From an uncultured Clostridia bacterium (GTDB lineage Bacteria; Bacillota; Clostridia; TANB77; CAG-508): a DNA stretch of 64,000 nucleotides. Under the pieces are notes generated by a model. It searched no databases and had not been told where the DNA came from. It worked only from the letters and a program-made list of their open reading frames with translations. The number at the start of each line of letters is the position of its first letter. Position 1 is the stretch's first letter. Positions 1 through 64,000 of this stretch are shown here, piece by piece. The stretch is from contig CANQAH010000001.1 of the NCBI GenBank assembly GCA_947588885.1, forward strand, positions 6,114-70,113. The letters run 5' to 3'. The position numbers and the translations under genes are program-made.

Positions 1-470
1 AAAAGAAGCAAGTATAGCAAGGCAAACGAATGAGTAAATCGAAAGAATACAAGAGTACAATCAAAAATAAATAAAAATTAGCCGTTCGAAAAAGAAACGA
101 GTATTACTAGGCAAAATTTAATTTTGAATACCGGAGTGTACGTGGTACATGAGGATTTTTGAAAAATAAAATATAATGAAATTTATCAAAAGCAAGTATT
201 GCTAGGCAAACGAATGAGTAAACCGAAAGAATACAAAAGTACAATCAAAAATAAATAAAAATTAGCCGTTCGAAAAAGAAACGAGTATTACTAGGCAAAA
301 TTTAATTTTAAACACCGAAGTGTACATGGTACATGAGGATTTTTGAAAAATAAAAAAATAATGAAATTTATCAAAAGCAAGTATTGCTAGGCAAACGAAT
401 GAGTAAACCGGAGGCGTACGAGGGTACGTTGAGGATTTACGAATGAAGTTTAACGACGCAAGACGCAGCT
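1..470 (-). repeat. Family A long-hairpin tandem repeat array. About 2.5 units of ~184 bp, each with two hairpin modules, in reverse-complement orientation relative to the arrays at 23.9 and 45.7 kb. Runs off the left edge.
   Basis: The unit starting aaaagcaagtattgctaggcaaacgaatgagtaaacc recurs at ~3, ~189 and ~373. The core accggagtgtac..gtacatgagga is the reverse complement of the cctca..gtac..ccggt core seen at 23.9 and 45.7 kb. Confidence 0.85.
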
Positions 471-495
471 TTTCATAAATTTAAAAGGAGGGAAA

Positions 496-2085
496 ATGAA
501 GTATATATTTATAACCGGCGGCGTCGTATCCGGCCTAGGTAAAGGCATAACAGCTGCATCACTAGGAAGACTACTTAAAAACAGAGGGCACAAAGTAACA
601 ATACAAAAATTTGATCCTTATATAAATGTAGATCCAGGAACTATGAACCCTTGTGAACATGGAGAAGTATTTGTTACAAATGATGGAGCAGAAACTGATT
701 TAGATTTAGGACATTATGAAAGATTTATAGATGAAAATTTGACTAAAAATTCAAGTATATCTATGGGACAAATTTATTCAAGTGTAATTGAAAAAGAAAG
801 AAAAGGAACATATCTAGGAAAAACTATACAAGTAATTCCTCATATAACTAATGAAATAAAAGAAAGAATATATTCTTTTGAAAAAACTGATACAGATATT
901 GTTATAACAGAACTTGGTGGAACTGTTGGAGATATGGAAGGACTAGCTTTAATTGAAGCAATAAGACAAGTTGGACTTGAGAAAGATATTGATGATGTTT
1001 GCTATATTCATGTAACGCTACTTCCATACATTTCTGGTTCAAAAGAAGTAAAATCAAAACCTACACAGCACTCAGTTAAAGAACTACAATCATTTGGAAT
1101 AAAACCAGACATACTAGTTGCTAGAGCAGATGATAATATACCTTTAGAAATGAAAAAGAAAATAGCTTTATTTTGCAATGTAAGACCAGAAAACGTAATA
1201 GAAAATTTAACAGCAAATACACTTTATGAAGTACCTTTATTACTAGAAGAAAATGGATTAGCAAATGCAGTTTGCAAAAAAATAAAACTAGAAGACAAGC
1301 CTGATAATAAAAATTGGATTAAATTAAATAAAGAAATTAAAAGTTGCAAGGGAGAAGTAAAAATAGCTCTAGTAGGAAAATATGTTAAACTTGAAGACTC
1401 TTACTTATCAGTTGTAGAAAGCCTTAAACATGGAGGATTTGCTAATTCAGTAAATGTAAAAATTGGATTTATAGATTCTGAAAAAATAACTGAAGAGAAT
1501 GTACACCAAATGTTAAAAGATTATCATGGAATTCTAATACCTGGAGGATTTGGAAATAGAGGAATAGAAGGTAAAATTATTGCAATAAAATATGCAAGAG
1601 AAAATAAAATACCATTTTTGGGAATTTGTTTAGGAATGCAAATGGCAGTTGTAGAGTTTGCAAGAAATGTACTTGGACTAAAAGATGCAGATTCAGCAGA
1701 ACTAAATGAAGAAACTGAAAATCCAGTAATACATATTATGGAACACCAAAAAAATATTACGAAAAAAGGTGGAACAATGAGACTTGGTGCATATCCATGC
1801 AAGATAAAAAAAGGAAGTTTAGCATACGAATTATATAATAAAGAAGAAATATCTGAGAGACATAGACACAGATATGAATTTAATAATGATTATAAAGAAG
1901 TATTAGAAGAAAAAGGTTTAATATGTTCAGGAACTTCACCTGATGGAAGCCTAGTAGAAATAGTTGAATATAAAAATCATCCATTTTTTATAGCTGGACA
2001 ATTTCATCCAGAATTTCAATCAAGACCAGATAAACCAGCACCACTATTTGTGGGACTAATAAAAGCTGCAAAGAAATTAGCATAA
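496..2085 (+). CDS. pyrG: CTP synthase
   Basis: 529 aa. N-terminal [18 protein letters not shown] synthetase motif and C-terminal GATase with GICLGMQ and HRHRYE. AGGAGGG RBS upstream. Confidence 0.97.
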
Positions 2086-2103
2086 TAGAATTGGGGGAGA
2101 AAA

Positions 2104-3588
2104 ATGAAAAAAACAGATATTTTTATTACAGCTGTAGTCATTATAATATTATTACCGATATTTATTGCTGCATTTTACAATCATCCAAGTGCAGATGATT
2201 TTAGTTATTCTGTATTTACCAAAAGAGCAATAGAGAATGGAGGAAATATTATTGATATTGTAAAAGCTGCTTGGAGAAATAACATCGGATATTATAATTC
2301 TTGGCAAGGACTCTATGTTTCTGGATTTATACTTGCATTACAACCAGCAATATTCGGAGAACATTTTTATGCATTAACTACATTTATTGTTACAGGATGT
2401 ATATTTATAGGAATATTAATTCTAGCTAAAACTATCTATAAATATGTACTTAAAAGTGAAAGCAAAAGATATTGGATTGTATCTTTAGTAACATTATTTT
2501 TTGTATTAGAAAAAATGCCGTCACCTGCTGAGGGTCTATATTGGTTTAATGGAAGCATGAATTATTTATTTTTCTTAATGATATTATTTATACAAATTGC
2601 AGAATTAATAAAATATTGTTCAGAACATAAAATTAGGAATCTACTTTCAGCAACAGTATTAGCGTTTTTATTGTCTGGAGGAAATCATGTTACAGCATTT
2701 GCAGGAATACTCGTAAGCATAATCTGTTTTATATTTACAATTTATAAAAAACAAGATAGGTTAAGTTTTATTCCAATTATTACTGGAACAATAGGATTTA
2801 TTCTTAACCTAACAGCGCCAGGAACAGCAGTAAGAGCAGCATCTATTAATTATAAAGGAAATGCAATAGTAACAATAACACATACAGCCATGGCAGTATT
2901 AGATAGAGTTGATACATGGTTTACTTTTTCAACATTACTATTTTTAGGAATAATTTGTATATTAATGTATGAAGAAATAAAAAAGAAAAATATATCGCTA
3001 AAAATATCTGCAATTTTAAGCATTCTTTCTTATATTGTTTTAGCTGGGATGATGTGTGTACCATATCAAGCAGCAGGCAATTATGGTGCTGGAAGATTAG
3101 AAAATACATTATTCATTACTTTTATAGTAATGATAACAGTAATTACTGTTAGTTTATTTTCTAATTTAATTAAATATATTAAAATGCCAAAAAATCCTGA
3201 AAAAATATACATATATGCCTTCGGGATTCTGTTCATTACACTTGCAGGAATAAATTACCCTACATCTAAAGAAGTAAATTATACAACATCAGTTAAATTA
3301 GTGAAAGAATTTAAAAACGGTATAATAACTGGTTATAATGATGAAATGAATGAAAGAATAAAACTATATTTGGATGAAGAAAATAAAAATGTAGAAGTAA
3401 AACCATTAGTTAATAGATCAGAAGTAATAAGTTCGGGAGAAATTAGTTCTGATCCAACATATTGGTGCAATCAAGCAATATCAAATTATTATAAAAAGGA
3501 AACTGTAAGCTTAGAAAAAGAAAAGGAAGAAGACAAGATTGAAGAAATTGAGGAGTTGGATGAAAATAAACAAGAATCTGAAAAATAA
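2104..3588 (+). CDS. Polytopic membrane protein of unknown function with an acidic C-terminal tail (possibly GT-C-type glycosyltransferase-like; unverified)
   Basis: 494 aa with many hydrophobic segments. GGGGAG RBS 19 nt after the pyrG stop. No motif I can name with certainty. Confidence 0.5.
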   Translation: MKKTDIFITAVVIIILLPIFIAAFYNHPSADDFSYSVFTKRAIENGGNIIDIVKAAWRNNIGYYNSWQGLYVSGFILALQPAIFGEHFYALTTFIVTGCIFIGILILAKTIYKYVLKSESKRYWIVSLVTLFFVLEKMPSPAEGLYWFNGSMNYLFFLMILFIQIAELIKYCSEHKIRNLLSATVLAFLLSGGNHVTAFAGILVSIICFIFTIYKKQDRLSFIPIITGTIGFILNLTAPGTAVRAASINYKGNAIVTITHTAMAVLDRVDTWFTFSTLLFLGIICILMYEEIKKKNISLKISAILSILSYIVLAGMMCVPYQAAGNYGAGRLENTLFITFIVMITVITVSLFSNLIKYIKMPKNPEKIYIYAFGILFITLAGINYPTSKEVNYTTSVKLVKEFKNGIITGYNDEMNERIKLYLDEENKNVEVKPLVNRSEVISSGEISSDPTYWCNQAISNYYKKETVSLEKEKEEDKIEEIEELDENKQESEK

Positions 3589-3617
3589 ATAATAAGTAAA
3601 AGTAGTAATTAAGTAAA

Positions 3618-3685
3618 AAAGCTTCGCCACAAATCCACACAAAATTTCTAAATAAATTTTGGCGAGCGAATTTCCTATTGATAAA
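3618..3685 (+). repeat. Family B repeat, partial (M2 hairpin module plus a degenerate M1 half)
   Basis: gcttcgccacaaatccacacaaaatttctaaataaattttggcg matches the M2 module of the copies at 32090 and 49850. Confidence 0.7.
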
Positions 3686-3747
3686 TAAAGCCAAAAGTTG
3701 TATAATCCAAAAGTATTAAAAAACTTTTTTGCGAAAAGAGGAATATT

Positions 3748-5511
3748 ATGAGAGAAAATGAATACAGAACGCATAATTGCAATGAATTAAGACTATCAGA
3801 TGTTGGAAAAGAAATTCGTTTAGCTGGATGGGTACAAAAAATTAGAAATCTTGGAAAAATGACATTTATAGATTTAAGAGATGAATTTGGAATTACACAA
3901 ATTATAATTTCAGATGATGAAAAACTAAAGGACCAAATGGCAGATGTTACTACTGAATGCACTATTTCTGTAAGTGGAAAAGTTGCGGAAAGATCAAATA
4001 AAAATTTGGATATAGCAACAGGTGAAATAGAAATTATTGCTGAAGAAATTCGTGTTTTAGGAAAATGCAAAAATGTACTTCCATTTGAAATAAATCAAAA
4101 GGATCCACAAGAAGTTAGAGAAGATCTTAGATTAGAATATAGATTCCTTGATTTAAGAAATGACAAGATTCATAAAAATATTTTAGACCGTTCTAGAATA
4201 ATTAAAACAATGAGAGATGAAATGGATAGACTTGGATTTACAGAAATTCAAACACCAATCTTAGCAAATTCATCACCTGAAGGAGCAAGAGATTTCTTAG
4301 TACCTAGTAGATTACATCCAGGAGAATTTTATGCACTTCCACAAGCACCACAACAATTTAAACAATTATTGATGGTTTCTGGATTTAATAAATATTATCA
4401 AATTGCACCATGCTTTAGAGATGAAGATCCTAGAGCTGATAGATCACCAGGAGAATTTTATCAACTAGATTTAGAAATGAGTTTTGCAACACAAGAAGAT
4501 GTTTTTGCTGTTTTAGAAGAAGTTATACCAAATGTATTCAAGAAAAATAGTGATTGGAAAATTACTGAAGCACCATTTGTTAGAATTCCATATAAAGAGG
4601 CTATGGAAAAGTATGGAACAGATAAACCAGATTTAAGAAATCCATTATATATAGTTGATGTTACAGAAGTATTTAAAAATACTGAATTTAATGCATTTAA
4701 AGGAAAAACTGTAAAAGCAATAGTAACACATAATATGGAAGAAAAGCCTAGAAAATTTTTCGATCAAATGTCTGAATATGCTGTTTCAGAATTAGATGCA
4801 AAAGGACTAGCTTGGGTTAAAATAGATCAAAATAATGAATTAACAGGTGGAATATCAAAATTCATAACAGAAGAAAATAGAAAAGAACTAGATAAAAAAT
4901 TAGAAATTTCAAAAAATGATGCAGTATTTTTTGTTGCAGATGAATTTGAAAAAGCTCAGAAAATATCTGGTGGAGTAAGAGATGAATTAGGAAGAAGACT
5001 AGAATTAATAGAAAAAGAAATTTACAAATTCTGTTGGATTGTAGATTTCCCAATGTATGAATTATCAGATGAAGGAACAATCGACTTTAATCATAATCCA
5101 TTCTCAATGCCACAAGGTGGAATGGAAGCACTTGAAACAAAAGATCCATTAGATATTTATGCATATCAATATGATTTAGTATGTAATGGATACGAAATTT
5201 GTTCAGGAGCAGTTAGGAACCATGATCAAGAAATAATGATAAAAGCATTTGAAATAGCAGGATATACAGAAGAAGATGTTAAAGGAAGATTTGGAGCTTT
5301 ATATAATGCATTCAGTTATGGTACACCACCACATGCAGGAGCTGCACCTGGAATAGATAGAATTATTATGTTACTTCAAAAAGAAGATAATATTAGAGAA
5401 GTAATAGCATTTCCAAAAAATAAAAAAGCAAGAGACGTTTTGATGAGAGCACCTTCAAAAGTTTCAGAACAACAATTAAAAGATGTTCACATTAAACTAG
5501 ATGTAAAATAA
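3748..5511 (+). CDS. aspS: Aspartate--tRNA ligase, bacterial type, paralog 1 (no T-box leader)
   Basis: 587 aa with class II motifs FRDEDPRADRSPGEFYQLD, QYDLVCNGYEICSGAVRNH and GAAPGIDR. RBS AAGAGGA. Confidence 0.95.
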   Translation: MRENEYRTHNCNELRLSDVGKEIRLAGWVQKIRNLGKMTFIDLRDEFGITQIIISDDEKLKDQMADVTTECTISVSGKVAERSNKNLDIATGEIEIIAEEIRVLGKCKNVLPFEINQKDPQEVREDLRLEYRFLDLRNDKIHKNILDRSRIIKTMRDEMDRLGFTEIQTPILANSSPEGARDFLVPSRLHPGEFYALPQAPQQFKQLLMVSGFNKYYQIAPCFRDEDPRADRSPGEFYQLDLEMSFATQEDVFAVLEEVIPNVFKKNSDWKITEAPFVRIPYKEAMEKYGTDKPDLRNPLYIVDVTEVFKNTEFNAFKGKTVKAIVTHNMEEKPRKFFDQMSEYAVSELDAKGLAWVKIDQNNELTGGISKFITEENRKELDKKLEISKNDAVFFVADEFEKAQKISGGVRDELGRRLELIEKEIYKFCWIVDFPMYELSDEGTIDFNHNPFSMPQGGMEALETKDPLDIYAYQYDLVCNGYEICSGAVRNHDQEIMIKAFEIAGYTEEDVKGRFGALYNAFSYGTPPHAGAAPGIDRIIMLLQKEDNIREVIAFPKNKKARDVLMRAPSKVSEQQLKDVHIKLDVK

Positions 5512-5594
5512 TTATAATATTAGTTTTATTGACATTAAAATATAAAAAATATATACTATAACCGAATTTATATTTAAAAGGAGTTTTAATATTA

Positions 5595-6929
5595 ATGAAA
5601 AAAACAAAAATAATATCAATTATTTTTATAACATTAATGATTCTTTTTATAAATTGTGTATCATATGCAAAGTCTGCAAAAGTTACAACAGAAACATTGC
5701 GTATACGAGAGAAGCCAAGCACGGATTCTAAAATAGTGGATATGGCAAATCAAAATGATGATATAGAGGTTATCGGAGAAGAAGGAAGTTGGTACAAAGT
5801 ATCATATAATGGAAAAGAAGGATATGCATCAAAAGAATATATAGATGTAAAAGAAAGTGTAACTTCAAATACTACAGATAACACAAATACACAAGAAAAC
5901 AACATGGGAGATACTGAAAATACAAGTTCAGAGGAAAACACAATAGAACCTGAATCAGAAGAAACGCAAGAACTAATAAAGGATGTTGAAGAAGAATCTA
6001 CTACAAATGAAAAAATTGAAGGTCAATTAGGAAATAAAATTAATTCTAAAACATATGGATTTTTAATACCAAATTTATCTTCAACGAAACTAATAGAAAT
6101 AGAAAAAGATAAGCAAGTAGAAATAATAGAAACAATTTCTAATTGGTCAAAAGTAAAAGTAGAAAATAAAGAAGTATGGATTGCTAATGAATTTTTATAT
6201 GAAGTAATAACAGAAGAATCTACTGAAATACCTGAAGAAACTGAACCAGAAGAAGAACTACCAGCTGAAGATGAAGAAAAAGAAACTACAATAAATCAAG
6301 AAGGATATATATCAGCAAATGCCAGCGTTAATTTAAGAGAAGGGCCAAGCACTAATACGAAAAGTATAGATCAAATTGAAAAGAATACAGCTGTGACAGT
6401 AATATCAGAAATTGATGAATGGTATAAAATATCATACAATGGTAAAGAAGGATATGTATCAAAATCATTAATTACTTTAGGAAAAGCACCACAACCAACT
6501 TCTTCAAGATCTGCTGAAGAATCAAGAAATGACTTAAATGCAATGTCAAAGGGAACATCAATAGTAGAAACAGCAAGTTTATATTTAGGTGGAAAATATA
6601 AATCAGGAGGTTCGTCACCAACAACAGGTTTTGACTGTTCAGGATTTACACAATATATATATTCAATACATGGAATAACAATTCCAAGATCAGCGACGGC
6701 ACAATATAATGGTGGAACAAAAGTAAATAAATCAGATATGCAAATAGGTGATTTAGTATTCTTTTCTGATAATGCAGGAGGAAAATCAATATCACATGTT
6801 GGAATTTATATAGGAAATGGACAATTCATACATGCTGCAAATTCTAAAAGAGGAATTGTAACAAATTCACTAGATACTAATGATAATTATGGATACAATG
6901 AAAAATTCATAGGAGCAGTGAGATATTAA
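5595..6929 (+). CDS. Secreted cell-wall hydrolase: repeated SH3b-type domains, acidic linkers and a C-terminal NlpC/P60 (C40) endopeptidase
   Basis: Signal peptide. WYKVSYNGKEGYxSKEYI is repeated. The C-terminus has FDCSGFTQYIY (catalytic Cys) and ISHVGIYIGNGQFIHA (His). Confidence 0.85.
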   Translation: MKKTKIISIIFITLMILFINCVSYAKSAKVTTETLRIREKPSTDSKIVDMANQNDDIEVIGEEGSWYKVSYNGKEGYASKEYIDVKESVTSNTTDNTNTQENNMGDTENTSSEENTIEPESEETQELIKDVEEESTTNEKIEGQLGNKINSKTYGFLIPNLSSTKLIEIEKDKQVEIIETISNWSKVKVENKEVWIANEFLYEVITEESTEIPEETEPEEELPAEDEEKETTINQEGYISANASVNLREGPSTNTKSIDQIEKNTAVTVISEIDEWYKISYNGKEGYVSKSLITLGKAPQPTSSRSAEESRNDLNAMSKGTSIVETASLYLGGKYKSGGSSPTTGFDCSGFTQYIYSIHGITIPRSATAQYNGGTKVNKSDMQIGDLVFFSDNAGGKSISHVGIYIGNGQFIHAANSKRGIVTNSLDTNDNYGYNEKFIGAVRY

Positions 6930-6943
6930 TACAATTTTAAGAG

Positions 6944-9238
6944 GTGACAATAATAAATAAAATAATAATTGCCAATATGGGTTATATTATTGGTATAATA
7001 ATAGGGCTATACTTTAAAAAAGGTATAGCCGTTTTTTTATTTCTAATAATTCTATGTTATAAAATTTTAACAAAATTACATAAAACTAGAAGATACATAA
7101 AAATATTAATTCCTAAATTCACATTAATAATATTTTTAATTTCAATTTTTATATCATGTCAAATTACAATTTCATATGAAAATAAATTTAAAGAAAAACC
7201 AGAAAATATGACGCAATTAAATATTACATGTGTTGTAAAAAGTCAAGTAAAAGTAAAGGAACACTCAACTGAATTTATTGTAGAAGTAATTGATAAAAAA
7301 GATAAACTAAACAAAATGAAACTACTAGTAGATGATAATAATAAAATGCAAATACAATATGGAGATATACTAAAAATTTCAGGAAAATTTCAAGAAATAT
7401 CGAGCTACAAGAATCCAGGAGTATTTAATTATCAACAATCATTAAAAAAACAAAAAATAATTGGAAATATAAAAATACAAAAGATTGAGAAAATTGGTGA
7501 AAGCAATAATGTTTTAAAAATATTTTCTGATATAAATAAGAGAATAAAAAATAAAATAGAAAATAATTTTTCAGAAAATACATCATCTATTTTGAAAGCT
7601 ATTGTAATAGGTGATAAAGAAAATATTAATGAAGAAATACTGACAAACATACAAGATAATGGACTTTCACATATAATCGCAATATCTGGAATGCACATAA
7701 GTTGTATAGTACTAATAGTCAATGCAATTCTAAATAAATTTATAATAGATAATAGAAAAAAGAAAATAATTTTAATAATTTCATTAGTTATATTTATTTT
7801 CATAATAGGATTTATTGCATCAGCCGTTCGAGCTACAATAATGACAATTTTAATGATTCTATCAAAATTATTATTTAGAAAAAATAAATTTGAAATAGAT
7901 ATTTCAATAGCGAGTCTAGTTATATTAATTTATAATCCATATTATTTAATTGATGCTGGATTTTTATTATCATTTGGAGCAACAATTGGAATTATGCTAA
8001 TAATACCAAAACTAAGTAAAAATAACTTTAAAAATAAAGTAATTAAATATTGTATACAAACATTCCTTATAAGTGTATCAGTAAACATTTTTATTTTACC
8101 AATAACTATCATATTTTTTAAAAGAATTTCAATAACAGGAATAATAACAAGCGTATTAATTTCACCATTTGTTTTCATCATTGAATTTTTAGGAATAATA
8201 ACTATTTTTTTACCAACTAAATTTATATATTTAATAAAACCATTAGTAGAAGTAATAGTTACAACCTTCATAAAGATAACTCAAATAAATATTGGATCAT
8301 TCTACTTAAAAGTACCAACAATTTTGGAAATAATAGTGTATTATCTAATATTTATATGTATTTTAAATAAAAAGATAAAAAAATATTTTAAAATACCAAT
8401 TGCAACTGTAATTATAGCTATTTTAATTTCAAAAATAGACATTAAAAATGAGTTAAAAATATATTTTGTAGATGTAGAACAGGGAGATTGCACTTTAATC
8501 CAAACAGAAAATAATAAAACAATATTAATAGATGGAGGAGGAAACACTAATTCTGACATTGGAAAAAATGTACTAATTCCATATTTATTAAATAAAAAAA
8601 TAAATTATATAGATTATGTGATAATTTCACATTTTGATACAGATCATGTAGGAGGAATACTAACATTACTTGAAACATTCAAAACATCAAAAGTAATAAT
8701 AGGTAAACAATATGAAAACTCAGAAAATTTAGAAAATTTTATAAATATAATTAATAAGAAGAAAATTGAAACAATAATAGTAAAAAAAGGGGATAGAATA
8801 ACATTAGATGATGCTACATATTTAGATATATTATGGCCAGATGAAAAAAATATAATTACATCTAATTTAATGAATAACGAATCTTTAATATGTAAATTAA
8901 ATTATAATAACTTTTCTATGCTTTTTTCAGGAGATATTGAAAAAGAAGTTGAAGAAAAAATTATAAAAGACAAAAATGCTGTTCTTAAATCTGACATACT
9001 AAAAGTTGCTCATCATGGCTCAAAAACTTCATCAACACAAGAATTTATAAAAAAAGTTCAACCAAAAATTTCATTAATAGGAGTAGGACAAAATAATAAG
9101 TTTGGACATCCATCATATAGTACATTAGAAAATTTAAAAAAGATTGGAAGCATAATTTATAGAACAGATATTAATGGAGAAATAACAATTATGATTAATA
9201 AAAGTGGAAAAATCAAAATAAAAAAATATATAAACTGA
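6944..9238 (+). CDS. comEC: DNA internalization competence protein ComEC/Rec2 with a C-terminal metallo-beta-lactamase domain
   Basis: 764 aa polytopic. GLSHIIAISGMHI competence motif and the MBL motif ISHFDTDHVGG. The start is uncertain: GTG at 6944, or ATG at 6977. Confidence 0.85.
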   Translation: MTIINKIIIANMGYIIGIIIGLYFKKGIAVFLFLIILCYKILTKLHKTRRYIKILIPKFTLIIFLISIFISCQITISYENKFKEKPENMTQLNITCVVKSQVKVKEHSTEFIVEVIDKKDKLNKMKLLVDDNNKMQIQYGDILKISGKFQEISSYKNPGVFNYQQSLKKQKIIGNIKIQKIEKIGESNNVLKIFSDINKRIKNKIENNFSENTSSILKAIVIGDKENINEEILTNIQDNGLSHIIAISGMHISCIVLIVNAILNKFIIDNRKKKIILIISLVIFIFIIGFIASAVRATIMTILMILSKLLFRKNKFEIDISIASLVILIYNPYYLIDAGFLLSFGATIGIMLIIPKLSKNNFKNKVIKYCIQTFLISVSVNIFILPITIIFFKRISITGIITSVLISPFVFIIEFLGIITIFLPTKFIYLIKPLVEVIVTTFIKITQINIGSFYLKVPTILEIIVYYLIFICILNKKIKKYFKIPIATVIIAILISKIDIKNELKIYFVDVEQGDCTLIQTENNKTILIDGGGNTNSDIGKNVLIPYLLNKKINYIDYVIISHFDTDHVGGILTLLETFKTSKVIIGKQYENSENLENFINIINKKKIETIIVKKGDRITLDDATYLDILWPDEKNIITSNLMNNESLICKLNYNNFSMLFSGDIEKEVEEKIIKDKNAVLKSDILKVAHHGSKTSSTQEFIKKVQPKISLIGVGQNNKFGHPSYSTLENLKKIGSIIYRTDINGEITIMINKSGKIKIKKYIN

Positions 9239-9434
9239 AATTATCTTAAATATTAATTTTTATAATTAATTATGTAAAAAATGTATAAACTTGAATAAAA
9301 TGCCTTTTCATGCTACAATAAAAAAGAATGGAATAATACTGCAAAAAAATATTACAACAACTTGAATAAATATCATTTATAGTAGTTGATATAATTTTAA
9401 TAAGTTATTTAATAATTTAGGGAGGGAAAAAATA

Positions 9435-10043
9435 ATGGAAAAATTAATAAAATTTGGAATTGTAATAAGTATTGTTTTATGTGTAATTTTTTTAAATGTT
9501 AGCACATATGCATCTACTAATAACACAGATAGTCCTTCGGTTAAATCAGAAACAATTGTTAATGATATAGGAAATGATCAAATACAAGTGACACTAAAAT
9601 TAAGTGATTTTGAAAATATGGGAGAAGGTATTAATGCTTTTACAGGCTTTTTAAAATTTAATACAGATGAATTAGAATTTATAGAGTTTAGAAATGTTGA
9701 AAATTGGAATATTCCTATTTTTAAAATTTCGGAAAATGAGATAAAAATTGTATCTACTTCAAATAAATTTTTAAAAGAAGATGGTGGAATTTTTGAAGCA
9801 GTATTTAATAAAATAGAGGATAAAGATAAATATGATATAGAAATATCAAATTTAGAATTAGCCGCAAAAGTTAATGATAAGATAATAAAAGTACTTGCAA
9901 ATGATAAAACTACAGCAGAAACTACAGAAAAAACAGATAAAAATAATAATTTACTAAATATAATTACAGTATGTGGTGCAATTATTATTGTAGTAATAGT
10001 TATTATATTTGTAATCTTTAAAAGAAATAAGGGAGGAAAATAA
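9435..10043 (+). CDS. Cohesin-like domain protein with signal peptide and C-terminal TM anchor
   Basis: GINAFTGFLKFNTDELEFIEF and GGIFEAVFNKIED resemble the cohesin core strands (compare GIANCDFVFRYDPNVLEI). The C-terminus IITVCGAIIIVVIVIIFVIFKRNK is a TM anchor. Confidence 0.5.
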   Translation: MEKLIKFGIVISIVLCVIFLNVSTYASTNNTDSPSVKSETIVNDIGNDQIQVTLKLSDFENMGEGINAFTGFLKFNTDELEFIEFRNVENWNIPIFKISENEIKIVSTSNKFLKEDGGIFEAVFNKIEDKDKYDIEISNLELAAKVNDKIIKVLANDKTTAETTEKTDKNNNLLNIITVCGAIIIVVIVIIFVIFKRNKGGK

Positions 10044-10044
10044 G

Positions 10045-10893
10045 ATGAAGTCAATAAAGAAATACATAACTTTAATTATATTATTAAATTTTGTTTTAGT
10101 TACATGTAGCCATGCTGCATCTAATACTTTAGAACAAAATAGTAATATCACATATGAATCAAATAGAACTACTACAACTAGCAATATGACTGAAGAAACA
10201 TCAAATACTACATCCAGCAATGTGACTGAAGAAACTTCAAATACAACATCAAGCAACACTACTGTAGAAACAGATTTAGATGATTCATCTAGCAATACTA
10301 CAACAGTTTCAAATTCAAACAGTGATGATGTATCATCAATAGAAAAAGATGAAGTAGAAGATTACTTTGCAACAATTGCAGTTGAAAAGGAAAGTATTAC
10401 AGAACTTATGGAAAAAATAGAGGGAGATAAATTGCTAGATGCAATTTGTAATCAACAAACAGCTCTTGGAAATACATGGATGGAAGAAAATAGAGATACT
10501 TTTGCAAATATGAATATAGTATTATATGATGGAGATAATGGAGATGGTGCAGAAACAACAGCAGAAGTTAGTTGTGATTTAACAAATAATACTAATACAG
10601 TATTAAAAAGTTCAGACAATTATGTTCATACTGGAATATCAGCAGCATGTTTTATTACTAAAAATGATGGAAGTGAAATAGGAGTTAATTTAGGAGAAAT
10701 AAAAATTTCTTTGAAAGGAGATATTTCAGGCCAAGGAAATATCGGAGAAGCAGATTTATCTTTAATGCAACAAGAATTAGTAGATGAAGTTAGTTTAGAA
10801 AATGAATATTATAGAGCAGCTGATATGGATACAAGTTATGAAATTGATGTAATAGATTTATCAATGTTACAAGAATATATTGTTAATAACTAA
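10045..10893 (+). CDS. Secreted S/T/N-rich protein with a C-terminal dockerin-like duplicated EF-hand module
   Basis: C-terminus GDISGQGNIGEADLSLMQQELV ... ADMDTSYEIDVIDLSMLQEYIV looks like two 22-residue dockerin-type repeats. The start codon lies 1 nt after the stop of the cohesin-like gene. Confidence 0.55.
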   Translation: MKSIKKYITLIILLNFVLVTCSHAASNTLEQNSNITYESNRTTTTSNMTEETSNTTSSNVTEETSNTTSSNTTVETDLDDSSSNTTTVSNSNSDDVSSIEKDEVEDYFATIAVEKESITELMEKIEGDKLLDAICNQQTALGNTWMEENRDTFANMNIVLYDGDNGDGAETTAEVSCDLTNNTNTVLKSSDNYVHTGISAACFITKNDGSEIGVNLGEIKISLKGDISGQGNIGEADLSLMQQELVDEVSLENEYYRAADMDTSYEIDVIDLSMLQEYIVNN

Positions 10894-10912
10894 TATAAAA
10901 TAAAAGTAAAGT

Positions 10913-10942
10913 ACTCCTCTATAAAAATAGAGGAGTTTTTTT
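10913..10942 (+). terminator. Intrinsic terminator after the dockerin-like gene
   Basis: Hairpin actcctcta-taaaaa-tagaggagt followed by a T-run. Confidence 0.75.
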
Positions 10943-11026
10943 CTTATAGGAATTTCCTATAAGAAAAAAGCATTCCAAAGAAAAATTGTATAACAATTTA
11001 TCGCGGACGAACAAAGACGCGGACTT
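10941..11026 (+). repeat. Family B repeat, truncated (M1, M2 and the left arm of M3 only)
   Basis: ttcttataggaatttcctataagaa, then ccaaagaaaaattgtataacaattt, then gaacaaagacgcggac. The right arm gtccgc is missing. Confidence 0.75.
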
Positions 11027-11040
11027 AAAAATATCTTAAT

Positions 11041-11069
11041 TTGTATGGTAGCAAAAAGTATGCTATAAT
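11041..11069 (+). promoter_or_regulatory. Sigma-A-type promoter of the receiver cassette
   Basis: TTGTAT-N17-TATAAT with TG immediately upstream of the -10. Confidence 0.55.
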
Positions 11070-11124
11070 ACACAAGAAGAAACTCAAAATGACGTCCTTT
11101 TTTTTACTTAGGGGGTATGTGTAC

Positions 11125-11508
11125 ATGAGGATTTTAATTATAGAGGACGGACTAGAGAAAATCATTGCGATAAAAAGAGTTATGCTTGAAATGGGAATAC
11201 AAGATTATAAAATTGCGAAAAATAAAGAAGATGCGCAGGAAATATATATGTCTGATTATAAAATTGATATAGTAATATTGGACATGAAATTCCCAGAAAA
11301 AGCAAATTCTTCCAAAGAATGTAGCGGCATGGAAATGTTAAACCAGATAGAAGAAGATTATCGAAAAGCGCACTATACACCACCTAAGGTAATAATTTAT
11401 TCATTACTGTTATTGGAAAAAGTGTATAAAGAGCATATTCCGAAATCTTTTGCTGGGCAAGCTATAACCGCGGGGGGAGTAAAGGACCTTTTAAAACAAT
11501 TGATTTAA
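11125..11508 (+). CDS. Stand-alone CheY-like receiver domain protein (orphan)
   Basis: MRILIIEDG ... IDIVILDMKFP (putative phospho-acceptor Asp) ... KVIIYS. GGGGG RBS 8 nt upstream of the ATG at 11125. The upstream part of the tracked ORF lies in repeat DNA. Confidence 0.6.
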   Translation: MRILIIEDGLEKIIAIKRVMLEMGIQDYKIAKNKEDAQEIYMSDYKIDIVILDMKFPEKANSSKECSGMEMLNQIEEDYRKAHYTPPKVIIYSLLLLEKVYKEHIPKSFAGQAITAGGVKDLLKQLI

Positions 11509-11513
11509 CAAGA

Positions 11514-11531
11514 GGGGCGATATGTCGCCCC
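11514..11531 (+). terminator. GC-rich hairpin after the receiver gene
   Basis: ggggcga-tatg-tcgcccc. The U-tail is weak. Confidence 0.45.
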
Positions 11532-11595
11532 ATTTCCTATTATATAAAGGTATCGCCCAAATTGCATACAAATTTTTTTTAACAAAATAAATTTA
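11531..11595 (+). repeat. Family B repeat fragment (right half of M1 plus M2)
   Basis: catttcctattatataaaggtatcgcccaaattgcatacaaatttttttt aacaaaa matches the B consensus starting in mid-M1. Confidence 0.7.
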
Positions 11596-11673
11596 AGAAA
11601 TATGATTAATTAAAATTTATAATGAATAAAAAACATATAAATACAAATACTACCAATAGAAGGTGGGATTTGT

Positions 11674-12237
11674 ATGAGAAAATTATTAATTATGCTAATT
11701 CTTTTACTTATATTTTTAGCAAGTGTAGGCATAGGATATTTTTACTTAAATACAAGAAATGATCAAAGAAATTCAAGTAAAATAAATGAAAATATAATCC
11801 AAAATGAAATAGAATATATATCAACAGAGCAGACAGATGAGATTGTTTCACCAAATTCAGAATTAATAAAAACAATATATTATAATAAATGTGGACATAC
11901 AATGACTGAAGAAGAAAATATTAGTGACGATTTAGTTAACTTAAATGAGGAACAAATAAAAGAAAAATACGAAGATTGGGAAATAAATTATTTTTCAAAT
12001 AAAAAAATATCAATATACCAAGAAAAAGATGAATTTTGTCCAGAACATTATATTATAGGAACAAGTGAAGGATTAGTAAATATATATAAATTAGATGAAA
12101 ATGGGGAAGACGAACTATATGAAACAACTAATATTTTTCTAAATTATTTACCAGAAGCAGATCAAGAAAAAATCCGAGAAGGAATAGAGGTATTAGGAAT
12201 AAAAAATTTAAATTCTATATTAGAAAATTATGATTAA
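11674..12237 (+). CDS. Membrane-anchored protein with a BofC C-terminal-like domain (sporulation-associated family)
   Basis: N-terminal TM helix. CGHT...CPEHYIIGTSEGLVNIYKLDENG...LPEADQEKIREGIEVLG resembles the BofC_C pattern, recalled from memory. Confidence 0.4.
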   Translation: MRKLLIMLILLLIFLASVGIGYFYLNTRNDQRNSSKINENIIQNEIEYISTEQTDEIVSPNSELIKTIYYNKCGHTMTEEENISDDLVNLNEEQIKEKYEDWEINYFSNKKISIYQEKDEFCPEHYIIGTSEGLVNIYKLDENGEDELYETTNIFLNYLPEADQEKIREGIEVLGIKNLNSILENYD

Positions 12238-12270
12238 CAATAGTTGATATTTTTATATGTCATACTGTAT

Positions 12271-12309
12271 AAAAAGCCCTACTTGCCAAAAAAGCGAGTA
12301 GGGTCTTTT
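12271..12309. terminator. Bidirectional terminator between convergent genes
   Basis: aaaaag-ccctacttgc-caaaaaa-gcgagtaggg-tctttt, flanked by an A-run and a T-run. Confidence 0.7.
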
Positions 12310-12318
12310 AATAGGTTC

Positions 12319-14601
12319 TTATTTTATTGAAAATTTTAATCCATCTTTATTTGTGTCTACTTTTATAGTTTGACCTGATGAAATTTCAGATCTTAAAAGC
12401 ATTTCAGCAATTTCATCTTCTACGTATTTTTGAATAGCCCTTCTTAAAGGACGAGCACCATATTTTAAATCAGTACCTTTTGATAAAATATATTTTTTTG
12501 CTGCCATAGAAACAGAAATTTTTATATCTTTATTTTCAAGAGCAGATTTTGTGTTTTCTAACAATAAATCTATAATTTTGATTAATTCATCTTCTGTTAA
12601 ACTATCAAATTGAACTATTTCATCAACACGGTTTAAAAATTCTGGTCTAAATACTTCTTTTAAAGCAGATTCTATTTTTCCTTTATCAACAGTTTGCTTT
12701 CCAAAGCCAATTGAATTAGTGTTTAAATTTGAACCAGCATTAGAAGTCATTATAATAATTGTATTTTCAAAATTTACTGTATTTCCTTGAGAATCAGTTA
12801 ATTTACCATCATCTAAAACTTGTAGTAAAATATTGAAAACATCTGGATGAGCTTTTTCAATTTCATCTAAAAGAATAATAGAATATGGTTTTCTTTTAAC
12901 TTTTTCTGTTAATTGACCAGCATCATCATATCCAACATAGCCTGGAGGAGAACCAATTAATTTAGAAGTAGAATGACTTTCCATATATTCAGACATATCA
13001 ATTCTAATTATAGAATCCTCACTACCAAACATTTCAGTAGCTAAAGCTTTTGCAAGTTCTGTTTTACCAACACCAGTAGGACCTACAAATATAAATGAAG
13101 GTGGTCTTTTTGTAGTTTGAAGACCTGCACGATTTCTTCTAATAGCTTTAGATACGGCAGAAACAGCAGCATCTTGACCAATAATCCTTCTGTGTAAATT
13201 TGTTTCTAGTCCTAATAACTTTTGAGTTTCTGCTTCAGTTATTTTTGTAACAGGAATTTTTGTCCAACTTTCAATAACTTCAGCAATATCTTGAACAGTA
13301 AGAACTGTTAATTTTAAATTTTTATTTAGTTCTTCTAAACGTTCATTTAAAATACATTCTTTAGTTTTTAAATCAGCTGCTTTTTGATAATCTTCTGTTG
13401 AGTCAGAAGAAACAGCTTCTTCTTTTTCTTCAGCTATTTTATCTAATTGATTTTTAATTATTTCAATTTCATATAATTCCTTATTATTTAAATTAATTCT
13501 AGAACAAGCTTCATCAATCAAATCAATAGCTTTATCTGGTAAAAATCTATCATGTATATATTTTTCAGACATTTTAACTGTTTTTTCAATAACATCATTA
13601 GAAATTAAAACTTTATGAAAATCTTCATAATATTTTTTTATACCTTGAATAATTTGAATTGCATCATTAACAGATGGTTCATCAACAATAACAGGTTGAA
13701 ATCTTCTTTCTAATGCAGAATCTTTTTCAATATATTTTCTATATTCTGTAAGTGTTGTAGTGCCAATTAATTGAATATCACCATTAGAAAGAGAAGGCTT
13801 TAATATATTAGCAGCATTCATTGAATGTTCTGCATCTCCAGCCCCAATTATATTATGAATTTCATCTATAACTAAAATAATATTTCCATATACTTTGCAT
13901 TCATCAACAAGAGATTTCATTCTTGCTTCAAATTGACCTCTAAATTGAGTACCTGCAATCATTGCTGTCATATCAATTAAATAAACTTCTTTATTTAAAA
14001 GTTTAGCAGGAACATTTCCTTCAGCAATTCTAATAGCTAATCCTTGGGCGATAGCTGTTTTACCAACGCCAGGTTCACCAATTAAACAAGGATTGTTTTT
14101 TGAACGTCTATTTAAAATTTGAGTAATTCTTTGAATTTCTTTATTTCTACCAATAACTTTATCTAATTTACCTTGTTTAGCTTTTTCTGTTAAATTTGTG
14201 CCGAAAGTATCAAGAAATCTTTTTTTCTTTTCTTTTGGTCTTTTTTCAGTTTTTACTTTTTTTCTTTCAGATGAAGAAGCATCAGAATTAGAAGTATTTT
14301 CAGAATTAGAATTTTTATTAATACCAAAAATACTACCAAGCATAGGACCAATAGATTGCATATCTTCGCCATCCATTTCAGGCATATTTTCTGTAATGTC
14401 ATTAAATATATTTTCAAGTTGTGAAGACATATCATTCAATTCTTCTTCAGAAATGTTTGATTGTTTAGCTAAAACTTCTAGAGGATTTATACCTCTTTCT
14501 TTAGCACAATTGTAACACAAGCCTTCAACAGAACTTTTACCATTTTCAATTTTATTTATAAATATAACTGCTGTGTTTTTATTACATACTGAACATAACA
14601 T
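12319..14601 (-). CDS. clpE: Clp/Hsp100 AAA+ unfoldase with an N-terminal zinc ribbon (ClpE-like)
   Basis: 760 aa. N-terminal CSVCN...CYNC. Two Walker A motifs (GEPGVGKTA and GPTGVGKTE). UVR-like coiled coil between the AAA modules. Confidence 0.85.
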
Positions 14602-14774
14602 AATATAAGTTTACTCTCCTTAAATTGAAATTTTAACAATAATTATGATACAACAAAAAGTGAGAATAGTCAATCAAAAAGAGAATTTATAATTGAATTT
14701 GAAATGTTTTAATGTTATACTATAAGAAGCAATTATTAGAAATACTTTCAACGGTTTTGAGAAAGGATAAAACT

Positions 14775-15641
14775 ATGGAAGATAAGATAAAAGATACTGA
14801 CAAAATTCTCGGCATGAATAGAACAATGTTTTTTGTAATAATCATATTGTTATGTATTTTATCCCTAAGTATAGGTATTTATGCTCAGGTATTTTATAGA
14901 TATTCTGATACAGATCCTTTTATGCTAGGAATAGGTATTGGTAGAACACAAAGTGCAGCAGAAATAACAAAATTAAAGAATGAATTTAATAATATTTTTA
15001 CCAATAATTTAACTGGACAAACAACTTTACAAAATATAAACAAAATAGATGATAATGGTGATATTGTTACAATAATGGAAACTGTTACAGAAAGAGATGA
15101 AGAAAACTACAATATAGAAGCACATTTACCTAAGCTAAATATAAACGCAAATGAAGCTTCAAAAATAAATTCTGAAATAGAAGATAAATTTCTAAGCAAA
15201 ATAGATGAAATAATGGATAGTAAAAAAGAATATACAGATTATAGTGTATCATTTAGAGCTTACATAAATGGAGAATTATTATCATTGATTATAAAAGAAA
15301 ATCTTTATGAAGGAAAAGTGCAAAGTTCAAAAATAACGACATACAATTATAACCTAAAAGGAAATAAAAGAGCCACAATTATGGAAATTGCTGATTCAAA
15401 AGGATACAATATAAATGAATTACAAAGAGAAATTAATGCAGAAATGAAAAAATTAAATGCAAAAGATGAAGAATTGAAAAGTCAATATACAGAAGTTAAA
15501 TTAAGAGATTTATCTAACGATATGTACAAATTTGAAAATACAGAAAACTTTATAGTAGACAATGACGGATATTTATATTTAATATATGCATATGGAAATA
15601 CAGACAATACAAACAAAATAGATTTAGTTATATTTAAATAG
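14775..15641 (+). CDS. Membrane-anchored hypothetical protein
   Basis: ATG at 14775 with an AAAGGA RBS. TM helix FFVIIILLCILSLSIGIYA followed by an extracytoplasmic domain. The family was not recognised. Confidence 0.5.
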   Translation: MEDKIKDTDKILGMNRTMFFVIIILLCILSLSIGIYAQVFYRYSDTDPFMLGIGIGRTQSAAEITKLKNEFNNIFTNNLTGQTTLQNINKIDDNGDIVTIMETVTERDEENYNIEAHLPKLNINANEASKINSEIEDKFLSKIDEIMDSKKEYTDYSVSFRAYINGELLSLIIKENLYEGKVQSSKITTYNYNLKGNKRATIMEIADSKGYNINELQREINAEMKKLNAKDEELKSQYTEVKLRDLSNDMYKFENTENFIVDNDGYLYLIYAYGNTDNTNKIDLVIFK

Positions 15642-15651
15642 GGGGCAAAAA

Positions 15652-16911
15652 TTGAAAAAACAAATAACGAAAATAATATTATTATTGCTGCTAATAGTAA
15701 CACTTGGAAATACATTAGTATTAGCAGATGGTGAACAAAATGAAAATGCAGAAGAGCAAAATGTAGCAGAAGAACAAAATTCTGATACAACAGTAGAACC
15801 CAATATTGAAGAAGAACAAAATGAGTCACCACAAACAGAAAATATAAAAGCAAAAGTAATAGAAGCAGGAGATACATATTTAAGAGATAACGGAAATGGT
15901 GGACAAGAAACAGTTCAAGATGTAAAAGTAAAAATACTAAATGGAGAAAAACAAGATGAGAAATTTAATTCAGTATATGTTTTAACATATGACTTAGATA
16001 ATAAAGTTGTTGGAAGGAAATTAAGAGAAGGTTCAATTGTATATGTAAAAATTTCAGAACAAAATGGAGAAACAGTAGTTGATGTTCAAGATGTAGTAAG
16101 ACAAAATTATTTATTATATTTAATAATATTTTTCTTTGCAAGTATTGTTTTAGTAGGAAGAAAAAAAGGAATAAAAGCGATAATAGGTTTAATAATAACA
16201 GTTTTAGCTGTATTTTTTGTATTACTTACGACAATATTTAAAGGATATGATGCAGTATTAGTATCAGTTGGAACATGCTTTTTAATTACTGTACTAACAT
16301 TTACAATTATAGGTGGTTGGAATAAGAAAACAATTTCAGCAGCACTTGGAACAATTGGAGGAGTGGTTTTAGCAGGAATACTAGCAACAGTAATTGGATA
16401 TTTTGCACAATTATCAGGAGCTGGAAAAGAAGAAGCAATAATGCTTAGTGTAGCTTCAAGAGATGTAGTATTCAACTTTAGAAAATTGTTATTTGCAGAA
16501 ATAATAGTTTCTGCATTAGGAGCATGTATGGACGTTGGAATGTCAATTGCATCAAGTTTAAGTGAATTAAAAGAAAAGAAACCTTCAATGACTGCCAAAG
16601 AACTATTTAAAAGCGGAATGAATATTGGTGGTGACATGATAGGAACAATGACAAATACTCTTATCTTATCATTTATTGGTTCATCACTGGTTTTAATTTT
16701 ATTATATATGTCATCAAGCATATCTTTTTTAGATGTAGTGAATATAGAAGCAATAGCTACAGAAGCTGTTTGTGCTATTTCTGGTAGTGTTGGTATCGTA
16801 TATACAGTACCAATTACAGCAGCATTATTTGCATTTATAAATAGAGATAAAGATTCATATAAAACACAATCAGAAAATATAGTAGAAGGAAAAAGGAGCT
16901 TAAAATTGTAA
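15652..16911 (+). CDS. YibE/F-family polytopic membrane protein
   Basis: TTG start after GGGGG. A signal/anchor, a soluble beta-rich N-domain, then ~6 TM segments, as typical of the YibE/F family (recalled). Confidence 0.55.
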   Translation: MKKQITKIILLLLLIVTLGNTLVLADGEQNENAEEQNVAEEQNSDTTVEPNIEEEQNESPQTENIKAKVIEAGDTYLRDNGNGGQETVQDVKVKILNGEKQDEKFNSVYVLTYDLDNKVVGRKLREGSIVYVKISEQNGETVVDVQDVVRQNYLLYLIIFFFASIVLVGRKKGIKAIIGLIITVLAVFFVLLTTIFKGYDAVLVSVGTCFLITVLTFTIIGGWNKKTISAALGTIGGVVLAGILATVIGYFAQLSGAGKEEAIMLSVASRDVVFNFRKLLFAEIIVSALGACMDVGMSIASSLSELKEKKPSMTAKELFKSGMNIGGDMIGTMTNTLILSFIGSSLVLILLYMSSSISFLDVVNIEAIATEAVCAISGSVGIVYTVPITAALFAFINRDKDSYKTQSENIVEGKRSLKL

Positions 16912-16987
16912 TAGCTAATGCTTAAATAAAAGAAATAATACAAAGCCTTTTTATAAGAAATAAGTAAATAAGTATAAGAAATAAGTT

Positions 16988-17145
16988 AAGAACAATAGCG
17001 GACATTTTTATATATCACACTATTTAATTTCATTGCAAAGTCCGCGTCAATTGTTCGCCCGCCAAAATTTCTTTAGAAATTTTGTGTGGATTTGTGGTGA
17101 AGCTTTTATATTATAGGAAAGTTCTTTGAACTTTCCTATAATATA
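16988..17145 (-). repeat. Family B repeat, complete copy, minus orientation (downstream of the minus-strand gene 17177..17554)
   Basis: Read on the minus strand, the order is M1 (tatattataggaaagttcaaagaactttcctataatata), M2 (ccacacaaaatttctaaagaaattttggcgg), M3 (gaacaattgacgcggac ... gtccgctattgttc). Confidence 0.85.
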
Positions 17146-17176
17146 AAAAAGGGGAAGTTTTAAAACTTCCTCTTTT

Positions 17177-17554
17177 TTACATGCTTTGTTCACCAGGTAA
17201 GATGTAGTCAATTATACCATAAATTAAAGCACCAATTATTGCTGACATCCATGAAATTGTATAACCTGCAACAAAGAATTGTGTTGCATACAAAATTACC
17301 ACGGCTAAAACAAATCCTACAAAGCCTTTACCAAATGCCATTGCTTGTAAACCAGTAAATTTTACTATTATATAATCCATTACTGTTAAGACAATAGCAG
17401 CAAGGCCTAATGCCCATATGTTGTCAATTCTAAAACCAGGAGTAAAAAATGCAGTAACTCCAAGGATTATAGCTGATGCTATAAGTCTTCCAATAATTTG
17501 ACCGACAACACCCATTGTGGAAGAGCTTTGTATATTAGAATTGTTATTATCCAT
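17177..17554 (-). CDS. Small 4-TM membrane protein, phage-holin-family-4-like (YvlD/PF04020-like)
   Basis: 125 aa with four hydrophobic helices. AGGAGG RBS. The family assignment is from memory of the PF04020 pattern. Confidence 0.45.
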   Translation of the reverse strand: MDNNNSNIQSSSTMGVVGQIIGRLIASAIILGVTAFFTPGFRIDNIWALGLAAIVLTVMDYIIVKFTGLQAMAFGKGFVGFVLAVVILYATQFFVAGYTISWMSAIIGALIYGIIDYILPGEQSM

Positions 17555-17853
17555 TTTGAACCTCCTTTTTTAAATTAATTTGTTCATTAATCTAAAAATT
17601 TCAATTACCACTTTGAATAAAAACTTATTATAAATAGAAAAATTTAATTTTCTATTTTATAAATAAGCCATACAAAATTTTTTAAAATTTTGATGGAGAA
17701 CAACAAGAATGAATTTAGAATAAATTTAATTTTTAAAATTTCAAAAATTCTATTGTTGTTCTTTTATATTTTTTACGAAAAAAATTTTTTTATGCATATT
17801 ATTTTAATTTCAGTAAAAAATAAATATAAAATTCAAAAAATGAGGTTGTTGAT

Positions 17854-18534
17854 ATGCTTATTGTTTTCGTAAGAGCGATTGTTTTATATTTAATCGTTTT
17901 ATTAGTTGTTCGTTGTATGGGAAAGAGAGAAATTGGTCAACTACAGCCATTTGAATTAGTTATTTCAATAATGATAGCAGACTTAGCTTCAATTCCTATG
18001 ACTGATGTTGGTATACCTATTTTTAGTGGAATAGTACCAATATTAGGACTTTTGCTTATGCATTTAGTAATATCTTTTGGAAATTTAAAAAGTATAAAAT
18101 TCAGAGAAGTTATTTGTGGAAAACCTACAATTTTAATTTATAGAGGAAAAATAGATGAACAAAAATTGAAAAAGGAGAGATATACAGTAAATGAACTTCA
18201 AGAAAAATTAAGAAGTAAAGATGTATTTAATATTAGTGATGTTGAATATGCAATATTGGAAACTAGTGGAGACATTAGTGTTATTTTAAAACCTGAGAAA
18301 AGGACACCAGTTTTAGAAGAACTTAAAATTGAGGGAAAATATGAAGGTTTAGCATATGACTTAGTTGTTGATGGTGTAATTCAATATGAAAATTTAAAAA
18401 AGATAAATAAAGATTATGAATGGTTAGAGGAACAAGTAAGCAAATTTGGATTTGAACCACAAGATGCATTGATTGTAACAATAGATGCTGATAATCAAAT
18501 ATTTTGTCAGAAAAAGGGAGATAAAAATGGTTAA
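17854..18534 (+). CDS. DUF421/YetF-family membrane protein
   Basis: GKREIGQLQPFELVISIMIADLAS is the characteristic N-terminal motif, followed by a C-terminal soluble domain. Confidence 0.65.
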   Translation: MLIVFVRAIVLYLIVLLVVRCMGKREIGQLQPFELVISIMIADLASIPMTDVGIPIFSGIVPILGLLLMHLVISFGNLKSIKFREVICGKPTILIYRGKIDEQKLKKERYTVNELQEKLRSKDVFNISDVEYAILETSGDISVILKPEKRTPVLEELKIEGKYEGLAYDLVVDGVIQYENLKKINKDYEWLEEQVSKFGFEPQDALIVTIDADNQIFCQKKGDKNG

Positions 18535-18907
18535 AGAATTAATTATTTCAATTGTAATAGTAGTTGGAATTGTTGCAGGTGATATTTTTCTTGGAAATTT
18601 CATAGATGAAAAATTAAATAATACAATGGGATTATTAGATGAAGTTAGAAATTTAATAGAAGAAAAAAAATATGATGAAGCAGGCGAAAAAATTAAAGGA
18701 GTAGAATCATATTGGAACGAATCAGAAGAATTTTTGGCATATTATATAGAACATGATGAATTAGAAAAAGTTAAAACAGAACTTTCATCTTTAAAAACAT
18801 ATGTGCAAATTCAAGATGATGAAGCATTAGAAAAAGTAAATATAATGTCTTATATTTTAGAGCATATTGAAGAGAAAGATAAATTAAATTTAAAAAATGT
18901 ATTTTAA
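18527..18907 (+). CDS. DUF4363-like small membrane-anchored protein (usual partner of DUF421)
   Basis: ATG at 18527 overlaps the end of the DUF421 gene. N-terminal TM helix plus a helical domain. The upstream part of the tracked ORF has no RBS. Confidence 0.5.
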   Translation: MVKELIISIVIVVGIVAGDIFLGNFIDEKLNNTMGLLDEVRNLIEEKKYDEAGEKIKGVESYWNESEEFLAYYIEHDELEKVKTELSSLKTYVQIQDDEALEKVNIMSYILEHIEEKDKLNLKNVF

Positions 18908-18964
18908 ATAATTGCTCACTTATTATTAAAAAAAACATATTATATTAGTAAATATAATTAAAGG

Positions 18965-20107
18965 ATGATATGGATGGAGCGATTTATTTATTTAGATCAT
19001 GCTGCAACAACACAAATTGATAAAGAAGTGCTTGATGAGATGATTCCATATATGACATCTTATTATGGAAATGCATCTTCTTTATATGAATTGGGAAGAA
19101 AAAGCAGAATTGCAGTTGAGAAAGCAAGAAAACAAATAGCTAATTCGATTAATTGCAGCAGTGATGAAATTTATTTTACTAGTTGTGGAAGTGAAAGTGA
19201 CAATTTAGCAATTAAAGGAATTGCTAAAGCAAATAAAAATAGGGGAAAGCACATTATAATAAGTAATGTAGAGCATCCAGCTGTCATAGAAACATGTAAA
19301 ACTCTAGAGCAAGAAGGATTTGAAATCTCGTATGTTCCTGTAAATGAAAATGGAATAATTGATTTGCAGATGCTAAAGAAAATTATAAAGAGAAACACTA
19401 TATTAATTTCAGTAATGACTGCAAACAATGAAGTAGGCACTATTCAACCTATAGAAGAAATAGGGAAAATAGCAAAATTATATAATATTATATTTCATAC
19501 AGATAGTGTTCAAGCTATAGGAAATTTAAATTTAAACGTCAAAAGAATGAATATTGATGCTCTATCAATGTCTGGTCATAAATTTTATGGACCAAAAGGA
19601 ATTGGAACTTTATATATAAGATCAGGAATAAATTTTTATAGGCAACAAGATGGAGGACATCAAGAAAAAGAAAAAAGAGCAGGAACTGAAAATGTTGCTG
19701 GAATTGTGGGAATTGGAAAAGCAATTGAAATTGCAGATAAAAATAAATCACAATATAATAATCATTTAAAAACGCTTAGAACAATGTATGTTAAAAATGT
19801 TTTAAATATGAATAAAAGAGTATTTGTTAATGGAGATATGGAGAATAGGCTACCAGGAAATATGAATATTTCTTTTTTAGGATATAAAGGGGCATATTTA
19901 GTAGAAGAATTAGATAAAAGAGGAATATGTGCTTCTAGTGGATCTGCATGTAGTGCTGGACTTCCAATGCCATCAAATGTTTTAATGAATATGACACATG
20001 ATGTTAGAATTGCTGAAAGTTCTTTAAGAATTACTTTTGGCAAAGAAAACACAATTCAAGATGTTGAATATTTAATATATTGTTTAAATGACATTTTGAA
20101 TAAATGA
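18965..20107 (+). CDS. Cysteine desulfurase, NifS/IscS class V aminotransferase
   Basis: YLDHAATT, SGHKFYGPKGIG (PLP Lys) and SSGSACS (catalytic Cys loop). The true start may be the ATG at 18974. Confidence 0.88.
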   Translation: MIWMERFIYLDHAATTQIDKEVLDEMIPYMTSYYGNASSLYELGRKSRIAVEKARKQIANSINCSSDEIYFTSCGSESDNLAIKGIAKANKNRGKHIIISNVEHPAVIETCKTLEQEGFEISYVPVNENGIIDLQMLKKIIKRNTILISVMTANNEVGTIQPIEEIGKIAKLYNIIFHTDSVQAIGNLNLNVKRMNIDALSMSGHKFYGPKGIGTLYIRSGINFYRQQDGGHQEKEKRAGTENVAGIVGIGKAIEIADKNKSQYNNHLKTLRTMYVKNVLNMNKRVFVNGDMENRLPGNMNISFLGYKGAYLVEELDKRGICASSGSACSAGLPMPSNVLMNMTHDVRIAESSLRITFGKENTIQDVEYLIYCLNDILNK

Positions 20108-20117
20108 ATTTTGAAAC

Positions 20118-20167
20118 AAAGCTTTTATGTAATGGGAAAGCTTCAAGAACATTCCTATTATATAAAT
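20118..20167 (-). repeat. Family B fragment (M1 module only), minus orientation
   Basis: aaagcttttatgtaatgggaaagcttcaagaacattcctattatataaa parallels 17095-17145. Confidence 0.55.
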
Positions 20168-20168
20168 T

Positions 20169-20196
20169 AACCCCTTCTTGTTAACAAGAAGGGGTT
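20169..20196. terminator. Bidirectional terminator hairpin
   Basis: aaccccttcttgttaacaagaaggggtt is a perfect palindrome. Confidence 0.7.
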
Positions 20197-20215
20197 GATT
20201 TATTAATAAACTATT

Positions 20216-21247
20216 TTAATTCATTATATCATCTGAGTCATCATCATCTTCAATTGGTGCAATGATTTGAGATTGATTTGGTTGAATATGAGCAGATGAA
20301 AAAGCTCCATTTGCTTCAGATTTTCTTTCATGTTTATGTTTAGATTTTTTATTATCTTTTACAACATCTGTTATTGCACCTAAACTTCCAAGAGCTGAAG
20401 TTGCTTCAAATGGAATAAATATTTTATTTGCATCACCTTTAGCAACTTCTTGAAGAGCTTCTAAAGATTTTAATTGTACTAATTTTTCATCAGGATCAGA
20501 TTCTTTAATTGCATCATAAACCATTTGAATTTCTTTTGCTTTAGCAGCAGCAACTTGTCTAATTGCATCAGCTTCACCAGTAGCTCTTCTTATTTTTGCT
20601 TCTCTATCAGCTTCTGCATCTAATATAGCAGCTTCTTTTCTACCTTCAGCTAATGTAATTGCAGACTGTCTTTCACCTTCGGCTTGAAGGATTAATGCTC
20701 TTTTATTTCTCTCAGCGTTCATTTGTTTTTCCATTGCATCTTTTATATCTGGTGGAGGAGTAATATCTTTAATTTCAACTCTATCGATTTTACAACCCCA
20801 TTGAAATGTAGCTTCATCTAGTATTGTTTTCAATTTAGAATTAATTGAATCCCTTGAACTAAATGTTTCATCAAGTTCCATTTTACCGACGATATCACGA
20901 ATTGTTGTGATTGATAAATATTCAATACCTTTTTTTAAAGATTGAATTTCATACACTGCTTTTGCAGGGTCTACAACTTTGTAGAAAACAACAGTATCAA
21001 TAGTAATTGTAACATTATCTGAAGTAATAACTTCTTGTGGTTGAACATCCATTGTTTGTTGTTTTAAACTAACTATAGATCTAACTGTATCTATAAAAGG
21101 TATAATTATTGTTAAACCTGCATCTGCTGCTTTATGGAATTTACCTAATCTCTCTATAATATATACTTCTGATTGTTTTACAACTTTAATTGATTTTATA
21201 AGTACAATTGCGATTAAAGCAATTAATATAATAAAAACAATTGGCAT
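20216..21247 (-). CDS. SPFH/band-7 (stomatin-like) membrane protein
   Basis: N-terminal TM helix, IIERLGKF, then A/E-rich coiled-coil repeats (AERNKRALILQAEGERQS...). Confidence 0.85.
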   Translation of the reverse strand: MPIVFIILIALIAIVLIKSIKVVKQSEVYIIERLGKFHKAADAGLTIIIPFIDTVRSIVSLKQQTMDVQPQEVITSDNVTITIDTVVFYKVVDPAKAVYEIQSLKKGIEYLSITTIRDIVGKMELDETFSSRDSINSKLKTILDEATFQWGCKIDRVEIKDITPPPDIKDAMEKQMNAERNKRALILQAEGERQSAITLAEGRKEAAILDAEADREAKIRRATGEADAIRQVAAAKAKEIQMVYDAIKESDPDEKLVQLKSLEALQEVAKGDANKIFIPFEATSALGSLGAITDVVKDNKKSKHKHERKSEANGAFSSAHIQPNQSQIIAPIEDDDDSDDIMN

Positions 21248-21443
21248 CTTTTTTCCTCCTTAAAATTTATATAAACATATAATTTACATAAAATCTCATA
21301 ATTACATTACTATTATAACACAAAAGTACTGGGAAATAAAGACTTTTTTAAAAATTAAATAATTTTGACGATTTCTATTTAATAAAATTTTTATTTATGA
21401 TATAAGAAATGTAGAAATTTGTAAAATATAGGAGTCACTTAAT

Positions 21444-22499
21444 ATGGAGGAAAATACTAAAATTGCTTCAAAACATGAGAGTAGCAATTTATTAACTAAA
21501 ATTGCTCTTGTGTTGATTTTACTTTTAATAGTGTTAAATGTATTGAGATATGCAGCATATTTTGAAAAAGATGTAGATGGAAATGTTCAAATTTCAATTC
21601 AAAACGATACTAATGTTGAATTGGAACATGATGTTTATATAGACGAAAATAATGTTATTTTTCTATCAGAAGATGATATGAAAAATTATTTTGATAAAGA
21701 CTTATACTATGAAAACATTGAAAACAACAAAAGAAAATATATTTCAGTTTTTGAAAACAAGATATTAGAAATTAATGAAGATGAGAATAACATGTTTATT
21801 AATGATGAAAGATATAAAATAAAAGCTGCTGTTATAAATAGAGATGGAATTTATTATTTTCCAATATCTGAGTTAAAAAATGTCTATAATTTAAATATAA
21901 ATTTTTCTAGTGATATGAAAAGAATCAATATTGAAAAACTTTCAGATAAAAAAGTTGTTGCTACGATAAATAAAGAAACAAAAGTCAAATATAAGATGAC
22001 AGATATTTCAAAGAATGTAACTACATTAGAAAAAGATACGCAAGTAGAAATAGTTGGAAAAATGGATAAATCCTGGACTAAAATTAAGACTCCAGACTGT
22101 TATGTTGGATATGTAAAATCATCAAAATTAGAAAATGAAAATGTTGAAAGACAAGAATATAAAGAAAATGATTATAGCAGATTTGATGTAAATAATGCGA
22201 CAATAATAGAAATAAATGGAGAAAAAGATCCAGAAATTAATGAAAAAATTTCAGGGTATGATTCAAGAAAAGCAAAAGTAAAAGAAATTTTGCAAGAAGC
22301 AGCAAATGAAGTAGTTCAATTAAAAGGAAAAAGTATAGGAGTTAAGATAGATATAACTTCAGAAAAACCAGAAGACTATTATAGGTTTTTAAAAGAATTA
22401 AAAGCTTATTTAAATAATATGAATGTTTGTTTACTTGTAGTGGATAGAAATGTTATAGATAAAAATGAATTGACAGAAATTTGTAATATTGTATTGTAG
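21444..22499 (+). CDS. Membrane-anchored hypothetical protein with an SH3b-like segment
   Basis: TM helix near the N-terminus. KSWTKIKTPDCYVGYVKSSKL is SH3b-like. The rest was not recognised. Confidence 0.4.
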   Translation: MEENTKIASKHESSNLLTKIALVLILLLIVLNVLRYAAYFEKDVDGNVQISIQNDTNVELEHDVYIDENNVIFLSEDDMKNYFDKDLYYENIENNKRKYISVFENKILEINEDENNMFINDERYKIKAAVINRDGIYYFPISELKNVYNLNINFSSDMKRINIEKLSDKKVVATINKETKVKYKMTDISKNVTTLEKDTQVEIVGKMDKSWTKIKTPDCYVGYVKSSKLENENVERQEYKENDYSRFDVNNATIIEINGEKDPEINEKISGYDSRKAKVKEILQEAANEVVQLKGKSIGVKIDITSEKPEDYYRFLKELKAYLNNMNVCLLVVDRNVIDKNELTEICNIVL

Positions 22500-22515
22500 A
22501 AGGGATTTTGCAAAA

Positions 22516-23610
22516 ATGAAAAAAGAAAAAGGGTTTTCACTAATAAGATTTATATTGATGATATTTTTACTTATAATTATTTTTGGATTTGTAGGAGGAT
22601 TTGTATGGTATAGTTCTGCTATAAAACCATTACAAACTAATAGTGAAAAAGTTGTAGTAGATATTAAAAGTGGAAGCGGAATATCAGGTATAGCAGATTT
22701 ACTAGAAGCAAATAATGTAATAAAAGATGCAACTGCATTTAAAATATATTGTAAATTGAATGATGCTACATCAATGCAAGCTGGAAAATATGAATTAGAT
22801 AAAAATATGTCTGTAGAGCAGATTGTAACTGAATTAAAAAATGGAAATGTTGTTGATGAAACAGTAAAAATAACTTTTATCGAAGGAAAAAACATGAGAT
22901 GGATAGCTTCTACAATTGCATCAGCTACAGATAATACAGAAGAAGATGTTTTTAATTTATTACAAGACGAAGAATATATTAATTCAGTGATTGAAAAATA
23001 TTGGTTTGTTACAGATGATATAAAAAATAGTGAAATTTATTATCCTTTAGAAGGATATTTGTTTCCAGACACATATATTTTATCTGATAAATCAGAAAGT
23101 GTTGAAACAATTTTTGGAAAAATGCTTGATAGAATGGAAGAGGTTTTAGAACCATTGCAGAGAGATATACAAAATAGTGATTATTCGATTCATGAAATTT
23201 TGTCTTTTGCATCAGTTGTTGAACTTGAGGCTGGAAAAGATAATAGAGCTGAAGTTGCAGGCGTTTTTTATAATAGATTAAATAGAAATATGGGTATGCA
23301 AAGTGATGTAACAACATATTATGCACTTAAACTAGATTTAGATGAAAGAGAATTAACTAGAAGAGAAATTGCAAGTGAAAATCCATATAACACAAGTTGC
23401 TCATCAATGGCTGGAAAATTACCAATTGGGCCTATAGCAATGGTGGATAGAACATCAATTAATGCAGTGTTGCATCCTAAAGAGACAGATGCATTATTCT
23501 TTGTTGCAGATAAAGATGGTAACATATATTTCTCTAGAACAAATGAAGAACATGAACAAATTGTACAAGAGCTTAAAGATAGAGGTTTATGGTACACATA
23601 TGATGAATAA
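22516..23610 (+). CDS. mltG: Endolytic murein transglycosylase MltG (YceG-like)
   Basis: N-terminal TM helix. LEGYLFPDTY, VASIVE-like SVVELEAG and YNTSCSSMAGKLPIGPI motifs. ATG at 22516. Confidence 0.85.
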   Translation: MKKEKGFSLIRFILMIFLLIIIFGFVGGFVWYSSAIKPLQTNSEKVVVDIKSGSGISGIADLLEANNVIKDATAFKIYCKLNDATSMQAGKYELDKNMSVEQIVTELKNGNVVDETVKITFIEGKNMRWIASTIASATDNTEEDVFNLLQDEEYINSVIEKYWFVTDDIKNSEIYYPLEGYLFPDTYILSDKSESVETIFGKMLDRMEEVLEPLQRDIQNSDYSIHEILSFASVVELEAGKDNRAEVAGVFYNRLNRNMGMQSDVTTYYALKLDLDERELTRREIASENPYNTSCSSMAGKLPIGPIAMVDRTSINAVLHPKETDALFFVADKDGNIYFSRTNEEHEQIVQELKDRGLWYTYDE

Positions 23611-23613
23611 AAC

Positions 23614-23642
23614 TTGACAAATATGGAAAAACTGTTTAAAAT
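23614..23642 (+). promoter_or_regulatory. Promoter of the aspS2 T-box leader
   Basis: TTGACA-N17-TAAAAT. Confidence 0.6.
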
Positions 23643-23662
23643 AAATATATTATTGTGAAATA

Positions 23663-23866
23663 TTCGAGCGATGAAAATGCAAAGTAATTGTGACAGAAAA
23701 TCTAGAAGAGAAGAATTACCATAGGCTGAGAGTAATTCAGATTGAAACAATTATGAAACACATTGGAGCTAGTTTTTAAAGTGGGATTTTATCCAATTTG
23801 GGTGGTACCGCGGAAGTAGTTAGTTGAGAGCTTTCGTCCCTTTAGGGCGATGGCTCTTTTGTTTTA
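23663..23866 (+). promoter_or_regulatory. T-box riboswitch leader with apparent AAC (Asn) specifier
   Basis: T-box sequence aatttGGGTGGTACCGCGg at 23795-23813. Terminator gagagc...gctctttt at 23826-23866. Stem I 3-prime side ...atgaAACAcattggagc aligns with ...ggatGGAActttggagc of the Gly T-box at 40.8 kb. Confidence 0.8.
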
Positions 23867-23871
23867 CGTGG

Positions 23872-24285
23872 TTGAAAAAATAATCATCATTCTACGTCGT
23901 TAAATTGCAATCAAAAATCCTCAACGTACTTGTGTACGCCTCCGGTATTTTGATTACAATTTGCCTAGTACAATAATAATTATTTTTTCAACGGCGAAAG
24001 AGTTGAAGAAATGATTTTTTTTCCGACAAGACTAAGCTTGAAAATAATCATCATTCTAGGTTGCTAAATTATAATTAAAATTCTCAACGTACTTGTGTAC
24101 GCTTCCGGTATTTTGATTGTAATTTGCCTAGTATATTAATGATTCTTTTTCCAACTAGTGGGCTTGAAAAAATAATCATCATTCTACGTCGTTAAATTAC
24201 AATCAAAAATCCTCAACGTACTTGTGTACGCTTCCGGTATTTTGATTGCAATTTGCCTAGTATAATAATAATTCTTTTTTCAAGC
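23872..24285 (+). repeat. Family A long-hairpin tandem array (3 units, spacing 166 and 126 bp) lying between the T-box terminator and the aspS2 start
   Basis: Units start with ttgaaaaaataatcatcattcta at 23872, 24038 and 24164. Each has an inner stem aaattgcaatcaaaaat / attttgattgcaattt around the core cctcaacgtacttgtgtacgc(c/t)tccggt, followed by tttgcctagta. Confidence 0.9.
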
Positions 24286-24346
24286 ATGAATTGAGAAGAA
24301 GTAATATTACGTATAAATTATTTTATAACGCAGAAAGGAGAAAAAA

Positions 24347-26101
24347 ATGTATAGAACTTATACTTGTAATGAAATAAGAGAAAAAAATGTTGGTGAGCAT
24401 ATTAAACTTGCTGGATGGGTCCAAACAATAAGAGATTTAGGAGGAGTTCTTTTTGTTGATTTAAGAGATCAATATGGAATTACTCAAGTTGTTGCTTCAG
24501 GAAATGAAGAACTAGTTGATAAAATATCAAGAATTCCTGTTGAATCTACAATTTCTGTTGAAGGAACTGTAAGATTAAGAGATCAAGAAACTGTAAATGA
24601 AAAACTTGATACTGGTTTAGTTGAATTATTTGTCGAAAAAGTTGAAATATTAGGAAAAAGAACAAAACCATTACCTTTTGAAATAGAATCAAGTAGAGAT
24701 GTTAGAGAAGATTTAAGATTGCAATATAGATTTCTAGATTTAAGAAATGAGAAACTAAAAAATAATTTAATCTTAAGATCAAAAGTTATCCAATTTATGA
24801 GAGAACAAATGGTAAAAAAAGACTTTTTAGAAGTTCAAACACCTATACTTACAAGTTCATCTCCAGAGGGAGCTAGAGATTATTTAGTGCCAAGTAGAAT
24901 TTATCCAGGAAAATTTTATGCACTTCCACAAGCACCACAACAATTTAAACAATTGCTAATGGTTTCTGGAATAGATAAATATTTCCAAATAGCACCTTGC
25001 TTTAGAGATGAAGATGCAAGAGCTGATAGAACACCTGGAGAATTTTATCAGTTAGATATGGAAATGTCTTTTGCAACACAAGATGATGTTTTATCAGTTA
25101 TGGAAGAAGTAATTTATAATGTATTCAAAAAATTTTCAAATAAAAAAATTGCAAAATATCCATTTCCTAGGATACCATATAAAGAATCAATGCTTAAATA
25201 CGGCACAGATAAACCAGATTTAAGAAATCCATTAGTTATTTGTGATGTTACTGATATATTTGAAAAAGTTGATTTAAAAGTATTTAATGGAAAGCAAGTA
25301 AGAATTATATCTGTTCCAAATGGAGCAAGTGCATCAAGAACCTTATTTGAAGGAATGACAGATTTTGCAATTAATGAATGTAAAGCAAAGGGATTAGCTT
25401 GGCTTAAAGTAAATGAAGATAGAACGCTGCAAGGACCAATAGCAAAATTTATTGATGATGAGTCTAGAGAGGCAATGTTAAAAAAGGCAGGAACAAATGC
25501 AGGTGATGCAATATTTTTTGTTGCAGAACATGAACCAATAGCTTCTAAACTTGCAGGACAGATAAGAGAAGAACTTGGAAAAAGAATGGAATTAATTGAT
25601 GATTCAACTTATCAATTTTGCTGGATAGTTGATTTTCCAATGTTTGAAAGAGCAGATAATGGAAAAATAGAATTTTCACATAATCCATTTTCAATGCCAC
25701 AAGGTGGAATGGAAGCTTTAGAAAATGAAGAACCTTTAGACATTTTAGCATATCAATATGATATTGTTGGAAATGGTATAGAACTTGCATCAGGTGCAGT
25801 AAGGAACCATTCACCAGAGATAATGATTAAAGCATTTGAAATTGCTGGATATCAAGAAGATGAAATATATAAAAAGTTTTCAGCACTTTATAATGCATTC
25901 CATTATGGTGCACCACCACATGCTGGTATTGCACCAGGTATTGATAGAATTATAATGCTTCTTGCAGAGGAAGAAACAATTAGAGAAGTTCAAGCATTCC
26001 CAATGAATGCAAAGGCTCAAGATGTGTTAATGGGAGCACCATCAAATGTTTCTCAAAAGCAGTTAGATGAAATTCATATAAAAATAGATGAGAAAAAATA
26101 A
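24347..26101 (+). CDS. aspS: Aspartate--tRNA ligase, paralog 2 (T-box controlled; candidate non-discriminating enzyme)
   Basis: 584 aa, collinear with paralog 1 and by eye roughly 60% identical to it. Motifs FRDEDARADRTPGEFYQLD and GIAPGIDR. RBS AAGGAG. Confidence 0.93.
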   Translation: MYRTYTCNEIREKNVGEHIKLAGWVQTIRDLGGVLFVDLRDQYGITQVVASGNEELVDKISRIPVESTISVEGTVRLRDQETVNEKLDTGLVELFVEKVEILGKRTKPLPFEIESSRDVREDLRLQYRFLDLRNEKLKNNLILRSKVIQFMREQMVKKDFLEVQTPILTSSSPEGARDYLVPSRIYPGKFYALPQAPQQFKQLLMVSGIDKYFQIAPCFRDEDARADRTPGEFYQLDMEMSFATQDDVLSVMEEVIYNVFKKFSNKKIAKYPFPRIPYKESMLKYGTDKPDLRNPLVICDVTDIFEKVDLKVFNGKQVRIISVPNGASASRTLFEGMTDFAINECKAKGLAWLKVNEDRTLQGPIAKFIDDESREAMLKKAGTNAGDAIFFVAEHEPIASKLAGQIREELGKRMELIDDSTYQFCWIVDFPMFERADNGKIEFSHNPFSMPQGGMEALENEEPLDILAYQYDIVGNGIELASGAVRNHSPEIMIKAFEIAGYQEDEIYKKFSALYNAFHYGAPPHAGIAPGIDRIIMLLAEEETIREVQAFPMNAKAQDVLMGAPSNVSQKQLDEIHIKIDEKK

Positions 26102-26146
26102 GAATAATTGAAAATCATTTTCATATTTTTAATGAAGGTGATTTTG

Positions 26147-27094
26147 ATGAATGAAAATATATTATATGTTGATTATTTAGAATCATACAAAGAAGTTATA
26201 AAAGTAAAATTTCCAAACATATTAAAAAAGATTATATACAAAATATTTAATTTTTTTGGAGTTGCAAAAATAGATAATAATTACTTAGTTTTGATGAGTA
26301 CATGTGAAGATATAAATGATAAAATGCTAGCTAAAGTCTGTAAAACAGCACAACAACTAAAATTGAAGAATATAGCTTTGGCGGATAAGCTAAAAAATAA
26401 TTCTCTTATACAAGAAAAATTATTAAAATGTGATTTTATATTTTTAGATGGCACAAAAATATATAAATTTTTAACATATGAAATAGTTAATAAAATTGCA
26501 TATATTCAAAATTTGAGAATGCAGAGTATGGAAATTACTTTTTTGACTAATAATAATTCAGATGTAAATTTGGAGAATATAAAATTACTAGCTCAAAGAT
26601 GTAAAATTATTAATATTTTAACAGAAAAAGTGGAATTGTTTTCAAGTTTAGAAAAGCAGTTATATGAAGAGAATGGAATTATAATTAATGTTTCAAGTAA
26701 TAAAAGAAAAACTTGTATGTATTCTGATATTATTTTAAATGTCGATTTTGATAATAAGATTTTAGAAAAATGTAAATTGAGAGAAAAAACAATTATAGTT
26801 CAATTTACTAAATCAAAATTTGAAAACAAGACAGGAGTTACTATTACATCGTATAAATTGAATATTCCTGAAAAATATTGTAAAAATAAAGAATTAGTAA
26901 AACACTTTTCAAATGAAATAATTTATGAAAGTTATTTTTATTATAAATTATCTTTTAAAAATGTTAGAAAAATTTTAAAAAAGGATAATATTAGTGTTAA
27001 GCATTTTATAGGAAATAATGGAAAAATTAGTTTTAAAGAAATAAAAGAAAATCATTTTAAAAAGAGTGCAAAAATACTTGACAAAATTAAATAA
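26147..27094 (+). CDS. Hypothetical protein (K/N/I-rich, no recognised domain)
   Basis: ATG at 26147 preceded by GAAGGTG. Long uninterrupted ORF in an AT-rich background. Confidence 0.4.
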   Translation: MNENILYVDYLESYKEVIKVKFPNILKKIIYKIFNFFGVAKIDNNYLVLMSTCEDINDKMLAKVCKTAQQLKLKNIALADKLKNNSLIQEKLLKCDFIFLDGTKIYKFLTYEIVNKIAYIQNLRMQSMEITFLTNNNSDVNLENIKLLAQRCKIINILTEKVELFSSLEKQLYEENGIIINVSSNKRKTCMYSDIILNVDFDNKILEKCKLREKTIIVQFTKSKFENKTGVTITSYKLNIPEKYCKNKELVKHFSNEIIYESYFYYKLSFKNVRKILKKDNISVKHFIGNNGKISFKEIKENHFKKSAKILDKIK

Positions 27095-27178
27095 AAATAC
27101 TATTATATTTGCGTTACTAAAAGATAGTAGTATTTTTAAAATCTAATAAAAATTTTACTCTAGAAAGGGATGAGTGTT

Positions 27179-27658
27179 ATGGAGGAAAATAAAGAAATAC
27201 TATTGACACAAGAAGGGTATGATAACCTAGAAAAAGAGTTAGAATATTTAAAAACAGAAAAAAGAACAGAGATTGCAGAGAGAATTAAGGTTGCTTTAGG
27301 ATTTGGAGATTTATCAGAGAACTCTGAATATGATGAGGCAAAAAGTGCACAGGCAGCTAATGAAAATAAAATAGCAGAATTAGAAAATAAAATTAGATTT
27401 GCCAGAATTATTGATGAATCAGAAATTGATACTAAAACAGTACAAGTTGGAAATATTGTTACTATTCATGATGAAGAATTCGATGAAGATTTAGTATATA
27501 CAATAGTTGGATCAACTGAGGTTGATTTAGCTCAGAATAAAATTTCAAATGAATCTCCAATGGGAATAGCTTTATTAGGAGCAAAGAAAGGGCAAATTGT
27601 TGAGGTTGAGGCACCAGATGGGGTTATGAGATATAAAATTTTAGCTATTAAAAAATAA
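27179..27658 (+). CDS. greA: Transcription elongation factor GreA
   Basis: LTQEGYDNLEKELEYLK...SENSEYDEAK coiled coil plus a C-terminal FKBP-like domain ISNESPMGIALLG. The ATG at 27179 has better RBS spacing than the one at 27170. Confidence 0.9.
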   Translation: MEENKEILLTQEGYDNLEKELEYLKTEKRTEIAERIKVALGFGDLSENSEYDEAKSAQAANENKIAELENKIRFARIIDESEIDTKTVQVGNIVTIHDEEFDEDLVYTIVGSTEVDLAQNKISNESPMGIALLGAKKGQIVEVEAPDGVMRYKILAIKK

Positions 27659-27920
27659 TGTGTATTATAAAGAATTCAAATATTATTTATTTGGATTCTT
27701 TTTTTTACTCTGTCTTTTGCACATAATAAATATATTTTTTTTTCCTTGTGGTAACACTTCAAACAAGTTTTTATATTCTAAGAGTTACAAGCAATAAAAA
27801 AGAAGGAAATTTTAGGGTGATAAACTATAAATATTACACAAAGTAAGAATGATTTTTTTCTGACGCGAAGCGACCAAACGAAACGAAGTGTAGTGCGATT
27901 ACGAGCAACTCTTCAGACTA

Positions 27921-28083
27921 GCCTTTATATAATAGAAAAGTGCTACGCATTTTCTATTATATAAAGGCTTCGCTCAAATTGCACACAAATTTTTTAACAA
28001 AAATTTGGCGCATAGAACAAAAATGCGGACAATTTAGAATAATTTTTCCTTTTGCAGATTATATATTGTCCGCTTTTGTTCTT
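27921..28083 (+). repeat. Family B repeat, complete copy, nested inside a larger inverted repeat (27837-27860 / 28111-28133)
   Basis: M1 gcctttatataatagaaaagtgctacgcattttctattatataaaggc. M2 cacacaaattttttaacaaaaatttggcg. M3 gaacaaaaatgcggac...gtccgcttttgttc. Confidence 0.88.
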
Positions 28084-28299
28084 AATCTGAGAGTTGCGAC
28101 CCACAAGGAAGAAAAAAATATTCTTACTTTGTGTAAACATATATTATTAAAAAAATTATAATGAAAAATGCTTTGAAAAAATAGCGACAAAACTAGATAA
28201 ATCAATATTTGTAGACGCTATAAAAAACTATTGAAAGCTAAAAATATTTGTGATAGAATAACGTCGGTCGAATAAATTACAATAATATAGGAGGTAATT

Positions 28300-28992
28300 A
28301 TGATTTATACACAAGAACTAGAAAATATGTGCAAAGTAGCAAAAGGAGTTGATCATGGACCAGCACCAATACCAGAAGAAGGAAAATGGGTAAAAGCAAA
28401 AGATATAAAAGATATTTCAGGATTTACACATGGTATTGGATGGTGTGCACCACAACAAGGAGCTTGCAAACTTACACTTAATGTAAAAGATGGAATAATT
28501 CAAGAAGCATTAGTTGAAACAATTGGATGTTCAGGTATGACTCATTCAGCAGCTATGGCTGGAGAAATTTTAGTTGGAAAGACAATATTAGAAGCATTAA
28601 ATACAGACTTAGTTTGTGATGCTATTAACACTGCAATGAGAGAACTATTTTTACAAATTGTTTATGGTAGATCTCAATCTGCATTTTCTGAAGGAGGATT
28701 AGCAGTTGGAGCAGGACTTGAAGATCTTGGAAAAGGTCACACAAGTCAAGTAGGAACAATTTACTCTAGCTTAGAAAAAGGACCAAGATATTTAAATTTA
28801 GCAGAAGGATATATTGTTGAAATTGGATTAGATAAAGATGACCAAATTATAGGTTATAAATATGTTCATATGGGAAAAATGATGGATTCAATTAAAAAAG
28901 GTGTTGATCCAATGGAGGCTATCGAAAAAGCTTCAGGAACTTATGGAAGATTTGACGAAGCTGTTAAAAAGATAGACCCACGTAAACAATAA
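28300..28992 (+). CDS. IscU/NifU-N-like Fe-S scaffold-type protein (usual partner of the GGGtGRT protein)
   Basis: GWCAPQQGACKL...ETIGCSGMTHSAAM resembles the IscU cysteine pattern. AGGAGG RBS. Confidence 0.6.
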   Translation: MIYTQELENMCKVAKGVDHGPAPIPEEGKWVKAKDIKDISGFTHGIGWCAPQQGACKLTLNVKDGIIQEALVETIGCSGMTHSAAMAGEILVGKTILEALNTDLVCDAINTAMRELFLQIVYGRSQSAFSEGGLAVGAGLEDLGKGHTSQVGTIYSSLEKGPRYLNLAEGYIVEIGLDKDDQIIGYKYVHMGKMMDSIKKGVDPMEAIEKASGTYGRFDEAVKKIDPRKQ

Positions 28993-29026
28993 AAATAGAA
29001 GAATTTAATGAAAAGGAGAGATATAA

Positions 29027-30028
29027 ATGGCAGTTACATTTGAAAGTTATGAAAGAAGAATAGATCAAATTAAACCTGTAATGGAAAAGTATGGCATAAA
29101 AGATTTTGAAGACGCTTTAGAAATATGTAAATCAAAAGGATTTAACCCATATGATATGGTAAAAGGAGTACAACCAATATGCTTTGAAAATGCTTGCTGG
29201 GCATATACATTAGGTGCAGCAATAGCAGTTAAAAAAGGTTGTACAAAAGCTGCCGATGCAGCAAAAGCTATTGGAGAAGGATTACAAGCATTTTGTATTC
29301 CAGGTTCAGTTGCAGACGATAGAAAAGTTGGATTAGGACATGGAAACTTAGCTTCAATGCTATTATCAGAAGAAACTAAATGTTTTGCATTCTTAGCAGG
29401 ACATGAGTCTTTTGCAGCAGCAGAAGGAGCTATAGGAATTGCTAAATCAGCTAATAAAGTTAGAAAAGAACCATTGAGAGTTATATTAAATGGTTTAGGA
29501 AAAGATGCAGCACAAGTAATCTCTAGAATTAATGGATTTACATATGTAAAAACTGAATTTGATTTCTTTACAGGAAAAGTAAAAGTTGTTGAAGAAATTC
29601 CATATTCAGATGGAGAGAGATCAAAAGTTAGATGTTATGGTGCAAATGATGTTAGAGAAGGTGTTGCAATAATGTGGATGGAAGATGTTGATGTTTCTAT
29701 TACTGGAAATTCAACTAACCCTACAAGATTCCAACATCCTGTTGCAGGAACATATAAGAAAGAAAGAATTGAAGCAGGAAAGAAATACTTCTCTGTTGCT
29801 TCTGGTGGAGGAACAGGAAGAACATTACATCCAGACAATATGGCTGCTGGACCAGCTTCATATGGTATGACAGATACAATGGGAAGAATGCATTCAGATG
29901 CACAATTTGCAGGATCTTCATCAGTACCAGCTCATGTTGAAATGATGGGATTAATTGGAATGGGAAATAACCCTATGGTAGGTGCTACTGTTGCAGTTGC
30001 AGTTGCTGTAGAAGAAGCTATGAAATAA
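29027..30028 (+). CDS. GGGtGRT-family protein (function unknown)
   Basis: Contains the eponymous motif SGGGTGRTLHPDN. 333 aa. RBS AAGGAGAG. Confidence 0.8.
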   Translation: MAVTFESYERRIDQIKPVMEKYGIKDFEDALEICKSKGFNPYDMVKGVQPICFENACWAYTLGAAIAVKKGCTKAADAAKAIGEGLQAFCIPGSVADDRKVGLGHGNLASMLLSEETKCFAFLAGHESFAAAEGAIGIAKSANKVRKEPLRVILNGLGKDAAQVISRINGFTYVKTEFDFFTGKVKVVEEIPYSDGERSKVRCYGANDVREGVAIMWMEDVDVSITGNSTNPTRFQHPVAGTYKKERIEAGKKYFSVASGGGTGRTLHPDNMAAGPASYGMTDTMGRMHSDAQFAGSSSVPAHVEMMGLIGMGNNPMVGATVAVAVAVEEAMK

Positions 30029-30068
30029 TTTACAGATAGAAAGTAGAAGCATGTATGTGCTTCTATTT

Positions 30069-30225
30069 TTTTATATAAATAGGAAAGTTCTACGAATTTC
30101 TTATAATATAAAGACTTCGCCAAATTTGTACACAAATTTTTTAACAAAAATTTGGCACATAGAACAAAGACGCGGACAATTCAGGATATTTTTTTCTTTT
30201 GCTGATTATATATTGTCCGCTAATA
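30069..30225 (+). repeat. Family B repeat, complete copy
   Basis: tatataaataggaaagttctacgaatttcttataatataaag, then acacaaattttttaacaaaaatttggc, then gaacaaagacgcggac...gtccgc. Confidence 0.88.
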
Positions 30226-30281
30226 TTCACTGTAAATTAGCATTTATACTAATTTACAGTGAATATTTCTGTTAACATAAA

Positions 30282-30310
30282 TTGACTAATTTATATAAAA
30301 AGGGTATAAT
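30282..30310 (+). promoter_or_regulatory. Near-consensus sigma-A promoter of cassette A
   Basis: TTGACT-N17-TATAAT. The leader is ~89% identical over ~55 nt to the one at 31236-31290. Confidence 0.7.
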
Positions 30311-30342
30311 AGATAAACTACTATTTATAAGGAGGCAAAATT

Positions 30343-30801
30343 GTGGATAAATTTGGTTATTACCGGTATCGTCAAATGCTACAGCAATATGGCTTTGTAT
30401 GTTTCCCGACTAGAAAAGATTTGATCGAATTTTTTTCTATTCATGTATCGAATCTGTACCGGGATTGGATTAACAAGCAGGCATCGCGTGAAAGAGATAC
30501 TGAGCGCATACGCAAATGGGTTTCGCGGGAACTTTCTGAAGGAATTCTAGTAGAAGTGTATGTGAAAGAGTTCTTGGAACAGCATGTTGTACATCAAGAG
30601 GATGTACTGTATCGTATGTTGCCGAGGGTCATGAAAAGGATGCCTAACATGTTTAAGATGTACGTCGATCAGGAAAATAAGGAATTATATGAATTTGTCC
30701 TGAAGAGAATTGCCAAAGGCGATAATGCGGCAGATGTGTTTCCGGAAAATGTGAAATATCTTATCGAAGGAAATTGCAAGTTATCCGTAAGCACAACGTA
30801 A
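30343..30801 (+). CDS. Unknown-family 152-aa protein, paralog A of the GC-rich triplet
   Basis: GTG start 7 nt after AAGGAGG. 459 nt. Visibly higher GC with CCG/CGG/GCG codons. Shares YYRY, DLIEF, EFLE.HVVH..D.LYR, P.MFK, GD.AADVFP and IEG..KL with 31343..31801. Confidence 0.8.
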   Translation: MDKFGYYRYRQMLQQYGFVCFPTRKDLIEFFSIHVSNLYRDWINKQASRERDTERIRKWVSRELSEGILVEVYVKEFLEQHVVHQEDVLYRMLPRVMKRMPNMFKMYVDQENKELYEFVLKRIAKGDNAADVFPENVKYLIEGNCKLSVSTT

Positions 30802-30820
30802 TGCAGAATTTTCCACAAGA

Positions 30821-30852
30821 AAGAAACGTGTCATAGATGGCACGTTTCTTTT
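30821..30852 (+). terminator. Intrinsic terminator of cassette A
   Basis: gaaacgtgtc-atagatg-gcacgtttc followed by tttt. Confidence 0.75.
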
Positions 30853-31235
30853 ATAACTTCAAAGTAATCCACCAGCTATGCTGGGGAGTTGGAAAACTTA
30901 TAGTTTTGCACAAGATAAAAAATCCCACTCAAACATGATATAATATTTTAAGTTTGACGGCTTAAATATAAAATCATGAAAGGAGTGGTACGTATGAAAA
31001 GCCCATACATAAATATTTTAGCACACACAACATGGGAATGCAAGCATCATATAGTATTTGCACCAAAATTTAGAAGAAAAGAAATATATAGAACAATAAA
31101 AGTAGTAAGAGAAAAAAACGCAAGCGAAATAGTTGTAAGCTGTCAAACTGGGACGCTTAAGTGTCAGCAGTATCAAGGCCGTATAGAACAATATGAAAAT
31201 CTTCTACTTACTGGGATAATTATAGAATAGATAAG
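30853..31235 (+). mobile_element. IS200/IS605-family remnant (internally deleted)
   Basis: Subterminal hairpin ccaccagc-tat-gctgggg at ~30868-30886, plus a truncated tnpA reading frame. Confidence 0.55.
30994..31230 (+). pseudogene. tnpA: Truncated IS200-type Y1 transposase (tnpA). Only the first ~37 residues are recognisable.
   Basis: MKSPYINILAHTTWECKHHIVFAPKFRRKEIY matches the IS200 TnpA N-terminus (LAHTKWNCKYHIVFAPKYRR). The HUH motif and catalytic Tyr regions are absent, and the remaining frame is unrelated. Confidence 0.65.
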
Positions 31236-31279
31236 TAGCATTTATGCTACTTTACAGTAAATATACCAGTTAACATAAA

Positions 31280-31308
31280 TTGACTAATTTTTTTAAAAAA
31301 GATATAAT
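31280..31308 (+). promoter_or_regulatory. Near-consensus sigma-A promoter of cassette B
   Basis: TTGACT-N17-TATAAT. Confidence 0.7.
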
Positions 31309-31342
31309 AAAAGTATACTATTATTTATAAGGAGGTAAAAAT

Positions 31343-31801
31343 ATGAAAAGAAGCGATTATTATCGGTATTGCTCAACACTACGGGTCTCTGGAACTGTAG
31401 TTTTTCCGCACAGAAAGGACCTGATTGAATTTTTGTCTATGCACGTGTCGAAGCTTTATCAGGATTGGACGAATGATCAGATGTCTCTTGAAAGCGATCC
31501 GGCGATTAAGCGCGAATGGGCTGTACGTGAATGTACGGAGGGCAGACTAGCTGAGATTTATTCAAGTGAATTTCTGGAAGAGCATGTCGTGCATGAGAAT
31601 GATGCCTTGTATCGGTTGTCAACCAAAGCATTAAAGAGGGTACCGAAGATGTTTAAGGTTTTCATTGATATGAAGGATCATAAAGATTTATACGAATCAG
31701 TTCTAAGACGGATTGCCCAGGGCGATAAGGCTGCGGATGTGTTCCCGGATACCGAATATGTCATCGAAGGATTCAACAAACTTGTTGAAGTAAGTCCGTA
31801 A
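31343..31801 (+). CDS. Unknown-family 152-aa protein, paralog B of the GC-rich triplet
   Basis: ATG after AAGGAGG. 459 nt. Roughly 50-55% aa identity to paralog A by eye. The start lies exactly 1000 bp after the paralog A start. Confidence 0.8.
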   Translation: MKRSDYYRYCSTLRVSGTVVFPHRKDLIEFLSMHVSKLYQDWTNDQMSLESDPAIKREWAVRECTEGRLAEIYSSEFLEEHVVHENDALYRLSTKALKRVPKMFKVFIDMKDHKDLYESVLRRIAQGDKAADVFPDTEYVIEGFNKLVEVSP

Positions 31802-31837
31802 ATACAGAGAAACACAGAGCAGAGCTTTTCATAGGAA

Positions 31838-31868
31838 GGGACGCGCCAGAAATGGCGCGTTTCTTTTT
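31838..31868 (+). terminator. Intrinsic terminator of cassette B
   Basis: acgcgcca-gaaa-tggcgcgt followed by ttcttttt. It runs directly into the right half of a family B M3 module. Confidence 0.8.
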
Positions 31869-32212
31869 GTAGATTACATATTGTCTGCTATTGTTATATC
31901 ATAGGAAAGTGCTCCGCATTTTCTATTATATAAAGGCTTCGCCCCAATTGCACACAAATTTTTTAACAAAAATTTGGCGCTTAGAACAAAGACGCGGACA
32001 ATTCAGGATAATTTTTTCTTTTGCAGACTATATATTGTCCGCTATTGTTATATGATAGGAAAGTGCTCTGCATTTCTTATTATATAAAGGCTTCGCTACA
32101 AATCCACACAAAATTTCTAAAGAAATTTTGGCGGGCGAACAATTGACGCGGACTAAAAAAGGTTCTAAGTAGTAAAAATATTAATAATGTCCGCTATTGT
32201 TCTTAAAAAACT
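31869..32212 (+). repeat. Family B repeats: a partial M3 right arm plus two complete tandem copies
   Basis: gtagattacatattgtctgctattgtt, then two M1-M2-M3 units carrying the two alternative M2 variants (aaattttttaacaaaaattt and aaaatttctaaagaaatttt). Confidence 0.9.
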
Positions 32213-32214
32213 AG

Positions 32215-32244
32215 TTGACATAAAGTAAGAAAATTGGTTATAAT
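32215..32244 (+). promoter_or_regulatory. Near-consensus sigma-A promoter of cassette C
   Basis: TTGACA-N18-TATAAT. Confidence 0.65.
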
Positions 32245-32272
32245 TATATTATTATCAATAGGAGGTGGGAGA

Positions 32273-32731
32273 ATGAACAATTTGGGTTATTACCGGTATT
32301 GCACAGAGTTAAAGGATAATGGAGCCGTTATTTTTAGATCTCGCAATGAATTAATTCAGTTTGTTGTAAAAATGATTTGTAACGAATATGAAGGATTTAT
32401 TGATTTTTGCGAGAAATCTACGGAAAACCCGGAAGAAATCGAAGAGCTGGAATTTCAAAGGGAAAATGATCGCATTTTAATTGAAATCTACGCTGAATCG
32501 TATCTTGAGGAGTCTGTTGTAAAAGAAGACGATCGGCTTTATAAAGTTATGAGAGCGCTGCATAAGGTTCCGAAAATGTTTTGCGTACAAGTCGATACGA
32601 TGAATAGGGGGATTTATAATTTTATTTTAGAACAGCTTAACCACGGCGATGCACCAGGAGTGATATTTCCAATTAATATCAGATATGTCATTGAAGGACA
32701 TCTGAAATTAAAGAGGGAAGTAATATTTTAG
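32273..32731 (+). CDS. Unknown-family 152-aa protein, paralog C of the GC-rich triplet (most divergent)
   Basis: ATG at 32273 after AGGAGGTGGG. 459 nt. Retains YYRY, ELIQF, SYLEESVVKEDDRLYK, VPKMF, GDAPGVIFP and VIEGHLKL. Confidence 0.78.
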   Translation: MNNLGYYRYCTELKDNGAVIFRSRNELIQFVVKMICNEYEGFIDFCEKSTENPEEIEELEFQRENDRILIEIYAESYLEESVVKEDDRLYKVMRALHKVPKMFCVQVDTMNRGIYNFILEQLNHGDAPGVIFPINIRYVIEGHLKLKREVIF

Positions 32732-32767
32732 AAGTAATATTCTGATGGAAAATTGTTCATGACAGGA

Positions 32768-32798
32768 GGGGCATACTAGAAATAGTATGTCCCTTTTG
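32768..32798 (+). terminator. Intrinsic terminator of cassette C
   Basis: gggcatacta-gaaa-tagtatgtccc followed by ttttg. Confidence 0.75.
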
Positions 32799-32799
32799 C

Positions 32800-32853
32800 G
32801 ATATTATAGAAAGTTCAGAGAACTTTCTATAATATAAAAGCTTTGTTTCAAAC
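32800..32853 (+). repeat. Family B fragment (M1 plus the start of M2)
   Basis: atattatagaaagttcagagaactttctataatataaaagctttg. Confidence 0.65.
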
Positions 32854-32960
32854 CTAATTTAATAATTTGCAATTGTTCTAGTTGCTATTATTGAACTTTT
32901 GGAATATAATACTAATGATTTTTATATGGGGAATGAAAATGATATATAGAAGGAGGTTAT

Positions 32961-35546
32961 ATGTTACAGTTAAAAGGTATAACTAAAAATTATTTATCAG
33001 GTGAAATGACTGTAAAGGCCTTAAAAGGAATAGATATAGAATTTAGAAAAAGTGAATTTGTATCTATTTTAGGACCAAGTGGTTGTGGAAAAACAACACT
33101 ATTAAATATTATAGGTGGATTGGACAGATATACTGATGGAGACTTAATAATAAATGGAAAATCAACAAAATTATTTAAAGACAAAGATTGGGATGCATAT
33201 AGAAATTATTCTGTTGGTTTTGTTTTCCAAAATTATAATTTAATACCACATCAAACTGTCTTAGCAAACGTTGAACTAGCACTTACTCTATCTGGTGTTA
33301 GTAGAAAAGAAAGAAAAAAGAGAGCGATTAAGGCTTTAGATGATGTAGGTTTAAAAGATCAAATTCATAAAAAGCCAAATCAATTATCTGGTGGACAAAT
33401 GCAAAGGGTTGCAATTGCAAGAGCTTTAGTAAATGATCCAGATATTATATTAGCAGATGAACCAACTGGTGCACTTGATACAGAAACTAGTGTACAAATA
33501 ATGGAAATATTAAAGAAAATATCAAAAAATAAGTTAATTGTAATGGTTACACACAATCCTGATTTAGCGGAAAAATATTCTTCAAGGTTAATAAAAGCTT
33601 TAGATGGAAAAGTTATTAGTGATTCAAATCCATACACAGAAGAAGACAGAAAAAAAGAGAAAAATTTAAAGGCTAAAACTGGAAAAACATCAATGAATTT
33701 CTTTACAGCTTTATCATTAAGTTTAAACAATTTAATGACTAAAAAAGGTAGAACATTTTTAACTGCTTTTGCTGGAAGTATAGGTATTATTGGTATAGCT
33801 TTAATACTTTCATTGTCAAATGGTGTGCAAAAATATATTGATAAGGTTCAAGAAGATACGCTTTCAAATTATCCTCTTACAATTCAAGAAGAAAGTGTAG
33901 ACGCTGCATCAATGATGGAATTATTTATGGATCAGCAAGAAAAAGAATATAATGATGATCAAATTCATTCTAGACAAATGATAGGCGAAGTTTTTGATAC
34001 TATTTCTAAAAAGGTTCAGAGGAATAACTTAACAGATTTCAAAAAATATATTGAAGAAACTGATAATGATGTAAAAAAATATTCTAATGCTGTTCAATAT
34101 GGATATAATATTACTCTAAATATTTATAAGGATGATACTGAAAATGGGGTTGTTCAAGTTAATCCAGCTACTACTTTTGAAAAATTAGGAATGGCAACTT
34201 CATCAGACTCTTCTTCATATGTGATGGGACAATCAATGGATGTATGGCAAGAAATGCTAGATAATCAAGAATTATTAGAATCTCAATATGATGTATTAGC
34301 TGGAAATTGGCCTCAAAATTATAATGAAGTAGTAATATCAGTTAATAAAAATAATGAAGTAAGTGATTATACATTATATTCATTAGGAATTAAAGATCAG
34401 GCTGAGATAACTGAAAAGATGCATAAAATAATGAATGATGAAGAATTAGAAGAACTTGAAGATGAAACATATACATATGATGATTTTATAGGATTAAAGT
34501 ATAGAATTCTTTTGAATACTGATTATTATGAAAAACAAGGAGATATGTGGTTTAGCAGAAAGAATGATGAAGCATATTTGAAAGAAAAAATTGCTAATGC
34601 AGAAGAAATAAAAATTGTTGGTGTAATTAGACCTAAAGAAGAAGCTGCAGCAACTTCAATGAGTGGTATGGGAATTGTAGGATATAAAAAAGAACTTACA
34701 GAACATATTATTAATAAAATCAATGAAACAGAAATTGCAAAAGAACAGTTAGCTAATCCTGAGATAAATGTATTTACTGGTAAAAAATTTTCAGATGCAA
34801 GTTCAAATTCATCAGCTGGGTTTGATTATTCAAAACTTACACCAGAACAACAAGCTTCTATGGCTAATTTAAGTAAAGAAGAACTTGCTGGGGTAATAGC
34901 TTCATACACAGAAATGGCTGATGCAACGCTTGATGATAATTTATTAACTTTAGGAATTTGTGACTTAGATTCACCAGCATCAATTAATATATATCCAATT
35001 GATTTTGAAAGTAAAGATAAAATAACAGATGATATTGAAAGATATAATCAATCAAAAAGAGATGAAGGAAAAGAAGAAGATGTAATTCAATATACTGATA
35101 TGGTTGCAACAATGATGACTTCTGTTACTGTAATTGTAAACATGATTAGTTATGTACTTATAGCTTTTGTTGGTATTTCTTTAGTAGTTTCTTCAATAAT
35201 GATTGGAATAATAACATATATTTCAGTTCTTGAAAGAATCAAAGAAATTGGTGTATTGCGTAGTATAGGTGCTTCTAAGAAAGATATATCAAGAGTATTT
35301 AATGCGGAAACATTTATTATTGGATTTGTTGCTGGACTTATAGGAATTGGTGTAACATTATTACTTAATATTCCAATAAATGTGATTATAAAAAATGTAG
35401 CTGATGTTTCTAACTTATCAAAATTACCACTAGTTGGTGCAATTGTACTTATTTTAATAAGTATGATATTAACAATGATTGCTGGATTAATACCTGCAAA
35501 AGTTGCAAGTAAAAAAGATCCGGTTGAAGCTTTAAGAACAGAATAA
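32961..35546 (+). CDS. Fused ABC transporter: N-terminal ATPase plus MacB/FtsX-type permease with a large extracytoplasmic domain
   Basis: Walker A GPSGCGKTT, signature LSGGQMQR, Walker B ILADEPT. TM1 at ~aa 265, a ~430-aa loop, then three C-terminal TM helices of FtsX type. Confidence 0.85.
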   Translation: MLQLKGITKNYLSGEMTVKALKGIDIEFRKSEFVSILGPSGCGKTTLLNIIGGLDRYTDGDLIINGKSTKLFKDKDWDAYRNYSVGFVFQNYNLIPHQTVLANVELALTLSGVSRKERKKRAIKALDDVGLKDQIHKKPNQLSGGQMQRVAIARALVNDPDIILADEPTGALDTETSVQIMEILKKISKNKLIVMVTHNPDLAEKYSSRLIKALDGKVISDSNPYTEEDRKKEKNLKAKTGKTSMNFFTALSLSLNNLMTKKGRTFLTAFAGSIGIIGIALILSLSNGVQKYIDKVQEDTLSNYPLTIQEESVDAASMMELFMDQQEKEYNDDQIHSRQMIGEVFDTISKKVQRNNLTDFKKYIEETDNDVKKYSNAVQYGYNITLNIYKDDTENGVVQVNPATTFEKLGMATSSDSSSYVMGQSMDVWQEMLDNQELLESQYDVLAGNWPQNYNEVVISVNKNNEVSDYTLYSLGIKDQAEITEKMHKIMNDEELEELEDETYTYDDFIGLKYRILLNTDYYEKQGDMWFSRKNDEAYLKEKIANAEEIKIVGVIRPKEEAAATSMSGMGIVGYKKELTEHIINKINETEIAKEQLANPEINVFTGKKFSDASSNSSAGFDYSKLTPEQQASMANLSKEELAGVIASYTEMADATLDDNLLTLGICDLDSPASINIYPIDFESKDKITDDIERYNQSKRDEGKEEDVIQYTDMVATMMTSVTVIVNMISYVLIAFVGISLVVSSIMIGIITYISVLERIKEIGVLRSIGASKKDISRVFNAETFIIGFVAGLIGIGVTLLLNIPINVIIKNVADVSNLSKLPLVGAIVLILISMILTMIAGLIPAKVASKKDPVEALRTE

Positions 35547-35561
35547 TTATAAAAGGGGAAA

Positions 35562-35592
35562 GGGACAAATCCATATGAATTTGTCCCTTTTT
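35562..35592 (+). terminator. Intrinsic terminator after the ABC gene
   Basis: gggacaaat-ccatatga-atttgtccc followed by ttttt. Confidence 0.8.
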
Positions 35593-35627
35593 GGTTGTAT
35601 GAATAAAAAAAATATATTAAGTAAAAA

Positions 35628-35735
35628 CTAGAAGTATTAGTTCTGCAAGTTCGTGGTTTAGAGAACAACTGAATTGCTGATTGAAAAAATATAAATCAGT
35701 TCAATTGAGTGAACTTGCAGAATTAATACTTCTAG
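35628..35735. repeat. ~108-bp long inverted repeat between convergent genes
   Basis: The arms ctagaagtattagttctgcaagttc (35628-35652) and gaacttgcagaattaatacttctag (35711-35735) are complementary with one mismatch. The right arm overlaps the stop of the minus-strand gene. Confidence 0.8.
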
Positions 35736-36364
35736 TATATAGCAATAAAAGCTTTAATAACTGTTTGTATGTTAATTTCTTCTGTAGTCCCGTAAACAAT
35801 CTTCTTAAAGAAGTCTGAACTCGTATTACACATTTCATCTATAGCTGTATAAATATTCCAATATACACTAAATATATTTATGTCATATTTATTAGAAATG
35901 AAAGTAAATAGATCTCTTTTACGAAGATTAATATTTTCAGCATCATAAATATAAGCTAAGCAATCTAAAATAAATCTAGTTCCAATTAGATTAGGATTGA
36001 AATGCATCCATTCTAAAACTTTGATAGCGTGAATTTTAAAGTTATATATATTTACTCTTTTACTATATCGTGTTTCTCTAGAAAAAATTTTTAGTAAATT
36101 ACATATTTTTTTAATGGATAATTCTGGAATTTGTGATATAGTTATAGTAATATAATTAAAGTCAAGGAAATGACGTAATATTATGTCCGAGGTTCTAGAA
36201 GTTATTATTACATTTGGTTTTTTCGTTTTGCAAAGTCTAATAACATCTTTTGAAAGTTTACTTGAAAAACCAACCAAAGTGACATTATTACATGATAATA
36301 AAATTGAATTACACAAATTTGATGTATAATCTAAATCATTGCAACAAACAAAAAAACTAATCAT
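35732..36364 (-). CDS. Pseudo-receiver plus Spo0A_C-like DNA-binding domain regulator
   Basis: The C-terminal half (LIGTRFILDCLAYIY...FISNKYDINIFSVYWNIYTAIDE...) follows the Spo0A C-terminal HTH pattern (recalled). The N-terminal half is receiver-shaped but lacks an obvious acceptor Asp (PNVIITSRTSD). Confidence 0.5.
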   Translation of the reverse strand: MISFFVCCNDLDYTSNLCNSILLSCNNVTLVGFSSKLSKDVIRLCKTKKPNVIITSRTSDIILRHFLDFNYITITISQIPELSIKKICNLLKIFSRETRYSKRVNIYNFKIHAIKVLEWMHFNPNLIGTRFILDCLAYIYDAENINLRKRDLFTFISNKYDINIFSVYWNIYTAIDEMCNTSSDFFKKIVYGTTEEINIQTVIKAFIAIY

Positions 36365-36459
36365 AAAAAACTCTCTAAACCTTTCTCTATATATAATTAC
36401 GCATCAAGTATTAAAAAGTAGCGCAAAAAAATAAAAAAATTTTAAAAAAGAGGAAAAAA

Positions 36460-37899
36460 TTGAACGGAGAAATATTAGTAGAAAAATTAAAAGCTATTGA
36501 TGATAAAACTTTTGAAGAAATTTATAAGCAATATTATGAAAAAGTTAAATCCTATGTGACTTCTAAGATTGGCAATGATAATAATATTGAAGATTTAGTA
36601 CAAGAAGTATTTATAAGAGTTTATAAATATTTGGATAGTTATGATAGTAGCAAAGGTAATTTTTATAATTTCATTTTACTTAATGCAAATAATGTAATAA
36701 TTGATTATGTGAGAAAGAAGAAGGTAAGAGAAAATAGAAATTCTGATTGTGACATTGAAACAATTAAAGATGATGATTTCGACTTAGAAGAAATTGGAGA
36801 ACATGCAGAAGAAAAACAAATTTTGAAATCTATAATGGATGAGTTACCAGATACATATAAAGAAATTATAGAATTAATTTATATTAAGGATTTATCAAAT
36901 AAAGCTGCAGCTAATATTATGGGAAAAAATGTTGTAAGTTTCAAATCTACTTTGTACAGAGCTAGAAAGGAATTGAAAAAGAAACTATTTGAAAAATATC
37001 CTGAAATGCGCGATACTTCAATGAAACATACATTAAAGATTATTTTAGTATTAATTTCATCAGTATGCTTATTGAGTGGATTAGTATATGCAACGATTAC
37101 ACTTTATAGAAATGTGTTTATAGGTAATAAATATACGATTTCTGAATTAAATGAAGATATTCCAGAAGAAATGGCTATTGTATCTAGAGAGGATGCAACT
37201 AAGAAGATAAATGATTATTTAGTTGTTCTAGGACATGATGGAAATGTTAACCAAGATGATTTACATTTAATCAGAGATTATCAATTAAGAAAAATTTGTT
37301 GGACTATAAAGAATGAAAAATATTTAATGAGAATTGATGCTGAAAATAATACACTTATTGATTATACTGATTTAGATTTAGAAAATTCAGAAATTAATAA
37401 AGAAAAATTTAAAGAAATATATACTAAATTAGAATTACCTACAGATTATGAGGTTTGTGAAAGCGATAAGAATGGTGATGTAGAAAATATTAAATTAGCA
37501 AAGAAATATGGAGATATTTATAATTATTATGAGAGTGTGACGTTAGCGTTTATTGAAGGTAAATTAAGTTCAATAGTATGTAATAGTTATAATTATGTTG
37601 ATAAAGAAATTTTAATTTCTAAAGAAGAAGCCAAAAATATATTTATAGAAAATGGAGTAAATGCAGATGATATTTATCTAACAATTAAAGAAGTTGATGA
37701 TTTTAGTTATGAAACAGGATCGAATTTAATTGAGGAAATAGATAAAGGTAATTTTGAAATAACAGAAATAGAAAATTTAAAGCCTGATATCAGAAAAGTA
37801 TGGAAAACAGTAGTTAATGATAAAATTTATTTTGTTGATAGTAATACTGGTGAATTTATTAATGGGCTTACAAAATCAATAAGAAATAAGAACAGCTAG
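36460..37899 (+). CDS. Sigma-70/ECF-like factor fused via a single TM helix to an extracytoplasmic tandem PepSY-like domain
   Basis: Region 2 EDLVQEVFIRVYKYL...NNVIIDYVRKK. Region 4 ELPDTYKEIIELIYIKDLSNKAAANIMGKNVVSFKSTLYRARKEL. TM helix LKIILVLISSVCLLSGLVYATITLY. TTG start after AGAGGA. Confidence 0.75.
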   Translation: MNGEILVEKLKAIDDKTFEEIYKQYYEKVKSYVTSKIGNDNNIEDLVQEVFIRVYKYLDSYDSSKGNFYNFILLNANNVIIDYVRKKKVRENRNSDCDIETIKDDDFDLEEIGEHAEEKQILKSIMDELPDTYKEIIELIYIKDLSNKAAANIMGKNVVSFKSTLYRARKELKKKLFEKYPEMRDTSMKHTLKIILVLISSVCLLSGLVYATITLYRNVFIGNKYTISELNEDIPEEMAIVSREDATKKINDYLVVLGHDGNVNQDDLHLIRDYQLRKICWTIKNEKYLMRIDAENNTLIDYTDLDLENSEINKEKFKEIYTKLELPTDYEVCESDKNGDVENIKLAKKYGDIYNYYESVTLAFIEGKLSSIVCNSYNYVDKEILISKEEAKNIFIENGVNADDIYLTIKEVDDFSYETGSNLIEEIDKGNFEITEIENLKPDIRKVWKTVVNDKIYFVDSNTGEFINGLTKSIRNKNS

Positions 37900-37901
37900 A
37901 T

Positions 37902-38513
37902 TTATCTAGCTGTTCCATAATATGTTTTGCTTCCATAAAGTTTAATTGGAGATGTTCCAGCACCAGGAACGTGAGCAGCTGCATTTACTGCTGCATTTCT
38001 GATACTAGATGTTCCTACATATGTAAGCCAAAAATAATAATTAAATGTTTCAGAATCAGCAGTTGTTACACTTCCATTCCAACCTAAGAAACATCTATTT
38101 GAATAACCTGTTGTATGAAATGCATCTGCAAGTTCTGATGAACTAGCACTGTATGATGAATCTATATAAACAAAATCCCAGTTACCTGAAATCATAGTAT
38201 TATCTATTGAATATCCATAATAATCATTGAAATATCCTGTTCCACCGAAAGTATGAACATACATTGCATATCCATTTCCGGTATTTTTTATCCATTCAAG
38301 CATTGAATTTCTTGTTATTGCTCCCATACTTGATGTACAAGGATCATATCCTAATTCACTTAATCCAGCAACAGCATAAGTGCCACAATTTTTATAACTT
38401 GAACTTTTACTACTTGAAAAAACTTTTGCACTTGCTGAAGCATTAACTGTAGAAGATAAAATAGCTAATAAAATGATAATTAAACATACAATTGAAATAA
38501 TTTTTTTATTCAT
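37902..38513 (-). CDS. Secreted G/S/Y/T-rich protein, family unassigned (possible papain-fold cysteine peptidase)
   Basis: Signal peptide ending VNASA. Candidate Cys in YKNCGTYAVAG and His in AMYVHTFGG. The start overlaps the upstream PepSY gene by 8 nt. Confidence 0.35.
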   Translation of the reverse strand: MNKKIISIVCLIIILLAILSSTVNASASAKVFSSSKSSSYKNCGTYAVAGLSELGYDPCTSSMGAITRNSMLEWIKNTGNGYAMYVHTFGGTGYFNDYYGYSIDNTMISGNWDFVYIDSSYSASSSELADAFHTTGYSNRCFLGWNGSVTTADSETFNYYFWLTYVGTSSIRNAAVNAAAHVPGAGTSPIKLYGSKTYYGTAR

Positions 38514-39300
38514 TTACACAGTCACCTCCAATTACATTATTGTCAGAAGCATCTATGTATACTATTGAATTATCAGATGTTTGAATAACCCAAGATGTAT
38601 GAATAGATTTGTCTTCATTTGATTTATCATAAAAATTGTTTGCTTTTTCCATACTTAAAGATGCAGAAACAATTTCTGAAGTATCAATTCCTAGATTTTT
38701 GGCAGCAGATGATATTGCATCTTCTTTACTTACAGAAACAGGAGAATCATCATGACCTTCATTAAATACAGTTAAAGCAACAATTTCATTGTTTTCAGGA
38801 ATAAAAAATACTTTTACTGATTCATATTTATTGTAAACACCATTATAATTTTTTTCAAAATTTGCTTGCCAAATTTCATCATCAAATCTGGCTAAATAAG
38901 ATAGCTCATAATCAGAAGGCAAGTTTAACTCTTTATATTTATTTTCGATCATAGTTCTTGCTTGTTCTTCAGTAGCAACTGTAGTGGTTGATACAGGACT
39001 GGTATTTGTACAATATATGCCAACTAGATTATTGGAAGCGTCTAAGTCAATCATATATTTTTCTGTACAAACTCTATACAAATCTTTTTCTCTAATATCA
39101 TCATAAACTACATTTGTTGATAGAATAGAATTAGTTGAGTTTAATGTTTTTAATATATCTAAAGATATATTTTTCATTTCACTTGTTACTACTTTGGTTT
39201 TTTCTGTAGGGGCTGAAGATGTTGTAGCATATACTATTACAGATGTTAATAAAACAATTAATACAAATGAAATTAAAATTACTTTTTTCTTTAATTTCAT
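38506..39300 (-). CDS. Membrane-anchored or secreted tandem PepSY-like protein, paralogous to the sensor domain of the sigma fusion
   Basis: ATG at 39300 with a GGAGG RBS. Blocks EKYMIDLDASNNLVGIY, YKELNLPSDYEL, NKYESVKVFF, VSKEDAISSAAKNLGID and IVYIDASDNNVIGG align with aa ~270-470 of 36460..37899. Confidence 0.65.
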   Translation of the reverse strand: MKLKKKVILISFVLIVLLTSVIVYATTSSAPTEKTKVVTSEMKNISLDILKTLNSTNSILSTNVVYDDIREKDLYRVCTEKYMIDLDASNNLVGIYCTNTSPVSTTTVATEEQARTMIENKYKELNLPSDYELSYLARFDDEIWQANFEKNYNGVYNKYESVKVFFIPENNEIVALTVFNEGHDDSPVSVSKEDAISSAAKNLGIDTSEIVSASLSMEKANNFYDKSNEDKSIHTSWVIQTSDNSIVYIDASDNNVIGGDCVNE

Positions 39301-39547
39301 AATTACCTCCATTAAATAATATAATAAATATAGCTATATTTGATATAAGAATACTATAAAAAAATTTTTTGAAAAAATAAATTAGAAACAAAAATAGTAT
39401 AGAAAATTTAAAGGCAAGAAAAGGAAAAATCATGTAAAATTCTGGAAAAAATATGAGAACAAAGAAATTGTTGCAAAAAATATATAGTGCACATAAAAAA
39501 TAAAAATAAAAGTTTTCTGTAAACTAAAAATGTATACTAATTAAAAC

Positions 39548-39984
39548 TGTGAATAACTATGTCGAAAAATATCGATGAAATAGGTTATTAACAAAGTTAT
39601 CCACATTATCCACAATGAACAAATGTGAATGGAAAATATTACAAATAGTTTACGTAAAAGATAAAGATGCTGAAATTACTAGTGTTTGAACGATATACTT
39701 CTGTAATGAGTGTTGAATTTTGTTTGAAATATCAACAGTTGCCCAAATTATCCACAGATCATTTTAAAGAATTATTTCAATACAAAACGAGATTGGTTGA
39801 ATAATTGGCCAAATATTGCAAGAAAAATATTGGTATGATAAAATTTAAATGCATATAATTTGTAGATTGAATTTATGTTCACGAATTGAATTGTAGAACT
39901 AGTTTTATTAGTTATTGTATGCAGTAGAGGATCAATTCGATTCTCTACTAAATTTTTTATTATGGTGAAAACAAATGTGGATAA
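39548..39984. promoter_or_regulatory. DnaA-box cluster: four perfect TTATCCACA boxes plus one 1-mismatch box
   Basis: TTATCCACA at 39597-39605 and 39606-39614 (abutting) and at 39748-39756. Reverse-complement TGTGGATAA at 39976-39984. TGTGAATAA at 39548-39556. The region 39434-39974 has no ORF of 60 aa or more. Confidence 0.7.
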
Positions 39985-40661
39985 GTTATTTTAAGCAAAT
40001 ACAAAACAAATATAGTATGGGGATAAGTACAAAAGAACCTTTAGTTATAAGACTTGATGGAAAAAATGTGACTAAAAATAAAGATATAGATTTATTTAAT
40101 AATTATAAAGGAAGTTTTGCAGAACAATTGGAAAGGACAGTAGAGTATTTTACTAGTAAGTATCATTGTTTAGCAATATTTGGTTCAGATGAAGTGAGTT
40201 TCGTTTTTACTAATCCAATGTCTGTAATTGAAGATTTGGATAAAGAAAAATATAATAGATCAAATGAGATAATAGCTTTATTTTCACAATATTTTTTCAA
40301 TTATTTTAATAATTTAAACAGAAATATGCTTATATTTTGGCATGGGAAATGTTTCTCAATTAATAATACAAAAGTAAACTCATATTTGAAATATAGATCA
40401 AGAATTATAAAAAATGTAATGACAACATATTTTTTAAAGAGAAAAAATGCTTATATTGGAGTTGAAAAATTAGAAGATAGAGAAGAAAGATGCAAACAAT
40501 TTCCTAAAGAATATGAAAGATTGAAAGATATTCAAAATGGAATTTTGTATTATGATGGCCAAAGAATAGATTTAGAAGAATTTTATAAAGGAAAAATTGT
40601 GAATATTAATAAAATTGATGATAATGCATTTGATGAGTTATTTAAATCACTTTTAGACTAA
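39975..40661 (+). CDS. Thg1-like protein (tRNA-His guanylyltransferase family, 3-prime to 5-prime polymerase; bacterial TLP)
   Basis: PLVIRLDGKNV and IFGSDEVSFVF match the two Thg1 catalytic-carboxylate motifs (vRlDGr.F and SDEiS). The start is uncertain: 39975 with a weak GGTGA RBS, or 40017. Confidence 0.55.
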   Translation: MWISYFKQIQNKYSMGISTKEPLVIRLDGKNVTKNKDIDLFNNYKGSFAEQLERTVEYFTSKYHCLAIFGSDEVSFVFTNPMSVIEDLDKEKYNRSNEIIALFSQYFFNYFNNLNRNMLIFWHGKCFSINNTKVNSYLKYRSRIIKNVMTTYFLKRKNAYIGVEKLEDREERCKQFPKEYERLKDIQNGILYYDGQRIDLEEFYKGKIVNINKIDDNAFDELFKSLLD

Positions 40662-40676
40662 AATTATTGAGAAAAT

Positions 40677-40705
40677 TTGACATTTACGCAAAAACATATT
40701 AAAAT
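40677..40705 (+). promoter_or_regulatory. Promoter of the glyQS T-box leader
   Basis: TTGACA-N17-TAAAAT. Confidence 0.6.
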
Positions 40706-40721
40706 AGTTACATATTTTATA

Positions 40722-40906
40722 TTGCGTTGATAAAGAGTGAATATATTTTACTTATCTACAGAGAGCTAGAGACGGTGGAAACTAGTGTTAAGAAATATAG
40801 GATGGAACTTTGGAGCAAATTTTTAATTAAGGTGGATTTTAAATCAATTAGGGTGGAACCGCGGAAGATAGAGCTTTCGTCCCTTGTGGGATGGAAGCTC
40901 TTTTTG
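40722..40906 (+). promoter_or_regulatory. T-box riboswitch leader, GGA (Gly) specifier
   Basis: Stem I starts ttgcgttgataaagagtg. Specifier GGA at 40804-40806 is followed by A-ctttggagcaa. T-box attaGGGTGGAACCGCGg (UGGA, fits a U73 discriminator). Terminator agagctttc...gaagctcttttt. Confidence 0.85.
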
Positions 40907-40929
40907 ATGTTAAAAAATCACTATTTTGC

Positions 40930-41000
40930 ACTGGTAAATTTTAATCAAGAATTCTTAATGAACATGTATAATTTTTAGAAATTTTGATAGCAATTTACTT
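40930..41000 (+). repeat. Degenerate solitary family A unit in the glyQS leader
   Basis: ggtaaattttaatcaagaat...attttgatagcaatttac parallels cgttaaattgcaatcaaaaat...attttgattgcaatttgcc. The loop core is decayed. Confidence 0.45.
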
Positions 41001-41075
41001 TAAATCTGATCTAATAAAAAACGTAGATAAAAAAGCTTTCATCTCCTAGCAAATAAGAAAAAGGAGGAAAACATT

Positions 41076-42458
41076 ATGGTAAAAAACATGGAAGACATTG
41101 TTAATCTTTGCAAAGCAAGAGGTTACATTTATGCAGGCTCTGAAATTTATGGAGGACTTGCAAATACTTGGGATTATGGACCTTTAGGTGTTGAATTAAA
41201 AAATAACATCAAAAATGCATGGAGAAAAAAATTTATACAAGAGAGAAATGATGCAGTGGGAATTGATTCTGCAATAATAATGAATCCTGAAACTTGGGTA
41301 GCAACTGGACATGTGGCTACTTTCGCAGATCCATTAATTGATTGTAAAGCTTGTAAAACTAGACACAGGGCAGACAAATTAATTGAAAATTGGGCACAAG
41401 AAAATGGAAAAGATATTTGTGCAGATGGTATGAGCAATGAAGCTTTAATTAAATACATTGATGATAATAATATTAATTGCCCAAATTGTGGAAAACATGA
41501 TTTTACTGGAATTAGACAATTTAATTTGATGTTTAAAACTTTTCAAGGAGTAACTGAAGATTCAACTTCAACAGTTTATTTAAGACCTGAAACTTGTCAA
41601 GGTATTTTTGTTAATTTTAAAAATATTATAAGAACATCAAGAAAAAAAGTTCCAATGGCTATTGGACAAATTGGCAAAGCTTTTAGAAATGAAATTACTC
41701 CAGGAAATTTTATATTTAGAACAAGAGAATTTGAACAGATGGAATATGAATTTTTCTGTCAACCAGGAACTGATTTAGAATGGTTTGAATACTGGGAAAA
41801 ATATTGTAGAGATTTCTTATTAAATTTAGGAATGGAAGAAGATAATATTAGATATAGAAAACATGCTAAAGAGGAACTTGTGTTTTATAGTAAGGCAACA
41901 ACAGATATTGAATTTTTATATCCATTTGGATGGGGTGAATTATGGGGAATTGCTGATAGAACTGATTATGATTTATCAAGACATCAAGAACATTCAAAAG
42001 AAGATATGTCATATTTAGATCCTGAAACTAATGAAAAATATATTCCTTATGTAATTGAACCATCTGTTGGTGTTGATAGACTAGCATTAGCTTTCTTATG
42101 CAATGGCTATGAAGAACAAGAATTAGGTGAAGGAGATTCGAGATTAGTATTACATTTACATCCTGCTATAGCACCATATAAAGTTGCAATTTTACCTTTA
42201 TCTAAAAAATTAAGTGACAAGTCACAAGAGGTATATAACAGACTTTCAAAATCATTTATGTGTGATTATGATGAAGCAGGAAGTATTGGAAAGAGATATA
42301 GAAGAGAAGATGAAATTGGTACACCATATTGTGTAACAGTTGATTTTGATACATTAGAAGATGAATCAGTGACTATAAGAGATAGAGATACTATGGAACA
42401 AGTTAGAGTCAAAATTGATGAGTTAGAAGATTGGCTTAACGAAAAAATAAAATTTTAG
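41076..42458 (+). CDS. glyQS: Glycine--tRNA ligase (dimeric alpha2 type)
   Basis: 460 aa. [46 protein letters not shown] and EPSVGVDR motifs. AGGAGG RBS. Confidence 0.95.
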
Positions 42459-42475
42459 AAATAAGTAAAAAGTTA

Positions 42476-42512
42476 GCGCCGTGCAGTTGGAAGTCTGCAC
42501 GGCGTTAATTTT
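42476..42512. terminator. Bidirectional terminator between glyQS and the small minus-strand ORF
   Basis: gcgccgtgcag-ttggaagt-ctgcacggcg followed by ttaattttt. Confidence 0.8.
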
Positions 42513-42543
42513 TAGGCTACATTTCAGCCTTTGATGATACAAC

Positions 42544-42726
42544 CTATTTATGAGAATCGATCATTTTGGAGATGAATTCATCCATATCAAAAGGATAACT
42601 GCCAAAATATCTTTCCTCTGAATTAGGCTGCTGGTCTACTTTGTTCCGATTGAATATGCAATTTTTACAAGCCTCTGAATGACCACATTCTGTATCCTCA
42701 TGCTGATATTTCTGATCGGTAAACAT
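42544..42726 (-). CDS. Small (60 aa) GC-rich hypothetical protein with a C-x5-C-x2-C cluster
   Basis: Strong AAGGAGG RBS in the same tttataaggagg context as cassettes A and B. Upstream TTGAAT-N17-TATACT. GC visibly above the surroundings. Confidence 0.5.
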   Translation of the reverse strand: MFTDQKYQHEDTECGHSEACKNCIFNRNKVDQQPNSEERYFGSYPFDMDEFISKMIDSHK

Positions 42727-42969
42727 TGTAGTACCTCCTTATAAATTAGTGTTATATAAGTATAACATAAATTTACATAATATTCAAATAGGAATTCTTT
42801 GAAAAAATATAAAGTAAAATTTGATAAAAAAATGTAAATAAAAAGAAATAAATTATAGAATCCCAATATTTCAATATGAAAAGGTTAAGAAAGAAAATAG
42901 ATAATTGAAAATAAATTTTATTATTATTACAATAAAATTGTAAAATTTTGTATTTAATATAGGTGTAAT

Positions 42970-44496
42970 ATGAAAAGAATAGTAAGAATATTTATATTTA
43001 TGTTAATTTTTATCTATGCATTTGTATTTTCTACAGTAAGTGCAGCAACTCCTAAAATGCAAGTTGTAAAAAAGATAGCATCAACAAATTTGAAAGATGG
43101 ATATGGCAAAATTACAAAAGAAATAACCTCATCAAATGAAACAACTGGTGAAATCAATATAAAAGTTACTATAGATAATACGAAAAAAAGTAGTGAACAA
43201 GAAAAAAGATATGAAAATACAGAAATTTTTTTAATTGTTCCAGAAGAAATAGTTTGTGAAAATGGTAATTTAAATGAGTATACTTCATATATTGAAACAT
43301 TGACTAAAAAGATATTAGAAAGAAATAGCAAAGTTAAAATTGGTGTTATTGGCTTACAAGGAAGATTATCTGATTCAAAAATTGTAGATGGAAAACGTAT
43401 AAAAGGAGAAAAGGATGAAGGAGATAAAGTTGGAACAGAAAATGATTCAGAAGTAGTAATTTCTCCAACAGATAATGTAGAGAGTCTAATATCAGCAATA
43501 AAAAATATGAATGGAGAAAAGAAAAGATATTATTATAATTTAGAAGCAGCGTTGAAAATTGCTGCAAATAGTTATTCTGACAATGTAAACAAAATACTTA
43601 TTTCACTTTATGATAATGTTCCTAAAATTGCTGTTGGAGTTAAATCAGAAGTAACGGTTTCTCAATATCAAACTACTGAAGAAGTTGTTATAGCAAAGCA
43701 TGAGAAAATAGTAAAGCAAACTAAAAGTGCAATGCTAGCATTAAAAGATAAAAATATTAGTTTTATATTATTAAGACCTGCTGATACTAGTTTCGATCAA
43801 AAATGGTATAAGGTAGATACAGGGGAATTAGTACTAGAATTTGATGGTAGTCCATATGTTAAAGATCTTTATGGAACATTAGAAAATCCTACTTATGGAA
43901 AAATGTATAGTTTATCAAATGATACTTTAGAAACGGTAATTACTGAAAATATTTATGAGGATATAATTGAAGAAGTTGGTACTGAAATTACGGATGTAGT
44001 AGTAAAGGATTATTTTTTGGATATTATAAAAGATAATGCAACAATTACCCTATCGTCAAATAACAAAGATGCAGTAATAAATGAAGATAAATCGATTACG
44101 GCAAATTTAGGAAATATAGAAGGAAATTCTAAAAAAACACTGGAATATACAATAAAATTAAATGATATAAATGATCCTAATTTACTAGACAAAGAAATTT
44201 TAACAAATGAAAAAATTGAAGTTACATATAAAGAAAATCAACAAGAGAAAAAAGTGCTTTTAGAAGATAGTCCATCTGTAAAAATATCGGCAGAAGAAGT
44301 AAAACCAAGTGCTAGTCCTAAAAACGATAATGGAGATGATAAAGGAAGTGATACTAAAAAAGAAGTAGATAATACGGTATCACCTGAAAAATTACCATAT
44401 GCAGGAAAAAATGAAGTTATAATTATGATTGTATTTACTGCAGGAATTGGAATTATATTTTGGACAAAACTTATTAAAATAAGAGATGTAAAATAA
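42970..44496 (+). CDS. Cell-surface protein with a C-terminal LPxAG-type sorting signal
   Basis: Signal peptide. The C-terminus has LPYAG, a hydrophobic stretch VIIMIVFTAGIGIIFW and a basic tail KLIKIRDVK. The central region may be a degenerate vWA-like fold (no clear MIDAS motif). Confidence 0.55.
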   Translation: MKRIVRIFIFMLIFIYAFVFSTVSAATPKMQVVKKIASTNLKDGYGKITKEITSSNETTGEINIKVTIDNTKKSSEQEKRYENTEIFLIVPEEIVCENGNLNEYTSYIETLTKKILERNSKVKIGVIGLQGRLSDSKIVDGKRIKGEKDEGDKVGTENDSEVVISPTDNVESLISAIKNMNGEKKRYYYNLEAALKIAANSYSDNVNKILISLYDNVPKIAVGVKSEVTVSQYQTTEEVVIAKHEKIVKQTKSAMLALKDKNISFILLRPADTSFDQKWYKVDTGELVLEFDGSPYVKDLYGTLENPTYGKMYSLSNDTLETVITENIYEDIIEEVGTEITDVVVKDYFLDIIKDNATITLSSNNKDAVINEDKSITANLGNIEGNSKKTLEYTIKLNDINDPNLLDKEILTNEKIEVTYKENQQEKKVLLEDSPSVKISAEEVKPSASPKNDNGDDKGSDTKKEVDNTVSPEKLPYAGKNEVIIMIVFTAGIGIIFWTKLIKIRDVK

Positions 44497-44500
44497 TAAA

Positions 44501-44544
44501 AATAAACCCGTTTTACCTTTTTGATAAAACGGGTTTATTTTTGT
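44501..44544 (+). terminator. Intrinsic terminator
   Basis: aaataaacccgtttta-ccttttt-gataaaacgggtttattt followed by ttg. Confidence 0.8.
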
Positions 44545-44699
44545 TATTATGAGTAATAATTAATATGGCATATAATAAAATAGAATTGCCTAAAGTTTAG
44601 GTATTTCTTTTATATAATTTACTTGTAAAATTGGCTTAAATACAGTATAATTAACAATAGTTTTAATGAGAGAGTATAATAAAATTAAGGAGAAGATTT

Positions 44700-45710
44700 A
44701 TGGAAAAGAAAATAATGTTAACAGGTGATAGACCTACAGGAAGATTACATATTGGTCATTATTTTGGATCTTTAAAAAATAGAGTTAAAATGCAGGATGA
44801 AGTTGATGAATGCTATATTTTAGTAGCGGATGTTCAGGCTTTAACAGATAATTTTAATAATCCAGAAAAAGTAAGAAAGAATGTAAGAGAAGTTGTTATA
44901 GATTATTTATCTGTTGGAATTGATCCAGAAAAAGTAACAATTTATATTCAGTCAATGATTCCAGAAGTTGCGGAACTTACTGTATTTTATTCAAATTTAG
45001 TTACTATAGCTAGATTAGAAAGAAACCCAACAGTTAAAACTGAGATTGCTCAGAAAAAAGAATTATTTGGTGAAAGTGTAACTTATGGATTTTTAGGCTA
45101 TCCAGTGAGCCAAGCAGCTGACATTACTGCTTTTGATGCAACAATAGTTCCAGTTGGAGAAGATCAGCAACCATTAATTGAACAATGTAGAGAAATAGTT
45201 CGTAAGTTTAATAGTATATATGGAGAAGTTTTAAGAGAACCAGAAGCATATTTATCTGAAACAAAGAGAATAAAAGGTTTAGATGGAAATGAAAAGATGG
45301 GAAAATCTCTAGGAAATGCAATTTACTTATCTGATTCAGAAGAAGAAATAAATAAAAAAGTTATGAGTGCAGTAACAGATCCATCAAGAATAAAAAAAGA
45401 TGATAAAGGGAATCCTGATATATGTATGGTTGCATATTATCATAATTTGTTTAGTACAAAAGAAGAATGTGAAAATGTTTGTGCTGAATGCAAAGCAGGA
45501 ACTAGAGGTTGTGTTGCATGTAAGAAACAATTAGCTAAAAATATTGCAGATACTTTAAAACCTATGAGAGAAAAAAGAGCTTATTATGAGGCTCATCCGG
45601 AATTAGTTGATGAGATTTTAATTAAGGGGACAGAGAAGGCTAGGAAAAAAGCCAAGGAAGTTATGGCGAAGGTGAAGAAGGCTATGAAGCTTGACTACTT
45701 CGACCAATAA
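44700..45710 (+). CDS. trpS: Tryptophan--tRNA ligase
   Basis: TGDRPTGRLHIGHY (HIGH) and KMGKS (KMSKS). 336 aa. No T-box leader seen upstream. Confidence 0.95.
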   Translation: MEKKIMLTGDRPTGRLHIGHYFGSLKNRVKMQDEVDECYILVADVQALTDNFNNPEKVRKNVREVVIDYLSVGIDPEKVTIYIQSMIPEVAELTVFYSNLVTIARLERNPTVKTEIAQKKELFGESVTYGFLGYPVSQAADITAFDATIVPVGEDQQPLIEQCREIVRKFNSIYGEVLREPEAYLSETKRIKGLDGNEKMGKSLGNAIYLSDSEEEINKKVMSAVTDPSRIKKDDKGNPDICMVAYYHNLFSTKEECENVCAECKAGTRGCVACKKQLAKNIADTLKPMREKRAYYEAHPELVDEILIKGTEKARKKAKEVMAKVKKAMKLDYFDQ

Positions 45711-45715
45711 ATTCC

Positions 45716-46220
45716 TTCGAAAAATAAACTTCGTCTTACGTCGTTAAAATTTAATTTTGAAATCCTCATGTATCTATATACACTCCGGTGTTCAAAATTA
45801 AATTTTGCCTAGTAATACTCGTTTCTTTTCCGAAGTTAAAAATATGAAAAATAAACTTCGTATTGCAGTGTTAAAAATAAATTTTAAATTTACATGTATC
45901 TATATACACTCCGGTGTTCAAAATTAAATTTTGCCTAGTAATACTCGTTTCTTTTTCGAAGTTAAAAAATATGAGAAATAAACTTTGTATTGCAGTGCTA
46001 AAAATGAATTTTGAATTTATATGTATCTACATACACTCCGGTGTTCAAAATTAAATTTTGCCTAGTAATACTCGTTTCTTTTCCGAAGTTAAAAAATATG
46101 AGAAATAAACTTTGTATTGCAGTGCTAAAAATGAATTTTGAATTTATATGTATCTACATACATTCCGGTGTTCAAAATTAAATTTTGCCTAGTAATACTT
46201 GTTTCTTTTCCGAAGCTTCG
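45716..46220 (+). repeat. Family A long-hairpin tandem array (4 units, ~126-129 bp spacing)
   Basis: Units start at 45716, 45845, 45971 and 46098. Inner stem aaatttaattttgaa / ttcaaaattaaattt. Core cctcatgtatctatatacactccggtg. Then tttgcctagtaatactcgtttcttttccgaag. Confidence 0.92.
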
Positions 46221-46274
46221 AAGCTACTAGAAGATTAGAAAAGAAAATAGGTATAAAATAGATTTATAAAATAG

Positions 46275-47567
<1,293 letters not shown>

Positions 47568-47633
47568 TTAAATCAAAATGTATAATATTAAATGTGACTT
47601 ATTTGAAAATATACCAAATTTGGTGATTAAAAT

Positions 47634-47980
47634 AAAAACGCGGACTTAAAAAGATTTTAAGTTCGCGTTTTTGTTATATTATAGGAAAGTTCTCCGAATT
47701 TCCTATAATATAAAGGCTTCGCCAAACTTGTACACAAATTTTTTAACAAAAATTTGGCACATAGAACAAAGACGCGGACTTTAAAATGTTATAAATAGTG
47801 AAAATGTTAATAATGTCCGCTTTTGTTATATTATAGGAAAGTTCTCCGAATTTCCTATAATATAAAGGCTTCGCCAAACTTGCACACAAATTTTTTAACA
47901 AAAATTTGGCACATAGAACAAAGACGCGGACTTTAAAATGTTATAAATAGTGAAAATGCTAATAATGTCCGCTTTTGTTC
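47634..47980 (+). repeat. Family B repeats: a short M3-like hairpin plus two nearly identical complete tandem copies
   Basis: The units at 47673-47826 and 47826-47980 are almost identical. Each has M1 tatattataggaaagttctccgaatttcctataatata, M2 acacaaattttttaacaaaaatttggc, M3 gaacaaagacgcggac...gtccgcttttgtt. Confidence 0.92.
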
Positions 47981-48856
47981 TTAATGTTTAGAATCAGATG
48001 GACTTAAAATAGATTTAACCATTTTTACAATTTTTGTGAAGGCTAATTTGATTTTTCCTAATAATCCAGGTGCATCTAAATTATTTTCATCTGTTTTTAT
48101 TAAAGATTTTTCTATGTACAAATCCTCAGTAATTAAAGGAGTGCTCTCAGGCTTATCAATATCTTTTACAAGTGAATTAACATAAACTGAACCAGCAGTT
48201 ACTTTGTCTTCATCAAATGCTTGAGCTGATTGCTTCTTAGCAGCATCAGTGATTTTTGAAAATTCAGTATATGCTGAGTTGTCTTCATTTTTAACAACAT
48301 TTTCAGAAAAAACTTTTTCATTTTCTTCATTTGTTGTAACTTGAGTAAATAGAGTATTATTAGGAATAGTTTGTTTAGAAATGTCTTCTATATCAACAGT
48401 ATTATCAAAAGATATTGTATCAGATGTAACGACAGAAGTTTCAAGAATAGGTTCGTTAACAACTTCTTTTTCAACTAAAGGTTCTGAAACATCAGGTATT
48501 TCAATTTCAACTTCTTTTCTTGTATCAGCTAATGGCTCAAATTCAAGAACATCACTTGATTCTTGAATTGGTAAAATATAATTTGCACCATTATTATTAT
48601 CCCATTGTTCAAAACTATTTTTGAAACAAAATTGAAAATTATCGTTACCTTCAATTTTAACTGTAGCAAGGCAACCAAAAGTTGATGGTTTCATTTTTAT
48701 TTCTGATTTCTTATCCCATAGATTTCCATATCCATATGAGATATATACTTCATCGGAAGGGTTATTTGAGAATAAAAACCCTTTATAAAGTATTACAATT
48801 TCAGAATTTTCAACAATTTTTTCTTTATTAATATAAATATCTTTCGTAAAATCCAT
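47981..48856 (-). CDS. Hypothetical protein with an N-terminal CBM25/CBM53-like beta-sandwich and an acidic, low-complexity C-terminal half
   Basis: ATG at 48856 with an AGGGAG RBS. FQFCFKNSFEQWDNNNGANYILPI resembles the WDNN.G.NY starch-binding-module motif (recalled, weak). Confidence 0.35.
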   Translation of the reverse strand: MDFTKDIYINKEKIVENSEIVILYKGFLFSNNPSDEVYISYGYGNLWDKKSEIKMKPSTFGCLATVKIEGNDNFQFCFKNSFEQWDNNNGANYILPIQESSDVLEFEPLADTRKEVEIEIPDVSEPLVEKEVVNEPILETSVVTSDTISFDNTVDIEDISKQTIPNNTLFTQVTTNEENEKVFSENVVKNEDNSAYTEFSKITDAAKKQSAQAFDEDKVTAGSVYVNSLVKDIDKPESTPLITEDLYIEKSLIKTDENNLDAPGLLGKIKLAFTKIVKMVKSILSPSDSKH

Positions 48857-49001
48857 TTTTATCTCCCTAATATTATTTATAAAAATTATATTCTTATATT
48901 TTAGCTTTTTCAACAAAATAACTTATCAATCCTATTATTTTTTTATTACAAAGTTACAAAAAAATAACAGAAGAATAACAAAAAAACAAATAAAAAAATG
49001 C

Positions 49002-49041
49002 AAAACTTTTGTTTGACAAACAAAAAGTTTTATGATATTAT
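49002..49041 (+). promoter_or_regulatory. lexA promoter overlapped by a near-perfect palindrome (candidate SOS operator)
   Basis: TTGACA (49013-49018)-N17-TATTAT with TG upstream. The palindrome aaaacttttgtttg-a-caaacaaaaagtttt contains AAAC-N4-GTTT, a degenerate form of the GAAC-N4-GTTC box. Confidence 0.5.
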
Positions 49042-49066
49042 CATAAACAATAAAAATGTAGGAGTG

Positions 49067-49735
49067 ATGAAAGTGAAGAAAAAAGAACCAAATGTGCTAA
49101 ATAAAAGAGAAAAGGCAATATTGAAATTTATAGAAAAACAAATAAAAATAAAAGGATATCCACCTTCAGTTAGAGAAATAGGAAAAGCTGTTGATTTAAA
49201 ATCTACTGCAACTGTGCATGGTTATTTAAATCAATTAGAAGAAAAAGGATATATAAAGAAAGAACAACAAAAAGGAAGAACATTAAAGTTGCTTAAAGGC
49301 GGGGCATTAGAGGAACAAGAAACTTTCACACCTGGAGAAAAAGAGGTATATACTCAAAAAGAATTAGTAGAAGTACCTGTAGTTGGAAAAATTTCAGCAG
49401 GACTTCCAATTTTGGCAGTTGAAAATGTTACTGATACATTTCCAATTCCAATTGATTTTGTTGGAAATAGCGAATGCTTTATGCTTACAGTTAGAGGAGA
49501 GAGCATGATTGAAGCTGGAATTTTGGATGGAGATTATATTTTAGTTAAAAAGAGAAATACAGCATCAAATGGTGAAATAGTTGTTGCTTTAATTGAAGAT
49601 GAAGCAACAGTTAAAACTTTTTATAAAGAGAAAGATCATATTAGGCTACAACCAGAAAATTCTACAATGCAACCGATAATAGTACCAGATTGTAAAATTC
49701 TTGGAAAAGTTGCAGGGGTATTTAGAAAAATGTAA
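49067..49735 (+). CDS. lexA: LexA repressor
   Basis: Winged [15 protein letters not shown], cleavage site VGKISAG, and S24 peptidase VRGESM...KTF (Ser/Lys dyad). ATG at 49067 after AGGAGTG. Confidence 0.92.
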
Positions 49736-49802
49736 TTAAAAAAAGAGGGGGCACTAAAAAAATGAATCCAAATATTATTTGAATTCATTTGAAAGTGTCT
49801 TT

Positions 49803-49961
49803 TTTTATATAATAGGAAAGTGCTCTGCATTTCATATTATATAAAGGCTTTGCTACAAATCCACACAAAATTTCTAAAGAAATTTTGGCGGGCGAACAAT
49901 TGACGCGGACAATCCAGGATGATTTTTCTTTTGGCAGATTACATATTGTCCGCTATTGTTC
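49803..49961 (+). repeat. Family B repeat, complete copy
   Basis: M1 tatataataggaaagtgctctgcatttcatattatata. M2 ccacacaaaatttctaaagaaattttggcgg. M3 gaacaattgacgcggac...gtccgctattgttc. Confidence 0.9.
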
Positions 49962-49991
49962 TAATAGTTTCCCGTACATTCTTATTATACA

Positions 49992-52325
49992 TTATTTCAA
50001 TTCAACTACAGTGACTCCCATTTCGCCTTCACCATAAGTTCCATATCTGTAACTTTTAACATGAGGATGATTTTTTAAATATTTTTGAATTCCTTTTCCT
50101 AATGTACCAGTCCCTTTGCCATGTACAATTCTTACTGTTTCAAGTTTTGAAATGGCACTAGTATCTAAAAATTTATCAACCAAAAGGTTTGCCTCTTCAA
50201 CATTTAATCCAATTACATTTAATTCTGTACTAACTTGTTTTGGAACAAAATTACTAAATTCTTTTTTAGAAATTTCTTTATTTTTATTAATTTGTTTTGC
50301 TGGTGCAATTTGAGAAATTGAAAGTGTTGTTTTTATATTATCAATTTGTATATTAACTTTTTTTGATTGATTTGGATAACTAAGAATAGTTCCATTTTTA
50401 CTGAAAGAAGGAACATATACAATTTTTCCTGGTGTAATTTCACTTTCATTTATTTCTTCATATTGCTCATCAGAGTTTTCAGAAGAAGAAAATTCTGATA
50501 TTTTTTCATTTAGCTTTTTACGCAAAGAATGTGCTTTAGAAGAATTGTTTTTTTCATCATTCATTTCTTTTATAATTGCATTTGCTTCTTCTTTAGCTTC
50601 AAGTAAAATTTCTTTTGCCTCTTGTTTATATTTATTTATATATTCTTTTCTATTTTTTTCTAGTTCATTTTTTTGCGTAATTAAATCAACTTTTATAGAT
50701 TCTATTTCTTTAGAGTTTTTATAGATTTTTTCTTTTTCAGATTCAATTTTTGATTTATTATCATAAATTTCTTTTAGTAAATCTTCAAGTTTTGCTGTAT
50801 TAGAATTAATAGAATTTTTAGCTTTATCTAAAATTTCTGATGGTAATCCTAATTTTTTACTAATTTCAAATGCATTACTTTTTCCTGGGACGCCAATTAA
50901 TAACTTATATGTTGGAGATAGTGTTTCTATATCAAATTCACAACTTGCATTTTCAACGCTTTCTGTAATTAAAGCATATTCTTTTAATTCTTGATAGTGA
51001 GTTGTTGCTAAAGTTATAATGCCTTTTTCTTTTAAACTTTCTAATATACTTAATGCAAGATGCGAACCTTCCACAGGATCTGTTCCAGAACCTAGTTCGT
51101 CTAGTAAAACTAAACTTTGATCTGTAGAATTATTGAGTATATGAACAATATTTTTTATGTGAGATGAAAAAGTACTTAATGATTCTAATATATTTTGTTC
51201 ATCACCAATATCCGCAAAAATATTATCAAAAACGTAGATTGAACTTTTCTCTGAAGCTGGTATATGAAGTCCACTCATTGCCATGGCAGTAAGTAGCCCA
51301 ACAGTTTTTAATGTAACAGTTTTGCCACCTGTATTTGGACCTGTTATAAGTAAAGTTGAAAAATTTTTGCCAATTTCTAAGTCTATTGGAACAGCAATTT
51401 CTTTATTCAATAATGGGTGTCTTGCTTTTTCCAAAGTTATCAACTTTTTGTTATTAATCTGTGGACAATTACCATCTAAAAATCTAGAATATTTTGCTTT
51501 TGCAAAAATAAAATCTAACATACAAATTAAATTATAAGTATTTTCTAATTCTGATGTAATATCGAAAAATAGAGAAGAGAGCTTTTGAAGAATTTTTTCA
51601 ATCTCAATATTTTCTTGGTTTGTTAAATCTGAAATCTTGTTATTTAATTCAAAAACAGATAGTGGTTCAACAAAAATAGTTGCACCACTAGTTGATGTAT
51701 CATGGATGAATCCTTTAATTTCAGTTTTATATTCTGACTTTACAGGAACAACAAATCTATTTTGTCTTACTGTAATGATAGGTTCTTGCAAATATTTTGA
51801 TGATAGCAAAGATTGTAATTTACCTTTTATAGATTTTTGAGTATTTTTAATTTCTTGCCTAATTTTATATAAATTTTCAGAGGCTCTATCATCTAAAGAA
51901 TTTTCATCTATGATTGAATTTGAAATTTTATTTTCGATTCTTGTATTTGTGTATAGATTATTAAAGTAATTTGTAAGTATATCTGTTTTATTTAACTGCT
52001 CATTAAAATAATATTCTTTTAATTCTCTAGAGATTTTTAAAACTTGATTTATTTCTAAAAGAGATTTTATAGATAAAAAGTTTTGATTTTTTAAAGCAAG
52101 AATATGAGCATCTATATTATTAAGTTCAGAAATTGGAATATTTCCTTTTCGATACAATAAAACTAAAGCTTCTGATGTTTCTGCAAGTATTTTTTCAATT
52201 TTAGATTTATTATTACTTGGCAACAAATCTATGCAAGATTTTTTTGCCTTATCAGTTATAGCAAATTCTGAAAGTTTTAAAAGTATTTTATTAAATTCTA
52301 ATTTTTCTAAAGAAATGTTTTCCAT
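49992..52325 (-). CDS. mutS2: Endonuclease MutS2 (MutS domain plus C-terminal Smr)
   Basis: 777 aa. Walker A GPNTGGKT, LLDELGSGTDP, and C-terminal Smr VRIVHGKGTGTLGKGIQ. Confidence 0.93.
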   Translation of the reverse strand: MENISLEKLEFNKILLKLSEFAITDKAKKSCIDLLPSNNKSKIEKILAETSEALVLLYRKGNIPISELNNIDAHILALKNQNFLSIKSLLEINQVLKISRELKEYYFNEQLNKTDILTNYFNNLYTNTRIENKISNSIIDENSLDDRASENLYKIRQEIKNTQKSIKGKLQSLLSSKYLQEPIITVRQNRFVVPVKSEYKTEIKGFIHDTSTSGATIFVEPLSVFELNNKISDLTNQENIEIEKILQKLSSLFFDITSELENTYNLICMLDFIFAKAKYSRFLDGNCPQINNKKLITLEKARHPLLNKEIAVPIDLEIGKNFSTLLITGPNTGGKTVTLKTVGLLTAMAMSGLHIPASEKSSIYVFDNIFADIGDEQNILESLSTFSSHIKNIVHILNNSTDQSLVLLDELGSGTDPVEGSHLALSILESLKEKGIITLATTHYQELKEYALITESVENASCEFDIETLSPTYKLLIGVPGKSNAFEISKKLGLPSEILDKAKNSINSNTAKLEDLLKEIYDNKSKIESEKEKIYKNSKEIESIKVDLITQKNELEKNRKEYINKYKQEAKEILLEAKEEANAIIKEMNDEKNNSSKAHSLRKKLNEKISEFSSSENSDEQYEEINESEITPGKIVYVPSFSKNGTILSYPNQSKKVNIQIDNIKTTLSISQIAPAKQINKNKEISKKEFSNFVPKQVSTELNVIGLNVEEANLLVDKFLDTSAISKLETVRIVHGKGTGTLGKGIQKYLKNHPHVKSYRYGTYGEGEMGVTVVELK

Positions 52326-52344
52326 ATTATCTCCTGGTTGTTGC

Positions 52345-53133
52345 TTAAAAATCTAAATTTTTTATAATTAAACTTAATGAGGCATCATTAGATTTACACT
52401 CATCTATGACAGACTTATTATCTACTTTAAGATTTTCAATTTGCTCTTTTATATTATTAACTTCTTGAGAATCAGAAATTTTAATAATTAAAGAATTAGG
52501 AAAAATATTGCTATCGCCAGAATAACTTTCCAACAAGTCTTTATTATCTTCAAATTTTTCCATTAACTCGTCAAGTGCTTCTTGATTTGTATAAACTTGT
52601 ACTTCTACTACACCATCTATTTTACTAACAATGTCTTTAGCTTTTTGAATTTCTGATTCAGTAGTTCCATAATTAAAAAAAGCTTGTATTTGAATGTTTG
52701 AATTATTTTTTAAGAAATCACTATAAATTTTTTGAGTTTTTTCAATTTTTTCAATATAATTTTTATTCTGGAATTTTTTTATAAATTTATCAGTTTTTTT
52801 GGTATCAATTGTTAGTGAAAGTACATTTGTCTTTTCTGGAAACAAATCTATTATTTGCTGTTTGATGTTAGAACCATATTTGTTTCCCAAAGAACTATTA
52901 TTTAGATGGTTCCCAAAGTTATCTTTAGAGACTAACTCTACATCTTTGATATAGTTAATTGAAGAAAATTGTTTTATATAGTTATCAATATCATCAGTGT
53001 ATATATCTTTTATATAAACAGCTATAGTCTCAAATTCTTTGTCTTTTTGCAAATTAGAGTATATAAAGATACTAGAAATGATTGCGAGTATAATTAATAT
53101 TAATATAATTAAAATTATTTTTTTATTTTTCAT
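52345..53133 (-). CDS. Membrane-anchored protein with two FtsX-extracellular-domain-like repeats (no permease part)
   Basis: ATG at 53133 after AAGGAGG. TM helix. IKDVELVSKD and IDGVVEVQVYTNQEALDELMEKF...IFPNSLIIKISD resemble the FtsX ECD pattern (recalled). Confidence 0.4.
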   Translation of the reverse strand: MKNKKIILIILILIILAIISSIFIYSNLQKDKEFETIAVYIKDIYTDDIDNYIKQFSSINYIKDVELVSKDNFGNHLNNSSLGNKYGSNIKQQIIDLFPEKTNVLSLTIDTKKTDKFIKKFQNKNYIEKIEKTQKIYSDFLKNNSNIQIQAFFNYGTTESEIQKAKDIVSKIDGVVEVQVYTNQEALDELMEKFEDNKDLLESYSGDSNIFPNSLIIKISDSQEVNNIKEQIENLKVDNKSVIDECKSNDASLSLIIKNLDF

Positions 53134-53351
53134 GTGAAACCTCCTTATTTTTCTATTATACAAGGAATTGGTTTATAAATCAAGAAATAGAAAAAATTGG
53201 AATATTTTTTAAATTTATATATAAAATAAATATGTATAAAGTGAGACAAATTAAAAATAAAAAAGTTCATAAAATGAATTGAAATTTAAAAAAAAGTGTA
53301 ATATAATCGTAACGGATTTGCAAATAACTTGAAACAGAAAGGATGATTCTG

Positions 53352-54341
53352 ATGTTTGGACAAGACATAGGTATAGATTTAGGAACAGCTACAGTAATTG
53401 CATATATAAAGGGAAAAGGAATTGTACTTAGGGAGCCATCTGTAGTTGCAGTAAATAATATAAATGGTGAAGTTCTTGCTGTAGGACATGAAGCTAGAAG
53501 AATGCTTGGAAGAACACCTGGAAATATTGTTGCAACAAGGCCACTTAGAGATGGAGTTATTTCAGATTATACAGTCACAGAAAAAATGCTTAAATATTTT
53601 ATAAATAAAATTGGCGGAAAATTTTTATTTGCACCACGAATAATGATTTGTATACCATCTCAGGTTACAGAAGTTGAAAAAAAAGCAGTAATAGATGCTG
53701 CATCAAATGCTGGTGCGAGAAAAGTTTATTTAATAGAAGAACCAATAGCTGCTGCAATTGGTGCAGGAATAGACATATCAAAACCTTGTGGTAATATGAT
53801 TGTTGACATAGGAGGAGGGACAACAGATATAGCTGTTATTTCTCTTGGAGGCTCTGTTGTAAGTTCATCAATAAAAGTGGCAGGAGATAAATTTGATGAA
53901 GCAATAGTAAGATATATTAAAAGAAAATATAATATGATGATTGGTGAAAGAACGGCTGAAGATTTAAAAGTCAACGTTGGCTGTGTTTATCCTAAAATTC
54001 AAGATGTTGAAATGGATATAAGAGGAAGGGATTTGATTACAGGATTACCTCGAACACTTACAATTCATTCAAGCGAAATGATGGAAGCACTAGAAGAACC
54101 AACAAATATGATTATTGATGCGGTTCATGCTGTTTTAGAAAAAACACCACCAGAGCTTGCAGCTGATATTAGTGATAGAGGAATATATATGACTGGTGGA
54201 GGATGTTTAATTGATGGATTAGATAAATTATTACAAGAGAGAACTGGTATTAATGTTATGATTGCAGAAGATGCTGTTTCATGTGTTGCATTAGGAACAG
54301 GAAAAGCACTTGATAATTTAGATATGATTGATAGAAAATAA
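53352..54341 (+). CDS. mreB: Rod-shape-determining actin homolog MreB
   Basis: DIGIDLGTA, EPIAAAIGAG, VDIGGGTTD and MTGGG motifs. Confidence 0.93.
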   Translation: MFGQDIGIDLGTATVIAYIKGKGIVLREPSVVAVNNINGEVLAVGHEARRMLGRTPGNIVATRPLRDGVISDYTVTEKMLKYFINKIGGKFLFAPRIMICIPSQVTEVEKKAVIDAASNAGARKVYLIEEPIAAAIGAGIDISKPCGNMIVDIGGGTTDIAVISLGGSVVSSSIKVAGDKFDEAIVRYIKRKYNMMIGERTAEDLKVNVGCVYPKIQDVEMDIRGRDLITGLPRTLTIHSSEMMEALEEPTNMIIDAVHAVLEKTPPELAADISDRGIYMTGGGCLIDGLDKLLQERTGINVMIAEDAVSCVALGTGKALDNLDMIDRK

Positions 54342-54476
54342 ATATTGAAGATACTCTTTTATAGGGTATCTTTTTTGGTGAAAAAGATTTAAAGTAAAGT
54401 GCAATGTTTGAAATAGTTGAGATAGATAAAGAAAGATGTTATAATAAGCAAATCTAAAATAAAAAGGAGCAGTAAA

Positions 54477-55745
54477 ATGAAAAAAGTTGCATTTTATACT
54501 TTAGGTTGCAAAGTTAATCAATATGAAACAAATGGAATGATACAAAAATTAATGAATAAATATGAAATTGTTCAGCCTGAAGAAAAAGCTGATATATACA
54601 TAATAAATACTTGTAGTGTAACAAATATGTCTGATAGAAAATCAAGACAAATGTTAAGACGCGCAAAAGAATTAAATAAGAATGCTTTGGTAATTGCGGT
54701 TGGATGTTATGCGGAAACAGCAAGAGAAGAAGTTGAGAAAATACCAGAAGTTGATTTAATATTAAATAATGCTCAAAAAACTGTGATAGATAAATGCATA
54801 GATGAATTTTTTGAGGGAAAAGAAAAAACGCAAGTAGATGAAAAAACTTTTTGCGATTTCGGATCAGTTACATATACTGAAAAAACAAGAGCTGTAATAA
54901 AAATTCAGGATGGATGTAATAATTTTTGCAGTTATTGCATAATTCCATATGCGAGAGGTAGAGTTAGAAGCAGAAGTCCAGAAAATATTATAAAAGAAAT
55001 AACTGAAATTGCTAAAAAAGGTATAAAAGAAGTTGTAATTACAGGAATTCAGGTTTCTGCATATGGGACAGATTTTACAAATGAATATAGACTAGTAGAT
55101 TTATTAGAAGATATAAATAAAATTAATGGTATTGAAAGAATTAGACTAGGTTCATTAGAACCATTAATTATTACAGAAGAATTTTGCAATAGAATAAAAA
55201 AATTGGAAAAGATGTGTCATCATTTTCATTTATCACTACAAAGTGGTTGCGATAAAACTCTAAAGGAAATGAATAGAAGGTATACAACTGCACAATTTGA
55301 GGAGGTTGTTAATAGATTAAGAAAAATTTATGATGATGTTATTCTTACTACAGATGTGATAGTTGGTTTCCCAAATGAAACAGATAATGATTTTGAAGAA
55401 ACTTATAATTTTTTAGAAAAAATAAAATTTTATAAGATGCACGTATTTAAATATTCACCAAGAAAAGGAACTGTAGCAGCAAAAATGGAGAATCAAATAA
55501 GTGGTGACAAAAAGGATGAAAGAAGCAAAAGACTAATTTTATTATCAAGTAAAAATGAAAAAGAATATTTAGAAAAATATGTTGGAAAGACTGTAGATGT
55601 TTTATTTGAGGAAAAAGATGGAGAGTTTTTTAAAGGACACACATCTAATTATATAATGGTTAAAAGTAAACAAAATGAAAATTGTTTGAATAAAATTATT
55701 TCTGTAGAAATAATTAGTTTTGAGCTGGAAAATCTTGTAGGATAA
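54477..55745 (+). CDS. mtaB: Radical-SAM methylthiotransferase MtaB (ms2t6A)
   Basis: FYTLGCKVNQYE N-terminal UPF0004 domain, radical SAM motif CNNFCSYC, and a C-terminal TRAM-like end. Confidence 0.85.
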   Translation: MKKVAFYTLGCKVNQYETNGMIQKLMNKYEIVQPEEKADIYIINTCSVTNMSDRKSRQMLRRAKELNKNALVIAVGCYAETAREEVEKIPEVDLILNNAQKTVIDKCIDEFFEGKEKTQVDEKTFCDFGSVTYTEKTRAVIKIQDGCNNFCSYCIIPYARGRVRSRSPENIIKEITEIAKKGIKEVVITGIQVSAYGTDFTNEYRLVDLLEDINKINGIERIRLGSLEPLIITEEFCNRIKKLEKMCHHFHLSLQSGCDKTLKEMNRRYTTAQFEEVVNRLRKIYDDVILTTDVIVGFPNETDNDFEETYNFLEKIKFYKMHVFKYSPRKGTVAAKMENQISGDKKDERSKRLILLSSKNEKEYLEKYVGKTVDVLFEEKDGEFFKGHTSNYIMVKSKQNENCLNKIISVEIISFELENLVG

Positions 55746-55901
55746 TGTATTTTGTTAATTTATTTTGTTTCTTTTTGTAAACAAAAAGAAACAAAAATGT
55801 AATGCAAAAAAGTAATAAATAATCTTGAATATTTAATCTCTATATAGTATAAATTTATTAGAGTATGAAAAAGCGTTCTACTAAGGAGGAAAAATTAAAT
55901 T

Positions 55902-56837
55902 ATGGAAAATACGAATATAGTAAATGGAGGACAACAACGCCCTGTTCAGCAGTTTCAACAGGGACAACCAATGCAAAGAGTTCAAACTGGTGCAATTAAT
56001 AATGTACAAAGGGTTCAACAAGGAATACAACAAGCAAATGTAGCACAGCCAAGAATGACCAACCAAGGAAATATTGGAGTAAATAGAGGGGGACAAGGAC
56101 AATATTCACAAGTTAGCGGTTTTGCAAAAAATGGTGTTAATGGAATACAAGGACAACCACCAACTCAATATAGAGTACAACCTCAAATGAATAATCAATT
56201 TAATAATCCTCAAAATGTAATTCAGAATAGAACGGGAAATATTAATCAAGTTAGAAAAACTGGAGTATTCAACGGAGTAGAAAATAAAATGCCACAAGGT
56301 GGACAATATTCACAAGTAAGTGGTTTTGTTGGAACTAATTCTAACATGGTACAAAATAAAATGCAAAATGGTGCTCAAGTTTCTACTCAACAAAGTAATA
56401 TAAAGCCAAATACAGGAAATACAGCTGGAACTACGGAAAATAAGACTACAAATCAATTTTTTACTAAATTATTTTCTCCTACACAACCACAGCAAACCCA
56501 ACAACAAACGCCAAAACCACAATTGCAACAACAGCCACAACAAATGTCAGGATATACTGGTGGATATGTAGAACAACCTTCTGAAAAAGTTCTAAGAATA
56601 GGAATTAACAATGATGAAACTGCAACAGCTAATTTACCAGCTGTAAAAGTTGGATTCTTAAAAAAGGTTAAAGAATTTTTACTACCTTCAACTTGGACTT
56701 TGCCAGAAATAAGAATTAATGTATCTGAAAAAGAAGAAAAAGTTCTTTGCGAAGTTCATGATTTTCTATTCCAGGAAGTATCATTAAAGGGCTTTTTAAA
56801 TCTATTGAATTTCGGAAAAAATAAAAATAATGGTTAA
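55902..56837 (+). CDS. Q/N-rich low-complexity protein with a short structured C-terminal segment
   Basis: About 230 aa dominated by Q, N and G, with the repeat GGQ(G)QYSQVSGF appearing twice. The C-terminal ~90 aa has ordinary composition. Confidence 0.55.
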   Translation: MENTNIVNGGQQRPVQQFQQGQPMQRVQTGAINNVQRVQQGIQQANVAQPRMTNQGNIGVNRGGQGQYSQVSGFAKNGVNGIQGQPPTQYRVQPQMNNQFNNPQNVIQNRTGNINQVRKTGVFNGVENKMPQGGQYSQVSGFVGTNSNMVQNKMQNGAQVSTQQSNIKPNTGNTAGTTENKTTNQFFTKLFSPTQPQQTQQQTPKPQLQQQPQQMSGYTGGYVEQPSEKVLRIGINNDETATANLPAVKVGFLKKVKEFLLPSTWTLPEIRINVSEKEEKVLCEVHDFLFQEVSLKGFLNLLNFGKNKNNG

Positions 56838-56876
56838 AAATTATAATTTGAGGCTTGCTATTTATAGCAAGCTTTT

Positions 56877-57075
56877 TTATATTATAGGAAAGTTCTCCGA
56901 ATTTCCTATAATATAAGGCATTCCACAGAAAAATTGTTATACAATTTTTCGCAGGCGAACAAAGACGCGAACTTGGCAATAAATTTATATAGTATGACAT
57001 ATAAAAATGTTCGCTATTGTTCTATAATAGGAAAGTGCTCCGCATTTCCTATTATATAAAGGTTTTGCTTCAAAT
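56877..57075 (+). repeat. Family B repeat: one complete copy plus an extra M1 module
   Basis: tatattataggaaagttctccgaatttcctataatata, ccacagaaaaattgttatacaatttttcgc, gaacaaagacgcgaac...gttcgctattgttc, then ataataggaaagtgctccgcatttcctattatataaagg. Confidence 0.88.
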
Positions 57076-57237
57076 TAAATATGATAAATAAAAAATTTTT
57101 ATAAATAATGAATAGAGTAAAAACCCTTAGGGAAAAATATAATTTAAGTATTGCAATTATTAATGTTTTGATATAAAATAAGCATGGTTAAAAGTGACCA
57201 AATTTGAAATGATGTTAAAATCAGAAGGAGGATTTAT

Positions 57238-58257
57238 ATGTCAGTAGTTAAAGTTGCTATTAATGGTTTTGGACGTATTGGACGTCTTGCTTTTAGACAA
57301 ATGTTTGGAGCAGAAGGATATGAGATTGTTGCAATAAATGATTTGACAAATCCACAAATGCTTGCACATTTATTAAAATATGATACAGCGCAAGGAAAAT
57401 ATGATAAAGCTGATACAGTAGTTGCAGGAGAAGATTCTATTACTGTTGACGGAAAAGAAATAAAAATATATGCAAAAGCTGATGCAAATGAACTTCCATG
57501 GGGAGAAATCGGAGTTGATGTTGTATTAGAATGTACAGGATTTTATACTTCAAAAGAAAAAGCTACAGCACATTTAAATGCTGGAGCCAAAAGAGTTGTT
57601 ATCTCAGCACCAGCTGGAAAAGATTTACCAACTGTAGTATATGGAGTAAATGAAAAAATATTAACACCTGATGATAAAATTATATCAGCAGCATCATGTA
57701 CAACAAATTGTTTAGCACCTATGGCAAAAGCATTAAATGATTATGCAGCAATTCAATCAGGAATCATGACTACAGTTCATGCTTACACTGGTGATCAAAT
57801 GTTACTTGATGGACCACACAGAAAAGGTGATCTAAGAAGAGCAAGATCTGCTGCTGCTAATATAGTTCCAAATTCTACAGGAGCAGCAAAGGCAATTGGT
57901 CAAGTTATTCCTGAATTAAACGGAAAATTAATAGGTTCTGCACAACGTGTTCCAGTAGTAACAGGTTCAACAACGATTTTAACAGCAGTAGTTAAAGGAA
58001 AAGATATTACTGTAGATTCTATAAATGCTGCTATGAAAGCCGCAGCTAACCAATCATTTGGATATACAGATGAATTACTTGTATCTTCAGATGTTATAGG
58101 TATGACATATGGTTCATTGTTTGATAGTACACAAACAATGTGTATACCTTTAGAAAATGATTTATATGAAGTTCAAGTTGTATCTTGGTATGATAATGAA
58201 AATTCTTATACGAGCCAAATGGTTAGAACTATCAAATATTTTGCAGAATTAGGATAG
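57238..58257 (+). CDS. gap: Glyceraldehyde-3-phosphate dehydrogenase
   Basis: INGFGRIGR, and SCTTNCLAP (catalytic Cys). Confidence 0.96.
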
Positions 58258-58304
58258 AAGATAAACTTTTGTTGGGTGGCGGAAGAACTTTGCCACCTAA
58301 CTTA

Positions 58305-58341
58305 TTTATATAATAGAAAGCAATATTTTACTATTATATAA
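58305..58341 (+). repeat. Family B M1-like hairpin only
   Basis: ttatataatagaaagcaatattttactattatataa, directly after the gap terminator (58271-58301). Confidence 0.5.
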
Positions 58342-58449
58342 GCATTATATAAATGATAAATATACAAATTTCTAATAAAAAATACGTAAATTAATTTATT
58401 TTATTATTTGAAAATAATATTATTATGAAACAGGAAAGGATAGATATTT

Positions 58450-59634
58450 ATGAGTAAAAAAACAGTAAGAGATATTGATGTAAAAAATAAAAAAGTATTA
58501 GTAAGATGCGATTTCAATGTTCCTTATAATGAAGATAGGGTAATTACAGATAATAGAAGAATAGTTGCAGCTTTACCTACAATTAAATATCTTTTAGAAA
58601 ATAATAGTAAAGTAATTCTTTGTTCTCATCTTGGTAGACCAAAAGGAGAAGTAAAACCGGAATTTTCATTAGATATAGTTGCACAGGAATTAACAAAGTT
58701 GTTAGGACAAGAAGTAAAACTTGCTAGTGATGTAGTTGGTGAATCTGCACAGAAATTAACTTCTGAAATGAAAGAAGGAGAAGTTGTTTTATTAGAAAAT
58801 GTTAGATTTGAGCCAGGAGAAGAAAAAAATGATGTTGAACTTTCTAAAAAGTTTGCATCTTTGGCTGAAATATATGTTAATGATGCTTTTGGAACTGCCC
58901 ATAGAGCACATAGTTCTACAACTGGTGTAGCTGAGTTTTTACCAGCAGTATCAGGATTTTTAATTGAAAAAGAGTTAGAATTTTTAGGAAATTCAATAGA
59001 AAATGCAGAAAAACCTTTTGTTGCTATTATAGGTGGAAAAAAGGTATCAGATAAAATTGGACCAATTGAAGCATTACTTGAAAAAGTAGATACATTATTA
59101 ATTGGTGGAGCTATGGCATATACTTTCTTTAAATCTATGGGATATAACATAGGAGATTCATTTTGTGAAGATGATAAATTAGATTTAGCTAAAACAATAA
59201 TGGAAAAGGCAAAAGAAAAGGGAGTTAAACTTTTATTACCAATAGATAATAAAATAGGAAAAGAATTTACTCCAGATACAGAAAGCAAAAATGTTAAATG
59301 TACAGAAATTCCAGACGGTTGGGAAGGTTTTGATATAGGAGAAGAAACAATAAAAGTTTATTCAGAAGAATTAAAAAATGCTAAAACTGTTATTTGGATG
59401 GGACCACTTGGATTATTTGAATTTGATCAATTTGCTGTTGGAACTAATTCTATAGCAAAACTTCTTTCCGAATTAGATATTGTGAAAGTTGTTGGTGGAG
59501 GAGATTCTGCAGCAGCTATTGAAAAATTAGGATTATCTGATAAATTTACACATATTTCAACTGGAGGTAGTGCATCATTAGAATTCATCGAAGGAAAAAA
59601 ATTACCAGGAATAGAAGCACTTCAAGATAAATAA
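58450..59634 (+). CDS. pgk: Phosphoglycerate kinase
   Basis: [18 protein letters not shown], and GGGDSAAA...STGGSASLE. Confidence 0.96.
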
Positions 59635-59649
59635 GAAAGAGAGTAATAT

Positions 59650-60327
59650 ATGAAAAAGGTAGTAATAGTATTATTAATAATTTCAATTGGTTTAGCAGTA
59701 TTTGTTGGTTTTAAGATTTCAAACAAAAAAAATGAAACAAATAATAATATAGGAAACATATCATCTCAAGAAGAATATTATGGTAAAAGAGGAAATATTT
59801 CAGAAGAAGAAAGAATTAAATTTTTATCTAAAAATGATGAATATTTAGTTGGAATGATGGGAATAGAAAATTCTAGTGAAGCTAAAAATTTTTCTAATGA
59901 TGATATTGTTAAATTTGCATTAAACGTTGCTGTTGAAAGATATTCAACTATGTTATCTAAAAACAAAAAGAAGACAGGATATGTAGTTCCAGTTAGTACA
60001 GTTGATTCTATTATTGCAGAATATTTTACTGTTGATCCAGCAACGATAAGTGCTTCTAAAAGTGAATTCTATTCAACTTCAAATAAAGCATATGTATATA
60101 ATAATACAGCTGAAAAAACATTATATTATTATCCTGTTTCAATGGAAACGAAAGAGGATGGAAGTAAAGAGATTACTGCAGATGCAATATTTATTAATGA
60201 CGAGCAAGCTGCAGAAGATATTGAAAAAGCAAAATACGAGGGAAAATATAGTGAATCAAATGTTGATAGCACTATAAAATTTAAAACTGATGCAAATGGA
60301 AAATTGATTTCTTATCAATATTTATAA
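59650..60327 (+). CDS. Membrane-anchored hypothetical protein inserted between pgk and tpiA
   Basis: N-terminal TM helix VVIVLLIISIGLAVFVGF. Starts 15 nt after the pgk stop and ends 24 nt before the tpiA start. Confidence 0.55.
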   Translation: MKKVVIVLLIISIGLAVFVGFKISNKKNETNNNIGNISSQEEYYGKRGNISEEERIKFLSKNDEYLVGMMGIENSSEAKNFSNDDIVKFALNVAVERYSTMLSKNKKKTGYVVPVSTVDSIIAEYFTVDPATISASKSEFYSTSNKAYVYNNTAEKTLYYYPVSMETKEDGSKEITADAIFINDEQAAEDIEKAKYEGKYSESNVDSTIKFKTDANGKLISYQYL

Positions 60328-60351
60328 TATTGAAATAAAAAGAGGTGTTTT

Positions 60352-61110
60352 ATGAGAAGAAAAGTTATTGCAGGAAATTGGAAAATGAATATGCTTCCTA
60401 ATGAAGCAATAGAATACATAGAAAGTTTTTCTAAACTAGTCGAAAACACAAAAAATGAAGTAATTCTTTGTGTCCCTTATACAGACTTATTTTATGCATT
60501 AATGAATGCTCAAGGCACAAATATTAAGATAGGAGCCCAAAATATGCACTTTGAAGAAAAAGGAGCATACACTGGAGAAGTTTCTGCAAAAATGTTAAAA
60601 TCAATAGGAGTTGAATATGTTATTATAGGACATTCTGAAAGAAGACAATATTTTGCAGAAACAGATGAAACAGTTAATAAAAAGATTAAAGCGGCTTTTG
60701 CAAATGATTTGAAACCGATAGTTTGTGTTGGAGAAACATTAGAACAACGTGAAGCTGGAATAGCAGAAAAAGTTATTACAGAACAAACTAGATTTGCTTT
60801 AGATGGTTTAGAAAAGGAACAAGTAAAAAAAGTTATAGTTGCTTATGAACCAATATGGGCAATAGGAACAGGAAAAACAGCAACATCAGAGGATGCTAAT
60901 AATTCAATAAAATCAATTAGAAATGAAATAAAAAAGATATATGGTGATGATGTAGCGGATAACGTTATTATTCAATATGGTGGAAGTGTAAAATCTTCTA
61001 ATGCAAAAGAATTATTTACAACATCAGATATTGATGGCGGATTAGTTGGTGGAGCTAGTTTAGTTCCTGAAGAATTTGCAAAAATAGTAAATTATGACGA
61101 ACAACAATAA
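60352..61110 (+). CDS. tpiA: Triose-phosphate isomerase
   Basis: AGNWKMN, IGHSERR, and AYEPIWAIGTG. Confidence 0.96.
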   Translation: MRRKVIAGNWKMNMLPNEAIEYIESFSKLVENTKNEVILCVPYTDLFYALMNAQGTNIKIGAQNMHFEEKGAYTGEVSAKMLKSIGVEYVIIGHSERRQYFAETDETVNKKIKAAFANDLKPIVCVGETLEQREAGIAEKVITEQTRFALDGLEKEQVKKVIVAYEPIWAIGTGKTATSEDANNSIKSIRNEIKKIYGDDVADNVIIQYGGSVKSSNAKELFTTSDIDGGLVGGASLVPEEFAKIVNYDEQQ

Positions 61111-61160
61111 AGGATGTAAGGAAACAGCGAAAAAACTGTACCTTAGGAAGGAATGGAAAA

Positions 61161-62684
61161 ATGGATAGAAAAACAACAATGTTAATGATTTTAGATGGGT
61201 TTGGAATAAATGAAAAAGAAGAAGGAAATGCAGTGAAACTAGCAAATATTCCAAATATAAGAAGAATTTTGAAACAATATCCAAATACTATAATACACAC
61301 TAGTGGATTAGATGTTGGACTTCCAGAAGGACAAATGGGAAATTCAGAAGTTGGACATACTAATATTGGAGCAGGAAGAATAATATATCAAGAATTAACT
61401 AGAATAACAAAATCAATAGAAGATGGCGATTTTTTTAGTATTCCTGAATTTGTTACAGCAATTGAAAATTGTAAGAAAAATCATTCTAAATTACATATTA
61501 TGGGATTATTGTCAGATGGAGGAGTTCATAGTCATCAACGTCATTTATATGGTTTGCTAGAAATGGCTAAAAGAAGAGACTTTGAAGATGTATATGTTCA
61601 TTGCTTTTTAGATGGAAGGGATACTCCACCTACTTCAGCAGAAGGTTACCTTGCAGAACTTGAAAATAAAATGAAAGAAAAAGGTATTGGTAAAATTGCT
61701 ACTATTTCAGGTAGATTTTACGCAATGGATAGAGACAAAAGATGGGAAAGGATAGAAAAAGCTTATAATGCTTTAGTATATGGAGAAGGCGAAAAATTTA
61801 CTTCAGTATCAGCAGCTATTGAAAATTCATATCAAAAAGAAATTTTTGATGAGTTTGTTGTACCAACTGTTATTTGTAATAATGAAGGTCCTATAGCTAC
61901 AATTTCTGAAAATGATTCTGTTATTTTCTTTAATTTCAGACCAGATAGAGCTAGACAGATTACTAGAGCAATTGTTGATGAAAATTTTGATGGATTTGAA
62001 AGAAAATATTTTAAAACATATTTTGTTACATTTACAAATTATGATAGTACAATTCCAAATGTAGAAGTAGCTTTTAAAAAGGATGAAATAAAAAATACTT
62101 TTGGTGAATATATAAGTAAAAAAGGATTAACACAATTACGTATTGCCGAAACCGAAAAATATGCTCATGTAACATTTTTCTTTAATGGTGGCGAAGAAAA
62201 ACAATATGAAGGTGAAGATAGAATATTAATTCCATCACCTAAAGTTGAAACATATGATCTAAAACCTGAAATGAGTGCTTTTGAGGTTACAGATAAAGTT
62301 TTAGAAGCAATTAATTCTAAAAAATATGATAGTATTATTTTAAATTATGCTAATCCAGATATGGTAGGTCATACAGGAAATATAGAGGCTACAATAAAAG
62401 CATTAGAAGCGTTAGATGAATGTGTTGAAAAAGTAGTAGATGCAATTCAAGCAAATGGAGATATTTTATTGATTACAGCAGATCACGGAAATGCAGAACA
62501 AATGATAGATTATAAAACAGGTGAATTGCATACAGCTCATACAACTAATCCAGTTCCATTAGCTCTTATTGGTAAAGAGGTAAAATTAAAAGAAGGAAGA
62601 TTAGCTGATATAGCTCCTACAATGCTTGATTTAATGGGAATGGAAAAGCCAAATGAAATGACAGGAGAAAGTTTAGTAGAGTAA
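61161..62684 (+). CDS. gpmI: 2,3-bisphosphoglycerate-independent phosphoglycerate mutase
   Basis: LMILDGFG, MGNSEVGH, and ITADHGNAE. Confidence 0.95.
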   Translation: MDRKTTMLMILDGFGINEKEEGNAVKLANIPNIRRILKQYPNTIIHTSGLDVGLPEGQMGNSEVGHTNIGAGRIIYQELTRITKSIEDGDFFSIPEFVTAIENCKKNHSKLHIMGLLSDGGVHSHQRHLYGLLEMAKRRDFEDVYVHCFLDGRDTPPTSAEGYLAELENKMKEKGIGKIATISGRFYAMDRDKRWERIEKAYNALVYGEGEKFTSVSAAIENSYQKEIFDEFVVPTVICNNEGPIATISENDSVIFFNFRPDRARQITRAIVDENFDGFERKYFKTYFVTFTNYDSTIPNVEVAFKKDEIKNTFGEYISKKGLTQLRIAETEKYAHVTFFFNGGEEKQYEGEDRILIPSPKVETYDLKPEMSAFEVTDKVLEAINSKKYDSIILNYANPDMVGHTGNIEATIKALEALDECVEKVVDAIQANGDILLITADHGNAEQMIDYKTGELHTAHTTNPVPLALIGKEVKLKEGRLADIAPTMLDLMGMEKPNEMTGESLVE

Positions 62685-62711
62685 TAGATACTTAAGAAAA
62701 TGAGGTAAAAA

Positions 62712-63545
62712 ATGTCTATTTCTAGTCAAGAAAGAAGAATTTTTGAGGAAATACAAAAGAAATTATTTTATATGATTCCTGAAAAATGGAATGCAATATA
62801 TTTGTATGCATCAATAAATGAAGAAGATTTTCAAAGACCTATTGGTGAAATGTATTTTTATTATTTGCCAAAAGGAATTTTGAAACGTAATCCTGTAAAT
62901 GTATATCAAATTCCAACATTATTTAATATTGATGATGAAAGCTATAATAATGTAGTTCAAAGCCTTTATACAAGTATAAAACAATTAAGAAATATTCAAA
63001 AGAAATATAATAATGGCATTTGGACAAATGTAACAATTATTATTAAAGATACTCAATTCACAATTGAATATTTTTATGATGATATTGGTAAGTTTTCGGA
63101 GTTTAATCCATACGAAAGACATATAATCTGGAGATATGAGAATCTTGGAATTGAAAAAGATCTTATGACTAAAGAAGAAAAATCAATTATAGAAAGATAT
63201 CAAACAAGTAATCTTAAACTTAGTCGTGAAAATGGAGAAATTCATAGAGAAAATATATACATAGCAGAAACAAGAAATATTATTGATTATGAAAAAACTT
63301 TAACTGTAGAAGCAGCTCTTGCAACTCAAAATATCGAAGAAATTGATAATAAAGGAGAAAAGAAAGAGAAGAAAAAGGAAAAGAAAAAAAGTAAAAAATC
63401 TGAAGAAAACGATGAAGTTGCAAATGAAGCTGATGATGACATTTTATTTGGCAGAGTAGAAAAAATGAAAAATTCATCATATAATCAAATAGATGATAAT
63501 ATGATTTTAAGCACAGAATTTATGAAACCAAAAGAACCTAAATAA
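62712..63545 (+). CDS. YezG/EsaG (DUF600)-family immunity-type protein with a K/E-rich C-terminal extension
   Basis: MIPEKWNAIYLYASINEE...EMYFYY...IWTNVTIIIKDTQFTIEYFYDD...RYENLGI parallels the DUF600 pattern (IPvEWEKVY..a.i...gEvfFnY...EPWTsc.f.f...G.l.v.FdY...YrkfGi). Confidence 0.65.
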   Translation: MSISSQERRIFEEIQKKLFYMIPEKWNAIYLYASINEEDFQRPIGEMYFYYLPKGILKRNPVNVYQIPTLFNIDDESYNNVVQSLYTSIKQLRNIQKKYNNGIWTNVTIIIKDTQFTIEYFYDDIGKFSEFNPYERHIIWRYENLGIEKDLMTKEEKSIIERYQTSNLKLSRENGEIHRENIYIAETRNIIDYEKTLTVEAALATQNIEEIDNKGEKKEKKKEKKKSKKSEENDEVANEADDDILFGRVEKMKNSSYNQIDDNMILSTEFMKPKEPK

Positions 63546-63555
63546 AGGTTCTTTT

Positions 63556-63596
63556 TTTATATAATAGGAAAGCTTCACTAAATTTGCACACAAATT
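63556..63596 (+). repeat. Family B fragment (fused M1 half and M2 start)
   Basis: tttatataataggaaagcttcactaaatttgcacacaaatt. Confidence 0.55.
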
Positions 63597-63723
63597 ATTT
63601 TTATAAAAATTTATAGAAATAATATTTGTTGTTCATTTTTATTATAATAATTAAAATTTTGAATAAAAAACAAATTTTAATTTCTATGTATGTAAATCTC
63701 TTATTTGTAAATAATAAAAATGA

Positions 63724-64000
<277 letters not shown>

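Follow-up and report, generated by a model that had tools for sequence, protein, structure and literature searches.

A short repeat stands behind the obg gene in a 64-kb stretch of the genome of an uncultured Clostridia bacterium, analysed here at its full length and referred to as the window, and it raises the question of why a small hairpin-rich sequence should recur just downstream of genes and read in their direction. The initial annotation had described the element at 47634-47980 as three hairpin modules repeated through the window and always co-oriented with the upstream gene, and had taken this orientation as an argument for function at the RNA level rather than for a mobile element. 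Here we refer to the repeat as Family B.

Structure and copies of Family B

The repeat at 47634-47980 was confirmed. The hairpin and T-run of obg (47632-47673) are followed by two full units (47674-47825 and 47826-47980), which are arranged head-to-tail, are 152-155 nt long and 98% identical, and give a TRF period of 152. The 5' arm of the obg terminator, ACGCGGACTTAAAA, is similar to the M3 arm. A Family B unit is ~145-157 bp long and contains four hairpins in the order M1, a small 3-bp hairpin, M2 and M3 (Table 1); the modular build was upheld, with the fourth small hairpin between M1 and M2 added from the fold and the alignment. The fold z-score of one unit was -5.5 as RNA and -6.3 as DNA. 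The 5' end of M1 reads (TT)ATATWATAGG, and the 3' end of M3 is terminator-like, with a hairpin followed by a TTTTGTT(C) T-tract (M3 tail, TTTTGTTC). Considered as a terminator, M3 has the stem and the TTTTGTT tail, and its variable loop of 30-37 nt exceeds the range of the terminator scan used. Promoter searches inside Family B gave only weak 9-of-12 matches, not above shuffles.

Table 1. Coordinates of the hairpins of one Family B unit, of the obg terminator and of the copies found in the window.
Feature	Coordinates	Strand	Evidence or remarks
M1	47826..47865	+	15-bp AT-rich palindrome TTATATTATAGGAAA / TTTCCTATAATATAA; inner 3-bp helix, covarying
Small hairpin between M1 and M2	47867..47875	+	GGC-TTC-GCC (read from alignment)
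M2 hairpin	47881..47911	+	Alignment and covariation
M3	47916..47980	+	Outer stem GAACAAA/TTTGTTC, inner stem GCGGAC/GTCCGC, loop 30-37 nt
Host intrinsic terminator of obg	47632..47673	+	Stem 20 pairs, loop 3, then TTTTTGTT; target, outside the unit
Full copy 1 (M1, small hairpin, M2, M3)	47674..47825	+	R1 160.7 bits; nhmmer
Full copy 2	47826..47980	+	R1 169.7 bits; begins right after TTTTGTT of copy 1 M3
Full copy behind terminator of holin-like gene 17177-17554(-)	16990..17146	-	R1 150.5 bits; flank hairpin
Full copy nested in loop of another long palindromic element	27925..28081	+	Arms 27834-27858, 28112-28136
Full copy behind GGGtGRT gene terminator	30071..30228	+	R1; flank hairpin
M3 3' fragment 31860-31893, then full copies 31894-32047 and 32048-32202	31860..32202	+	R1, TRF
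Full copy right of lexA / 777-aa gene bidirectional terminator	49805..49961	+	R1
Full copy 56877-57022, then partial 57023-57101 (M1 and linker)	56877..57101	+	R1
Variant copy: short M1 (CTTATAGGAATTTCCTATAAG), M2, M3 5' arm	10939..11066	+	R1 59.5 bits
Fragment: linker and M2	3609..3674	+	R1 35.2 bits
Partial: M1 3' arm, linker, M2 start, fused to terminator hairpin	11501..11608	+	R1 weak, nhmmer clear
Solo M1 behind terminator	32799..32851	+	nhmmer, R1; flank hairpin
Partial: half M1, linker, M2 start; behind T-run	63555..63611	+	nhmmer
Degenerate solo M1 behind Band_7 gene terminator	20117..20165	-	Weak match
Degenerate solo M1 behind GAPDH terminator	58306..58341	+	Weak match
Diverged AT-rich full copy, divergent spacer	17628..17761	+	R1 42.3 bits, all 154 model positions aligned

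The hairpins M1, M2 and M3 are maintained through compensatory changes, as the covariation-like pattern seen at first had suggested. Across 32 full copies, drawn from the window and from 23 other loci, 39 pairs were proposed, and 97.1% of the cells were paired, compared with 87.6% after shuffling and 45-58% in slid registers. Two-sided changes were found in 14 of the 39 pairs (8.8 in shuffles), and the covariation score was 0.222, far above the values of the shuffled (0.071) and slid (0.02-0.04) controls. M2 showed two-sided changes in 7/11 pairs, including exchanges between C:G and G:C at the base, and had several alternative inner stems. The inner helix of M1 alternated between TTC/GAA and TGC/GCA (pair 18-24: UA 20, GC 11), and the inner stem of M3 between CGCGGAC/GTCCGC and CGGGGCA/TGCCCC, CGAGGCA/TGCCTC, CGTGGCA/TGCCAC and others. 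The small hairpin, as read from the alignment, was swapped to GCC-TTC-GGC in a subfamily from a sheep MAG and deleted in other copies. Among 1774 paired cells of 48 distinct copies, 9 G:T and 15 A:C were counted, with no excess of G:U. G:U pairs are normally tolerated under RNA selection, and their count here thus gives no support for selection at the RNA level. The pattern fits a demand for full complementarity, as expected of DNA hairpins, and the hairpins of Family B are probably read at the DNA level.

The inventory of the window was made with a profile built on nine window copies (nhmmer) and then with a covariance model, R1, run with filters off. Nine full and ~9 partial copies were located at 16 loci, occupying ~3% of the window (roughly 2.2 kb of 64 kb). 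The nine full copies score 128-170 bits with R1. Partial copies were either clear (3609, 10939, 32799, 57023 and 63555) or weak (11501, 20117(-) and 58306). All loci listed previously contained something related to the repeat, but those at 20118(-) and 58305 are just degenerate solo M1 copies and that at 3618 is an M2 fragment, and one diverged full copy at 17628-17761(+), with 42 bits, had been missed. The M1 pattern ATAGGAAAGTKCTNYGMATTTYNTATWATATAA occurred 8 times in the window and 0 times in 100 shuffles. Most copies in the window are old (60-91% mutual identity), and the copies combine M2 and M3-loop variants as mosaics.

Beyond the window, Family B was found in roughly 15 gut Clostridia MAGs, which together with the window gave 78 copies at ~60 non-homologous loci. 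The DNA covered was 64 kb of the host genome and pieces of 4-21 kb of other genomes. An exact scan of one genome per species returned 37 loci, all of them in MAGs of uncultured gut Clostridia (rabbit, sheep jejunum and human gut), and a metagenome search returned 12 further loci. A Fusobacterium host, considered on account of the 27% GC content, was ruled out by these 37 hits. One subfamily carries GCCUUCGGC, which is similar to a UUCG loop. The copies in the sheep MAG are 92-96% identical among themselves, which was counted as a sign of recent activity. There were 0 matches in viral contigs, phage records and plasmids, and a phage or plasmid origin was ruled out on this basis. A known RNA family was also ruled out, as the Rfam check gave 0 matches at the gathering threshold and nothing meaningful in a permissive scan, the best sub-threshold scores (<=26 bits) being far below the cut-offs. 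No published occurrence of the core sequences was turned up by a literature search.

Junctions and orientation

At its 5' end, M1 adjoins the T-tract of a hairpin whose sequence differs from locus to locus. A flank was called terminator-like when it contained a hairpin with dG of -8 kcal/mol or lower whose helix ended <=10 nt upstream. Such flanks were present at 35/59 non-tandem 5' junctions, compared with 10.7% of the ends of intergenic T4+ runs (p = 1.5e-19) and 21% of the sense-strand T-run ends located <=150 nt past stop codons (p = 2.5e-10). TTTTTT terminates 31 of the 59 flanks, a T-run abuts the 5' end in nearly all copies, and 5-8 nt separate ATAT from the last G/C of the host stem. 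T-runs also open several of the 3' flanks (L010, L021, L025 and L028), pointing to insertion within the T-tract. Among the 24 junctions that have no terminator-like flank, six represent one orthologous locus sampled six times, and several others have flanks derived from M3. The diverged copy at 17628-17761(+), which has neither a terminator nor a T-run on its 5' side, is an exception to this placement.

With ~30-40% of the junctions having no hairpin, the T-run may perhaps be the sole strict requirement, with selection adding the rest. Family B could be regarded as an ordinary small transposable element that targets only T-runs and owes both its link to terminators and its polarity to purifying selection, which would clear insertions from all places but the harmless zone behind terminators. 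The T-runs that end nearly all flanks and the hairpin-less insertions at L007, L020, L010 and L031 are consistent with this explanation, and pneumococcal repeats, which are also enriched downstream of coding sequences, have been explained by insertions being tolerated in that position (PMC3049150). However, the control taken from the tolerated zone (<=150 nt past the stop codon, sense strand) reached 21%, against 59% of the junctions, and the distance between the hairpin foot and the element is narrow, so that we consider an element guided by T-runs and selection unlikely. Under the reading favoured below, the hairpin itself would be recognised along with the T-run.

Units in tandem begin right behind the T-tract of an M3 (47674/47826, 31894/32048, 56877/57023 and three units in L020). 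Family B carries a copy of its own preferred target, in the form of the M3 hairpin and its T-tract. In L009, L051, L054 and L057, a partial copy is located directly after a stop codon, and its M3 is the only terminator-like structure of that gene. M3 may serve as a spare terminator.

The co-orientation with the upstream gene, described at first as invariable, was found to be a strong bias with exceptions. It holds at 15/16 loci of the window, the exception being 17628-17761, and at 48 of 56 non-redundant loci overall, leaving 8 that are not co-oriented. At two of the exceptions, L007 and L020, the flanking sequence is a ribosome-binding site and start codon read in antisense. Copies located in convergent spacers go with the terminator that they abut, on either strand (17146-, 20165-, and L028 compared with the window). 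Replication-strand bias was ruled out as the cause of orientation, because the copies in convergent spacers follow the nearer terminator on either strand. The landing site, a T-tract after a hairpin, read on that strand, sets the orientation.

Comparison with related genomes

The locus L028 is ~85% identical to the window and syntenic with its 41-51 kb region. At the obg site, occupied by two copies in the window, L028 has a plain terminator and is empty. The window and L028 share the conserved bidirectional terminator of the lexA / 777-aa gene spacer, and each has a copy in this spacer: in the window it is on the + strand to the right of the shared hairpin, and in L028 on the - strand to the left. 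M1 lies against the T-run of its own strand in both. The copies in the lexA spacers of the window and L028 are independent insertions.

Further loci, L044 and L045, are syntenic with 20-47 kb of the window. Plain terminators follow greA, GGGtGRT, obg and Band_7 in L044, L045, L039 and L040; the obg orthologue of L044, for example, ends in a plain terminator without Family B. No copy of Family B was present in ~140 kb of L039-L047. Since related genomes without Family B have ordinary terminators after the same genes, the hairpins upstream of the copies belong to the host and not to Family B.

Between strains, one 147-nt unit distinguishes L009 and L051 from L057; it lies between two direct M1 arms, and its flanks are 99-100% identical. 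This polymorphism shows that units are lost or gained, and the solo-M1 forms produced, through recombination between modules. Transposition, with a clean empty site, was ruled out as its source, as recombination between the two M1 arms explains the change. It was the only strain-level polymorphism found, and no de novo insertion was seen as a clean filled-versus-empty pair at >95% identity.

These comparisons bear on the RNA-level function that had been proposed for the repeat, according to which Family B would be a 3' UTR stabiliser, a processing site or a back-up terminator or insulator, with its orientation set by selection. The strong co-orientation, the covarying conserved hairpins, the very stable RNA fold and the terminator-like M3, which is the sole terminator behind the stop codon in the four loci named above, are all in keeping with such a role. 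On the other hand, an intact host terminator stands ahead of most copies, so that they would be transcribed only via read-through, the stems show no excess of G:U, relatives run the same genes without Family B, the exceptions are located in divergent spacers and 5' regions of opposite-strand genes, and Rfam has no match. Co-orientation did not hold up as an argument for RNA-level function over a mobile element, given the intact terminators upstream, the polarity of the landing site, the wobble count, the plain terminators of relatives and the independent insertions on opposite sides and strands at a shared terminator. We regard an RNA-level function as improbable.

Probable mobility and relation to known elements

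The reading that we favour, and consider probable, treats Family B as mobile DNA of a non-autonomous kind, which homes to T-tracts behind terminator hairpins in a polar manner and is moved by a trans-acting enzyme. Integration would have a fixed polarity and take place within the T-tract behind the hairpin of an intrinsic terminator, or where this tract ends, leaving 5-8 nt between the M1 end and the foot of the hairpin. M3 would then re-create the preferred target, so that new units could stack into tandem arrays, and later recombination between modules would yield solo-M1 and other partial forms. The enzyme would probably act on single-stranded DNA and read its hairpins. A stronger form, in which a tiny non-intron element homes to terminators through the structure of hairpin and T-tract and M3 regenerates the target, is a tentative proposal that we hold as possible but rather doubtful. 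If such structure-based homing is true, it implies mobilisation machinery so far undescribed. Candidates would be a DNA-transposon equivalent of the way in which group IIC introns find their targets, or a mechanism linked to transcription termination or to stalled replication.

A known IS or MITE with target-site duplications, which the initial annotation had named as the identification that would speak against its reading, was not recovered. Family B has no terminal inverted repeats, its 5' end TTATATWATAGG not being complementary to its 3' end GCTWTTGTTC(T), and all of its inverted repeats fall within single modules. No target-site duplication was visible, the flanking repeats being no longer than T residues, and a duplication of T only within a T-tract would be invisible. 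Searches of the window and of the loci gave neither a transposase nor a reverse transcriptase nor a group II intron. In the ~0.6 Mb examined, no copy had an ORF between M1 and M3 that could represent an autonomous parent, and solo M1 copies were ruled out as the ends of such a parent because ordinary genes follow them. The ORF at 55902-56837 is located directly upstream of a Family B copy and upstream of GAPDH, in the place where L039 has a Y1 transposase, but it was ruled out as a transposase, as it has no Pfam hit and no similarity.

This Y1 transposase gene of L039, a close relative, is RAYT-like, and its homologues, where traced, are syntenic and single-copy. Apart from L039 itself, no Y1_Tnp homologue was found in the window or the 59 loci. 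In related genomes, the RAYT-like gene is flanked by different REP hairpins (GGTTAATYGGGACAGGTCCC...); Family B is absent from these loci, and their REP is absent from the window. RAYT was therefore ruled out as the mobiliser of Family B, having its own REP hairpins and no Family B nearby.

Several known systems resemble Family B in part. The pneumococcal BOX element (boxA-boxB(n)-boxC), in which boxA and boxC pair together as TIR-like ends, is likewise a small intergenic modular repeat with a stable, non-coding fold, in which modules can be absent or repeated (PMC3049150). The modules of Family B, in contrast, fold individually without TIRs, and the hosts are unrelated (Streptococcus versus uncultured Clostridia). 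The loose BOX-type analogy drawn initially is fair as far as architecture goes. To our knowledge, BOX elements have not been described as lying precisely behind the terminators of their hosts. SPRITE elements share with Family B a terminator-like hairpin and a T-rich tract and are enriched around the 3' termini of coding sequences, above all of convergent ones (PMC3049150). However, SPRITE consists of one long hairpin, a possible substitute for a terminator, whereas Family B has three further hairpins, is located mostly behind an existing terminator and has a fixed polarity.

Two systems are similar in their choice of site, IS1272 more loosely than group IIC introns. IS1272 / IS1182-family elements (TnSha1) target terminator hairpins with little primary-sequence specificity and without target duplication (PMC4923244). 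Family B shares the preference for terminator hairpins with little primary-sequence specificity, and has no visible target duplication. But IS1272 makes its cut inside the stem, part of which is deleted, and inserts in both orientations, and it is autonomous and has inverted repeats, whereas Family B leaves the hairpin intact and is polar. Group IIC introns are inserted downstream of terminator hairpins, where the DNA stem-loop is recognised (PMC8643678, citing Robart et al. 2007). Family B also lies just past intrinsic terminators in the sense orientation (35/59 junctions versus 11-21% in controls). IIC introns are nevertheless ribozymes, 600 nt or more in length, that usually carry a gene for a reverse transcriptase, and Family B is ~150 nt long and has no ribozyme signature.

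REP/BIME-RAYT and IS200/IS605-derived elements are hairpin-based, extragenic and without TIRs or target duplications, and they are inserted with polarity next to a short motif; in REPs and IS200/IS605 ends, the hairpins of the two ends resemble one another, and a particular tetra- or pentanucleotide is used. The polar insertion of Family B 3' of a T-run, without TIR or visible target duplication, is similar to that of IS200/IS605, and hairpins read on single-stranded DNA would fit its perfect Watson-Crick pairing. However, M1, M2 and M3 are mutually unrelated, with M1 and M3 differing in sequence, stem length and loop, and no Y1 transposase lies next to Family B, the RAYT-like gene of relatives being flanked by another REP. 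The bcr1 repeat of the Bacillus cereus group is a structured intergenic repeat of ~155 bp from Firmicutes with a T-rich insertion site, for which a TTTAT duplication has been reported. Family B is alike in phylum, size, structure and T-rich site, but shows no visible duplication, and we know of no description of terminator adjacency as a feature of bcr1. By these comparisons, Family B lacks the features that define classic MITEs, REP/RAYT elements, IS200/IS605 ends and group II introns. The evidence supports well that it is a small structured intergenic repeat with an unusual preference for terminator tails. What is new here, beyond the co-orientation already known, is its position at terminator-tail junctions.

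Two further explanations were considered. The repeat could spread without any enzyme, if replication stalled at a hairpin and T-tract, switched template to the T-tract preceding an existing copy, copied through the T-tract of M3 and then returned, or through an equivalent ectopic recombination. T-tracts do abut both ends of the unit (with T-runs in the four 3' flanks given above), gain and loss of whole units between short direct repeats was observed, and a transposase was not found in the window or the loci. Yet 3-4 hairpins conserved by compensatory change across divergent genomes are hard to account for without a reader, and a microhomology of a few T residues is too unspecific for ~60 precise junctions, which makes an enzyme-free spread very unlikely. 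Least credible of all is mobility through an RNA intermediate, like that of a group IIC intron or a SINE, with a reverse transcriptase encoded elsewhere that would recognise either the stem-loops of terminators or the 3' ends at which transcripts terminate: Family B agrees with IIC introns in insertion site and polarity (PMC8643678) and one subfamily has the UUCG-loop-like motif, but no ribozyme domains or group II intron match to Rfam at the gathering threshold were found in the window and 18 loci (and none on Family B at E-values up to 10), truncated copies lose the 3' end and keep the 5' end, which is the opposite of incomplete reverse transcription, and G:U is not in excess.

Small structured repeats such as REP, BOX, ERIC and Correia are common, and their choice of sites is mostly unexplained. 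Under the favoured reading of Family B as mobile DNA homing to terminator tails, intact terminators with units stacked behind them in one polarity would be a clear case of safe-haven targeting, which has so far been documented mainly for group IIC introns, and such placement would point to an enzyme that reads terminator structures. The copies add spare terminators and possible recombination sites between genes, and could confuse the prediction of small RNAs or terminators in these genomes. They also break the assemblies of these uncultured gut Clostridia: contigs often end inside a Family B copy, as expected of a high-copy repeat.

Host terminators and genes adjoining Family B

The stem of M3, the terminator-like 3' hairpin of the Family B repeat, was also found to be used by host terminators, either in element-free loci or at element-free sites. 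Such stems were observed in the Band_7 terminator of L045, a locus syntenic with the 20-47 kb part of the window (about 160-190, minus strand; AAGCGGACTTAGGTCCGCTTTT), and in the obg terminator of L028, a locus syntenic with 41-51 kb (4590-4620; CGGAT...ATCCGC). M3 may go back to one of the ordinary terminators found in this lineage.

Family B copies outside the window also adjoined tRNA genes in the same orientation, located either between two tRNA genes (L031, 2347-2727) or behind a tRNA gene and the terminator hairpin of that gene (L037, 6427-6675). At another locus, L007 (about 6033-6060), which was sampled again in L048, L050, L052, L053 and L055, a gene on the opposite strand has a copy 23 nt upstream of its start codon. 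The TATAAT inside the M1 palindrome, the AT-rich 5' end of the element, could serve as the -10 box of this gene.

Composite, nested and broken copies

We found that two Family B copies in locus L010 (5519-5744) were arranged head to head and converged on a single common central hairpin (GTGGGCTGA...TCAGCCCAC), which stands in place of M3. In the window, a copy was nested in a long palindromic element with outer arms TTACACAAAGTAAGAAT / ATTCTTACTTTGTGTAA and inner arms GCAACTCTTCAGA / TCTGAGAGTTGC. The spacer between greA and the next gene was 642 nt in the window, versus 135 nt in the syntenic locus L044. Comparison of L054 (10428-10469) with L051 and L057 showed contigs that were otherwise identical but diverged completely exactly at the end of an M1 module; either the genome was rearranged at this repeat, or the assembly is chimeric.

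Coordinates of the features discussed in this part
Feature	Location	Detail
Long palindromic element	window 27716-28137	nested Family B copy at 27925-28081
508-aa ORF	window 42970-44496	inside segment 42789-44616
152-aa ORF	window 30343-30801	behind promoter-like stretch 30235-30311
152-aa ORF	window 31343-31801	behind promoter-like stretch 31233-31309
Tandem array	window 6-410	184 nt x 2.2
Tandem array	window 24041-24283	129 nt x 1.9
Tandem array	window 45722-46215	127 nt x 3.9
RAYT-like gene region	L039 1-900; L060, L061, L064 around 5800-7000	

REP/RAYT arrangement in related genomes

A RAYT-like gene (Y1_Tnp, ~260 aa) was syntenic and single-copy in related genomes, with a Glyco_hydro_15 gene upstream of it and, in L039, L060 and L064-L067, GAPDH immediately downstream. 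Inverted REP hairpins (GGTTAATYGGGACAGGTCCCRATTAACC) on either side of the gene complete a classic REP/RAYT arrangement, which was not found in the window and is unrelated to Family B.

Segments missing from syntenic loci and a second repeat family

A segment of ~1.8 kb carrying the 508-aa ORF was missing from L028, the flanks of which meet at 1884/1892. The entire 30.3-35.5 kb block of the window was likewise absent from L044 and L045. A promoter-like stretch (TTGACT ... TATAAT) was duplicated in the window, with the two copies 86% identical and each followed by a 152-aa ORF. Neither these two ORFs nor the 508-aa ORF had a match in Pfam.

The tandem arrays in the window form a second repeat family, unrelated to Family B and without a match in Rfam. 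A motif like TTGCCTAGTAATACTCGTTTC was common to all three arrays, in both orientations. The third array is located directly upstream of obg, and overlapping alignments at this site suggest that L028 carries fewer tandem repeats than the window.
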